Origin: Rhodosorus marinus CCMP1338
Lineage: Eukaryota > Plantae > Rhodophyta
Reading direction: 5' to 3'
Assembly (NCBI GenBank): GCA_029953675.1
Contig: JAMWBK010000003.1
Coordinates: 2,604,001-2,668,000 of the forward strand
Length of the DNA: 64,000 bases
In this document: piece after piece, positions 1-64,000 of the stretch
Layout of the letters: each line of letters opens with the position of its first letter
Numbering within the stretch: the stretch's first letter is position 1
Program-made: the position numbers and the translations under genes
The notes under the pieces: model-generated
Databases searched by the model: none
Told to the model about the DNA's origin: nothing
Seen by the model: the letters and a program-made list of their open reading frames with translations, nothing else

Positions 1-854
1 AAGTCCTATTGGCGCTGGAGCACATTCACAAGCTCGGGTTTATTTACAGAGATTTAAAGCCGGAAAACATTCTGCTGGACGGAAACGGGCACGTAAGGCT
101 GGCCGACTTTGGCCTCTGTAAGCACTTCAAGGAGCCGCTGCGGCTTGCAAGAACTGGGACGATCTGTGGCACTCATTCCTATGTTGCTCCGGAAATGTTG
201 ACGGAGAACTATGGCGATTCAATTGACGCGTGGGCAATGGGAGTTTTCTTGTACAACATTGTTGTTGGTCAGCCACCTTTCGTAGCAACCAACCTTACCG
301 AGGTTGAAGAAAACCTGAAGGCCGATGAGGAGATAACTTTCTACGACTCGATTATGTCCGAAAAGCTTATTGACTTTATTTCCGGGTGCGCTATATTTCC
401 CATCTCATTACGGTAACAGGGCTAGATGCAGTACACGTGTTAGTGCATCAGGTATCTCAACAGGGCGATTTTTTTTTTCGTACTGTGTATGTTATTTTGG
501 GCCTACAGACTTCTTGACAAGAAATCCTCCACGCGCTTGGGTTGCAAGGAATCCAGTCTCGCGGAGCTGAAGGAGCACGAATTCTTGGTGGACCTGAACT
601 GGAACGATGTCCTCCAGAAGACGCAGCCCACCGAAGGGCGGCTGAGAATCAAGCAATCGAAGACGGGTGAGGGGAATTCGGATCAGGGTCTCTTAAGAAA
701 CTTCGAGCCCTCCGAGTGGAGGCACGTAAAGCTGGATCCTGAGGCCCCAGATCCAACGTACGGAAGACTATGGCCTCCCTTGGGCGGGCGGGAGCTTTCC
801 GAGATGGACAACAACCTCCTTTTGGGGTTCGAATTCTCGTCGGCATCTGCATAG
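1..854 (+). CDS. AGC-family Ser/Thr kinase (S6K/RSK/PKB-like), 3' part; intron 386-508; 5' end lies outside the window
   Basis: [30 protein letters not shown] and DAWAMG kinase motifs. A GT..AG intron joins FISG to LLDK. The AGC C-tail ends in the hydrophobic motif LLGFEFSS. Confidence 0.9.
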
Positions 855-975
855 CCTCCCACCACAGGGCCCGACGAGCACTCGCGATACAGAATTTTGT
901 GGAAGCCAGTTTATTGGATTCCAGGAATAGATTATTTTCAATACCTTCAGCATACTGACCATATCTACAAGTGAT

Positions 976-3560
976 CTAAATCTGCGGACCCGCAGATGCT
1001 ACCTTTGAATCGAGGTCCGCCGGTTGAAGCAGCTGTGTATACAGGTTGTTATTCTTCAGCAGTTCCACGGCCTGACAGGTGTACAGGAATCACAGACGCA
1101 AGCAAATCAAAATGGCAAAGAGAGAAGCACGGCTTTTGATTAGATCCAGGATGTTGTGTATGTCCTCAAACATAAGTACTTAAAAGTAATAAAATCGTAT
1201 TCGTGTGAATCGAGGCAAGGTGTGTTTTGTCTTCTTTGAGGACTTCTCGCATACCTTGAGCACTTGCGCATCAGTCTTCGCTTCAGCAACCAGGCGAACT
1301 GACTCCGCTTGCGTCCTAGACCTTATCGAGTGTTCGAGCCTCCTACGTATTTCCGTTCCATGTCTCACAAAATCTAGTTTCATCTCCGCAGATATTGTGC
1401 TCCGTAATTGGTTCATGTGACCTCCGTCCGAGTAGCCTTCCTCTTTGAGATACTTTTCCAGCGACTCCAGTCCCAAATCTACTCGAGATTTGTACTTGAA
1501 GTCGCTATCGTCGACGAATTTTACAAAGTCCTTGTAAATGGTGTTTGTAACTACAAAATTGTCGGGCAAAGGAGCATGCAGCTATAGCAGTAGAGCAACC
1601 AGGTGCAACAAGAGAAAAAAAAAAAGGCTCGCGTACGTCAGCTCTTCATGAAAGGTCTATTGATAGAGGCCGACGGACAAGAATCGGCGAGAAAAGGAAT
1701 CCGCTACTTACATTGGCGGCATAGTCATTTGCAAAGTAGAAGAACAGCCCCTTCTCAATCAGTGATGCCTCGAGTTCACTTAGTTGTGAGGCAGGGGCCA
1801 CAAAGTCAACATCAATTCCCCCACCGTCTTTGACAGATCGACCGTGAAGTGTACGAAACTCCTGCGAATCAAGGGGAATACAATGAGCTTTCCGCTCCTA
1901 CATTGCAGAGAATTCATCCCCTCAACGGCAACGCCGAAAACAACTTACCAGTCTGTCCGCGTCCAACCTTTCCTTGGCCACGAGCGTACCGTTATCTGAC
2001 GAATAGTTTAGGGCCTGGATACACCGCCCGCTGGGCGTGTAGTACCGTCCAACGGTGTACCTTAAAGCTGTTCTGTAAGGAAGACTCTGAATGTTCTGAA
2101 TAAGGCCTTTTCCGAACGTCTTCGTCCCAATCACAAGACCGACATCGAGATCCTGTACGGCTCCCGCGACGATCTCAGCCGCCGAGGCTGTCTGTCCATT
2201 TACTAGAATAGCAAGTTTGACGTTTTCTACGTAGAAATAGAAGAAGGTCAGGTCAGTTTTGCTTCGGATCAGGAAAAAAAAAAGGGCGAGAAAGCAACTC
2301 ATGAAATGCACAACGAGGCTATCTGATTGTATGCGGGTAGCATCGAAGTGGACGTCAAGGATTCAAAAGCTCCGACAAGAGCTTTGCAAAAAAAAAAAAA
2401 AATCTCGAATTGTGTACGAGTCGAAGCTCACCAGGGAGCGCCGGTTGCCTTGAGCTTGTATAGGTCTCCGTGTCAGAAACCTCACGGCCTTTGGTTGTGA
2501 CGATCAGGGAGTCCTTTGGAACGAGTGTTTCAGCAACCTCGACTGCAGAATTTAGGAGCCCTCCCGGGTTTCCTCTCAGGTCCAGCACAAGACCCGTCAA
2601 CTTGGTCTCGTTCGAGACCTTGGCGATAGCTCTACGAAGCTCCGAGGCCGCGTCCTTGGCGAACGACTGGAGTTTGATGTACCCAATTCCATCCCTTGCA
2701 TCTACGATTGTCGCGACAGGAACGTCACGTATGCTGACAAACCTTCTGTCAAGCTTGAACGTGATCCCAGAGCTTGTACCCTGCCGAGATACTTCGAGAT
2801 TGACGGATGTCCCAGGTGGACCTCGTAGCATGTTAGTAACTTCTTCGATGTTGCGTCCTCTGACGTCTACGTCATTCACGCGGTCAATATAGTCCCCGGG
2901 CCTCACTCCCTCGTCGAATGCGTATCCTTCGAACGCGGACATTACAACAAGGCGGTCCGGATCCCGCAAATCTTGAGCCAGGCCAAGACCAACCCCTCCG
3001 TATTTACCGTTGGCTTTTACGTTCATCTCTCTCGCTTGAAGATTGTTCTCAAACTGTGTGTACGGATCCAATGAGCTCAGCATGGCTTGCATGCCCGTTT
3101 CAAACAGCTTTTCTTCATCCACCGGTTCTACATAGTTGCTCGTTATATCCTGGAAAATAATGTCAAAGAGTGCGACTTTTTCACGCACGGATTCTCCAAC
3201 AGCCGCCCCATCTGGTACGAGCAGAATGGCCCCTGTAAGGAGCAGACCGGAAACCAGACCAGAGAAGAACAAAACCGGGCCCTTTGTGCAGAATTTGGTG
3301 ACCGCGATCCCCACAGACTTCAGAAACGATAGCGCTATTCCAACAGCCTGCTGCAAGCGGCTTTTCTTGCCTTCTCTTCCGTCCGCTTTCTCCTCATCCC
3401 GCCCGTCTGCCCGGGGATCACAATTCAATATGACCAGTGAGGGTTTCCCTTGTTCACTTTTCCCCCTAGGGCAATGCCGAGGTCGTCGTCCGTTCAAACA
3501 GATGGTCCTACCACTCGCTGTTGCATTTTCAACCGCGTTAACCCCGACCACGAACGCCAT
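976..3560 (-). CDS. ctpA: S41A carboxyl-terminal processing peptidase (CtpA/Prc family) with putative plastid transit peptide; 5 exons (3560-2432, 2226-1949, 1861-1712, 1581-1255, 1071-976)
   Basis: MAFVVG start; SSLDPYT, PDZ region, DLRGNPGGLL, catalytic TASAAEIVAG and TFGKGLIQ, YYTPSGRCIQ, DGGGIDVD. All four introns have canonical GT-AG ends and restore the frame. Confidence 0.9.
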
Positions 3561-5044
3561 CCCAACCTTTACGAGAAGGAAAAGCAAAACTTCAACCCAA
3601 GCCCAAAGAAAAGGGAAGCTACGCTCCACCCGCCTCTCCAAGAAACAAGAAAATTCCGTTCCAATTCCTGCTCTACTCTGTCATCATGCTTTTACTAAAC
3701 CTCCCCGGTCACCCAACGCATCAAAAGAAACAAACACCCTCTCTCCTCACGCCACAAAGCTCAAAACCCTTCCGCCAAATCCCACCCACCTTCCCCTCTC
3801 CCCCCCTCGCAGAAACCCAGCCAAGCCAGGACAATCACATCCAGAACAATCAATTCCTCCCTCTACCCTTCCCCCCCCCCAAACACCCCCGCCAACCCTC
3901 CTCAAACCCTCCTTCCCCTCCAGTAACTCTCTAGAAAACTCCCACACTTTCTAAAACCCATCACGATCCATTCAAAATCGCCATTTTCTCCACTAGAACC
4001 TCACATTTTACCCTAAAAGCGAATGGATCGATTAGATGAAATGTTTTGGCCCCATCTTCCTCAGCCACAAGAAATTCCCTTTTTCAATCTCATCGCAGTT
4101 TTGCCTTTCGGAGATGACATCGTATCAAAAATAAACACCAAACATGAAAAAAGTGGGTCACAACCGAACAATATAGAAAAATCCTTGACCATTAAATAAC
4201 ATATGAAAAGTCTTATATTTGACGAAGAAACGGCGAGATATTGACTTATTATATATATATATACAAGAAGTGATAATTTTTGTCAACATATTTAATAAAT
4301 TCAGCACTGTTTATCGTATTTTATGATGCGGGGAAAACAGCGGTGAGGGGGTGAGACGTCTAGATCCCGAACATTGAGGGATCTGCGTTTTTTTTGTGGG
4401 GGAGGGGAGGGGGTGGTTGGTTTTTCTTCACCTTTTACAACTTTTATTTTTGGTGGTTCAGATCTAGACGCCGTTTAGGAGCCGGTAAGTGGGTGTCCCA
4501 CACGGACGAAATCACTCTTATGATGAGGTTCTGACTTGAACGACGCTGACCTGCGGATTTCTGCTGTGGTAAAGACTTTCGTTTCCCTTCGGATTGAAAG
4601 GACTGTGTGGCGAGGGGATAGTCGCATATTCGGCTGAAAATCCATCCCACGCCCCCCCCGGCCGGGGCTTTTCACTTTTTGCGAAAATCATCTCAATGGT
4701 TCAGATCCATGCATTGTGGTGATGCTTTTGGTGCGCGACAGCAAAGTCGCTTTTTGATGACGCTCTAACTTAACGCTGAACTGCAGGTGTCGGCGATAGA
4801 ACCCCAGCTTCGCTCCTTTGTGATTGAATCGTCTACGCTCGTGGATCGTGAGGGTGAGCCGCCATCGCTGCGGGCTGCTTCCCTGGAGGAGCGCGGGCTC
4901 CTCCACTGGACAACACAACCCAATTGCTTGATTTGGTCGAGCAATGCTGCATTGTTTCTTAAGTCTTTCGGGGTCGCTTGTCCTGGGTGTCCTCGTTCGC
5001 ACTTCTCTCCGTTTGCTGGATAGTTGGCGGTCTAGAGAGAGTTG

Positions 5045-5223
5045 GGAACGTAGGTCTCGAATCCGCGTCTAAAGGTCAATCTCTCTTTTTGGTTCTGAGA
5101 GTGATCCACCCGTTGCTTCTCCATAAGGTCCGGTCCAATCAACTAGAGTGCGTGCGGAACGTACGCTTGCAATCCGCATCTAAGGTTCAATCCGGGATCC
5201 ATCCGTTACCTCTCCATAAGGTC
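5045..5223. repeat. Imperfect two-copy tandem duplication (ggaacgta...ccataaggtc), spacing 111 bp at the start and 93 bp at the end
   Basis: Direct comparison of 5045-5130 with 5156-5223; copy 1 carries an insertion of about 18 bp. Confidence 0.7.
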
Positions 5224-5436
5224 AGGCTCAGTGAAGCAGTCACGCGGGGCATTTCGCATGGACTGGGGTCCCAGGTGCCTGGTAGTGCCTGGTACTCTTC
5301 TTGAAGGATTTCATGGTTTCGCGGGCGATCCTTGATACCTCAAAAGACTGGGATTCACTCTCCTCTGGCCAGTTGGCTCTGAGTAAAAACGATTCGCTCA
5401 TCCTGTTGAATATGCTGATCGAGTATGACGAAAATG

Positions 5437-5872
5437 AATTGGACCGGAAGCATCCAAGCATCCAATTACACACACAAGTGGGAAGAGAGGGAATTGGATC
5501 TCATCCCGTTTAAGGGTCGAACGGTCCTAAAGTGGGAAGAGTGCGTATTGGATCTGGGGAATGAACACTCACCTAGAACATGGGGACCTGAAATAGTATC
5601 ATCAGAGGTAGCAGGTGTTCTTGATAGGCCTATATTGCATAGCGTAGTATGAAATCGTATCCGATATCGTGGATGCTATTTTTGGTTGTGTTCTTAACGA
5701 CACATCGAAGGGTAACCTAGATCTAGATTTAGACTTAGGTTAGCATAATATCGAAGACTAGCTTCGGTATTTAAACGGGAGTTGAACGTGGTAGTAGAAG
5801 GGTAACTTGAAGTAAAGATGACGAAGGTCCAAGGTTCTCCAGGAAGACATCGGTCTGAACTTTGCGGCAACA
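5437..5872 (+). mobile_element. 5' LTR of a Ty1/copia retrotransposon (about 435 bp)
   Basis: 5439-5665 is about 96% identical to the reverse complement of 9738-9964, which follows a PPT. It ends in CAACA just before a PBS and gag. Confidence 0.85.
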
Positions 5873-5875
5873 ATT

Positions 5876-5889
5876 GGGTTATGAGCCCA
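5876..5889 (+). other. Primer-binding site GGGTTATGAGCCCA, complementary to the anticodon stem-loop of initiator tRNA-Met (half-tRNA priming)
   Basis: Complementary to GGGCUCAUAACCC of tRNA-iMet. Same PBS type as yeast Ty5 and Drosophila copia. Lies between the LTR end and the gag ATG at 5913. Confidence 0.85.
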
Positions 5890-5912
5890 TAGATCAAGAC
5901 TAGGATACCAAG

Positions 5913-7049
5913 ATGATTTCTGATGAACGGCAGTTGATTCCAAAGCTGACCGAGGTAAACTATCCGGAATGGGCTTTCCGGATAAAGAGGGCTGCGGAAG
6001 AAGCGAGGTACAGCGGTCCTGTAGGCTCTGACAAAAAGAGAAGAGCACGGCGCTGGTACGGAGAGCAGTGATTCAGCATTAAATTTGATGGTCGAGTCGA
6101 TGGGGACTCAGTATATCGACTGCGCGATGAGATGCGACGACCACGCATGGAAAATATGGACGGAATTAGAAAAGGTTCTCAGATCCACAAGGGTTGAGAA
6201 CAAATTCCGCCTTCTCGATTCTTCAGTTCTTTCGAAATGGATCCCGAGTTGGGGATGAGAGAAAACATCAAGTTCAACCGCATCAGAATGGAGCTGAAGC
6301 TTCTTGGGGACGATGTCAACGATACACACGCGATGTATCGTTTGCTGAAAAGTCTCCCGACGGATTACGCAATTTTTGCGAACATCCAACAAAACCAGAA
6401 GGAGAGTCCATCACTCGCTGTGGTCATAGAAAAGCTTCTTGCAGAGGAGCAAAGCAGAGCACATCGAAAAGGAGACATCGATAGGAAGCCCGAGGTGACG
6501 GCTACGTCAGCGAACAGAGTCGCAAGAAAATCCGGTAAATGTCACTACTGCGGGAAGACAGGGCATCGGAAGAATGAGTGTCGGACGAGGCACCGGGACA
6601 ATGTGGCAAAACGGGGTCAAAGAGAAGCAATGACCGCCGAAGGCCGGGGATCGCTAAAGATCCCCGGGGGGGTTAGCGAGCTGGTTGGTAGACTCCGGGG
6701 CGAGTCACCACATGACCCCAGAAAGGGATTATTTCACGAAGCTGAATAAAATTGAACCACTGAGCATCCGCACAGCAAATGGTGCTGAATACACGGCGTT
6801 TAAGAGGCAGGTTCAGTCCGCGTAAAGATGATGGGGGTCGAGTACGAGATCCAGAACGTGCTCTACGCTCCATGGGCAACGGGCAATATCTTGTTGGTAA
6901 CGGTACTGACGAAGAAGGAATATGTGGTTCGGTTTAATCCAAATATTGAGATTTACAGAGCACGCGATAACTGTTTAGTTGCACGAGGGACCCCTGACGG
7001 ACGAATCAGAGTTCAGGATGTCTCGGAAAATAGTTACGGCTATGTAACC
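5913..7049 (+). pseudogene. Copia gag-protease, frameshifted and truncated after the protease
   Basis: IPKLTEVNYPEWAFRIK gag N-terminus, LLKSLPTDY, CCHC knuckle CHYCGKTGHRKNEC, aspartic protease WLVDSGASHHMT. Several frameshifts are present. Confidence 0.9.
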
Positions 7050-9247
7050 GTAAACTTTACTGGGCAGCTGCCTACTGCAGCGTATCACTAGTGCTACTAC
7101 TATGTAGGGAAAAGCTTACGTTAACCCCGCTACCGGGGTCTCATGCTACGTTCGAAAGAAAAAACAGGGACCAGTGGATTCGCCAACTGGTCCACTCGGA
7201 GAGCGCCTATCGCTGTCTCCGCGTTCCCCTGCCATAATTTCCGGTTGATCTGCGATCTTACATCGCTCTGTTCTAGGCTCCGGTGCAACAAATGCTTGCA
7301 GCTGTCGCGCAGAAACTCCTGTGCCATCTGTCCCGTCCGCCCAAATGTTTCTATTGCAATTGGGATGAACTTGTCATCCGGGTGTTCTATCGTCATCGCC
7401 TCCTTGTAGTGCGCTTTCTTCCACCTCTCTGCACATCTTGCTGCATATCCGTTCTCCCCCTCACTACGCCTCAGATACTTCCCTTGCAGAGGAGACACAA
7501 CCGTCACGTCCAGCGCATACCGTTGAAATGTCCTCGGATGCGTAGCAATGATGTCTGGCCGTAGCCCGTAGTTTTCAAAGTACCTCTCTGGCTCCTGCTC
7601 GATGTCCAGAAAGTTCCACCTGTTCAGCCACCTTGCGATCTCTGTGCATATCTCGTCATGCCTACGTTGCCAGAGGCCAGTCGACGCGGGGCAATGATGA
7701 AAGCGTTGTACTCCGTTTGCACCGTGTTTACCACTGCATCGAGTACACTTTTCCGTCGTCCGCAGCCCCGGAATCGGTAGCCCCAGTAGTTGTAGGATAT
7801 TCACGTGCATTTCCGTCGAGCTCAGCTTTTTCGGCTCCAACGTCGGCAGTTCTCGCAACCAGACTCCCGATCCAGAACCCGCCGCGGGCCTGATTCGAGC
7901 ACGATGTTCGCCGAAGATGCGCGGATTGTTAACCAGGCGTTGGAACACGGAATGGTGTGCCTCCCGAGAGAGAGCTTGTTGTGTAGAACCATTATTCCAA
8001 TCGCCACAGTCTTCTGGGGCGTCTGCTGGGGGGTTTTCCTTCGTCTGCTGCAGGGTGACAAGTCTTCTGATTCGGGGCGGAGTTTCCGGTCACAGCCTGC
8101 TTTGTATCGCTCGAGCAGATGATCGTATCTGGTCTGTGAGTTGTTCTGTGGACCAGTGTAGTCGTGTCGCGGTGTTCGTAGCGGGAGTTCTGTCTGTATA
8201 GACCTGCCTCTGCAGCTCAGCGATGTAAGGCCAGTCGCTTGGATTGCTTCGAAAGGTATTTGTCCAAGCCGAGTAGTATGCGATAGGCTGGATACGCCGT
8301 CGAGTAGCGAACCCCAATCCCCCCCAAGGGCAAGGCAGCGCAATCCGTTCCCACACGTGTCCTAGGTGCTCATCGTCCTCCATGGCAGAGGTAGCAAGGC
8401 CTCCGAGCAAGGTTTCCAAGTGATATCTGGTCATGGTATCCGCCTCCCGTGCCAGACTGCGTCCGAACGGGTAGGATAAGCATCGTAGAAGATAATCTAG
8501 GCGCGTTTCAGCGCAGTACCTGAACAATGCGACCCGTGCGTTAAGTTCATGTTGCGGTAGCTGTGCTATTTCCTTGATGAGCCTTTCGTGCTTATTTTGA
8601 AGCGCACGGCACTCGTGTTCGATATATTGCCGGTTTCCTAGCGGGGTCGAATGGATAGTGACGCCTTCTCGGGTAACATGTACGCCAGGTATCTCGCGAT
8701 TGATGACTCGCGCCGTCGTCAGGGCTCGGCCGAATAGCGTGCATTTGTTGAGTTGCAGGCGGGCCCCAAGAGCTGGGAGCATAGCTCGGCTCCAGGCTAG
8801 TGCTTGTTTCAATTCCTGCAAGGGTCCCACGATCGTAATACCGTCATGGATAGCGACAATCGTTAGATCGGAGAACTTTGTTCGCAGAGCCTTTAGGATC
8901 GGGGCGAGGGCTAGTGCATGTAGCACCGGCCCAAGAGGGTCACACTGTTGTACTCCCGTAGCTGCTTGGAGCGTCAGTCGTGAGTGCTCCGTTTGGTTCT
9001 CTCCAGGTACAGAGCGCCAGCCGCAAAGCGTTGGCGAGTCCACTGCGTCGCTTCCGTAGCCAAGTCTGTAAACCGTCGCAAACTCCGGAAAGTGCCGGTA
9101 AACGAGTTTCTTGGCGAGGCGTCGATCAATCCTGTTGAATGCATTCTCGAGGTCAAGTCTAAGTACCACCGCGTCTGGTTCACATAACCGATGGGCCTGG
9201 ATCGCGTGAAGTGAGCGTTCGCATCCGCCACTGACTCCGATCCCTAG
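7050..9247 (-). mobile_element. 5'-truncated CRE-clade non-LTR retrotransposon (RT plus restriction-like endonuclease), decayed
   Basis: LGIGVSGGCE, LDLENAFNRIDR, GVQQCDPLGP, AIHDG, WGGLG. After a frameshift come a CxxC..H.C finger, RHD, RPD, DVTVV, KKAHY and PIAIETFG, typical of REL-encoding CRE/R2-group elements. Confidence 0.85.
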
Positions 9248-9453
9248 CCAAATACGAGGGGGTAGACAACACACTGATGGATTGGAACCGCAGATTGGGA
9301 CGTGTTGGGAAGGATGTCCTAAGGAAATGATCAATGCGGGAGTACTTTCCATCAACGGATACTTCGCAGGATGAAGCCTGTGACCTTTGTCAAGCGCCAC
9401 GGATGATGCACAAGACGCATCCATCAGTGTGTTGTCTACCCCCTCGTATTTGG
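9248..9453. mobile_element. MITE-like element, 206 bp, perfect 35-bp terminal inverted repeats
   Basis: 9248-9282 CCAAATACGAGGGGGTAGACAACACACTGATGGAT is the exact reverse complement of 9419-9453. The internal TA-CGAGGG resembles mariner-type termini. Confidence 0.8.
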
Positions 9454-9738
9454 TTACATAGCCGTAACTATTTTCCGGGACGTCCTGAACTCTGATTCGT
9501 CCGTCAGGGGTCCCTCGTGCAACTAAACAGTTATCGCGTGCTCTGTAAATCTCAATATTTGGATTAAACCGAACCGCATATTCCTTCTTCGTCAGTACCC
9601 TTACCGACAAGATATTTCCCGTTGCCCATGGAGCGTAGAGCACGTTCTGGATCTCGTACTCGACCCCCATCATCTTTACGCAGACTGAACCTGCCTCTTC
9701 CGCCATGCATTCAGCACCATTTGCTGTGCGGGTCCTCA
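9452..9738 (-). repeat. Inverted second copy of the copia protease C-terminal segment (matches 6761-7049)
   Basis: About 95% nucleotide identity with one 2-bp indel; both copies translate to GVEYEIQNVLYAPWATGNIL...ENSYGYVT. Confidence 0.95.
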
Positions 9739-9977
9739 TCGGATACGATTTCATACTATACTACGCAATATAGGCCTATCAAGAACACCTGCTACCTCTG
9801 ACGATACTATTTCAGGTCCCCATGATCTAGGTGAGTGTTCAGTCCCCAGATCCAAGGCGCACTCTTCCCACTTGAGGACCGTTCGACCCTTAAACGGGAT
9901 GAGATCCAATTCCCTCTCTTCTCACTTGTGTGTGTAATTGGATGCTTGGATGCTTCCGGTCCAACATCCTCCCCCTC
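9738..9977 (-). mobile_element. Polypurine tract (9967-9977, GAGGGGGAGGA) and truncated 3' LTR (9966-9738) of a minus-strand copia element
   Basis: The PPT is directly followed by TGTTGGACC. Homology to the plus-strand LTR stops after about 228 bp. Confidence 0.9.
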
Positions 9978-11480
9978 AGACAAGTATCCAACTTCAAACC
10001 GCTCAAGGTTGCGAGGTGTTTCATCCGTCTACCTGTGATCGCCTTTCTTAGGCGGTCAGCGATCATGTGTTCTGTCGGGCAGTATTCTATCTTCAAGTTC
10101 CCCTGTTGGGTTTGATCCTTGAGCCATAGTTGCTTGATCTCCGAGTGTTTTGTTCTAGGAGTCACTCACTCGGTTTTTACCAACGCCAAGGCCCCACTAT
10201 TGTCCATTCCTATGCGGGGTGTCTGAGTCACTTCGCCCAAATCATTTAAGAGGTTGTATGCCCATATAGCGTCTCGACCTCCTTCATTCGCCGCGATCAG
10301 TTCCGCTTCGCAAGTTGACTGAGAAACGACGCTCTGTTTCTTAGATCCCCAGTTGATCAGATTTCCACCATACAAAGTTGCGTAGCCTGTCACCGATGTT
10401 CTGCCACGTTCGTTTCCGAAACTCGCGTCACTGTAAGTAACGACTTCAGGCGTCGAAACTTTACCATACTTGAGTTCTGCATTTGTCGTTGTACCAATGT
10501 ATCTGCACAGGTGCATGAGGTTCTTCCATGCTTGTTCTGTGGGTGATGCCACTGTTTGCGCTAAATACCTCACTTGCGAAGCTCAGATCTGGTCGAGTCA
10601 TAGTTGCCAAATATAGGGCCTTTCCTACCAGTGCTCGATACTGGTCCACCTGTTGAATTTCCTTTCCCTCATCCGCACCTGCCAGGTTTCCTGCGTCGAG
10701 GGGTGTACTAACATATCGGCCTACCCCCGCTCCGTTGTAGATTTGTTGAGCTAATCCTGGCTGGCTCAACTTCAGCACACCGCGTTCCCGGTCGTACCAT
10801 AATCTCACACCTAGCAGGTCTCTGACCTCACCCAGTTCCTTCACTGGGAATTGCGCCTTGATGAGCCCCATAACTCGATCAATGTCCTTGATAACCGGTG
10901 CTGCTACCAAGAGGTCGTCTACGTATACTGATATTCCTCCTCTGTACCACAACGGAGAGTAATAGTCGAAGACTGCTGGATCGGACTACTGGTGCATATA
11001 CCTCCATAAAGTCCACACCTGGCCTCTGGAGGAAACCCTTCACCACCAATCGCGCCTTTCGTTTGGTGAGTGTCCCCGAAGCATCTCTCTTCGTTGTGAA
11101 GACCCACTTTGTAGCCAAGGGTCTTCTTCCGTCCGGTAGTTCTGAGAACTGCCAGGTGCCCGATCGCTCAAGGACTTTCACTTCCTCATTCACCGCAGCT
11201 CTCCACACCTCCCCGTCAACTCCATTGGTGGCTGCTTGATATGTGCCTGGGTAGACCGCCTCTGCATTTAGGACTTCCGATTGATAGATGTGAGCCAATG
11301 AGGCTTCTTGATTGTCCTCTTGCTTCTTCTTGGCTCTACTCCCTGTTCCGATTGATAGATGTGAGCCAATGAGGCTTCTTGATTGTCCTCTTGCTTCTTC
11401 TTGGCTCTACTCCCTGTTCCGATGTCAGTTCTGCTTCTGCTGCACCGTCTTCTTCCTCCACTGGTCCATTTTCTATTTCT
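9890..11480 (-). pseudogene. Copia reverse transcriptase-RNase H, frameshifted; integrase and upstream parts missing
   Basis: WVFTTK, KRKARLVVKGFLQRPGVDF, VYVDDLL, TRPDLSFA, YSDASF, STCEAELIA, RTKHSEIK and HMIADRLRK. The post-integrase RRSKR..KPHWL linker is present. Confidence 0.92.
11275..11423. repeat. 71-bp perfect tandem duplication inside the copia INT-RT linker
   Basis: 11275-11345 equals 11346-11416. Confidence 0.9.
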
Positions 11481-12015
11481 ATCAGGTGAGAAAGGACAAC
11501 AGAAAATGACAGCGTACAGGAATGCTATTAGCCGACTTTCTGTCACTACTGGATAAGTCCTTTGGTTGCATACTGCGGTTCTTCAACGTTTCTCCCCACG
11601 TGAACTCAAATCTGTTTGTTGTACCATTCTTAAGGTGAAAAGGAGATGAAGGATTTTAGCATTGTTTGCATATGCACCCCTTCGATGTAGTTTTTTCGTA
11701 CTATTTAATGGGCATTTGACCTGCTCCAGAGAGAGCAGAAGGGTGGCATGGAAAAGCGTTAAAACGGGAACTCAAGTGAAATGGTACGCGTGTCGGTTCA
11801 TGTTCATCGTACCGTCAAGCTCCTAGCCTGGCAGCCATCGTGGAAGAGCAGAGATCTTTAAGAAGAGTCTGATAACCTCTCCAAGTGGTGCTTACAGGAC
11901 CGCGACTATTCTATTCACATCATGAGATCGAAGGAGGGTTTTCGTTGAGTCCGCGGGTGTGGCTTTGAACTGCGAACGCTGTTTCCGAGTGTTCGTGTGG
12001 TGGAGGCAGGAAAGG

Positions 12016-12900
12016 ATGGCAGATCGTGAGGTAGAAAAGGGGAGTTTGCTGCCATCTGCTGTCTCTGATGAGAGAGGGCAATGGGACGCGATCGACCCGG
12101 ATGACATTTTGCTATCGAATGAGTTGCTTGGGAAAGGGGCGTTCAGCGAGGTGGTTGCCGGTCTTTGGGGAGGTACACCCGTGGCAGTCAAGAAAACGGA
12201 GGAGACTGGCGTGGAAGAATTTCATCGCGAGCAGGAAACTTTATGTGCGCTGAGGCATCCCAACATAGTTTTGCTTCTTGGGGTCGTTCCCTCCCGCTTG
12301 TGGATTGTTTTCGAGAGGCTTGGTGGCAAGGTAGACGTGGAAATGGTTGCGAAGAATTTCTTGACAGTAACTACTGTGGCTTGTGACGTTGCAAAGGCTA
12401 TGGCGTACGCACACAGTCGAGGCGTAATCCACAGAGATATCAAGCCGTCGAACTTGCTAGAGGACGGAAGAGGTGCGTACAAAGTCTCGGATTGGGGACT
12501 GAGTCGATTTATCGACACTGAGCGCAGAATGTCCGGAGACACGGGCACGTATTCCTTCATGGCGCCGGAAGTGATAAAGTCAGAACGCTACGGATCTAAA
12601 TGCGACGTTTATTCTTATGGAATATTAATGTGGACATTGCTTACTGGAAAGACAGTACCCTATCCCGTCTTCACACCGGAACAAGCAGCCGATGGAGTTG
12701 CGAAGAATGTCCTCCGGCCGGAACTACCAACCCATGTCAACCCGGATTTCACAAAGCTCATGCAGTCTTGTTGGGACAATGAACCGTCGAGTCGACCGGA
12801 TTTCAGGGAAATTGCCACCAAAATAATTGCCATAGATGCGGAGTCGAAAATGAGGAAGAAGGAAAAGCTGCCGAAGAAAAAAAGCTCTTTCTGGGGGTAA
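12016..12900 (+). CDS. Tyrosine-kinase-like (Raf/MAPKKK-like) protein kinase, intronless
   Basis: GKGAFSEV, VAVKK, LRHPNIVLL, HRDIKPSNLL, SDWGLSR, GTYSFMAPE, CDVYSYG, CWDNEPSSRPDF. Confidence 0.9.
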   Translation: MADREVEKGSLLPSAVSDERGQWDAIDPDDILLSNELLGKGAFSEVVAGLWGGTPVAVKKTEETGVEEFHREQETLCALRHPNIVLLLGVVPSRLWIVFERLGGKVDVEMVAKNFLTVTTVACDVAKAMAYAHSRGVIHRDIKPSNLLEDGRGAYKVSDWGLSRFIDTERRMSGDTGTYSFMAPEVIKSERYGSKCDVYSYGILMWTLLTGKTVPYPVFTPEQAADGVAKNVLRPELPTHVNPDFTKLMQSCWDNEPSSRPDFREIATKIIAIDAESKMRKKEKLPKKKSSFWG

Positions 12901-13309
12901 GCCGTGTAGAACACTTTGAATGCAACAACTGCTTGCGGGTTTTCACTACAACTTGAGATATCGGGAAACCGTGCGCGCGCGTGGGGTGGCGGGCTGGGTG
13001 GGTAGTGGGAGAGCACCTTTTATTATTTCTAGTTGCTTCCCATCCCACAGCTGTAAATGATCTCGGTCACGGTCCAATTGTATCCATGTGCATGATGCTG
13101 GCACGAGGAACGATTTAAACCAGAGAGCTGAGTTCTAGAGAGAAACGGATTGAGGGCGCTGTCAGTCACTCCAACACTTCTTAATCTGTGCATCAACCAT
13201 CTAGAGAAGCAGTTCATCCGAGAGAGTGAGGAAAACATCAGTCTTGAAAGCTGGTTCGGTAATCGGCAGTGTCTACGCTCGCAAATAAAATATGTCGCCT
13301 GCCGGTAAA

Positions 13310-13868
13310 CAGGCAGTGAGAAAGTGCTTGCGCACGTGCCTGTTCACGCGAAAACCTACAGCGAAAAGAGCGGGCAAGGGTGCGAAATACCAGCTGGGGC
13401 AAGCTGATGGTGAAAGGACCAGAATTACCACTCTCATTCCACCAGCCAGGAGCCCGATCAAAATTGCACCTGCAGGAGACTAGCTGACGGTGAAAGGACC
13501 AGAATGACCGCGCTCATACCACTAGCCAGGAGCCCGATCAAAGCTTCCAAGCATCAGCGTTTTAAACCGGCGGCCGATCAATCCTTCCCAATTCAGTGGA
13601 ATCCAACGAGCGTTAGCTTGTAGGAATAAGCAGCTGGTAACAAAATCCGGGCACATATGCTTGTTGCGAAAATCCATAGCGACCAAAGCAGGCGAAGGCT
13701 GCGAAATACGAGCTGGAGGCAAGCTGACGGTGAAAGGACCAGAATCACCACGCTCATACCACTACCCGGGAGCCCGATCAAAATTTTCCAAGTATCAGTG
13801 TTTTGCACCGGAGGCCGATAAATCCTACCCCATCCCGTGGAATCCAACAAGCGTTAGCTTGTTGGAAT
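13310..13868. repeat. Degenerate tandem repeat, unit about 240 bp with an extra 80-bp sub-duplication (A-B-B-C-A-B-C)
   Basis: TGAAAGGACCAGAAT...GAGCCCGATCAAA begins at 13411, 13491 and 13731; GGAATCCAAC.AGCGTTAGCTTG occurs twice. Confidence 0.85.
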
Positions 13869-14316
13869 ATTGGAACCGTCCCCATTCTTTGTTATTTTCC
13901 TTTTCCTGTTTTGCAACTGTCAGTAAAAACGAGATAATCGCGACCAGTACAATTGTCTTTTCTGTTTCTCCGTTCAATGTCCTCCTATTTCGTTTGGAAT
14001 CCCCCCTACCATGACTCAACCGCGGGGTCTGACGCTAATCATTATTTGGTTATAATCCAAAACACTATATATCACAGCCCAAGTCCGTGGCCATCAAAAC
14101 AAAAACAAAAAACAAACACACACATACAACAACAGAATGTCGTTCACGAACCCCAGGCTCCCCCGTTCTCCCCACAATCACGCAGGAACGAAGCTGCCAA
14201 AAAATCAAAAAATCCAAATAACTTCCTTACTCCTCTTGGGCGGCCGTACAACAAGTGAAATCCTCAAAAAAAAGGATCGCTGACAGTCCCCATGAACGAA
14301 TAGAGATCTAGTAAAA

Positions 14317-14438
14317 ATAGTTCAAGAGCGGATTTTCTTCCAATTTGTTCAAAAACAATGAACCAGTGTTTCTATAACAGATAGTTCAAGTGCGGATTTT
14401 GTTCCAATTCGTTCAAAAACAATGAACCAATGTTTCTA
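14317..14438. repeat. 64-bp period tandem duplication in an AT-rich intergenic region
   Basis: atagttcaag.gcggatttt.ttccaatt.gttcaaaaacaatgaacca.tgtttcta at 14317 and 14381. Confidence 0.85.
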
Positions 14439-15348
14439 GCGTAGAACAACGTCCGCACTAAACTTTGGCTGAAAATATTCATTATTCAATTAGCTTTCGT
14501 AGATGTATTTTTAGAACCCGGATGGTTGAAAAAGTGACAAAATATATTGATGTATAGAGCAATAATATTCTAATATATAGTAATTATATTCTATGATTTA
14601 ATAACTTAGAGAAAACATAGTATATTAATGTCAAAAATATAGATATTATTTCTAAACGGGCGTTGACAGCCATTTATGCGGACAATCTGCAAGAGAGGTG
14701 CCAATGGTTATGCGTTTTCCTCCTTTACAGTTTTATTTCAGGAAAACCAAAAACCACTAACGATTGGTTTACATGTGGGCTGCCAATTGTTGACGAAACG
14801 TGGGTGACGCTTAAAATATCGTATTTATAGTATTTTGTTGTTATACATGAATGCTTTGTTTCTTCTGCAGATAATTGAGTATAAACTTCTTTAATATATA
14901 TTGAGTGGGTAGAAATATGGTAAACAATAAGGTATGTTTTGTATAGGAGTATCAAAAGATAAATATGTGTCTAAATGTCATATCCGTCTTTCATGGATTG
15001 TTGTTGGGCTCACTCTTGATGATCGATTTTCGAAGCCCTTGCAAAACGCCTACGGAATCGTTTTCGAGGTTCCACCTTTTCGCCTTTGTTTTTGGACTGC
15101 ATATCCTGGGTTGGGAGGAGGGGGGAATTGGCAGAGAAGAGCGGCCCCAACACCTACCGACAGTCAAGAAGTCAAAATTTGATGGGTACCGACATCCTTC
15201 TTGCGCGCAAGTATTTGTTGCCTATATATGTACCTGTTCGAGGACTACTCAGATGAAAAAGTTGGAAAATGGCCCTAGCAGGTACTCGAGCGAGACTTGG
15301 GAACGTAAGGGACACTAGAAAGGCGAATACAATTCATGAGCAGTGCAT

Positions 15349-15921
15349 ATGGATAACGTAGGACTGTATGATTCCCCGACTGGGTCGTTGGATTCACACT
15401 TTGACACGGATGATGGGGCCAACTCACTCAATGGCTATACTTTGAAGCGAGCGATAAGTCGGGAGATGGAGGCCTTCTGCTATATGAATGATGACCTGGA
15501 GAGTGGGCACTCCTGCAAGGGCGATTTTGAAGTGTTTTCGGCTGGTAAGACTTCAGCGTTGCCGTTGAAGAGGTTTGTCGAGAGGATGATGAAGTATATC
15601 TCCTGCTCCAATTCGGCATATGTTGTTGCCTTTTGCTACATTCACAGAATCATGGATCGCCAGAAAGACCTTAGAATCTGTCCTCATAATTCTGAGAATC
15701 TGCTGTTCGCGGCGACAGTGACTGCCGTAAAGTACTTGGAGGATCGTGTGCACACAAACGCGTTCTACGCGAAGGTTGGGGGCCTCAGCGGGTACACGGA
15801 AATGAATCGGCTTGAATTCCAGTTTTTGAAATTGATGAACTTCGACCTTGCCGTCCCCGCGGAGGAATACCGCACCATGGAGAGCTACCTTTGCGGCGTC
15901 GGCGCAAAAGAGCTCTATTAG
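15349..15921 (+). CDS. P/U-type (Pho80-like) cyclin
   Basis: FVERMMKYISCSNSAYVVAFCYIHR, KYLED...NAFYAKVGG, EMNRLEFQFLKLMNFDL. Confidence 0.9.
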   Translation: MDNVGLYDSPTGSLDSHFDTDDGANSLNGYTLKRAISREMEAFCYMNDDLESGHSCKGDFEVFSAGKTSALPLKRFVERMMKYISCSNSAYVVAFCYIHRIMDRQKDLRICPHNSENLLFAATVTAVKYLEDRVHTNAFYAKVGGLSGYTEMNRLEFQFLKLMNFDLAVPAEEYRTMESYLCGVGAKELY

Positions 15922-16939
15922 AGACCAAATGCTGATCGAGCATATCTACACATACTAGGATCAATAAAACTACATATTTATCTTCTGAACGAAGATGACG
16001 CGCTGTCTACCCACAACAAAGTGCCTAGCAACTACGTCAGCTTGCTTGACTGAGTTGAGCTGGTTTGCCTACTGCTGCGATTAAGATGAGTTCGGCTAGT
16101 AGCTGTGATGCTGCGATTGGTTGTCCTGCGATGTATATCGTTGTTGGTGTGCTGTTCAAGATCGGCAATATACTGGTCATGCTGCTTCATTGTACTTTCG
16201 TGCTTGAGTAACGACACTAGATGGCGACCACACTCATGCTCAATTTCTAGTGTTCAACTCAAAGACAAAACTAGGGCGTAAAATCATTATTTAGATAGAG
16301 GCTCTAATTATTTCCATTATACAAATAAGATTAGTCTGAACGTCCTCAAAATACTGCCAACAAAGTCTCAGGTTTTCATCTATCTACACCAATCCAAAAG
16401 GATCACCTTTTTTTTTTCCTAAAGATTCAAAAAAAAGAGGGCTTTCAGCTTTCAAGTTCACATTTCTCGACCCCCCCTCCAATCATATGACCACTATTGG
16501 GTGCCTAAATTATGTCTCCGTTGTCATTGTTTTTTTCGAAGAATAACAATCGGGCGGTAGCAATTCCTTTTTCTCGAATATTTTGGAAGGTGAATGAGGG
16601 GGCCCTGTGATCTCCGGAACGTTGTATTGGTGAAGAATTACTGAATGTTTGTTTTGGGAACATTGGACTGTTTTAGCGGGGCCCAATAAATTCTTTTAGT
16701 AAAGGATAAAAGCCTCAGATTGTGGTCATTAGCTTCTTCGAGAGCGGTTTTTGCTTTTTTCGGCAGTTTCGTGGATGCCAAAGAGACGCAGAGTTCCTCG
16801 CTGGGGAGGGAGGAGAGATGGAGCATGTCTTGAGACGATTGCGAAGGAGTTCCTTGTAGCGTTCTTCTTTTTGATTTTGCTTTATTCTAGGTGCAACATC
16901 CAAAGACAGATTGTTTGAGAAAATTGGAAGGAATTCACT

Positions 16940-18403
16940 ATGAATTTTGAGTTGGCTTTTGGGATTTCGTCCATAGGGACTGGGTCCAAGCCACGCGGGC
17001 TGACGGGCCGTACCAGGCATGGAAAGAGGGGGTTGGTGTCTATGAGTCAGAACAAGGCGCCTCATGCTGCGCCATTGAGCGAAGTTACGATGGATAACTT
17101 TAAGAGGAAGATCAACCTGCTCGGTTCAACGGGTTCTATCGGGACTCAAACTCTTGACATTGTGGAGGAGAGGCCAGAGAACTTTGAGGTTGAGGCGCTG
17201 GCCGCCGGATCCAATGTTGAGATGCTTGTGGAACAAGCTGTGAAGTTCAATGCTAAATTGGTTTGCGTCCGCGATGAGGCGAAGTATAGTGAATTGAAGG
17301 AGGCCCTCGAGAGCGCAGGATGGAAGGGTGATGTCGTAGCAGGGGAACAGGGAGTGGTAGAGGCGGCCAGGTATGGAGATGCGGATGTTGTCGTAACTGG
17401 CATTGTTGGTTGTGCTGGGCTTCTGCCAACAATTGCTGCTATTGAATCAGGAAAGGACATTGCACTAGCCAACAAGGAAACTCTAATCGCCGGCGGCCCC
17501 GTCGTTGTGCCTTTGCTGAAGAAGAACAATGTCAACATGACTCCAGCGGATTCGGAACATTCAGCCATCTTCCAGTGTCTGCAAGGCCGTCATGATGGAA
17601 CGCTCCTGAAAAAGATTCTTCTCACTGCCTCCGGCGGAGCTTTCCGGGACTGGAAGGCTGAAGATCTGAAGAACGTCACAGTGCAGGACGCATTGAAGCA
17701 CCCCAACTGGGACATGGGTGCCAAGATTACCATCGACTCGGCCACCTTGATGAACAAAGGATTGGAAGTAATCGAAGCACATTATCTTTTCGGTGTTGAT
17801 TATGATGACATTGAGGTCGTTGTCCACCCGCAGAGCATTATTCATTCCATGGTGGAGTTTGGAGATACATCAGTTATTGGCCAACTTGGTTGGCCGGACA
17901 TGAGACTCCCGATCGTCTACGCACTGTCATGGCCCTACAGATTGGACATGAAATACGACAGATTGGATCTTGTGAAGCTCGGGTCGCTCACTTTCCGTGA
18001 ACCGGACAGGAAGAAGTATCCAGCTCTGGATCTTTCTTATGCCGCAGGTATGACTGTTTCCCTTCTCTCAGCGACTCCCTTTGCTTCATTCGCATTTACA
18101 AAATGAGGCGTATCTCAGTAGTTTTCAGTCATCCTGACTTGCGTCTTTTGCGTTATCTCCGTGAATGAATTTACAGGCCGAGCTGCTGGTACGATGCCAT
18201 GTGTTCTGAACGCTGCGAACGAAGCTGCTGTTGAGCTATTCCGAGCGGAGAAGATTCATTATTTGGACATGCCCAAGGTGCTTGAATCAGTGATGGAGAG
18301 ACACAAGTCTGAATGGAAAGAAAACCCTACATTGGAGGACATTGTAGCTTTCGACAAGCTTGCCCGAGTTCATGCGAAAGAATTCATTGCCGTCCCTCTG
18401 TGA
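16940..18403 (+). CDS. dxr: 1-deoxy-D-xylulose 5-phosphate reductoisomerase, plastid-targeted; intron 18048-18176
   Basis: [70 protein letters not shown]. Confidence 0.97.
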
Positions 18404-18506
18404 CCCCTAACCTGACCACAGTTAACGTACATAAAGAATTTACTTGATGACTCAATTCAGTCGACAACTCATGGTTACCGAGCTTCACGTGTTGAGCATT
18501 GTTCAA

Positions 18507-18634
18507 CAATAGGTTTGGTGCTGTCCTGCATGCAGGGGTACCTGGAACCAACTACTCGATATACAACGCTTTCGACATGCATCCGAGGCAATAGGTTTGG
18601 TGCTGTCCTGCAAGCAGGGGTACCTTGAACCAAC
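18507..18634. repeat. Direct repeat of about 46 bp (two copies, 82-bp spacing) between the convergent dxr and hydrolase 3' ends
   Basis: caataggtttggtgctgtcctgca.gcaggggtacct.gaaccaac at 18507 and 18589. Confidence 0.85.
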
Positions 18635-18765
18635 GATTCGAGATAATCTGTGGAATGTACATGCCGGCCACTGCGAGCAGATGCGTGTGACAGTAGCTAG
18701 TCGCTTGAAGCTTACTAGCCTTTTCAGCCGAAGCCCCTTTTCCAGTGTCCTCGCATTGGGATACA

Positions 18766-19807
18766 TCAACTCTTTACCTCGTTCAGAACAGGAGCGAGTC
18801 TGCTGCACAGTGTTTCCGCCACCTCTTTCCACCTCCGAGTTAGCATGACGTCATGCGGAAACGCTTTCAGTATCTCTGGACTTGTGTTGAAAAACTTCCC
18901 TAGCTCCTCGATGCCTTCACTGTCAACAATGTAGTCGTTTTCCGCACCGAAAACGAAGACTTCGGTGGCATCGCTATCCATAGAAACAAGAGCAAGACGA
19001 CCTAAGCTGTTATTTCACGGCCAACGGAGGCGTTCTGTGCAACATGCGCAAGGAATCCTACCTGTTAAACCAAGACGCACGTCCAGTGGCCTTGTCGGTG
19101 AATTTGTCAGGGAGCTTTGCGTTTGCATCAATGAGATCAATGATTGAGTCCCGGTCTTCGTTAAAATGACGTATGGTTGTTTGGACTAGCTCCTCATCAT
19201 CGTCTGGAGTGAAGAATAACGCTCGTGCGAGATTCAGGTCGCTGGTCACCTTCTTCATGGCAAGCCCAACTACGATGTTCCATGATTCTCTTATTTGTAG
19301 CCGCTGAAGATATCGCTTGGTCATAGGAGAGTTCCCTGAAGGCGGTACAGAGCAGAAGAACGCTATTGCTTTCGCCTTAAGGCCGGCCTCCAAGTATTTC
19401 ATCATGACCAACCCGCCTATTGAATGGACCACAAAGATTGGTGGTCTGTCTGGGCTCAACTGCTGGACAACTTCTAGCATATCATCTACATGGTCTTGGA
19501 GCTTAGGAGTCTTCATCCGATCAGCGAGCGGAGATTTTGAAGTACCACGCAGGGAGATCGCGTGAGATCGGATTCCCTTTTCAGCGAAGAAAGACGAGAA
19601 GTTGTCCCAACACCATGCAGAGTGAAACGATCCGTGAACAAAGATCACGCAGTCCTTAGACCTCTCCCTTTCAAGAGCACTGCTCGGCGATCTGACCTCC
19701 AAACTCACACGTGTACCAAGATCCAATGACCTCGACAGAATCTCTATCCGACAGACGGACAACCCACGTCGGGTACATCTCGTACCAAGCGATGGTACAA
19801 ACGCCAT
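18766..19807 (-). CDS. Alpha/beta-fold hydrolase with MAFV transit peptide; intron 18974-19061
   Basis: FVHGSFHSAWCW, nucleophile elbow VHSIGG, GAEND acid region, FPHDVML histidine motif. Confidence 0.85.
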
Positions 19808-20505
19808 CCTATTACCTCTCAAGACTGCTCTTCAGCAGCCTGATCTGATCTAGCCCTCAAATTGCCGGGCTGTTATCAAGTGTATACTAAGAGCCTGAAA
19901 CCCCCCTCCACACGCTATCAATATCACCGATCTGCCGCGCAACAAACAGCGGTCTCAAGACTGGTAGGCACACCTTACTCACCACAGCCATGCTCATCTA
20001 GTCAATGCAAATCCAAAGGAATGGAAAGAGTCCCGACTGTTCCGAGTTGGCGAAATCGTTTTCAGGTAATGTCAGGTAGTTACGTACTCGTGGCGCTAGT
20101 CTGTAGGGAGGCAGCTTCGCAGCAAAGGTTACCGATCTGCTATGCTGGTGGGACATGTTAAGATCGTCGCGCGAGGCCGCGAGAGGCTTTGAAGAAGTGC
20201 TTCACGCTGAAGTATCAAGCATCGTGGACCGTAATCTTGTGTGATGGAGGTGGATAGAAGTTGATCTGGAGTGTTACAATTCTGTGGAAAGAAGCGAGGA
20301 CTGAACTGTGGAATCTAAGCAGCAGAGACGGCAACGCTGTGATGAACGCTCAGTGCCTGCGGACGTTAGTACACGAAGTCTGGGGAAAAGCTACGATTCT
20401 TTGATCCCGTGGTAGCATGGAAGTGTTTTGTACTCTCTCAGGATGCACGCTCGGCTTCTGGGGTGTAATGGAGATACTTAAAGAGTTCATACGTAAAAAA
20501 TATTA

Positions 20506-21876
20506 TTATGCGGATACGGAATACCACCAGCGTGTGCCTTCCTGCTTCCCAACCACGCACTTACGCGCCACCCTCTCGGCGGCAAAGTAGATCGGCGTAG
20601 GATCGTACCGATAGAACGTCGGGAAAGCTTCTCGAATCGCCTCAGTGGCCTTTCTCGCTTTGTAGTGAGGTATTCTGCTGCAGATGTGGTGGGCGACGTG
20701 GGTTGAACCAATCCGATGGTGGAGAAAATCGATTACTGACGGATACGGTCTATCGACTGTACAAAAGGCACCCTTAACCCACGTCCAGTTCTCGCTGTCG
20801 TAATGAGGTACATCCATATCAGTATGCTGAAGCCATGTATAGAGAACTAGCCAGAAGTTCACCACAAAATACGGCCCGACGTATAGAGCAAAGACCTACT
20901 CAACATACGAAGATCAGTCGTCATGAGATAGCTTCGCTCTAGTAGGGTCGTCTTGGTCATATAGATCGGCATGGGACATACCATCAGACTTCCAGCTACT
21001 TGGCCCCACCAAATGAGCCCAAGGATCGTCACGATTACTCCAACGTCGGAGACGAAAACCTTCTGCTTCCATTTTCCAGGGAAGAGCTGGTCATTGTTTG
21101 GATAGAAATGGCTTGATGGACCCCTCTCTGGACTTCCCGAAGCTCCCGTCAGGAGATACGCTGGCCACCCGAGGACAAAGTGATTGAAACAGTTCAAGAT
21201 CGCCCACGCGTCTTCTCCATACCTTCAGACCAAATACAAACGAGATAGACCGTCGATGCTTAGTTCATACAGTCAGCGCATGAAGCTTGCTGAATGTCCT
21301 AAATTGAAAGAGCTCGATAGAGCAGAGCAAAACTCACTCATTGTAAACCGCCAGGTACACGGACGCCGTTGGCGAACCTGTCAAATTCGGTACGTGGGTC
21401 TCGCCTAGAGTTAAATGATTTGTCTTTGCATGATGCACGGCGTGTGACCTCTGCCAAGAAAAGTATGGCACCAGCATCGAGGAATGGATCACAAAACCGA
21501 CCACGGTTTGGAGCATCTTATTGTCAGAGAACGCGTCATGGCCGCACTCATGACCCACAACCCATAGACCAGTGGCTAGGGTCCCTTGAACGGCAGCATA
21601 AAGAGCCCATAGAAAAATCGCGACTACTGACCAGGTTCCAGGGGTCGGCAGAAACTTCCACGCTGCGATCCCACAACCAACCACAAGGACGCAGGAAATC
21701 GCCAAGTAAAAACTGGACAGCCACGTATTCTTAACAAAACAATCCTCAGGAATCGCTCCGAGGAGCTCTCGAGCCTCCGGATACTCATCGTGATCGACGA
21801 ACGGCCTGCGATACTTTAGAATCCGCTTCTCCCTCTCGAACCGCTCCTTCGCGGTCTCATCCCTCACAGCCACCAT
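20506..21876 (-). CDS. FAD2: FAD2-like (delta-12/omega-6) fatty acid desaturase; introns 21223-21337 and 20896-20981
   Basis: Three His boxes HECGH, HAVHH and HVAHH; VPYFSWQRSH; TWLQHTD; TVDRPY. Confidence 0.92.
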
Positions 21877-23896
21877 GGTTTTTTCCCTAACACATAAATT
21901 TACAAAAAAACACACACCCCACCCCCCACAAAAATCTCAATGCTCACAATCCCTTCCCACAATCTCAGTCGAACAACTCACCTCTCTTCTCATCAATCTT
22001 ATATACTCTCTCTCTCTCCCCACCCCTCCCACCTCCCGCCCCGAACTCTTCCCTCCAGGTCAGTAATCATACTACTAAGACTACCATCCAGTCACTGACG
22101 GCAATGCCTGATCAATCTTCAGCTCAACGACGGGAAGTCATCCTCCTAGCTTATCAAAATGAGGCTCCCTCAATTGAAACAGATATTTTCTAGGGGTTAA
22201 ATCCTCCCCAACATTCTACTACTAAACAATATTTTGGATAATTTTAGAAGGTAAATTGATACCTAAAATACTCCAACCAGGGTTACCCAAACCTCATCAA
22301 GGACACGATTTGTTTTTCATTTGTTCTATGGAATTATATAGAGAATCGGCTTATTTACTTCCAACAAACCATACCCGAAAATGGTCATATTTATTTTAAA
22401 CTTTTAACAAGCGATCCGAAATAATTTTTTGATTAGAAGGAGGCGGGATAGGGTTTCTATCCCTACCCCTGGTAAAACCGACACGAAGAGTATAGATTGC
22501 TTCTAGAGCTATAACAGAACCATTTGTAAAAGTAGGAGCTTAGACAAAAGGGGGTGGTAAGAATAGTCATCAAGCCAATCGCTCTTTTGGACGATCTCGG
22601 CGAAGTAACTCAACAGCCGTCCTTAGCAAAAATCATCCATTATATTAATTTCTGCTGTTTTTGGTTTCGACAAGACCTTCCGGCTGGATAAAAGAAAAAC
22701 GTCCGATTGCGTGTGATATTTATTGGACGGTCGGATATATAAAGTTTATTGGACAAGACTTAGTAGTAGTGCAAGAAGCTTTACTAGCCTGGAGTGGGTC
22801 CGATATCAAGTTTCTCAGACCTGAATTAGAAATTAAGAAAGGTCTGGTACGTTCCGATAAGGGCGGACTCACGTTCGCACTGCTTGGGTCCAGTGTTCTT
22901 CCTAAAAGGTCGAATGGAAGAGAATCATATGAAAAGAAATATGGACCTCTCACCGTTTCTGAGAAATAGTGTTACAGCGTTGCTCACCTCGTTCTTGTTC
23001 TGTCCGCCTACGTTTCAGAAGCAAACACTCTATCCTATCTTTCGGGACTTGGGGCTGTCTGATCTGTTTGCACCGCTCATTATAGAGGGGACGTGTATTT
23101 TAGATGAGCGGGTCTTGCTACTCGCAGCCTTCATCCTGTCTTTCACAATGAAATGAACGCGAACATCTTGAAAGCCTCCTCATGGAGCTTTCTTTCACAC
23201 TACGGCGCTCTACTGCTGCTTTGTTGCTGGACGCCGCCGGATCAGCGTCTCCCTTTCCGCTCCTCAGGGTAGTTAGGTTCTCAATAAACGATGTTTATGA
23301 TAGGCCAACACTGAGCAGCACGTGATTCTCCTTCTGGATGTAATCTAGGGATGCGATCGGTGTCAAGTGATTTCGAAATGACTGAGTACCTGATTGATTG
23401 ATGCACAACGAGTGGAGTCAACTCGATCAGTGCCGCTGAATGTTGGATTGAATGGTTGCGGGATGGTCGCAGGACAACATGGACAGAGAGAGTAATTCGG
23501 AGGAGAAGAGCCAAGTTGCACAAGGACACCTTCACGCTGTTGGTGGTATTCCTGTCCGGATTGTTTCAGCTGGCGGGTGGTGGCTTGCACTGGAACGCAC
23601 CAAACTTAAGCCTAGAAACTGTGACTTGCAATTGACGCCTCCCACCTGGCAAATCCGTTTTAAGACCTCCGCACACATTCATTTGCTTTAAGAATATTAA
23701 AGGGTCGTTCTGGATTGGATGAAACGAATATTATTGAAAATAAAATATCATATATCAGCCCAAATTGTTCGGAAAAGAATGACTGCTATACGCGGCTGAT
23801 GTTAACCTGCTCGTTCCAGTGATCCATCCGACCATGGGTCCCATTGGGGAAGGGTTGTGTAGTCATTTCGAGGTCCCTGATTCCATGAGGGCTCTG

Positions 23897-23951
23897 TGAA
23901 AGGTTTCCTGATATGGTTACATCTATAGATGCCATATCAGGAAACCTTTCA
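23897..23951. repeat. 55-bp near-perfect palindrome
   Basis: TGAAAGGTTTCCTGATATGG-TTA-CATCTATAGATG-CCATATCAGGAAACCTTTCA. Confidence 0.95.
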
Positions 23952-24191
23952 GCTACTGAAACCGCTTGTGGCTGATTGATGGTCTGCAACATCCAGCATC
24001 AAAGTAGGACGCTTCTTTTTAGTACATGTACATTGACAATTCATGTAGGAATCGTACTAATTACACATAAGTTATGATCAAAAGTCAGTTATAAATCACG
24101 TATAGTCGTACAAGTCACTGTCTCTCCCCGCCAAGCGTGGTCGAGTGATCGGTATACTACTCGCCAGAGCTCAACAACATCTTGTGGGAGA

Positions 24192-24866
24192 TCAGCCGTC
24201 CTGGCATCCTAGCGGTAACACTCGGCTCGCCTGCTGCTCCTTTAGGGCAGCCCTATCAGCCAGTCGCAGGTATCCGCTATAATAGCGGAGTGTCCTGGGA
24301 GATATATTCACATTCCAACCAAGCAGCCCCAGCATTTGAAGCTCTAGTGCGTTCATTTCGTGCACACTGCGCACCCCCGCGATTTGGCCGTAGTACCGAT
24401 TCGTGTATACATCATCATCCAGAAACTTGGCGGCGAGAACGACAGCTGCAGTGAACAATCGATGAACGTTGAAGCTGTTTACTGCCATGGCTGGGTGTCT
24501 ACGCTGTGCAAGATCCAGGAGGGCAAACGCCGCCACGAAAACAATGTTCGAGCAGTTCATGTACCTGGAGAACCTCTGAAGGTAGAACGTAATATCAAAT
24601 TTTTGTCTCTGACTTGAGCAGAAAACCGCAAGCTGCCGAAAATTACTGGCATTCAACCCTTGCCAAACTCTATCGTTTTTGTGGCACAGCAGCTTCAACG
24701 CATACGATAACCCTATAAGCATTTCCTCCCTGCTGAGACCGTCCCATTCGTCTTCAAAGTCAACACTTTGTCCTCCGTGCATTTGAGCCTCACTTTCCGG
24801 GAGTTTCATCTTTACCTCCTCGAGCCGTTCCAAACCCGTTTGAGCTAGCGCCACATCTACCACCAT
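24192..24866 (-). CDS. P/U-type (Pho80-like) cyclin, second paralog
   Basis: YLQRFSRYMNCS, NVHRLFTAAVVLAAKFLDDDVYTNRYYGQIAG, EMNALELQML. Confidence 0.9.
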   Translation of the reverse strand: MVVDVALAQTGLERLEEVKMKLPESEAQMHGGQSVDFEDEWDGLSREEMLIGLSYALKLLCHKNDRVWQGLNASNFRQLAVFCSSQRQKFDITFYLQRFSRYMNCSNIVFVAAFALLDLAQRRHPAMAVNSFNVHRLFTAAVVLAAKFLDDDVYTNRYYGQIAGVRSVHEMNALELQMLGLLGWNVNISPRTLRYYSGYLRLADRAALKEQQASRVLPLGCQDG

Positions 24867-27800
24867 TGTACTTCTCGGTCTCCCTAAACTGAACTAAGCT
24901 CAGACTATATCACCCTCAACATCCGCGAACAGCCCAACGGTTTCCAAAATACCAAACCAGTCACCTCCAATACCTCTCACATAAAACCATGCCAGAGCCT
25001 CTATAACAGCATCGCACGTCTCACTACACACCCTCAGTCAACCCCATAAAATTCCAAAACATCTTCTACGCAGCCGATTCTATCGCATAACAACTCATAA
25101 AGGGCACATCCCCTTACAATGTCCCACACAAAATATCCCCATTTTTCTATCGCGACTCTCTACTCTCTTACATTCCCCTTCTCTTCTCCAACCCACCCAC
25201 CTCTGTCTCAATCCAAGAGTTTCCTCAATATCCAGTCCTATTAACCTCCGCGAACAGAAATCTTACGGTCTCCAATCCCCCTCCCCGCCTGATAGAAAAG
25301 ACAGAGAAAAAAAAATCCAAAGATATCCGCTCCGACCAATCTCCAGCACACCAGTCACCCTCTCAAGCACTACACCGTTCCCATCCCCGCCAATGCGAAT
25401 TCCAGATTTAGCGTCCCAACACAATACAAATAAAATTAAATCAATCTCAATATGTATTAAAAGTTTTAGCAAACAAAAATCCACATCCAAAACATCCACT
25501 AAGCAACAAAGACCCGAGAGCGGGGGCAAATTCATAGGAATTTTTTTAGTTCATTTTATCTCCACCATTCTCTCAGTCCATATTTCGCTTAAATTATATT
25601 TAAAATACTATATCATCGTATTGTATGTAAGATATTTTTATGAATTGATTGGCCAAACCGGTACTATTTTTTTTCTTTTTACTGACACACTATTCTTCGA
25701 TTGCTTTTCCTGAGAAGTCGTGGTGGATGATATTTTAATATTGTTTCTTTATTGTTTTGAAGGTATACGGAGTTTGATTGGTGAATATAGTTAAATAATC
25801 GATAGTGATTGGTGAATGACTTGACCCTTGTAAAGGCTTTGGATTGGGTTTGATAGGATATTTGATTGAGGGATGTCTGGAAGCCACAAGGGGCGGGACT
25901 TTTGGGGGAACACTATATATTGAGCTGATACTAGATAGCACCCGCTTTGACTTCTTCTCTAACACGTACAATGGTTGTGTCTTTAACAAAACTAAAAGAC
26001 TGGTTGTTGAGAGATATAAAGAAGCGTTTTGCTGCTAAACAGGATTGCTCATCGTGCTGGCTGTTCTGTAGAGGATATGGTTTTTCCCCACCTCTGTGTT
26101 CAATCCGTTTTCTTCTTTTTTTTTGGTTTGTGTTCGTAATTCTATGTGGATGTGCTTTTCGCCTGTGTTTTAGTGTTTCAGGGGACTAGGACAAAATCTT
26201 CTCCAGCCATTTCGTGGCAAGTCATGCAGGAAAAGCGTCGGTTTAGGTCTTCGTCTCGCTCGCAAAGGCGCACGTTATTGACGGAAATAAAGCCAGCGGA
26301 GCGTGGGGGAGCATGCGCATAGAAGGAGAATTTTTGTCCGACCTCTGTTGATCGTCAAATCTATGCGCACCCCGGCATATGTACAGAAAACATGAGCGCC
26401 ATAAAGATATCAGCGGAAAAAAGGGCATTAACTTTCCGGGCGGGTGTTCTGAAAACTGAAGCCCCGCGGACATCTTGAGCTTCCCCGCCACAATGTGTTT
26501 GGTGCAGCGTGTGGTTGCGAGATATAATGATAAGCCTCTGCAGGTATTTGGACATGGGCGCAGCATGTTTTGATACGCAGAACAAATTTCTTTCTCTCAA
26601 GAGGCAAGATCAGGGATTTTTAGGGCACGCGGCGAATTTCCCCTTTTGTTGCCTCCACCTCCCTTGGAGGCACGAGCGTGTTGCCCAACTTCAATGTCTG
26701 GTGCGAGTCTTTCAAATCTTTCTGGAGAGATCGTGGGTTTCTTCAGAGAAAGTGAAATCCAGTACTCCAAAACGTCAACAATGCGTCCGTCTGCTCTGTT
26801 TAGAATTGTGCCAACTTCGCATCTCCAACTCATTGCGGATTGGCCCGCAGAGTTAGCACAATAGTCCTAATGCGCATTAGGAAATTCGGTTCCCTGTATC
26901 TGAATCTTCTATTTTCTACGATTCGCTTAGATAATCACATAAGAAGTCTAAACCGTCTCGTTCCCAACACCCCTGGCTGCTTTCTAGCACGCCATCAAAT
27001 GAACGCTACCGTCCAAGACGTGCCGCAGAACAGGCATGTACTTTCTTCCGGAGTTCCTGGACATGGCTTTAAGCAGCTAAGAACTTCATACCTGTGAAAT
27101 TCGCTACAGATCCACCAAACTCATCCTCTTCCAAGTTGGGACAACAGCCAGAAACAAAAGACAAAGCCGGCGGATCAATGGGAACCCAAAAAAGGCCCGA
27201 TTGAAGGACGTGAGGAGACCATGATGATTCATTTCTTCTGTTTAAGGGGTGTAGGGCTATCTGATGATAGAACAGGGACCGCCACTTCCCGCCCCCCGCC
27301 ACCCTCGCCTTTTTGTATCGAATTTTGGTCGATGGCGCTTTTCAGTCGCAACAAAAGAAAGATTTCCCAAATAAGTTCCTCCCTCCCCACGGGATATTCT
27401 CGTTTTCTCAATCTATTATGAAGGAAAACTTGTTATCAGGAACCCTCTGAAGGCCACTTCTTGTTCTCGAATATGTTTCATGTTCGAAGGATGGGAAAGG
27501 TGAAGTTGGTATAAACGATCTTTTCTTACAGATTATATTGTACAGATTTTGTATATTGAAGAAAAATAGGCAAGGCTTTATCGTATAAGTTAGAGATATT
27601 ACGTTAAGCAGGTTTTTTCGGTTTCAGTGTTGTTCTCTCGGGAAGGGACCGGACGGTGGTTGGGGTCCCGGGACATCTGGAAAGATTCTTCTGGATTCCA
27701 TCTCCTTCGAAAACGAGGATTTAGTGAACTCGCAATGCGCCGCTTCATTTTTTACTCTAACCTCGTTTCTAAACTGCTGGCAGAATTCTATCCCAAAGTT

Positions 27801-28105
27801 GGCGATGAGTGTCAGAACCGAAGCCGGATGACGCAGTTGGCATGGTTTCTTTAAAAAATGCGAGCATTGTGGCAGGAGCAGCAGTCACAATATCGTGGTT
27901 TCCCTGAGGGCTAGGCCTCGCGACTATCGCTTCTCTGAGCTCGGACTCTCTCTTGTGCGATTTGAACCGTTGAGCCACAAGCAGTAAAGAAAACAATTGC
28001 CGCCAGTCGTCTCCTGATCCTAGGGCATGGCGATCTGGGATTCTGTCGCAGATTGGTTCCTCGACCTTTGTTTTTGCTTCAAACGCCTCTGTCCCAACTC
28101 CGAGA

Positions 28106-29282
28106 TCATCTTTTGAAGCAGACGGCATCCAAGCAAGCCATTGGTCCGTGCTACCTCAATGCGAATTGTAGCGGTTATCAGGAAAATACAGCATCGGGAT
28201 AATGGATCGTGGCACACTCGTGAGCTAATGAGACAGGTCCAAATTTTTGCAGCGTGGATTGTTTTGGTAGCTTACACTGCGAACCCTTTCCAGGAGTTCA
28301 TATCGAGGGACAAGAATTCCTCCTGCGAACGCTAGAGAGTTCATTGATATTCCATCAAAGCACTCCGCCTTCCGAGGAACCATGAACATCCAGTCCCTTG
28401 TTGCGAGCAAATTGTACGGCATATGGGATGTCACAGCCGCGCTGGGCATCAGCTCATCAGACAGCCGCGCGAGACAGCTTAGATACCGTTCGAAAATGAG
28501 CTCTGCAGCTTTCGTTGGTTGCAAGTCCCGGCAGTCGATCGTAGACATCAGAGTATGAACAAAAGGAAAAGCCTCGCAATACCTAATTTCTCCAGGTTGG
28601 GCTCCTTCCAGAGACCTGCTAATCGCCTTATCGAACGGAGTTCTCATGCTGCCTCCGATGTCCAAGGGGGTTGGCACCACTTGTAGGTGCTTGTGCCTTT
28701 GACTGAGGTGATATGCAGATCCGAGAAGCGGCGCCTTAGATTTTTCTTAGTCAGAGTTCATACAATGCGACTGTGCTCCTACCTGGCACCAGCGATCTGT
28801 CCGCCGTTGTAGAACGCCAGCCCATCCAAGTCCTTGAGAACCGACCACATCGCCTCAAAGTCGTGTTTAGTCAGCAGGGATGACTGGTCTTCAAACTCTT
28901 TAGTAACGATGAGCAAATGATTGTCGACGACGTTAAATTTGTTTAACAGAAGCGCATGGCGAGGGGGTGCATCCCCGACAAACATCTCCTTCTCATACGG
29001 AAGAAACGGATTGAAGTTTGGATCTTTGGCTTTGGATTCCTTTTTTCTCTTGAGGTTTCCTAGAACGCGCACAATGAACTGCAAAAGCCGAATAAATATG
29101 TCCACACGTAAGCAATTACATAGTGGGAACCAAAAGCATAGGACTCCCAAGAAAGACAGTTCTAGGCTCACCTTGAATTCACCTTCCTCAACATGATGAA
29201 TCTCAGTTGGCAGCGAGAGTAGATGTCCACTGGCCTTTGCCTGGTGCGAAACGGTGGCGATCCGTTCCAGAAGCTTGCTCAT
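28106..29282 (-). CDS. Ap4A phosphorylase / ATP adenylyltransferase (Apa2-like); introns 29079-29171, 28703-28782 and 28151-28275
   Basis: FNPFLPYE, LLNKFNVVDNHLLIVT, FYNGGQIAGASQRHKHLQ (HxHxQ), YNLL, WMFMVPR, MNSLAFAG, terminal HGPMACLDAV. Confidence 0.92.
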
Positions 29283-30100
29283 CTTTAGCAGAAGAAGACC
29301 ATACAGGACCAAGTACTAAATCGAGCCCATGAGATTTCTATCAAGTGCTTGTACAATGCAAGAAAGCAACTACTCGGGCACGCAAACAAATCTGAAAGGT
29401 ACCACCAGAGAGAGAGATTTCAACTGGCACGCCCTTACTCTGTCAAGTGCCCGCGCCGCCTATCTCAGGCTGGCCTTCGCTTCGATGGGTAGTAGGTGCT
29501 AGTCAGTATCCGACAATCGAGACTTATCGCGAGCGCTGAGGAATCATAGAATGGAGTTCCAAGCTGCAGTGAAAAAACTTGGCTACAAGCCAACATCCCA
29601 GTTCACATTAACAGGCGTGGGACGGGACCGAGGATGTTAAGCACGTCCCGAGGGGTGTCCTGGACTAAACCTCCTCGTTCTCTCAGGTCACGGTATAGCT
29701 GTCTGGTCAAGGAGATATCGTATGATCTTTCTAAACATTGTTGGTGCCCGCGAAGGGACTCGAGAAAGACTTCATCTTCCCAGCTTTCGAGATTTTTCGG
29801 GGGTTTGGTTCGTGCTGCTCTTTGGGCGTACGGATCGCCACATTTAATTGTGACGCTCAGCAGCCTTCGCATTCCATCAGTCCTGACACAAGCGTTGGAC
29901 CTGATCAGAGGCCCACTATTAGGCTATCGGCGATCCAGAATAACGAACTCTCGGCACGTGATGATAACTATGGACGGAAGACTGAGTAGGCCTTTTGGAT
30001 GGTTGGGAGGTAGAATGCATAGGTTGTAGTTTGTGATACCTCGAGAGTACTGGCGAAGATGATCCGGTGTGATGAATCGTTGCCTCTTTATACAGAACGT

Positions 30101-31024
30101 ATGCCTCTGGATGTACCCGCCCTTACGGAACTTCAGGCGGGGCTGGAAGAGCAGCTGAAGGGGAACTACGAATCCGTCGACGTGAGCTTAGTGGAGTGCG
30201 TTGATCTCAGCCGTTGGGGGCTGGCCTTTCCTGGTTTGTGTGGATCCGAGAGTCTGGTTGATGTTGGAGGAGTTCCTAATTTACTCGACCCAACGTTTCA
30301 GAGGCTTGCCTACCCCATTGAGGAGATCTGCGTCTGTGCAGGCGTACCCAATGGCTGTGCCCTCGGTGCATCCGCTGCGGACGCAAATTTCGTCGGAAGG
30401 AACGCTGAGCTGATGCCGTGCGAGTCTGTTGGAGGCCGTTTGAGGACTACACAAACAGCAAAGTTGGATGATGATGATGAACGGCCAGAGTTGATGGCCT
30501 ACGACCACGGTAGAATCGGTTGCCTCGGAAATCTGTTCGTCTCTGAAGGAAAACCTGGCCGCGTTTTGAAGATAAAAGTTGCAAACCGTAGTGAACTGAG
30601 CAAAGGTGACTTCGTTGCTGTGCTACAGAACTGCTTGGTGAAGGCATTCCCTACAGAGCACATTGGATTGGGCGGCGTGTTCAGACTTGACTCCGGCGCC
30701 GTAAAGGCGCACATCATGCCAGATTTCAAGAAGACCGTGATGACCGACGGCCCGGAGGTCGAATCCTGGCTCAAATTTTTTGAGTTCGGGCCTGGAGGAA
30801 CTTTCCTGTCAACCCTGCTAAGCTCCGACCCATCAGATGGTCGGCTGAATCTCCGTCTCAGCCATACGCACTTCTTCAACTCCGGAACCGGAGAAGGTGG
30901 TCACTATCACAACGATACTACTCCAAAGGATTGTCAATACACAGCTTATTTTATGCCAGCCAAATACATTTACAGAATCGAAAACGCTTTTGATAGATCC
31001 AAATGCCTTGTTAAAGTGGACTAA
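30101..31024 (+). CDS. C11orf54 / DUF1907 homolog, intronless
   Basis: VDVGGVPNL, LGNLFVSEGKPGRVLK, GLGGVF, AHIMPDF, WLKFFE, Zn-site SHTHFF and GGHYHNDTTP, YTAYF. Confidence 0.9.
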   Translation: MPLDVPALTELQAGLEEQLKGNYESVDVSLVECVDLSRWGLAFPGLCGSESLVDVGGVPNLLDPTFQRLAYPIEEICVCAGVPNGCALGASAADANFVGRNAELMPCESVGGRLRTTQTAKLDDDDERPELMAYDHGRIGCLGNLFVSEGKPGRVLKIKVANRSELSKGDFVAVLQNCLVKAFPTEHIGLGGVFRLDSGAVKAHIMPDFKKTVMTDGPEVESWLKFFEFGPGGTFLSTLLSSDPSDGRLNLRLSHTHFFNSGTGEGGHYHNDTTPKDCQYTAYFMPAKYIYRIENAFDRSKCLVKVD

Positions 31025-31104
31025 ACCATTCGCACAATACTTGAAATAAGTCTCCGACAACGCACTCCTAGAGAGTCGCTGGTAGTCAAGCTAGTCGGTA
31101 GGCA

Positions 31105-31900
31105 ACCCGTGGCATCTTTCTGCCTCCATAAACTCATCGCCCAGCGCGGTTCAATCGCGACACCACCCCCGAATCGTATCTCATCAAATCCCATTCTGTA
31201 TTGGACATCAAACCGAAACGGAAATGGAAAGAGGAAAACGGCGGTCGGCAGAGCTGCCCTTCTAACCCATGGCACAATCTATACCTCCAGGAACTAACTC
31301 AGATCTCCATCATAGATCAATTACCAAACTCAAATCACATCTCACTCTAATCCCATTCTGCATTGCACATTTAAGCGAAGCGGAAATGCCAAGAGGAAAG
31401 CGCGGGTCAGCGAGGCTGCCATCCCAAGCCGTGGCACAATGTTTATCTTCACGAACTAGCTCATCATCCAGTCCGGAGACCAATCGCCACACTAAACCCG
31501 AATCATTTCTCACTCATATCCCATTCTGCTTGAACGGTTGAATCGAAACGGAAATGCCAAGAGGAAAAGTGCTGGTCAGCGAGCCTGTCATCCCAACCCG
31601 TGGCGCGATGTTTACCTCCAGGAACTATGTCTTATTCTTGTTCAGAGATCAATCGGCACACCAAACCCGAATCACATCCTCACCTAATCCTATTCTAGCC
31701 TGGACGTTGAAGCGAAATAGAAATGCCAAGAGGAAAAGTGCCGGTCAGCGAGCCTGTCATCCTAAACCGTGGCGCAATGTTTACCTCCAGGAACTATAAC
31801 ATCTTCTAGTTCAGAGATCAATCGCCACCACCAAACCCGAATCACATCCTCACCTAATCCCATTCTGCATTGGTCATTAAAACCGAAATGGAAATCAAGC
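31105..31900. repeat. Degenerate tandem array, about 5 units of 162-171 bp
   Basis: An anchor of the form GAAATGCCAAGAGGAAA or a variant recurs at about 31220, 31382, 31550, 31719 and 31890; AATCCCATTCTG and CCCGAATC recur with the same period. Confidence 0.9.
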
Positions 31901-32152
31901 CAAAAAAAAATCTGAGTAAGGAAAATGGCAGGCGGTGCCGTTGGCGGTGGTGGTGTGGGACTAGTGAAGGAGAATGCATTTTTATTGGAGATTGGTTTTT
32001 AGGAATTTATGCAGAAGGATGGAGGAGTATATTGAGGAGGGGGATTGAGTGACTGTGGGAATGGTATTCAGAGGGTGTTGACTTTGAAGTAGTCCCGTGA
32101 GTTAGTGGAGAGAGTAGTGAAGTTTTGGGGGTTCTTGGGGGATAAAGGAAGG

Positions 32153-33088
32153 ATGGGATTTGTTGGAGTCCCTGGAGGGATGAGATGGAAGTTTGGAGGG
32201 GTGCCGATGATCAGCCGAATGGGATTGAGGACGTATCGGATGCTGTCTACGATTTCTGGGCTGGCCGGTTCTGACGTTAATATGTTTCGTGCAAAGCATA
32301 TTCTGTTGAGCTCCAAGGACATGGCAGAATCTTGTCAGACTCAGGTTAAATCGGGGGCCAAGTTTGCAGATGTCGCCAAGTCGATCTCGCAGTGTCCGAG
32401 CAAGGACAGAGGGGGCGATTTGGGGTGGTTTAGGGCTGGCACCATGGCCTCTGGGTTCGAGAAAGCCTGTAGAGAAACAGCTGTTGGGGATACGGTAATC
32501 GCAGAGACAGTATGCCAAGTCCCACTTTTTACAAGCCCGCTCTTTCTTTTCGAAGCGCGGTTGTGCGGATTTCACATGCTCAACACTCCCACCTATTCAA
32601 TTTCTCAGGAGTTCGGATGGCACGTTATTCAGGTTAACGGCAAAGCCAATTATCCGAAAACTATGACTGTACAAGAACTATCTGAGCTGTACAATGACAA
32701 AGAATTACTCGAGAATTACCAGCTCATAGATGTCAGGGAGGTATGCAAGAGTGATTGCTCCCCACAGTCGTGCAGGGCTGATTGTTACGAGTCTGACCGC
32801 TGTGCTCTTCGTCTTCTCCTCCTGTGCCAGCATGGTGAGGTCGAAATCGCAAAGCTCGAGCACTTTGAGGTTTTGCCAATGTCCGAGTATGAATTGTGGG
32901 CGGATTCAGTTGAGAATACAGGGCGCTTCGATAAGTCCAAGCCCACAGTAGTTATGTGTCACCACGGTATACGGTCTGCTCAGATGGCATACTACTTCGC
33001 GCAGCAAGGATTTGAGGACGTGTACAACCTCGCGGGCGGTATCAACGCTTGGTCCATGGCCGTTGATGAAAACGTCGCTAAATATTAA
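32153..33088 (+). CDS. Parvulin (PpiC) PPIase-rhodanese fusion, similar to plant STR12; introns 32510-32608 and 32741-32830
   Basis: FRAKHILL, SQCPSKDRGGDLGWF, FGWHVIQV; rhodanese LIDVRE, CHHGIRS, VYNLAGGINAW. Confidence 0.9.
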   Translation: MGFVGVPGGMRWKFGGVPMISRMGLRTYRMLSTISGLAGSDVNMFRAKHILLSSKDMAESCQTQVKSGAKFADVAKSISQCPSKDRGGDLGWFRAGTMASGFEKACRETAVGDTVIAETVCQVPLFTSPLFLFEARLCGFHMLNTPTYSISQEFGWHVIQVNGKANYPKTMTVQELSELYNDKELLENYQLIDVREVCKSDCSPQSCRADCYESDRCALRLLLLCQHGEVEIAKLEHFEVLPMSEYELWADSVENTGRFDKSKPTVVMCHHGIRSAQMAYYFAQQGFEDVYNLAGGINAWSMAVDENVAKY

Positions 33089-33564
33089 AAATCTGAGTCC
33101 TCATCATCATCCTCTTCGTCGTTGAAGGACAGAAGACTTTTGTTCTGGGTCTTCACGGGTTCTCCTCCCTTCTTATCCTGCGTCCCTTTTCTATCTTTCC
33201 TGTCCTTCTTCAGAGTCCCAAAAACTGGCTTTGCCTCCTTCGCCCTCCTTCGTTTTTTAGTTTCCTCTGTACCGGCAAGCTCCACAACTGCAAATCCTTC
33301 CTCCTGGAGATCCGCAATTTCGTCTCTCTCCTCTTCCTCAGGATTTCGTTCATCATCACCAGCCTTCGTCTCTGCTCCAGTAGCAACATCCCCTTTATCA
33401 GGAGCTACTACCGCAGCTGCATCTTCCCCATCGCTCCCTTGCTCCACCGGCAACTCACCTTGTGAAGCATAGAACTGCCGAAGAAACTTGGGGATCTGCC
33501 TCTGATAGGTAACATTACTACCTTTCTTGCCACCACCAGCCTCTCCACCTAGCTGACGTCCCAT
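33085..33564 (-). CDS. DUF4604 (KIAA1143-like) low-complexity protein
   Basis: N-terminal VTYQRQIPKFLRQF and C-terminal NKSLLSFNDEEDD, typical of the family. Confidence 0.8.
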   Translation of the reverse strand: MGRQLGGEAGGGKKGSNVTYQRQIPKFLRQFYASQGELPVEQGSDGEDAAAVVAPDKGDVATGAETKAGDDERNPEEEERDEIADLQEEGFAVVELAGTEETKKRRRAKEAKPVFGTLKKDRKDRKGTQDKKGGEPVKTQNKSLLSFNDEEDDDEDSDF

Positions 33565-34700
33565 GTTCTCCAAAGGTGTTTATTGACCATCGACAGGCTG
33601 ACAATTTCCGATTTCTTCCCTCCACCGAAAGCATCAGCCGATTCTTCTCACCTCCTCTAACCTATTCACGCCGGTCACCAGCAAAGCAAGTTTCTTTCAA
33701 TCAACGTTCACAATTCAGAGAGAAGGCACAGGCCTCACAAAGCACAGCCCCCCCTTGAACGTCGTCAAACACCAGCTCGATCATTGTCCAGCTGAAGAAC
33801 CCTAAATCCCCAAAACGGTGACTTCAAAAATGGACAAGAAACACTAAAGAGTAGAAAAATAAGAAACCAAAGTCACCCTTCGTATCCTCTTTTCCCCCGC
33901 AGGCGCGCACCTCGCTACCTTGGGCCAGCAATCTCATGACTCTCGTCTTCAAAACTCAGGACGATCGATAAGAGGGAGGAATGTCAGCCGGCTGCCCATC
34001 ATCCGATGGAGGTAAATCAAAGCTGAGACAGGCTGTTTGACAGACTGTCCTTTTTATTGGAATTCTACGATATAATGTTTAAACGATAATCGTTTATGTG
34101 GTGACTAGTATCTTTTCGTGCAGAGTAAATTCTAGTTTGTTTTTTAAACAACAAGGAGTGTCTCCGCGAGCTCAGGACAATAAGATTGAGTTCAGTGTCA
34201 GCTCCTTGAGCTATGCGAATTATGATATTTTGAAATATTTATACGGTATATATAGGTACAATTGGTACGATATTTGGTTTTCCCTTTTTGGGCGGAATAA
34301 ATAAGCCTGTCTTGCAAATCGTTTCGCCAAAGCCGCCTCTAAATGGGGGAGACTACCGCAAAGTGATCTCAGTGTACTCAGATTTAGATCAGATGCTTAA
34401 ATTTTGGCTGCATTTGGACCATCTGTAGGGGAGGAGCGGACGTTGGGCCCCCCACTCAGCATGGGTTTGCCTGGTGACTGAACGTTGGCTGCTACTGAAT
34501 TAGGGGAACCAACGAGGGCTAGAAGAGAAAAGCCTAATGGGATGGGTTCAATGTCTTGCACTGTACTTGGGGTGAGCAGGGCTCTGCACGGAAGTTTCCA
34601 GAGCAGAGCATTTGATCTGCGGGTGGAAAGAAAGAAGTACAGGCTTTTTTAATATCCAGCGGCGGACGGACTACTTCCAATACCACCCGCCTGGGATCGC

Positions 34701-34724
34701 AGAGAGAGAGAGAGAGAGAGAGAG
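34701..34724. repeat. (AG)n microsatellite
   Basis: About 12 AG units. Confidence 0.95.
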
Positions 34725-35827
34725 AAACTTCCTCCACGTTTCCTCCAACGTAGCGTAGGTTTGCTTCCCTCTTCTTGTCTTTTCCGACAGGGTGCACACT
34801 ATATACGCATTGTCTATTCAGCGCGTGTTACTCTGCGGAAAGAAAAATTCGGTGCCTCCTTTGTGAAGATCACGAAAGAAAGTTGTAACGCCCCAAGAAC
34901 CCGCTTCCACCTGTTTCCGAGTAAAGCCAGATAGAACAATCCAAAATCCTCCCTTCTCCTTCCCCACCCACTTCCCCCCCCCCTCCTTTTACCCCGGCCT
35001 ATCAAAAAAAAGGAAAGCTAGACCAGTCTATCAAAATTTACGACGACATCCAATTTTTCCGTTGACGAAACTAACACTCCCGCATTACGTCAATCACAAA
35101 TTGGGCTCATCCCCTTACTACTGTCAAAAATTACAAAACTACAATAATATGAAGGTCCGCCGTGGTGCACCCCAACTGAGCTGAACGATGGATCATCAAT
35201 TCCCAATAAAAGTTTCTTGCAATCTTTGATTGGAGGTCAACGAATTTGTTTCTACCATACGAGAACTGATCCCGGAATTTTATTTAATGAAAGAATTCTT
35301 AACCGTCCTGATCGGAGGACCTCTTCTTTTCTATGGAAATTCAAATTTGACCGGTACGCGAAAGGGTCTTTTTCAAAAACAATCTTAAAGAAAAAAAGAA
35401 AAAAGGGGAATTTCGCGGGGCGAAATTGGAGGCGTTGGATGTCTTTTTTAAGGGCTGGAAAAAAGGGGGGTAAAAGAACAAATGGTCCGGTTTTTGCTTT
35501 TTTTTCCATCAAAATACTCTACTTTTTTTCCTTTTTTTGTCTCTCTGGCTCTCTCTGTCTCTGTTTGATCGGGAGCTGACGTTCCAGTAGAGGGATCGGA
35601 ACATGTCGGAATGCGGACTGAGGGGTAGAAGCCGGCAGGATGGATTAAGCATATATATATGTCTATGTAATTTTATGCGGGGCGGGGTGGGAGAGGGAGA
35701 GGGAGGGGAAGGAGTGGGCTGTGGGTTGGGTAGTTTTGTGTGGTGAGAGTGTCTGTTTGAGTATATGCGGTTTGGTGTTAGGTGTTGATGCTTTTTGTGT
35801 TTGTGGTTTGTTGTGGTTGTTTGGATG

Positions 35828-36427
35828 ATGGCCTTTGTTGGGAGCTTGGGTACGGGATTTACCGGGTCGCGGGTGGCTGTGTCCCGGGCTCCGGTGAGGA
35901 GCGTTGGAGTGATGGGTCATTCGAGAGTGAAGATGACGCTTGCACCGACGCGTGAAGAGATCACGCAGATTTCTGGGGTTGCGGCAGAGGGGTGGAAGGT
36001 ACAGCTGTTGTACGACTCGGATTGTCCGCTGTGCATGCGGGAGGTTAATTTTTTGACCAAGAGGGATGGTGGACGTGGACTTGTTGACTTCGTTGATGTT
36101 TCAGACTTGTCCTATTCAGCAGAGGAGCACCAAGGTATCTCGTTTGAGGACGCAATGGGACGGATTCATGCCGTTCTTCCCGACGGGACGGTGATCACCG
36201 GCATCGACGTCTTCGTGACGGTGTACGAGGCTCTCGGTATGGGCTGGGTGTACGCAGTTACCAAGATTCCTGGAGTGGGAAAGATCGCGGACTCCGTTTA
36301 CAACATGTGGGCCGACGCGAGACTGCAGCTCACTGGCCGAAGGGAACTGGCCGAGCTTGTCAAAGAGAGAGAGGAGGCTCTAGCTGAGGTGCAGGACTGT
36401 GAGACCTCTTGCAAGATTGAGTGGTAG
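35828..36427 (+). CDS. DCC1-like thiol-disulfide oxidoreductase (DUF393), plastid transit peptide
   Basis: MAFVGSLG start; LLYDSDCPLCMREV (DxxCxxC), AMGRIHAV, G.DVF...YEALGMGW. Confidence 0.9.
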   Translation: MAFVGSLGTGFTGSRVAVSRAPVRSVGVMGHSRVKMTLAPTREEITQISGVAAEGWKVQLLYDSDCPLCMREVNFLTKRDGGRGLVDFVDVSDLSYSAEEHQGISFEDAMGRIHAVLPDGTVITGIDVFVTVYEALGMGWVYAVTKIPGVGKIADSVYNMWADARLQLTGRRELAELVKEREEALAEVQDCETSCKIEW

Positions 36428-36893
36428 ATGGCTACCATCCGTCGATCTTCGATACCGTTTTGTAGATTAGTCACCGCCTCTTGCGAGAGGCATTTTGTCG
36501 AGCCCTGCCGCATGTGCTGCGTGTGGCTAACAGTTTAAGAACCCAGACCGGGAAAATGTAGACTAGGACCGCACCGTCGTATATAGCGTCCGAGAATCGT
36601 AGTACTGTAAATAAAGAACACAAATCCAAGCACGGCCAGGTCGAAGAATTGTTTTTTGCACTGTATCCGGCTTGTAGGACAACTCACAGTATGCACGAGC
36701 CCGTTCGGCAGTCACGCCATTACGGTTATGCCCGAGAACGCCAATTCCGTAACAGCCGAATGCATCAGTACGATTTAGTCAACTCACTCAAAATGATCGG
36801 CATAATTGGACTGAGCTTTCAGGGCGCTGTTTCTGAATAGGCGATTGCCTTTGGGAGTGAACGGGTGGACAATTCACCACCGAGGAGTTCTAG

Positions 36894-38151
36894 ATGAATC
36901 CTGTTTGGAAGATTCGAGCAGGACTTCTGTTTCTGGCTGTGGTAGCAGTAATCTTCCTGCTCTGGCCAAGTGGAGAGGCGGATTTCTCGAAGGAGATATC
37001 CGCCCATTTCTCTGTCCACAAGAATCGGATTGTTGGGGCAGCCAGGGAGAATCCGTGGGAAGGAGCGACCAGGGGTCCAGTTCAGAATCAGAGGATTGGG
37101 TCTGGCATATGGAGGACATTTCGAAGAAGGGCCAAAGGCTGTGGAGGTACCTACCGCCCATCGGTCGAGATACATGACCAAGTCCGGGTAGGATGCACAA
37201 GTCAAAGATAAATTAAAAGTCTGCTTATCCATCAAACGCCTTGGCTCTGCTTAACCGATCCTGTTTCTCAGGTTCGATATGTTGCGAAGTCGGGAGAAGA
37301 TGTGCTGGACCAAGTCCTTCGCGATGAAGGGGTACTCATAGACATGGACAAGGATTCCGCCCCAGAGGGACTCAGGAAAGCTCTCCTTGGAGCTTGCAAA
37401 GGAGATCTAGTTCAGCTGGTACTGCGGATAGCTTCAGTGGATAGATAGCCGACGCACATTCTTTTGACGTGAACCCGACTTGTGGCTTTGTTTACAGACA
37501 GCTCCCTCGCGCTTTGCTAGTACTATAGGTGGTAGCGGCAAGCACTCGTCGGTTGGACGAAGTCTGGATTTTCTCGTCGAAATAACGGGTCTGCTGAAAA
37601 ATAGATCAGACCGCCAACCAAACGATGAAGATGAAGATGCCTTGGCGGCGCTGATCTCCCCCGGAAAAGGGGGTCGTGGCGAGGACTGCAATACCGTCTG
37701 CAAGAGGCTATCGAGGGGTTGCTATGAGGTATCAGAGGCGTGACCTTATCAGCCACTGCCAGCCGTTCCTCCGGAAACTAATACCTCCTTCTCAAAATCT
37801 GTCTCAGGCTGCATTTCAGATCGTCAACACGTGCCCGAGACTGAGAGCTGCGTTCGATTGTACTGCTTGCGAAGTCGCCGCAGTGGGTACCGAAGGGCCA
37901 GATATGCCCTGCTATGTATCTCCGAGAGCTCCATCGTCACACCCAAGAGGATTCTGCATGGTGCATACGAATTTTCGAAGGTATCTCGACGTACAGGTTC
38001 CGAGCCGAAGCATCGAGATATTGACATGGTTCTTGGTTGACAACTCAGGTCTAAATGCGACGCCAAATACGTGCATACTCATCGTCTGTGTCCCTGTGTA
38101 CGTTCTGAAGACATAGTACAAGCGAATGCAATCGCTCAGGAGCTAGGATGA
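36894..38151 (+). CDS. Type II membrane/secretory protein: signal anchor, divergent FKBP-like domain and Cys-rich C-terminal domain; introns 37188-37271, 37419-37497, 37729-37807, 37981-38048
   Basis: Hydrophobic N-terminus; GCGG...DQVRVRY...PEGLRKALLGACKGDLVQLTAP...SLDFLVEI matches the FKBP layout; GEDCNTVCKRLSRGC...CPRL...C..C...PDMP...CMV...SKCDAKYVHTHRLCPC. All four junctions are GT-AG and in frame. Confidence 0.7.
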
Positions 38152-38379
38152 CCATGTGCAGACAGTTAGCTCACTCCTATCAGCCCCTCTGTGCGGTTTG
38201 GCAAGAAGAGGGACTTCTCGCTCGGAAAAGAAGAAGGCGGCTAGCTTGGACACTATCACGTGCTTCGAAGATGGATCCAGTTAGTCGAAGTCACGCAGTA
38301 CTTCTCCAGCTCTAGGGTCTACCCGGACGCCTAAGATCGTTTCATATGTAAAATCCTGATTCTAAAGAGCAGTTGCTTT

Positions 38380-41300
38380 ACTTTTGCGCAAGGGATTCAA
38401 ATGGCGCGAATTGCGGAGCCCTGGAAACGTGGCCTTCAACCTTGGAGTCAGAAAGGCATCGAAGGAGAGCTCCAATCGGCAGCGTTCCCCGGGAACAGAG
38501 CTTTCCACACAGAATTTATCGACGGATGAAATCTTGCGTTCTTTATATCCTTTGTTAAACTATGCATGACTCTTCTCTCCAAGCTTTGCTAGAGGCGGAG
38601 CCATCTTCACCACCCATGGAAAGCTATTGCAAAAGCCAGACTCCACCGGAAACCTCATTCGGTTTGCTTCAGGGTCGTCCGGATGTGGAAACGTTAAAAC
38701 ACGCATGATGTGGACGCCTTTGGGAAGTTCACCTGTCACCTCGTGATGTGAGCCGCGGGCTGTTTCTTTTGAAGTCTTACGTCCTGACGTGTGACTAAGC
38801 TTCATAAAAGCGGCGTCTTCAGTCACGATGTGAAAACTATGTTTTGAGAAGGTGGTTAAGGGCATGCGGTTTTCAGTGTGATCGAGGCACAGTATGTTGG
38901 GTGAGCTTGTGATAGCTGGCGTTGTTGCTGTGCAAGAACGCTGGGCGCCAGCTAGCGCAAGCCAACGCGTAAAGCTTCTGGCGAGTTTGCTCGAACGTTT
39001 GAAGAGCTACCGGACAAGTGTCACTGGGATATGGATAGGAAAGTCCGAAATTTCTCCTTGCGGAACGACCCTGGCGCTTCTTTCCCGTCTGCTCGGGAGC
39101 GATATGAAGGCTGTCGCGAGCTCAGATGATCTCACAATTTCTTTGCTCAGGTTAACATGTGAATCTTGCGGATTCTCATGGGCTCGACGTGCGGCAGGTG
39201 CTCCCTCAGCCCTCAATTTTTCGTTCAGCGTTTACTGATCACGCAACTTCTCTTTTCCCCAAAACAAATAGATGCAAAAGACCAGTATGGATATATCAGG
39301 ATGAAAGCAGAGGCCGCAGATGCGCTTGGCTCCGGAAGAATTGAGATGGAAGGAACGGTGGCACACCTTTTGGCCTTCTGCACAGACGTACTATCGACTG
39401 AAAAATCTGTGGAGGTTTGATCATGAACCACCCTCGAAACCGCTCAAATCATGAGCTTTCTTTTTTTGAAGTCAGTGAACACCTACTTTCACGGCGCGTT
39501 TAGATCTACTGCCTCGCGCTGAGGGCCATACACGGCCTCGTGAATGCTGGACCGCCAGAACTGATCGCAAGATTCTTACCTGGAGCCCTCTCCAAACTGA
39601 TTCGCCAACTCTCGGGGATTCGGTAGGAGCTATGCTATTCCGTTCTGAGACGAGGATACGATTTGGGCTGCTCTCTGGATGCTCGTCCGCCTCTCACCCC
39701 TTGAAATGTATCCCCTCCCGCACTTCTTACAGGAAGAGCAATCGAGAAGTCGGGGTTTGTTCAATAAGAGCGACATTCGCGTTGATCCATAGAGGTTTAG
39801 ACATGCCAGAGGTATGGTTCAACCTCATATGAGTATCCAATATAGTTGTGCACAGATGCTGAGTCATCCGTTGCACACGGCAAACCTTCAGTCTGGGAAG
39901 ACGACAGCAACGGTTCCGTTCTCTCAGCTCATCCAGCCCTCTCCCAATAAGAGCAGCAGCGATTCAACAGGTACGAAATGGGCGAAGAACGACTCGAACG
40001 AAGCATCCCTCAGAGCTGTGTCGCAACGTTGTTGTGTGTTCTTCCAGACGCTTCTGCAGATAAGGGGAATAAAGATGCTGCGACCACGGTTGTCGATTCG
40101 TTCAGAGTCAAGCGTACCCGAGAATGGATTCTCTCGGTCTGTGATCGTATCAGCGGGCTTTTGACAACGGTTAGCGGAGAGCGACAACTTTCATCGATCG
40201 TAGATTTTTCAGCCATCGAGTGAATTCCTCTCAACCTTTTGCCTTTGAACTTCAATAGGTTATACTGAGCCATGACGGACCTGCCTTGCACCGCGCTAAA
40301 TCTGTTCGAAATGCCCTCGCTTCGGGTCTAGGAAAGCTTCTTCAGCGACACCACAACAACCTCCGTAAGCCCAAGAAGTGTCGAATGATCGACACATGGC
40401 TCCGGGGCTGAATCAGTTGTTTTCTCATGTAGGGGACGAGTTTGTATCGATCGCATTCATGATATGCGCAAACACTGCTGCGGATATTGGCAAGTCAGGG
40501 AGTGAGTACATTTTACGGGATCTTGACCTGGAGCGGAGAGCAAGATACGTCGTAAGGATTCAGTCTCAGACAACGAAAGACAACGCGAACGAGCTCTTGC
40601 TGAAGTTCAAAGCTCTTGATGGGCTTCTCAAAGTGATCCCAGCGGAAAACCTGCCACCGCTAGTGGCAAGCCTTCAAATTGAAGAGGTTTGTGCTCTGTC
40701 CTACAAGGAGACGTCTTTTCTTGTCATTTTTTTGGATGAGGTCTAAATGCTCGATCACAATATTTGTTTGACGCAGGATCTTGTCGGCATGTTAACGAAG
40801 CACACTTTTGGTCCAGCGCCTTCATTGGACGGGGAAGTGCCTATCTCCTACCATATTCGAGAGGTGTGCCGCTTGGTTGGTCGTCACAGCTGCGAGAATG
40901 TGAGAATCTCGATTAACGCAGTCCGCAATAAGCCGGGTCTGAAATGAAGTCTGCACAAGCCAGCTTCTTACCACTCCGCTATTAGGTATAGTAGAAAACT
41001 CTGGCGCCGATGAAGAGGTGGCTGGAGCATGCTACGCGTTGAACCACCTTCTCCTAGGAGTATTGCTCGAGGATCCTCGACGAACAGAGTTTGAGACTTC
41101 CTCGAACGTCCGAAAGCTGATTAGGCAGGTACGAGTAGCTGCAAAGGTTCAAAAGGGGTTGCCTCATTCTTGGACCATTCCTTAACCATAGGTTCGGATG
41201 GACTGCTAGATTATGAGTTGCTTTGCCCTCTCTGTTCTACATCGAGCTGATGACTCTGATCATGGCGTACTTAAACGATTGCTAGCACTCGACGGAATTG

Positions 41301-43018
41301 GTGAAATAGCTAAATCTTCTGGCCGCCTTGCTACTCGTGAGGTGAGGAGGAAACAAACACATCTCAACATCTCAGAAAACGAGTTGTTGATTTTCTCGTG
41401 CAACTTGCACATGGCTCAATATTCTTTCTGGACATGTTCCAAGGACATTTTACTGCAAGTGCTTCTGCCTGTTCTTGAGCAACTGACCCAGCCTACAGTT
41501 GGGGAGGTATCAGCAAAAGCGAAATGGACGTTAGAGAGTATTTCTATTGTGGTTGGCTATGAATCGACAGCGGAGTTGTACAGGTATGTCGCATTCGAGA
41601 TTCGCGTCGCACGTATCGCTGAACGTCGTAAATGGAAGCCGCGGGAATTTACGCCTTACCAGCGGAACATCTTTGCGGTTTTCTGGGTTTAGACGCCATC
41701 TCAACTTTATTGTGGATACCAGTGCTCAGCTGCTCTCTTCAAGGGAAGCTGCTGACGTGCTGCGAGAGGTGGTTGAGATTGTCGGTGATGATGCGTTATT
41801 TATTCTCTCCGATCAAATAATTCGCGAGTCAGATTTTTTGCCCACATTGTCGGATGAGATGGCGGTTGTCTCACTAGAGAGGATCTCCAGCATTCTGGCC
41901 GCCGCTAGAACCGTCCCGGTCACTGCTTGTGAGTCACCCTTGCCCGCAATCCGTTTCGACATGAGTTGCCGGCGTTTCTCTTAAGCCGTTCTCAAATTCG
42001 TTTCTAGTTGGTCCTCTGGTGCCACGATTGCGGAAGGACGTTAATGACTACGTTCTTGAAAAGCTTGACATCTATTCTATCCAGAGCACGCCCAAAGAAC
42101 AGGAAGTTGAGGAGGTAAACGCCGTCTGGGAAACTCACACTCTAGTTGTGCCCGAGCCATCATCAGCTACTGATCATTGCGTTTGCGGTGCAGGAAGTAC
42201 AACCCGAAGCTTCCGAGGAGGGATATGACGAAAAGGAAAAACCGATATTGCACAAAGTGGCGGAGAGGACGCTTATGGGTGTGGTTGACGTGCTTCCTCG
42301 GAGGTCAATGGCCGTCCGATCACGAGCACTCAGGGCTGCGCTTCTGGCTCTGGAGGTGAGCAAGATTGTGTGAATACCCCAAAACAAAGAATTGCGGGCT
42401 TCTAGCTGAGCAACTTGTCTTTCGCCTTGCTATAAACAGATACTAAGGGATAGCACCAACCTACTGCTTCCTCGAGTAGCTGCCTTACTAAACTTAATCC
42501 CATCGCAGCTGAAGGAAACAAGGGAACTCGATGTTGTGGAAGCGGTGTGCGATGTACTGGCCTTCTTCTTCAAGGCATGCGGCGGGTTTGTTTCCAGTAG
42601 ATTCACCTCTGATATATGGCCGGTTTTACGAAAGCTCGTACTTCCGAGGTAATTCAATCGGGATGGTCTATCTCAGAGAAAGAAATATCCTAACTCGCAG
42701 TCCACAACTCCGTCTGCTTCTAGCCAATATGGGTATGGAGAAATCCAATCTGCCGGTGTTGCGATAACACTCTTGGAGTCGATCGCGGCGAACCATCCCG
42801 AAGCTTTGAAGCCCATATTAGAGGAAGTGTACAGCTACGTTCTTCGAGTGCAGAACTATCGACCGTCTTCCCGACTGCGGAACGACCAGTGCAAAGAAAT
42901 ATTGAGAGGGCTTGCCGTCGCCGATCCCGATCTTGCCTGGACTTTAATGACTGCAACGGCAAGCACTAGGACACAGTGGCGACCTCATTCATCCCTTCTT
43001 GCCTACGGATTTTACTAA
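38380..43018 (+). CDS. TTI1: TELO2-interacting protein 1 (TTT complex), multi-exon; 5' boundary and exon structure approximate
   Basis: LLALDGIGEIA, RSRALRAALLAL, LLLPRVAALL, ACGGFVSSRFTSDIWPVL and LAVADPDLAWTLM match TTI1 C-terminal motifs. Confidence 0.75.
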
Positions 43019-44207
43019 CTGCACTTACGGTAAATGAAGCATTGCTGATAGATATGGGGCTAGGACGTGGAGAAACTGAAACCCGAGTCTATAATCGAAC
43101 CACGCCCGCTCCACATATTTGACCGGCGCAATTTGTGTTGTGGTCAGGAGCGGCACTCATTGGACTCTGAGAACTGGTGCAAGCCAAATATTCCTCGATG
43201 GGTGCGGCAGCCGCCGAATCTTCCAAGCTGATTTGATGCCCTCTCTTATCCGCAGCGTCCAGGGCTTGGACATATGAGCATTTGCTGGAGTCGTAGGGCA
43301 TAACACAAAGTTCCCGCGATTCGGATTCGGCGATCCAGGCGTAAGTCGAAAACCATATCCACTACCGCCACCGTCCACCCCGTCCTTCTCTAGACTTCGC
43401 TTTCTTCGGCACGCCCTCTGGTGCTCGGGTTATCATGCGGGCCAAGATCCAATGCTGACAACCGGATGCGGGGGAAGGCGCGTCCGGTACTCAGCACTGA
43501 GGGGATCCTACCCGGGACAAGGACAATTTATCTCTTCAAAAGTTGGACCCGACAAATACATAGTGTAAAAAGTCATCCTCATTTCCAAATTGGTATCATA
43601 ATCGAAATCCAATGACCCACAAGCACCTGACCATCCACAGCTCCCAAGCCCCGGACCACCACATCCCCGCAGAGATTTCTACTTGGTCCAAATTTACCAA
43701 AAAACATTAAGATTTCTCCTCATGAAAGATGGGTTAGAACAAACAACTCCGTTTGCATAGAATGACTCCAAAACTTTACGATATAAAAGAAAGCTTGATT
43801 TTTGACTTTTAGCATATAGGGGTTGGACAAAATTGAGTAATTTATTTATTGAAAAAAGGGAAATGACTGATGACGCTGCTTTTCTTGGTTTGCTGATGGG
43901 GAGAAGAGTTTCGCGTCAATAGGTGAAGGAGAGCATTAAGAGGATCTTGAAGTTTGGTTTGGATTTGGGAGGGGGAAAGAGGTTGACGATCTGTGAGGGG
44001 ATCCTGTTTTTGTAGACGTTGACGATAGAAGCCTTTGGAATTGGATACGGGGAGGTCCCGCGGGGAGGAGGGAGTGGGGGGTGGGTTTGGAAAAGGTTTG
44101 TGGTGTATTTTTTTTTTGAGTGTTTAGGAGGGGTTTTGGGTGACTTTGGAAGAGCTTTTGCGGTCGTTTGGATTGAGCGAGCTTGGTCTCGATTGGGTTG
44201 CTTAAAC

Positions 44208-45516
44208 ATGTCTTGGAGACCGAATAGTGTTGCTGTACATCCGATTGTTCTCTTGGGAGTTGTTGATCATTTCAATCGGGTATCCAAGCATACGAAAAAG
44301 TACGTACATTCCCTAGCTTCAAGAATCACTTGTTTAGTCTGTGGTGGAGCTTGATCGAGTATTGCGATTTGTTTTCTTACTTATGTTAATTACCTTGTGC
44401 CTGTGATCTACTCGTAGGCGTGCGGTCGGAATTTTGTTGGGTCAGACATCTCGAGGAGTTGTTTCATGTACGAATTCTTTTGCAGTGCCTTTCGAGGAGG
44501 ATGCTAAGGATACTTCAGTGTGGTTTCTTGACCACAATTTTCTGGAGAATATGATGGAAATGACGAGGAAAGTCAATGCAAGGGAGCAGATTGTGGGATG
44601 GTATTCCACTGGCCCAAAGATCCGACCCTCGGATTTGGACATTAACGAACTCTTGCGCAACTACTGTGCGAATCCGGTATGTTGGCCTTTGGAGGTTATG
44701 TTCGGGAGAATAATCATAATCAGTGCCTTCCACTTATCCAAGTAAACATCCTTGCTACCAATCTCTTGAAATAGGTTCTTGTTGTCGTGGACCCCGACCC
44801 GAAGGAGCTAGGACTGCCAACGGAGGCTTATTTCTCTGTCGAAGAGCCCAAGGAGGCAACTGTACAAAGGACATTTGTTCACGTACCGGCTGTAATCGAT
44901 GCATCGGAGGCGGAGGAGGTCGGGGTTGGACACTTGCTGCGTGATGTAAAGGAATCCTCGATCTCCACTCTTACCAGCGAGGTGAGCTTCTCTGAACAGT
45001 TGTACTCTGGGCTTGTCATTCTACTTTTGCGCTGTGAGGGCTCGTGTGTAGTCGGATATTGCTAAGCATCATCAACGCGTGTAAGCCACACATAGGTCGC
45101 TCGCTAATAATCCTTTGAATGATTCCTTCTGGTAGGTCACATCAAAATTGTCCGCGCTCAAGAGCCTCATGATGCGGTTGCAGGAGCTCAAGGAATATCT
45201 CATGAAAGTGGCAGACGGAGAGCTGGAAGTGAACAACGAGATTATGTACAATATGCAAGACATTTTTAATCTTCTTCCCTCGTTCAATACGAAGGTGTTG
45301 GTGGACTCGTTCGCGTCCAAAACCAACGACGCAATGCTGGTACTCTACCTATCAAGTCTCATCCGAAGCATAATCGCACTGCACAACCTGGTCGATAACA
45401 AGTTGCTCATGAGGGATTCTGAACGTGAGGTTGCTGAAGAAGCTGGGGTTGTCGAACCGAAGGAGACTAAGGAAGGAAAGGACGTCGAGATGAAGGACGA
45501 GGTAAGCGACGGCTAG
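44208..45516 (+). CDS. RPN8: 26S proteasome lid subunit Rpn8/PSMD7; introns 44300-44417, 44677-44774, 44982-45135
   Basis: VAVHPIVLLGVVDHFNR, NSFAVPFEED, VGWYSTGPK, EAEEVGVGHLLRD, TNDAMLVLYLSSLIRSIIALHNL. Confidence 0.97.
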
Positions 45517-46197
45517 TCTCCACTGAGAGTGCTTGATCTCGGACTGAAAAAGTGGATCCGATGATTGTCTCAATCCAGTCAAAAGAAAATGAAGCTGAAA
45601 ACAAGTGAAGACGCGAGCGGTGGATTTCAGAAAGATGTGGTTTTGGGAACCGGTGCGTTCAGATGAAGCCAATGTGGATGTCTACGATTCTTCAACAATC
45701 GATTTCAACACAAGACACTTATAGTGAGCGCCGCCTATTGCTACCGGCTTTTGATCTGGGATTCTTTGCCCATGACAATTTGCACCACGGCGTAGACGAA
45801 GTTTGATTGCCCCGAAAAGTCGAAAGTGCGTGGCGCCGGGCTTCTGTTTGATCCAGTCCTTGAAGTAACTGAGATGTAGGAGGGTGTATTAGTACTTGAA
45901 GGGTGCGCACGGATGATCGACTCTAGGATGGTGCATTTGGAATGTGTCCAATGGCGTCCATTTGATCACGATATTCGTAGTAAACGGAAACAGATTAAGG
46001 ACGACTTTTGAGAGGAGCAGATGAGGTGCCTTGCCCTCACGATCAACAGTGAACAGTAGCAGGTATATCGTTTGGGCCGTATCCCGCTCTACGGATCCAA
46101 CAACTGGCAACGCTCCTTCTTTTCACCAGACTTGTTCTATGAAGGGGTGATTGATTACCTCTCGATTACTACTCCACTCACTTTATTCATAGGTTGC

Positions 46198-46706
46198 TTA
46201 TTTATACGTATCGATGGCGGATTCTATGTCATCAGTTCGCGCGCCGGTGATGGTATGCACTCGCTCCTTCTCTTTCCAAAAATGGAAGGCCGGAACTGCT
46301 CTGATCGACTCGGTTTTCATCATCTCCTGTGTTTCCTCATCCTTGTCTCCCATCACCTTCAAAAACACCACATCGCTGTACTCCTCGCTCATCTGTTGGA
46401 ACTTCGGCTCGATCATTTTACAAGGCCCACACCAACTCGTAGAATAATCCACCACCACCTACAACACACCATAGTAATTCAGCCAAAGAAATCCAACCGG
46501 AGCATTGGCGAAACAGAGCAGTGGCAAGTACCCGGCCATCCCCAACTTACCAAAGATGATCCAGCCCCTTCCAAAACCTTATCCAATTCGGCTTTAGAAC
46601 CAATATCAGAAACCAACATTCGGACAACATTTTGCGTCTGAGCTGTACATACAGCTCCCGCCCTGCCAAGGGGCGTTCCCATGAACGAAGAAGCTATGAA
46701 TGCCAT
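46198..46706 (-). CDS. Plastid thioredoxin (f-type-like); intron 46459-46550
   Basis: MAFIASSF transit peptide; VVVDYSTSWCGPCK; IRAVPAFHFWK. Confidence 0.9.
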
Positions 46707-47572
46707 CGGAGCAAGAAGAAAAATGAGACAAGACAACGGCCTGCTTACACAACTGCATCAACACCCCCCCTCAATCCCCCTCCCCACAAACACGAAGACT
46801 GAGTCCAAGTGCTTTCTGTCTCAAGCTCTCAAAATCAACGCAAAATACAAAACGCGTTCTCCTAACAAGATAGTTTTAACTTCCAAACCTGACCTCCTTC
46901 CTCCCCTACGAACCCCTCAGCCATGGTAACCAAATGCTACCGTGGTGAGCTGCCTCTTGCCGCATTCGTTCTCAAGGCTAGGACTCAGCGAATCAGCCTC
47001 GCTACTCTACCCCTACGGAAAAACCGACAAACAAATCAATTCAATCTATGTATACCCCTCCGGATGCATTAGGCATTTGTAGATGCCTAATGCTGTCTAG
47101 TTTTTCTTAAATACACGATCAACAGCAAATTCTAACCCCTCCGAACAAGTTCTTCATTTTTCACAAAGTTGCATCCCTACAAATCACCCCCCCCCCATTC
47201 AGAACTGCTTAGTTTCATCCTCTTCATTCAATAGCTGAGGCCCGCTTCTCATGAATATATAATATTTTTATACTTTTTTAGACGGTAGAGCTCGAATGCC
47301 ATCAAAAGCCGGAGAAATCAAGTCCATTGCAAGGATCTCGTTGTGAACAGGGAGGCGTCCCTTCAATCCACACAGAACAAAATTATCCAATAAAATAGGA
47401 TAGTGTATTGTAAAAGATTGAATATCTATATTGATTGCTTTTCTCCAAGATATTTTTAGCGGTTTGGTTTGTTCTGTCGGTTCGCAACCCTTGATAATTT
47501 TTCGATTAAATGTTTATTTGCAAAGGATTCTTCTAGACTGAACTAAGGAGAGCGAGTTCATGTTAAGAGTTC

Positions 47573-47765
47573 TTATTGGCTTATAATTGTTTAGTTTAAT
47601 ATATAATTTAGAGGGCCTTTCTTGAGTGTGATAGTATTAGCCAATGAAGAAAGCTATTTAGTGGATACCTTTACCTCAAAGTTTGTGTTCAATGGTTGAT
47701 ATGCGAAAAGTTTAAGCTAATGATTGGCTTAGAAAGTAAGTAAAGAAAGCTAATAGCCAATGAAG
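47573..47765. promoter_or_regulatory. Cluster of four AGCCAAT (CCAAT-box) motifs in alternating orientation
   Basis: ATTGGCT at 47575 and 47723; AGCCAATGA with the CCAAT core at 47641 and 47757. Confidence 0.5.
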
Positions 47766-50700
47766 GAAAGTCTAGACGGTATTATAACTAAGTTTGCATC
47801 GGATCGGCATCGGACGGGAAGGGTTAAAAAATCTCGCGTCGGGGTCGTAAGGTCCCTGCGCACCGAATTCTTCCCAATGAGGTGGACTGCGTGCACTGCT
47901 TCGAGCTAAAACTTGTTTCATGGCTTTCCTGTCGGCGTTCTTTTTACTATAGTGTAGAAAGGAGGAAACTGCGCCTAGAATGTGCCCTTGATCGCGATTG
48001 GGTTGAGGGCAAAAAGCCTGTGCTTTTGGGGTTAAATCTGAACGACCGTGACGGGCGTGTTGGGAAAGAGAATGAGCCTCGCAAGTTTCTGGCAGCGCAC
48101 TGCACCCGAAAGCTCTGTGCAAGTTTTTGAATAAAAACTGGCTGTCGCCAGCGACTCGAGAGCTGAGATTGTGGGGCCTGGTTGTGGGGCTCTGCTTTAA
48201 CGGAAAACAACAGCTCTACACGCAACAAAAGCTAATTTTATCGTGTACTGCAGAAGATCCCATTGGAACTCATCTCTCGCCGTCTTTAACCGATGAGTTC
48301 GGGAATCTTTTGATCACGAACCTGGTGACGGTCTTTCCAACTTCGCCACAGGCGTCCGGCTGAGTACTTGCAGCTCAATCTCCCCCCCAGCATCTGTCCA
48401 AAGTGATTGAGTCCTTTGTGTCCATCGTACACAAGTTCCACACATCCTTTCATTGCATGCGAGATGTAATACTGCCATCATCAAAAGTGAGGCTGAACTG
48501 GGGTTCGGCAGAAAAAGTGTGTAACTGCAGTGTTCATGAACCTAGACGAGACCACGGACCACTTCAGAGAAACTACTACAAATACATGAGCCGTTGCATA
48601 CACAGTTTGGATAGGCATTTCCGGAGTTCAGGCAGCTGCGATACTCTTTTCACGAAGCTCAGCGGATGCAGGTTTCATTCCCTAGGTTGGCAGGGGCGGT
48701 TGACTTTTGACAATCCCCAGAACGCCCAGTAACTGGGCTGCGAAAGGAGCTATTTGGCGGGGGGAATTGGGCTTCCTCCTAGAAATGTTGTGGCTTGCCC
48801 CAGTTTGCGGTGTTATGGGCAGGGAAAGGTGATCACGGTGAGACGATTCGGATTCAAAGAAGGCCTCGATCTGGAAGCACTTGCGAGCAAAAACTTTTTC
48901 ATCATGAAGTTTTTTGGGGACGACCGCGATGTGCGCACAAGATGCGCTTCACGATTGCATGACCGAGATTGCCGTTCCTGACAGGCGAAATTCAGTACCA
49001 GAGCGTGAGAGAATTTTTTGTTGAAGGATCTTCCTGGCAAGTAGCTCACTTTCTCTAGCAAGATGCAAGCATGCAGCCCAGGTTCTCCGCTCGAATCTCA
49101 TAGATTCCGTAGTGGTGGTACTCAACCGCACCTCGATGATTATGAACAGCGATCGTGTGCAAAAAGGATACATCGTCTGTCGAGTCAAATCTTGTGGATG
49201 GCTGCGTGCAACCAAAAAATGCCGCATCCCCGCGTAGACCCGGATCGCCGTCTCAATTCAAGAATATCAAACCAAAAAAACAACAGAAAACTGACAAACC
49301 GATATCAACACGCATGGGGCTAGTCGCCATCGAATGAAGTCTCCAGAACCCATTCAAACGCTTTCCAAATGCAAAGAGCTCCTAACGCGTTTCCATCAAA
49401 ACGGATATGTAATACCCGTTTCCCCAAAAATCCAATGAATCCTTTCTTTCTCTAACAAGAGCTTTTCATGCAAATCCAATGTCACAAATGTGTCACCTCA
49501 CCACCAACATTACCAGAGTCAAAAAGCCTCCCCCTCAGGAACAAAACCTATTCCCAATACCAACCAGGAACCCCAAAGAAACCAAGGACCCCTTCCCTCC
49601 CTTTCCCCCCCCCAAAAAATATATATATCTCCGGAAAATCACAGAAAATAATGCCATAATTCATGCAAACCCCATTTCACAAAATAATCTCCCCACCCTA
49701 TTCTATCATCAGAGCCAAAAAGCCTCCGCTTAACAAACAAATGAGCCCAATCTACCAAAACCACTTGAAAACCATCAAAAAACGAATCTCTGGAAAAACT
49801 TCAAAATATCCATAAAAATCCTAACTCGTTTGTCATATCTTAAGTGGTTCTATCCCCAGCACTTCTTTTTTGCGGAAAAACAGTTACTCATATTCCTCCA
49901 ACAAGACACGGAACGGCGGCAATTTTAAAAATAGAAACCACTCTTAAATTTTATTTAATACACATCAGTGTTGGAAAAGAAATGCAGTAAGCTTGGCAGG
50001 ATTTGGTTTCATGGGAGTTACTTTTTAGTTATATTTTAAAATCAGGAAGGAATTTGTGTCTAATTTTATTTTCAATTCAATCCTAGAGTTGTTGGTTGTA
50101 TTTTTATCACTGAGGTGTTTTAATTGGAGACAAAAGAAATTGATTTTTTTGTTTTGTTTTAATGTTTTTGTTTTGTAATGGAGAAGTAAATGAGGGTTTT
50201 CAGGTGCATGGGAAGTGGGGAGCGAGGGATGGTGTTTAGGTTTCTTGGCTACCGGACAAAAAGGGGGTGTACCGTTTGGGGCGGCATATCAGTCCCGTGA
50301 TAGATCGTCAGGCCTTGGATGCGTTTAATCGTATTGCAGGAGGGTTGGGGTAAAAAGCCCTTTTTGGCTCATTGGGTACATATGGGTATGGTATACGGCC
50401 GTGTGGCAAAAGAGTGAAACTTATGAGTACATTGAGTGCTGTTGAGTTGTGCTTTCTAATTTTGAGCCCGTATGGTCCGGGGGGAGGTGGTAAGAGGGAT
50501 GGCATTTGGACTTATTCTTTCAGAATTTAGTCTTTTTGACTTGGGCGCATGTCTTGCACGGCACATCATGCGTTGCGGTTCGAGCTGAGATTCACGCCTT
50601 CGAAGTCGTTGCTTGATGAATTGGACGTGGTTTGCGAGAGTATTTCAACCCGACCTTCCGCACTCAAGGTCTGTTAGGGTGATGTTTCAGGTATCACAGC

Positions 50701-50797
50701 AACGTAGAACTTGAACTGACTCCTGGGAAGAGAAACAAATAGCGGAGAGAAGAAACCGAACTAGCAGAAACCGAACTAGAAGAAACCTTGCAAGAAG

Positions 50798-51118
50798 ATG
50801 GTGAGTCCAACATTTTACCAGAGGTGGGCAAAGGTTGACCCCATCCCGTTGATAGGGATGGTATCGGCAGTTTTAGGAATAGCAGGCTATTCTTTGGGAC
50901 ACAAAGCGTGGTATGATCCAGCCTGGCAATTCAACAGATCGAGGAGAACCGGCGGCATCGATGCCCAGTACGCAAAGCCGGAAGATTATGAGGATCAAAT
51001 AGGCGCTATGCAAATGTATAGATATAAGTCGACATCCATATTTGACCACTCGGATCTGGCTAATCCAATGACGAGATACAAGGATGTCGATCTCGCCCAT
51101 GGAGTCGGAGCGTGGTGA
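50798..51118 (+). CDS. B12D / NDUFA4(MLRQ)-like small mitochondrial membrane protein
   Basis: RWAKVDPIPLIGMVSAVLGIAGYSL single TM followed by DPAWQFNRSRRTGG, resembling the B12D pattern. Confidence 0.7.
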   Translation: MVSPTFYQRWAKVDPIPLIGMVSAVLGIAGYSLGHKAWYDPAWQFNRSRRTGGIDAQYAKPEDYEDQIGAMQMYRYKSTSIFDHSDLANPMTRYKDVDLAHGVGAW

Positions 51119-51687
51119 AGTGACGTAGTCTGACTTGAGATATATTATTGAACAATAAAGCACTGTCTATTGAAAGCAATTAATTCTGTGTGAGGGAACA
51201 CACATACTAAGCAGAAGCCAAGGCCTCCTCCCGTTGATTCCAAGGAGTATCTGATGTCGTAGGGAGTCAGGAGGGTCTGACCAACAAGACTGAAGAGTAG
51301 GATTGGAGGCGAAATCCGACGTGGTCCGACCACGTTTCGTCAAAGCAGCCTGCTTGGACACAGTAAAAATCGATAGCAAACCACCACCGATATTGGAGAC
51401 ATGCTTAGCTACCTCTCCAACAAAGCTGAAATCGACTCAACAAGCCAGGAGCACCGAATTGAGTCTTGCAGAGGTTGTCCGAAAGCTCGACCAGTGCAAA
51501 AACATCACACTTTACGTCGGGATCCCCTACCACCCTTTGGAAACGACTTAAAACTAGCGGGTCAAGACAATCGCTGCTTCAGCGGCGCAAGACTTTCCCG
51601 ACAGGGAACCGGTGGTATTCGGCATATGCTGTCGCTCGTTCTCCAAGCCAAAAAAAAGGGGAACGAACAAATCCATCAAGGGATCAG

Positions 51688-51921
51688 TCATTACTACAAA
51701 CAAAATCAGTCAAGCTCTCAGCGTTCGAAAACTACAATCATTATTACAAAACAAAATCAGTCAAATTCTCGGGGTTCGTAAACTATAGTACAGATACTCA
51801 TCAGGAACTAAAACCCCTCCATCTGAGTGTTTTCGGCACATATTTGTACTATATAGTACGAATCATCCGCGGAAACTTACGAGGAATTGAGAACCCCTCC
51901 ATCTAAGTGTTTTCGGTGACA
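51688..51921. repeat. 50-bp tandem duplication (51688, 51738), direct repeat of about 28 bp (51812, 51892) and 14-bp palindrome GTACTATATAGTAC (51846-51859)
   Basis: Direct inspection of the sequence. Confidence 0.8.
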
Positions 51922-52233
51922 GTTAATTCCATTAAATAACCGTTAGACGAAAAAGAAATACTTTAGAACATTTTCTAAGGGGGGGCAAATACTCTGAAAT
52001 GTATTGGGAATGACAAGCGGGGCGCCGTCGGCGTTGAGGTTGAAAAAGGGAATATTTTGGGAGGTTGTTGTCGATGTCACCGATTCTGAGGTTTTTTGGA
52101 GGACGTGTATTTTTCGTGACGGAGGGCGATGTGCGGGAAGCGGGCGGGTCGGGAGGTATTGGGTAAGCCATGAGTGTGTAGGAAGGTATTGTTTATAGTA
52201 GGAGGTTACCCAACTGAGTGGAACGAAGCAATC

Positions 52234-52961
52234 ATGGTAAGCTCATCATCCGTAGAAGAATGTTTACTTTTTTCTGGGTCGGGAGAGAGTGTTATTGTTT
52301 TGTTTCGTCCCCTATGAGGGAGTTGGCTGGTGATGGGGAAGGTGGAGGGTTGTGTAGCACAATCTCACGGTTGTTTTTGGATATTTCTGCATGGATTAGG
52401 GTCGAGTAAGGACAAAGACTGTGAAGAAGAACTCTCGTGTGATTATTGAAAAGTATTATTCGAAGCTGACTCTCGATTTCCAGACGAACAAGAGGGTTTG
52501 CGACGAGGTCGCGATCATACCTTCGAAGAGGCTCAGGAACAAGATCGCGGGATTTATCACGGTAGGTTTTTGTCTAGAGTTTTATGAAGTGAGGATGATG
52601 AATGGTCGATCTAGTACTATCAACCGAGGGATAATTGGAATTGGTGTAGCCGTCTTGACTTTTGATGTATGAGGTCTTTTGGTGGAGTGCTAACAAACTT
52701 TTGCTTTGGCTTTGATACTCTTAGCATTTGATGGCGCGAATTCAGAAGGGACCTGTTAGAGGCATCTCTTTGAAATTGCAGGAAGAGGAGAGAGAGAGGC
52801 GCATGGACTTTGTGCCAGAAGTGTCCTACTTCGAGGGCAAGATGGCCGTTATTGACCCTGACACTAAGGCTATGCTGGACAAGATGAGCCTGAGGCTTAG
52901 CCCAAATGTTACTGTTCAGTCGTCTAGTGATTATGGGAGACAACGTTATGACCGTCGATAA
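52234..52961 (+). CDS. RPS17: 40S ribosomal protein S17 (eS17); introns 52237-52399 and 52562-52724
   Basis: M|[29 protein letters not shown]|[26 protein letters not shown]. Confidence 0.98.
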
Positions 52962-53847
52962 ATTGTTATCATTGTGATTTTAAGTTTATGCCAAACCAAT
53001 GCGGAGCCACTATCAAGTAGTCGTCGAGTGAATCGCCCGATTCGCCTAAGTAAATTTTTCCAAGCGATACGTACACCTAGCCCGCGGAAGCCATGAGAAA
53101 TTTCCGGGCTACCGGTCGCCGGAAACGATTCGGTGAAATGCTCATGCTTTGGAGTGGGTGGCTTGAGCGAATGTCTCGCATCTGCCGTTTCGAATCATAT
53201 GAGTTTCGTCGAGGCACGCCTCGTCCCCTCCAAGCATGTTCTGAAAACAGTCTGGAAAGGCCCATTGGGGGCTTTTCCAAGCGTCTGCTGAGTCATACCC
53301 TTTCTGCACAGCTCAAGTGAATCAGTACTCGAAGGTCAGAGCGAGACGGGGTTGCTCGAGGAACGCCAGAATACTAACGACAAAGATCCAGGATATGCAT
53401 AGCCCACCATACAGATCTTCAAACCATACTCCGACAACTCTAAATCAGACTCTCAGCTTTCAAGTGTCGAAAGCTTCCCAAACTGCTTCAATCACTCCCC
53501 TTCTATGGACAGTCATTATTAACATTGAAAACAAGAAATTAAAATGCTTTTTGGAAGTATGTAATCTATTTTATTTATCCATACAATATTTTTCCATCCA
53601 TCAAAATAATGAAATATGTAAACTTATAGATTTGCCAAGCAACAATACATTATTTATTTCTATTATTCACGAGGGAATATATTAAATAAATAAATAAATT
53701 AGATATAAAACTGCGCTATATGTAGTTTTGTAAAATGTTCGTTTGCAGGGTTTGGCTTTTTTGATTTTATTTTGGGAGGGAGCTGAAGGTGGAGGACGAG
53801 TTGAGGATCTGGATAGGTTGCATGGAGAGGAGTGGGGAAGACGTGTT

Positions 53848-54543
53848 ATGAAGGGTTGTGGAGATGCTAACAAAGGGGAAAGGAAAAGCATGGAGAATCC
53901 AATAGAAAAGCAGGAGATACAAGGGAGCAAGAAACCTCAGGAGAAGAATAATAACCCAGAGAGAGTTGAAGTCCCCGGGAATGAGGAGGCTGATGATCAG
54001 GGAGGCGGAGGGGTTGTTGTGACCGATGGAGATGGGAGCCAATCTTCAAAGGCTGCTCGTCAATTTTATACGGAGCGTAAGTATCCTCACCATGGATACA
54101 ATGGACTTCATGAAACCTATGAACTTACTCAAGCCGAGGTTTTATGTATGATTTACCACTTTGCAGTTCGAATGATGATGTATGGGTTCGGTGACGTTCA
54201 CTCTCCCCTGCCGCAATCAATCGATCTAATGGAGGATCTCGTTATTCAATATATATGCAATCTGGTTCAAAGAGTACGATGCTTTTCCCCCCTCATCGTC
54301 AACGATGTCAGACTGACGAGAGCGACGCAGATCCTGAAACAGCCTTTGTTTTTTCCGTTCTTGCCGTCTGTTCAGAGCAACGAAGTCGCAAGCAATAGGA
54401 GAAGAGACCGCCCCGTAGCAAATGATGTCAAGTTTGTGATTCGAAAGGACACGAAGAAGCTTCACCGAGTGCAGTATCTTTTGGAGCTGAAGGTTCAGAT
54501 CGACAAGGTCAAGAGTCTCGGTCTTCAGGGTGACGGTAAATAA
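53848..54543 (+). CDS. TAF13: TFIID subunit TAF13; introns 54077-54166 and 54274-54375; start codon uncertain
   Basis: The spliced product FYTELRMMMYGFGD...DLMEDLVIQYI...VKFVIRKDTKKLHRVQYLL matches the TAF13 histone fold. Confidence 0.9.
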   Translation: MKGCGDANKGERKSMENPIEKQEIQGSKKPQEKNNNPERVEVPGNEEADDQGGGGVVVTDGDGSQSSKAARQFYTERKYPHHGYNGLHETYELTQAEVLCMIYHFAVRMMMYGFGDVHSPLPQSIDLMEDLVIQYICNLVQRVRCFSPLIVNDVRLTRATQILKQPLFFPFLPSVQSNEVASNRRRDRPVANDVKFVIRKDTKKLHRVQYLLELKVQIDKVKSLGLQGDGK

Positions 54544-55148
54544 GGCCGGTCGCCATTCGCTTCTTCCAGGCGCGCGGTTGAGACTGCAACTATTCAAGGA
54601 TTGGAAGTTCCTTGTCCTGCTGGGGAGTCTCTTCGTTACCCTGGCGGCTAATGCTTGAGGTGAACGATGCAGGTTTCTGGACAGTTGAATAAATTTGTCA
54701 GTGGTCGGTGTAGCCCTTTGGGCATGTTCTAAAAGGCAACTGGCATTTGGTCCCAGCAGCGTTTTGTGTCGCGGATGGTTTGAGCGATGCTATGGCGAGG
54801 TTGATGTTCGCCAAGCTTGAGAGACATGTATTCAAAAGCTTAATCCTTCTTATTCTGGCATGTAATATAAATGAAACGTTGAACCTTTTTGTTCTTATCC
54901 ACAGCTTTTCCGCTCCAAATCCATGAGTTCCGTCCTCTGCAAAATCGTCTCGTCAGGCAGTTTTTCCTTTTGCAATGTGGGTTTCATAAAGTAGATGTAG
55001 TTGACCAACCGCCTTAGCCACTTCTTGTACATATCGACTGCCGAACTTCTTGAGAAGCATTGTTGAGGCTACTCTCTTTTCCTACAACGCTCTTCATTCT
55101 TCGGAGAGGAAGCCGGTCACTTTTTCGGATTTTTCTTCTACTCTTATA

Positions 55149-55860
55149 CTATTGAAGTGTACAACAGCCGCTCTTCTTCTTTCTCCTCTCTTTTTGAACT
55201 TCGTTCACGCTCGATGACGGTTTTAGCGAAACGTGAACAGTTGTAGAATTGGAAGAGCCAGTTCCGAACGAGCATTCTGCGGGGTAAGAAGATTGTGAGA
55301 CAGGCTGGGAGTCAGAAAAGGCCTTGTGTATTCAGAATGCAATCGAGGTGTACACCAGTGAGGTACGCCGGCGATTGGACGTCGACGCATGTCGATGGAG
55401 GTAGTACGGAAAGCAAGCAGGAACCAAGTTCGCCCTTGACGGATCTAGCTGAACGCGGTCGTTCATTATTCAGCCGAAGCTTACCCTCGAGAGTCTTGTA
55501 ATCCTCTAAAAACTTCCCCAAATACAAAATACGAATGTCGTCTATTTTTTCAAGAGCCGGGCTGTGCGTCTTCTCCGCCAAGTCGACTAGTTCTGAAATG
55601 TTCCGAGCAACGAGTGTAAACAAAAAGTATTCAGTCTTTCAACGTTTTTTTCACCGGTTCAGCGACTCCGCACGAAAAAAAGCCTTCTTTAAAAGTCTGG
55701 ACTTACCTTGCGGCTTCGATTTAATGATGGAATTTTTCACGCCTCTTATAGAAGTTCTCGATGGAAATTCCATTCGAAAATCGTTCCCATTGACCAGAAG
55801 GAACCGTAAAAAGCATTCGCTCCCATCATCCGCACTCTGAGCGACAAGCAGGGCATCCAC
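55149..55860 (-). CDS. Membrane-anchored ubiquitin-fold protein (MUB/UBL3-like), 3 exons, C-terminal CaaX
   Basis: LRFLLVNG..EF, IRILYLGKFLED..TL, TTVHVSLKP, polybasic RRKKK followed by GCCTLQ-stop. Confidence 0.85.
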
Positions 55861-56244
55861 AAATTAGAACATTATCCTCAACAAGCAACTACGGAATGGA
55901 CCGAAAACGGGGCCTCCTCTGCCCACAAGCTGGGCAGGTTGACACTTCCCGCTTCCTGGACAGAAAAGGAGGACTTTGGCTCTCAAAACTCACCTCGACA
56001 GCAGCCGGATCCGTCGTTCCAACTTCTGCTGCCGTCGCACTCATATCTTACCCCAACCAACCAAACCTTCTCAACTCAACTTTCACAAAAAGTCCAAAAT
56101 AACCCCCCTCCCCTCCCAAAACAGTTCAAACAAAACGACCTCAAGAAACCACCTCTTCCACTAGATCGGAAACGAGAAGCCTCGGCGGGACTCAACGCCC
56201 CTGGTCACTCAACCCAAACCCAAGCCATACACATCCCCCATCAC

Positions 56245-56280
56245 ATCACCACCACCACCACCACCACCACCACCACCCAA
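56245..56280. repeat. (CAC)n microsatellite inside a C-rich upstream tract
   Basis: About 10 CAC/ACC units. Confidence 0.9.
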
Positions 56281-58127
56281 CCCGCCCCTTCTTCCCCTCC
56301 CGTCAAATACCCTGTATCAAATTACCGCTTCGACAAAACCCAACCAATATCCCCACCCCTTTTTCCCCCTCCTCCAACACAACCACCCCACCGCCTCCTC
56401 TTCCTCCTCCTCCTCCCCACCTCCTCATCCCCCCCCACCCCCCCAACTCTCTTTCCAAAAACATCCCAATTCAAAACACCCAACGCCCCACACCCCCTCC
56501 CAAAAGGAAATTCCCAACCCACTTTTATTTCCCTCTCCCACACCCTAAAGAAACCAAAATTCTTTTCAGAATATCTCTTTTCCTTTCATTTAAAAAACCA
56601 CTATCCTAACGGTTATACCAAAAAATTACGCCTTTTTGGTTATCCAACTTAGGCTAAGAAAACTAACCAACCCCCCCCCCTTCTCAGACTCCGTACAAAG
56701 AAATGGCAAACCTACGCCCCAACCCCCCCCAGCAATAGACATACCGTGAAAAATATATCTATATCAGCTCTGCCGCTTCTGTTTAGTATAAATAATAATA
56801 ATACGTGTTGGTTATTATTAGTATTAAACATGAAACTGGCGTGGGTCCTTCGATCAAGTCTGATGGGGTAGTAAATGTCTAATTAACGAACTTTGAGAGG
56901 GTATTGCTATGGTAGCCGAGTTTTTATCCTTTTTGCTCACCCCGCCTGCTCACTCACTATTCCGCTTTTAGAGGTTGCTCAATGAAATCGGAGAAATTTG
57001 AGGGATTGGGTTGGACAAGCTAAGGAATGGGCGAGGGGGGGGGGGAAGGACCGTTTTGTCAATTGTTTACGTGTTTTGGATACTTCTTCATGCTATGATT
57101 TATGTAGGCTGAGAGGGTAGGGGATGACAAACCACCGCCAATTCTAATAGCTAGGAATAATGGGGTAGATGTTTTGTCTGATGTAGAACTTAATGGTTTA
57201 TTAGTTTTAGTTATTTCAGAAAGATAATATTGGCGACAGATTGGTAGAGGGGGTGGGGTGTTCCGGGAAGAAGAGTCGGACCGGCTTTGGAGAAGGAGGG
57301 GGTGCGGTGGAGTGTTTGATGTACGGACGTTTTTATTTCTGAAAATATGGATGAAATTGCCATTAATAATATATGTTTTTGGAGGTATTCGTTGGAGGTT
57401 GTTCGTGCTTAGAAGAAGCCTATAACAACGTTATCTGAGCAGAATTCCTTTGGATTTTTGTCTTGTATTCGTTAATTATTGAGAGTAGTTATAGGAAATT
57501 ATAGAGATATGCCCTTGATGGGTTTGCGTGCGACGGAGAGCAGACCTTGAAAGCTACCGATTCCTGTCCAATATGGTGTCACCAGTGATACCATAAACGC
57601 TACAGAAAAGGCGAGAGGTTTCTGATAGATAATCGGATTCCTTACATCGCGAATGCGCTGGTTGCGCTGTTCATTAGATTCTAGTCTGAGCGGGATTTTC
57701 CCGGACGAGACAGCGTTCAACGCGACGAATTCTCACAATCGATGTCTTCGGATAGACTCATCCTGACGAACTTCTAGCTTGCTCCATTTCAAACCCCGCC
57801 GCGTTTTGCTCTTACTCGGCCATTGGAAAGCAACTGCTGATCATCTGTTCAAATGAGCAAGATTAGGGTGATTCTAACACAAGACCAGATGTTGAGCAAT
57901 CGGTGCACGCTTTTCTTCAACGCTGCTCAGATTCGCAAAATGGCTCGCTCCCCAAAACAGTTTTCCCCTCTCTATTCCTTCTTTATTTGATCCCCGCGAT
58001 CGATAGATCTATTAGGTCTGATAGGAAGAAGTTCTGCTTTCTGGAGAGCGGGTAAACCTAAGTTCGGCTGATTGAGGTCGTGGTTGGAAAGAGGATCGGG
58101 ACCTAGCTCCTTTCGAGAGTGCTCGAC

Positions 58128-58751
58128 ATGGCTTCTATTTGTATCGGAGGACCCAGAGTCTGTCGTGGGAAGCGAAGACACGCGGAGATCGCAAGCATTG
58201 GTACGTCTACTGGGATACCAGGAGTATTTATGAAATATCGGACGGACCTTTGCCCCTTTACACTCCGCCGCAAACGGTAATGTGACTCTCTTTGTGTCCG
58301 TTTCCAACCGTAATAGCAAGTGTCCAGTCGATGACCGCAGCGACGGGCTTTGGGTCTATGGTTGGATTTTGCTGTGGAATGTTCGCGAAGCGGGCCGGCA
58401 GTGCCGCGGCTATCACGCTTGGAGGTATTGTGACGCTCTTTCAGGTGACTAGCACAGGCCGTAATCACGATAACTAGGGGAAAACCGTGCCCTGCTCCGC
58501 ATTGAGACATAGCTAAGACTGAGGACCACTTTTTATTCCAATAGCTGGCTGCCTGGGGTGGCTATATAAAAGTGAACTGGGACAAGATCTCCGCCGACAC
58601 AGTACGGACCTTCGATTTTGACAAGAGCGGGAAGCTCGACCACGGGGATGTGAGCTTCGCATTGAAAGAGACGGTTACGGTTCTCTCGAGCAATATGGGC
58701 GTATCCGGAGCAGGTTTTGCGGCGGGGTTCGCTTTGGGGTTGAGAAAGTAG
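58128..58751 (+). CDS. FUN14-family mitochondrial outer-membrane protein, 3 exons (first exon uncertain)
   Basis: GFGSMVGFCCGMFAKRAG, FQ|LAAWGGYIKVNWDKI, GAGFAAGFALG. Confidence 0.8.
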
Positions 58752-59124
58752 ACGGTGTCGATTATTTCTTCCTATTTCTTGTGGTCATGTCCGGACCATT
58801 CGCCGGTGAGCTGAACTGATCGGACTCCGATCACCATGGCCTCGCTCAAAGAAGAACTGCAGCTAGCCTCCAGAGAAAGCCGTCGTCGTGGACAAAAGGA
58901 ACCAAGGAAGTTTTGAAAAAAAAATCACACCTTTATCACTATATTCTCCGAGAGCAAATAGAATCTTGCTTCTGACCAGGACTAGTTGGTGTCTTTACAA
59001 TCTATGTGCATGGGACGGCTCCTGGGGATAGTTCCCACAGGATGATAACCTTTCTTCTTACTTATTGCCACCCCTTCTTCTAGTAGCACTCACACATATT
59101 CACGCGTTAGCCACGCTTGCTTTC

Positions 59125-62100
59125 TCATTGGTATCTTCCAGCATTCGCGCAGTAACCAGCTTCATAAATTCCCCGAAGGCGGACGTTTTCACCATAGCGC
59201 ACCAATCTTTCCCTTCCATACCCTGAGCATTGCGATCGCGGGAAAGTTCGGCGATCACCGGACGCCAAGCTCTTGCTGGAATCGCACTCCGAGCGTCCTG
59301 GTGACCTGCTACCTCTGAAAGACCGAAATGGATGGTGAAGTGTCAGTCCCAAGTTCAAAGCTGCGAACCCAGACAATTGAGGACCCGCTAATTGCCGTAA
59401 CGTACCTGCGGCTCTTCCGAAGTCGAGGATGATGATGTAGTTCCCTGGCCGAATATCAACGTCCAACTCGAACTGACGTCCTTTGGTAGGTCCTTCTCCC
59501 AGGAACCGGAGCCTTACTTGGACGACAGATATCCAGTTTACCTGGCCACTGAATCGTGAAAGCAGAATCCTCTCAACAACTGCACCAACAGCACACGAGC
59601 GTTCTAACACTCCGGCAAGTGCGATCCCAACCTGTGGCTCCAGCAAAACAGGGTATAGGACAAGCATGCGAATCAGTGAGAGGAAAGCGCAAAAAATTCG
59701 TCCCCTGAGAAAACCCAACCGATATAAGGAACTCAAGCTTTATGTGGAAATCATCAACTCACGTCCTCCCTCGCAGCATCCATGAGCTCCTCGGCGAGCT
59801 TAGCGAGCGGGGTCATCGCTGGAGTTTTGATGGGCTTCTGCGAAGTAGACGATATACCGACTCGAAAACCAAAGCGCCCGTAGGAAGCAATGTCCAACGT
59901 GAATTGATGAGAGAACAATGATAGAGTCGGGTTCTGATTTGGAGTTTGCCCCGGAGTCTGGGAGCCAGCAACGACCGTGGCTGAAGAGTTCGCATTCGTC
60001 GCGGGCATTCCATTGGAAAGTTGCGGGACCTGTGACGAAGAACCTGCCCGCTTCTGCGTCTGTTGTGCACTTCGCCGGGTCGCATTGATGTGGACCGGAT
60101 CGAGAATACCGAAAATCAGCTTCCGCGGAGTCCTTAGCATCATTTGATAAGTGCTTGTTTTCCGCGGCAGCCTAAGCCCAAACGTTGCCATGGTTCGGGC
60201 GCATTTCAGTTCCCTGAAGCAGAGCAGTTACGTTTTCAATCAGCACGTCAGTTGGCAACCGAGGTGGAAAACAGCTTCAGTCCGGAAGCGTAAAAATCAA
60301 CGATAAACTATCAACAGAAGATGAGGGACTGGTATTACCGTAAGAACGTCCGAACCGCTTCAGTAGTGACCACAGGATACGAGAACGTGAGGGTTCCATT
60401 GTTGTATGTTACAAATCTTGTAGGTCCCCATCTCCGAGTTGAGTAGGCTTGTCGGTCAAAAATGACTTGCGAAGTCGTTAACTTCACCTGATTATTAGAA
60501 ACCTAGCGTGAGATCTCCGCACCCTCTATCTGCCTTGTCCATTGCTCCTTACCTGCCACGACTCATCTGCGTTCAGAATTAGATATGAATTAACGACACA
60601 CAGGCCGCTTGTTGGAAGCCCTATGCCAGCATAGCGGCCTATCTTGTCAGCAACTGGAGTCCACTCAGGCCTAGAAGCAAAAACAAATCCCAGTGAGAAA
60701 CTCAAACTGCTCCTCCGCCGAAACAATCCAATTCCCCCACACAACATACGCGTTCTCGTCGAGAAGCCTTTCGACGCGAAAAAGCCTCCTCAGTTCGCGA
60801 GCAAGAAAGTGGCAACGAATTCTTTCGATCCACAGGATTGCTGTATGGACGTTCTTCACCGATGTCGCCCGAGATCCAATGAAAGTTATCAATCCCCTTC
60901 TCTCTGTATCTGTGATATTAGAAGAGGTTGATCTGTGCCTTAACGACGCGAAAGAGCGAGGATGGACGCTCTCTATTGGGACGTATGGGCCTTCGACTCT
61001 CAACGGTCTCGACACGCCGGCGGGGGGCACGACGGAGGCGCCTATGCTCGCTGACCGGAAAATACGAGCCTTCGAAAGCACCCTAAGAGCGTCAACCGCA
61101 CGGTCAACCACTTTTTTAATTTCAGCTGCCTCCTCTTCATCGTTTTTGAAAACTGCCGAGGTCGATAGTAGCTTTAAATCCTCAACCTACGACGTTCGTG
61201 AGACAATGTTCAAACGGGCCGAGTTAAAACCTAATTAATCATTATCAACTCTTCGTCAAAGGCACGAGCGAACTGGTTTCTACTGCGTCATTCCTACCTC
61301 GTGGTTTGCTTCTTCCATCACCAACGCCACATGACCAAAATAACGTGAACTAATAGAGCCCTTCAAGGCATCCATTCTCAATTCGATCCCCCCGTGCATT
61401 CCATCAGCGCTGATGGTCACCGAAACATAAGGAGATCGGTTCAATCGCACACGCACTTGACGCTTGTTGTCCAGCAGCTGTAAGCGGAAAGGGAAAGAGC
61501 CAGTGAATGAGCAAATGAATCGTATAGGGACGAACACGATAGAGCTTAAGCAAAGTCATAGAAAATGTGATGGAATTCTAGTACCGCATCCTGAATGGTT
61601 GAAAGGCGAGCAAGCTCTCTCGAGCGCAGCGTGTGGTTCAGCAACCTGCAACAGAAGAGTACGGAAACGAAGAAGTTGGAGGCTCAATTCCCCCCCCCCC
61701 TCCCAGCTGCGCTTGACGTGCTTCTCACCTTTCTAAGTTAATTGAATTCATCATCAGGGGGCCAACTGAATCGTTGATTGTCTTGCTCAGGGGTGGTTCG
61801 TGAACAACGGAAATGAACCTGGACGGTAACCTATGCCGCTCGAAAACTTCGTCGATGCTGGTCTCTCCATCCCCCTCAGCTGATTTGATGACAACATGTG
61901 AGCTTCTCCTATGGTGTCGCCAGTAACTTACAACGATAGGCTCGCCCTTTTTCAGAACATCCATCTGCGCGTACCGACAAGTCGAGATGAGGAGAGCCTG
62001 GCTGAGACGCGCTAAGGTACGTATTTATCCGCTACTGCCGAAGATTGTGACGCGTCCTACCTTGAAAATATTACTTAGCGGTCCCTTGGTCATTTCCGCT

Positions 62101-63263
62101 GCTTGGTGATAAAGGTGCTCCATGGCAAGTGGCGCACAAACTTCTGGACCAATGAACTCACGGATTGCCTCAACCATCTTGGTGCAGCGTTTCGCAACTA
62201 CCAAGTCCCTCTCTAGTGGATCAGAATTCGTTCCAGGAGCGTCCATATCTGAGATCGCCCCTCGAACCCTCTCGTTGCATACGTTTACCAGAACGCTTTT
62301 CTGCTTTTCTGTCATGCTGAAGCGAGCTTTTGAACCAGCGTGCGTTGCCTCAGCGGAAGCGTCAACGTCCGAGCTCACCATAACCTACAAATTGCAATAG
62401 TCGAATTTCAGGCTACAGAACTCGCCACTTATGAATTGGCGTGGATCTCTCCAGCGAAGCTCCCTACCTGCACAGCGTACACTCGCAGCAACGCGACCGT
62501 CGTGTCGAGTTGGTCGAAGCTTATGTCCGCGCTCCAAGCCCCTGGAACGCCAATTCTCGAAGCAAATTCTGGCTTCTCTACACGCCACTCCAACACTCTC
62601 ACATTTCCCGGCAAAGGTAGGCAGAACCTTAGCGCATGTCTCGTCAGCTGCCCAAGGCTTCTCTTCGCTCCGGACTCTCCTGATCGCGTGGAAAACAGAA
62701 AACCTCAGTTCAAGTATACGGTGGACGCAGAAGAGCTGCAATCCCAGCATATAGAAGATCAAAGAGTTCATCCGCTGTGCTAGGTTTTGAGACATATGCA
62801 TACCTCCAGACAAAGGTTCGGGAATATTAATAGACCGAGAAATAGCTTTCGGCATGCAATCCAATTCACCAGAGACGAGAATTTCCGTTGCGCCTCCGAC
62901 CAACTTCGCTCCGCTTTCGGCCCCGACAGATGTGTTTCGTACGAAGAACAAGGTATCGGCTGCACCCGAATACGATTGCGCTCTCTGGTTTGCTAAAAAC
63001 ACAACCGCGTTTGACTGCTCCATTTTCAGAGCGTAATCCATCGCCCATCTTACCGAAACGAGGATCCTCAGCACTCTATGTCGCGTCCGTTGAGCATAGT
63101 CTAGCACCAGCTCTTTTCTCTCCGTACTAGACTTCTCCGGAAGAGAGTCAATTAGCTGGTGCAGCTCTCGATAAGCGTTCTGACATGAATCGTGTACCAG
63201 AGAACCTAGCTGAACGGGAGGTCGACCCACCCCAGAAGGATCTGGCGGCAGATTCGCCGCCAT
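59125..63263 (-). CDS. MED14: Mediator subunit 14, multi-exon; 3' boundary approximate
   Basis: The N-terminus AYRELHQLIDSLP...KELVLDYAQRTRHRVLRILVSVRWA matches MED14. A chain of minus-strand ORF segments continues to about 59.1 kb. Confidence 0.75.
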
Positions 63264-64000
63264 ATCTCTTTCAACACAATCCGAAGACAATCAGTCCTCA
63301 AGTTGTGGCAAATCTTAACCTCACTCGGAGACAACACCGAACCCAAGGAAGCCCTCTATACAGCAACAGAAAACCCCACATATATAGAATAAAATAGCTG
63401 TCATAAATATGTACAAAACAGTTCCGGCAACACACGCCAGTTGACGAAGACCTCAAAAATCACAAAAGCAAACACCACCAACTACAAAAGGAATCACACC
63501 GGCGTCCCACCAGAAAAACCTCCTCGATGGAGCGAATACAAAAGTAAACTCACTCCATTATCGATCAAGCGGGTGGCATGCATTGTTTATATTTCCATCT
63601 GCATTCTCAAAATTCTCCACCCTCAATATCCTCCACCTTCTCCGACCTCCCTCTACATGTGCGAGCTAAGAACTATCCCATCCACCCCTTTCTTTCCCTT
63701 GTGAAGCGAAAGTCGCGGTTCACCTTAAAAAAAACACGAAAAGAATCTGACTTAATTAAGAATTATCTAGAAATTCAACGTCGCATTGTTTCCTTAAATT
63801 TATATTTTGTATGTTTGCATCATAGTTTAGATCTGTTCGTTACAGATTCAGGAAGTTTAGGATAAGAGGAGCCGTAAGCTTTGTACGTCTTGAAAAGGGG
63901 AAGCGCAATGATCGGAACGGGTTTGGACAGGGAGAATCTCGTGGCACATTCGCTGCTGTCTTTGATGTCTGGCCCGCAGATTTACATCGGATATAAGTTT

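Follow-up and report, generated by a model that had tools for sequence, protein, structure and literature searches.

A broken copia retrotransposon with a flipped back half and a later retroelement insertion in the red alga Rhodosorus marinus

How does a retrotransposon come to face itself in a chromosome, and does the resulting inverted repeat have a role? This question is raised by a 6-kb locus of the red alga Rhodosorus marinus CCMP1338 (GCA_029953675.1), located on contig JAMWBK010000003.1 within the window that we analyzed, i.e. the whole 64,000-nucleotide stretch from position 2,604,001 to 2,668,000. An initial annotation had described it as a head-to-head copia fold-back with a CRE/MITE spacer between its LTRs, and as a candidate for silencing its own family by hairpin RNA. 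Our analysis shows a single broken copia retrotransposon; its back half was flipped, and a second retroelement subsequently inserted in the element. Probably, a Ty1/copia copy was split within its integrase gene, had its 3' part turned round at the cDNA stage and was captured by host repair, leaving the locus as its fossil; today it is most likely an inert relic. Contig 3 extends megabases either side of the locus through ordinary genes. The annotated neighbours, an S41 protease on the left (minus strand) and a kinase on the right (plus strand), are both transcribed away from it.

Two halves of one copia element

The comparison is based on the three family loci that were found by a copy search via annotated proteins, two of which are flipped. 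Besides the window locus, these are L004, a second locus on contig 7 with ~79% identity, the same flipped topology and different junctions, and the colinear copy L002, to which the window locus and L004 are each ~76-77% identical. Every family copy seen is degenerate, at 76-79% identity. The window locus comprises the following parts:

5430-5437, repeated at 11502-11509: GAAAATGA, an 8-bp repeat that may be a target duplication of the entire 6-kb unit (weak evidence)
5439-5872, plus strand: left LTR, full length by alignment with L004 and L002, ending in CAACA (5868-5872)
5876-5889, plus strand: primer binding site (PBS) GGGTTATGAGCCCA, 3 nt (ATT) past the LTR, conserved across the three loci
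5913-6749, plus strand: degenerate gag, annotated as NDN08_003518, in which several stops and frameshifts interrupt the coding sequence
6683-7049, plus strand: protease, consisting of the frame-shifted active-site motif WLVDSGASHH (6683-6712) and then the beta-barrel; the left arm includes 6761-7049
7050-9247, minus strand: non-LTR retrotransposon of the RLE type (the former "CRE"), antisense to the left copia half
9248-9418, plus strand: left half resuming, GAG-pre-integrase/integrase zinc-finger region (PF13976)
9248-9282, plus strand: last piece of the left arm
9283-9418: fold-back loop, 136 nt
9419-9738, minus strand: inner right arm, inverted pre-integrase (9248-9282) and protease (6761-7049)
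9738-9966, minus strand: right LTR, first ~229 bp only (TG and the 227-bp arm), with protease position 6761 as its immediate neighbour
9967-9977, minus strand: polypurine tract (PPT) GAGGGGGAGGA, abutting the right LTR and identical in L004
9978-11335, minus strand: degenerate, frameshifted RNase H and RVT_2 reverse transcriptase, annotated as NDN08_003520
11336-11501, minus strand: integrase-RT linker remnant at the outer end of the flipped half, with L004 homology to ~11467

By domain content, the order of elements on both strands agrees with the one first proposed, as do the two LTRs facing each other and the partial nature of the right one, which keeps the first 227 of ~433 bp. The plus-strand half reads LTR-PBS-gag-protease-pre-integrase, with matches to gag (PF14223), a zinc knuckle (zf-CCHC) and the protease beta-barrel (PF22936). 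The minus-strand half consists of the integrase-RT linker, RT (RVT_2, PF07727), RNase H, the PPT and the 227 bp of LTR. Reversing the flipped half restores the Ty1/copia gene order (gag, protease, integrase, RT, RNase H), and the two halves represent complementary parts of one element with an overlap confined to the fold-back. The integrase core is absent and ~750 bp of integrase are missing; rve and SH3-like domains were found in L004. Stops and frameshifts occur throughout. In addition, the RT region carries a ~260-bp deletion at 10934/10935 relative to L004, and a perfect 71-bp tandem duplication (11275-11416) lies partly within the linker remnant.

The LTRs of the family share the consensus TGTTG...CAACA, of which the left LTR of the window locus lacks the first TG. 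An LTR end at 5665 was rejected, as the alignments with L002 and L004 extend the LTR to 5872. TATA-like motifs are located in the left LTR at ~5631 and ~5770. The PBS is nearly identical in the three loci, with a single change in L004. [quoted passage not shown] The priming mode would correspond to the half-tRNA priming of Ty5 and Drosophila copia (PMC5371799), from which the present element differs by its red-algal lineage.

With regard to the inverted repeat, the complementarity described initially was reproduced: the LTR segment 5439-5665 (10 mismatches in 227) and the protease segment 6761-7049 (95%) both recur in reverse complement within 9452-9964. Two arm pairs stand out, namely 5439-5665/9738-9964 (227 nt, 96% complementary) and 6802-7049/9452-9699 (248 nt, 97%), the latter within a protease pair of 289 nt and 95.2% by BLAST (6761-7049/9452-9738); the inner arm ends are 2402 nt apart. 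Since the right arm is contiguous, 5666-6760 is absent from it. Moreover, the right arm extends beyond 9452, its portion down to 9419 being complementary to 9248-9282, and it is therefore no coincidence that both arms seemed to end at one and the same copia base. A site-specific insertion of the RLE element does not explain this common end, because the arms continue past that base. With the insert removed, arms of ~325 bp enclose a loop of 136 nt; at the breakpoint, the left half is copied back on itself for ~325 nt.

The supposed MITE at 9248-9451 did not withstand this comparison. Its segment 9250-9418 (plus strand) extends the protease frame as PF13976 (30.5 bits), colinear with the uninterrupted copia sequence of L004, and its supposed right terminal inverted repeat is the start of the inverted arm. 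A search within the window and the loci yielded no further copy.

Over 546 aligned positions, the gapped alignment of the full arms contains 22 substitutions and three gap columns. These are genuine paralogous differences rather than long-read noise. LTR and protease arms have diverged equally (4.4% and ~3.8%), which fits a single origin event per locus. CpG transitions are enriched between the arms, accounting for 9/22 substitutions; this would fit methylation of the locus and thus some form of silencing. RIP-like mutation was considered and rejected (14 transitions and 8 transversions, with the RIP context absent).

The retroelement inserted in the left arm

The RLE element sits in the left arm at 7049/7050, where it stretches the loop to 2.4 kb. 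In one frame, interrupted by an in-frame stop at 8090-8092, it encodes an RT and a C-terminal CCHC/PD-D-K endonuclease on the minus strand. The element is 5'-truncated at 9247 and lacks ~341 N-terminal codons; its 3' UTR runs from 7132 to 7050 without poly(A). The RT match (RVT_1) reaches 25.3 bits, below the Pfam cut-off of 29.6, and the best solved relative, the R2 protein 9nl2_A (E = 0.028), can be aligned over the CCHC, RHD, PD and D-V-T-V motifs. The sequence is very divergent, with two database relatives only, both from Rhodosorus.

With regard to the original assignment to CRE, the evidence places the element in the R2/CRE/NeSL group with a restriction-like endonuclease (RLE), but not in a particular clade. 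Like R2, CRE/SLACS/CZAR, NeSL, R4 and Hero, the element appears to encode, in one ORF, an RT and C-terminal to it a CCHC motif and a PD..D..K restriction-like endonuclease; it is devoid of a poly(A) tail and was 5'-truncated upon insertion. In contrast to R2/CRE-type elements, it inserted into a copia element and not into rDNA or spliced-leader genes; its target is copia protease/pre-integrase, as opposed to the spliced-leader RNA genes of the CRE clade.

Another copy of the element, at L003, is 93% identical; homology to it extends from 9247 to the conserved 3' end at 7044-7050. Furthermore, the uninterrupted (empty) target site GGCTATGTAGCCAAAAC is present in L004. Taken together, the empty site and the homology limits to the other copy identify the RLE element as a simple insertion. 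The inner right arm is likewise uninterrupted across the insertion site, and a 72-aa gene model is annotated within it at 9454-9754. The motif GTAAC(C/T) precedes the two 3' junctions seen, which may hint at an insertion preference. Twin priming was rejected as a source of the 38-bp inverted repeat 9245-9282/9419-9456, as the intervening 136 nt have no counterpart in another RLE copy, in either orientation, and represent copia pre-integrase.

A second flipped locus and the origin of the inversion

At L004, the plus strand runs from the LTR through the integrase core to just beyond the third catalytic residue (...ENGGEFV), and the minus strand from the C-terminal, SH3-like part of the integrase to the LTR, with ~30 codons missing between the halves. 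This locus has a fold-back of its own, with 77-nt arms and a 26-nt loop. Its arms are 94-97% alike in ungapped stretches and 91-92% overall by BLAST; those of the window locus are 95-96% alike, against only ~79% identity between the two loci. The flipped half starts with CAACA+ATT, i.e. the LTR end plus the three bases preceding the PBS, which is the terminus of an unprocessed linear cDNA. A junction at this very terminus points to a rearranged, "suicide"-type cDNA that was captured in the genome.

The proposed sequence of events would begin with a flip on extrachromosomal cDNA, by aberrant strand transfer, end-joining or formation of an autointegration-like "suicide" product. Host repair would then have captured the rearranged cDNA in the chromosome, and the 5'-truncated, dead RLE element would later have inserted in the left arm at the window locus. 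The junctions of the latter show no replication landmark, with one LTR cut at position 227 and the left LTR lacking its first TG, and a chromosomal inversion with deletions is a possible alternative there. A clear target duplication around the 6-kb unit was sought, with no result beyond the 8-mer GAAAATGA; such 8-mer matches are expected by chance in the search space, and only its position is suggestive.

In canonical integrase-mediated autointegration, a processed CA end is joined with a 5-bp target duplication. Neither a processed-CA join nor a short target duplication is found at the window locus or at L004, which retains CA+ATT and adds the 77-nt fold-back; integrase sequence was lost at both loci. 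Inversion products with an inverted portion between two LTRs have been described for Ty1 and the Arabidopsis copia element SISYPHUS (PMC7197481). The two loci resemble these autointegration products in having two inverted LTRs separated by an inverted 3' portion, and their breakpoint falls within the integrase region, which is also where, near the central PPT, autointegration of Ty1 is concentrated (PMC7197481). The differences are equally specific: the known products are extrachromosomal circles, whereas the present ones are chromosomal, at two loci; their junctions are not integrase-like (ATT kept in L004, LTR truncated in the window), the 5-bp duplication is absent, 90-750 bp were lost, and each junction bears a fold-back copy of 77 or ~325 nt.

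The window locus thus offers a well-resolved case of a retrotransposon copy becoming an inverted repeat, by a flipped 3' half and copy-back at the breakpoint. Two loci show the flip, and one still bears the trace of a cDNA end that was not processed. Virus-like particles are known to contain inversion or "suicide" products; chromosomal fossils of such products have, to the best of our knowledge, seldom been described. It is plausible that fossils of flipped cDNA are a general source of hairpin loci. The fraction of flipped loci (2/3) exceeds what an occasional accident would lead one to expect and could reflect a family-specific mechanism or retention by selection.

Hairpin capacity and other readings of the locus

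If RNA crossed the locus, it would form a hairpin of ~290-325 bp. In line with the folding suggested at the outset, ViennaRNA predicts pairing of 280/289 arm nucleotides. This capacity is probably a by-product of the origin of the locus and does not speak for a role.

The initial annotation went further and proposed a candidate source of hairpin RNA similar to Mu killer. In a working form of this model, a transcript from an LTR or a cryptic promoter would fold and be cut by Dicer, the resulting small RNAs would act in trans to silence the copia family, and convergent transcripts would add the RLE family. Its account of Mu killer was accurate: in maize, this inverted duplication of part of a transposon gives rise to a hairpin RNA homologous to the family (PMC3440606). 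Long inverted arms with 95-96% identity, the predicted fold and a complete left LTR agree with such a function, as does the enrichment of CpG transitions between the arms. Rhodosorus transcriptomes contain transcribed relatives of both transposon families (P0125, P0126), DCL and AGO were reported in the red alga Chondrus, with loss reported for Cyanidiophyceae only, and the second flipped copy at L004 has one neighbouring gene pointing into the locus. The present locus shares with Mu killer a partial inverted duplication of transposon sequence and, in principle, a long hairpin RNA. Mu killer, however, derives from a DNA transposon and owes its transcription to a flanking gene, and both its siRNAs and its heritable silencing of active MuDR in trans have been demonstrated, whereas the annotated neighbours here point away and, by their directions, would provide no read-through crossing both arms. 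Further evidence against the model is the right LTR, which consists of its first 227 bp only. With respect to targets, 0/269 perfect 21-mers of the protease arm occur in L004 or L002, and those of the LTR arm amount to 21/207 in L004 and none in L002. A search among the annotated proteins for active, near-identical targets returned only the degenerate 76-79% copies; all copies seen are dead, and the transcriptome relatives are merely 54-81% identical in protein. The same identity range rules out the transcriptome proteins P0002 and P0126 as products of these loci. The RLE part lies in the loop, outside the stem, and would be single-stranded in a hairpin, so that silencing of this second family would need convergent transcription. 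Overall, we regard a working silencer as rather unlikely. If the arms made small RNAs, the locus would represent the first natural trigger of transposon silencing reported for a red alga, a group in which, as far as we are aware, RNAi and the control of transposable elements are almost unstudied. A literature search on RNAi in Rhodosorus found nothing, and exact look-ups in public assemblies had no record of a 554-aa chimeric ORF or a 170-aa gag ORF.

Two further histories of the inversion appear improbable. One consists of two independent copia insertions, head to head or nested, that were each truncated later, the protease duplicate being a third fragment. Nested fragments are frequent in islands of transposable elements, the 4% difference between the arms is within the range of family members and the window junctions (LTR 227, protease 6761) carry no landmark. 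Against this, the halves are complementary with minimal overlap at two separate loci, and LTR and protease arms are equally diverged. The right arm is, moreover, colinear from protease to pre-integrase and ends 136 nt before the left half stops, which is the geometry of a fold-back.

The other history, a single ancient palindromic rearrangement that was copied as DNA to a second chromosome, would have its arms kept alike by gene conversion and its differing junctions made by lineage-specific deletions. Palindromes often convert and lose their centres, and the window locus and L004 (~79%) resemble each other a little more than either resembles the colinear L002 (~76-77%). It is not a likely course of events, as it needs at least four deletions in addition to gene conversion, involves an unexplained transfer of a non-mobile 4.6-6 kb unit whose flanks at the two loci share nothing, and requires one L004 deletion end to hit the cDNA terminus exactly by chance.

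Very unlikely, in our view, is the more far-reaching idea that the copia family repeatedly yields fixed, hairpin-forming flips which are kept since their hairpin RNAs feed RNAi or methylation and drive the family extinct; if true, this would be a natural red-algal counterpart of Mu killer, made by a retroelement. Finally, an assembly artefact, i.e. a chimeric nanopore read formed by fold-back or an erroneous join within the RLE repeat, might be suspected from the ONT and NextDenovo assembly (polished with Pilon) and from the repetition of the RLE element in the genome, but is extremely improbable: a fold-back artefact would give identical arms instead of 22 substitutions with only three gap columns, the 2.2-kb RLE insert is below the 6-kb size selection used for nanopore sequencing, the contig continues on both sides for megabases of ordinary genes, and this topology recurs at L004, an independent locus that lacks the RLE element.

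Anatomy of the inverted copia locus

The genome of the unicellular red alga R. marinus comprises 31 Mb with 15% repeats; assembly GCA_029953675.1 was produced by NextDenovo from nanopore data, followed by three rounds of Pilon polishing (PMC10250338). Outside the broken Ty1/copia copy at 5.4-11.5 kb, the window carries ordinary genes (S41 protease, kinase at 12016-12900, cyclins, DXR and a hydrolase), and both annotated neighbours read outward from the copia locus. Downstream of a DUF1907 gene, a unit of ~169 bp occurs three times in tandem (31368-31837; 69-87% identical over 132 nt). The inverted arrangement described in the initial annotation is confirmed, and its anatomy is corrected as follows:

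5439-5872, plus strand: left copia LTR, without the first TG
6761-7049, plus strand: protease segment repeated in the right arm
7050-9247, minus strand: spacer non-LTR retrotransposon with restriction-like endonuclease (RLE element)
9248-9282, plus strand: copia pre-integrase segment repeated in the right arm
9283-9418: loop of the fold-back
9419-9964, minus strand: inverted right arm

The plus strand contains gag (PF14223, zinc knuckle) followed by the protease beta-barrel (PF22936), and the minus strand the RVT_2 and RNase H region, both as initially annotated; every reading frame at the locus is broken. The left half comprises LTR, PBS, gag, protease and pre-integrase, the right half integrase-RT linker, RT, RNase H, PPT and LTR, and an integrase core is absent throughout the window. 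Judged from the sequence, the two halves are complementary and represent one copia element, flipped.

Alignment with two further family loci, L004 and L002, defines the family LTR as TGTTG...CAACA. ATT and then GGGTTATGAGCCCA, a block that hardly varies among the three loci, follow the left LTR. This block appears complementary to the anticodon stem-loop of initiator tRNA-Met and fits the priming mode of Ty5 and Drosophila copia. Half-tRNA priming is known from both elements (PMC5371799). Since the alignment places the LTR end at CAACA (5872), the right LTR, already described as partial, retains only the first 227 of ~433 bp and continues straight into protease position 6761. Of two TATA-like motifs, the retained part includes the one at ~5631 but not the one at ~5770. 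Two 40-nt units (5103-5142 and 5196-5235; 80% identical, 93 bp apart) adjoin the LTR on the left.

The inverted repeats were found as annotated, with 10 mismatches in 227 nt between the LTR arms (5439-5665 and 9738-9964) and 95.2% identity over 289 nt between the protease arms (6761-7049 and 9452-9738); divergence of the two pairs is equal (4.4% vs ~3.8%). The inner arm ends lie 2402 nt apart. In the complete right arm, LTR 5439-5665, protease 6761-7049 and pre-integrase 9248-9282 are all present as reverse complements. Without the RLE insert, the fold-back has ~325-nt arms and a 136-nt loop.

The interruption of the left half became apparent by comparison with L004, a further family copy on contig 7 found by a gag-protease search. 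Window 5439-7049 aligns to L004 9342-10950 and window 9245-9418 to L004 10946-11119, directly following; the uninterrupted site reads GGCTATGTAGCCAAAAC. L004 reads straight through, and therefore the RLE element is a plain insertion into an otherwise unbroken copia sequence at 7049/7050. When the flanks of the insert are joined, the plus strand prolongs the protease frame (...GYVT-KYEGVDNTLMDWNRRLGRVGKDVLRK...), and the KYEGVDNTLMDWNRRLGRVGKDVLRK region scores as GAG-pre-integrase domain (PF13976, 30.5 bits; cut-off 28.4). Consequently, the region 9248-9451, previously regarded as a MITE, is copia pre-integrase colinear with L004 up to 9418, and its supposed right TIR (9419-9456) represents the first part of the inverted right arm. 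Twin priming of the RLE element as source of the 38-bp repeat was rejected, because no match to RLE sequence was obtained for the 136 nt in either orientation.

In addition, the integrase-RT linker in the flipped half contains a perfect 71-bp tandem duplication (11275-11416; 78 nt identical in all), which either arose very recently or is an artefact of the consensus in the nanopore assembly. A chimeric open frame of 554 codons (8090-9754, minus strand) starts with an ATG inside the right LTR, crosses the inverted protease arm and the antisense pre-integrase loop, and enters the RLE reverse transcriptase without a change of frame; in the genome annotation, only a 72-aa model is given here (9454-9754).

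Origin of the flipped copies

The main point of interest is the recurrence of the flipped structure. In L004, the plus strand reads from the LTR to the integrase core (HHCC finger and D, D, E residues, ending ...ENGGEFV), while the minus strand begins in the C-terminal, SH3-like part of the integrase, continues with RT and RNase H and ends with a full LTR. Compared with an intact copia integrase, only ~30 codons are absent between the halves. The breakpoint carries a fold-back with 77-nt arms (11273-11347, 11374-11449) and a 26-nt loop. The flipped half starts with CAACAATT, the LTR end plus the three bases preceding the PBS. This is the terminus expected of an unprocessed linear cDNA, whereas an integrated 3' LTR would not have those bases after it. 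A host-sequence direct repeat of 118 bp (~93% identical; L004 9223-9339, 13961-14078) bounds the whole flipped unit; its length far exceeds that expected of integrase target duplications and points to insertion through repair synthesis. L002 (8947-11235) is colinear but internally deleted, and in it the N-terminal part of gag is joined ~35 bp on to RT-RNase H-LTR; therefore, normal orientation is also present in the family. Here, a 62-bp block (9910-9971) is perfectly repeated, inverted at 11623-11684 and direct at 17704-17765.

"Suicide" inversion products, in which an inverted portion separates two LTRs, have been described for Ty1 and in virus-like particles of the Arabidopsis copia element SISYPHUS (PMC7197481), an organization shared by the Rhodosorus flipped copies. 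However, the junctions of the latter differ from those of integrase chemistry and show an unprocessed or truncated end, loss of sequence and a fold-back copy. Because of these junctions, we prefer an explanation by aberrant strand transfer or by end joining of a broken copia cDNA, which would have been flipped in this way and then captured at a chromosomal break. We interpret the window locus as a flipped, copied-back copia copy into which the RLE element later inserted. For this locus alone, a chromosomal inversion with deletions is also possible. The flipped loci have a common topology with different junctions, and arm identity within a locus (window, 95-96%; L004, 94-97% in ungapped stretches and 91-92% overall by BLAST) contrasts with ~79% between window and L004. 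One rearrangement per locus, at or before insertion, would most simply account for these data; an old shared palindrome with arms kept alike by gene conversion is a more costly alternative. An assembly artefact is unlikely, given that the arms differ by substitutions and not homopolymer indels, the 6-kb nanopore size selection exceeds the length of the RLE insert, normal genes lie on the contig on both sides, and L004 has the same topology without the RLE element.

A possible role in silencing

The initial annotation proposed that the locus silences its own copia family by hairpin RNA, similar to Mu killer in maize. This function is possible but unsupported. In RNA of 6700-9800, the predicted fold has 280 of 289 nucleotides of the arm paired. 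Furthermore, 9 of the 22 substitutions between the arms (5439-5665, 6761-7049 and 9248-9282 vs 9419-9964) are CpG transitions, although such positions account for only ~1/10 of the arm, and CpG observed/expected is 0.79 in the right half (9248-11500) compared with 1.05 for the left half and ~1.03 for flanking genes. These values may reflect cytosine methylation, which would be compatible with some form of silencing. However, Mu killer is transcribed via a flanking gene reading into it (PMC3440606), whereas both neighbours of the window locus read away; moreover, the right LTR is truncated, and the RLE element lies in the loop, where a hairpin would leave it single-stranded. At L004, unlike at the window locus, an amino-acid kinase/acetyltransferase gene (14265-16025, minus strand) reads towards the flipped unit, and therefore read-through into an inverted-LTR locus is geometrically possible.

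Potential targets also argue against this function. Searches with RT-RNase H and gag-protease gave only degenerate Rhodosorus copies, and the family looks dead; coverage comprised the annotated proteins and four loci, so that copy numbers are lower bounds and the absence of a target refers to the copies seen. Among these, the protease arm has no perfect 21-mer in common with L004 or L002; of the 207 in the LTR arm, 21 occur in L004 and none in L002. Rhodosorus transcriptome ORFs P0125 (840 aa) and P0126 (524 aa) are relatives of both element families, so related lineages are expressed in some strain, but the copia relatives reach only 54-81% protein identity and are not derived from these loci (RLE relative, 68%). 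DCL and AGO have been reported in Chondrus and their loss for Cyanidiophyceae only; we found no published literature on RNAi in Rhodosorus.

The RLE element and its relatives

The spacer contains a minus-strand reverse transcriptase (RVT_1) within a 706-codon frame (9250 to 7133) with a single stop at 8090-8092. Only two database relatives were found, both from Rhodosorus. Homology to a 93% identical copy at L003 on contig 7 starts at window 9247, and therefore ~341 N-terminal codons are missing. A second L003 fragment has the conserved 3' end ...CCCAGTAAAG..TAC.GTTAC, which extends to window 7044-7050. Among relatives with a solved structure, the R2 retrotransposon protein matches best, with a weak alignment (E = 0.028) spanning an RT motif and the CCHC, RH(D/N), PD and D-V-T-V endonuclease motifs. 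Because of these aligned motifs, we assign the element to the restriction-like-endonuclease type (R2, CRE, NeSL group); the initial assignment to CRE is not established at the level of the clade.

At both RLE 3' junctions seen (window 7044-7050, L003 8721-8727), GTAAC(C/T) stands directly beside the element end and may reflect a target preference or bases of the element itself. RLE-type elements of varied divergence occur at L003 (8640-8726, 9776-11580) and L002 (4571-5811, 12313-14085, 17749-18717), clustered near contig ends (last 25 kb of contig 7; 40-60 kb of contig 3), and may form a subtelomeric array. At L003, the next element has its first coding match ~1 kb downstream of an RLE 3' end and reads in the same direction.
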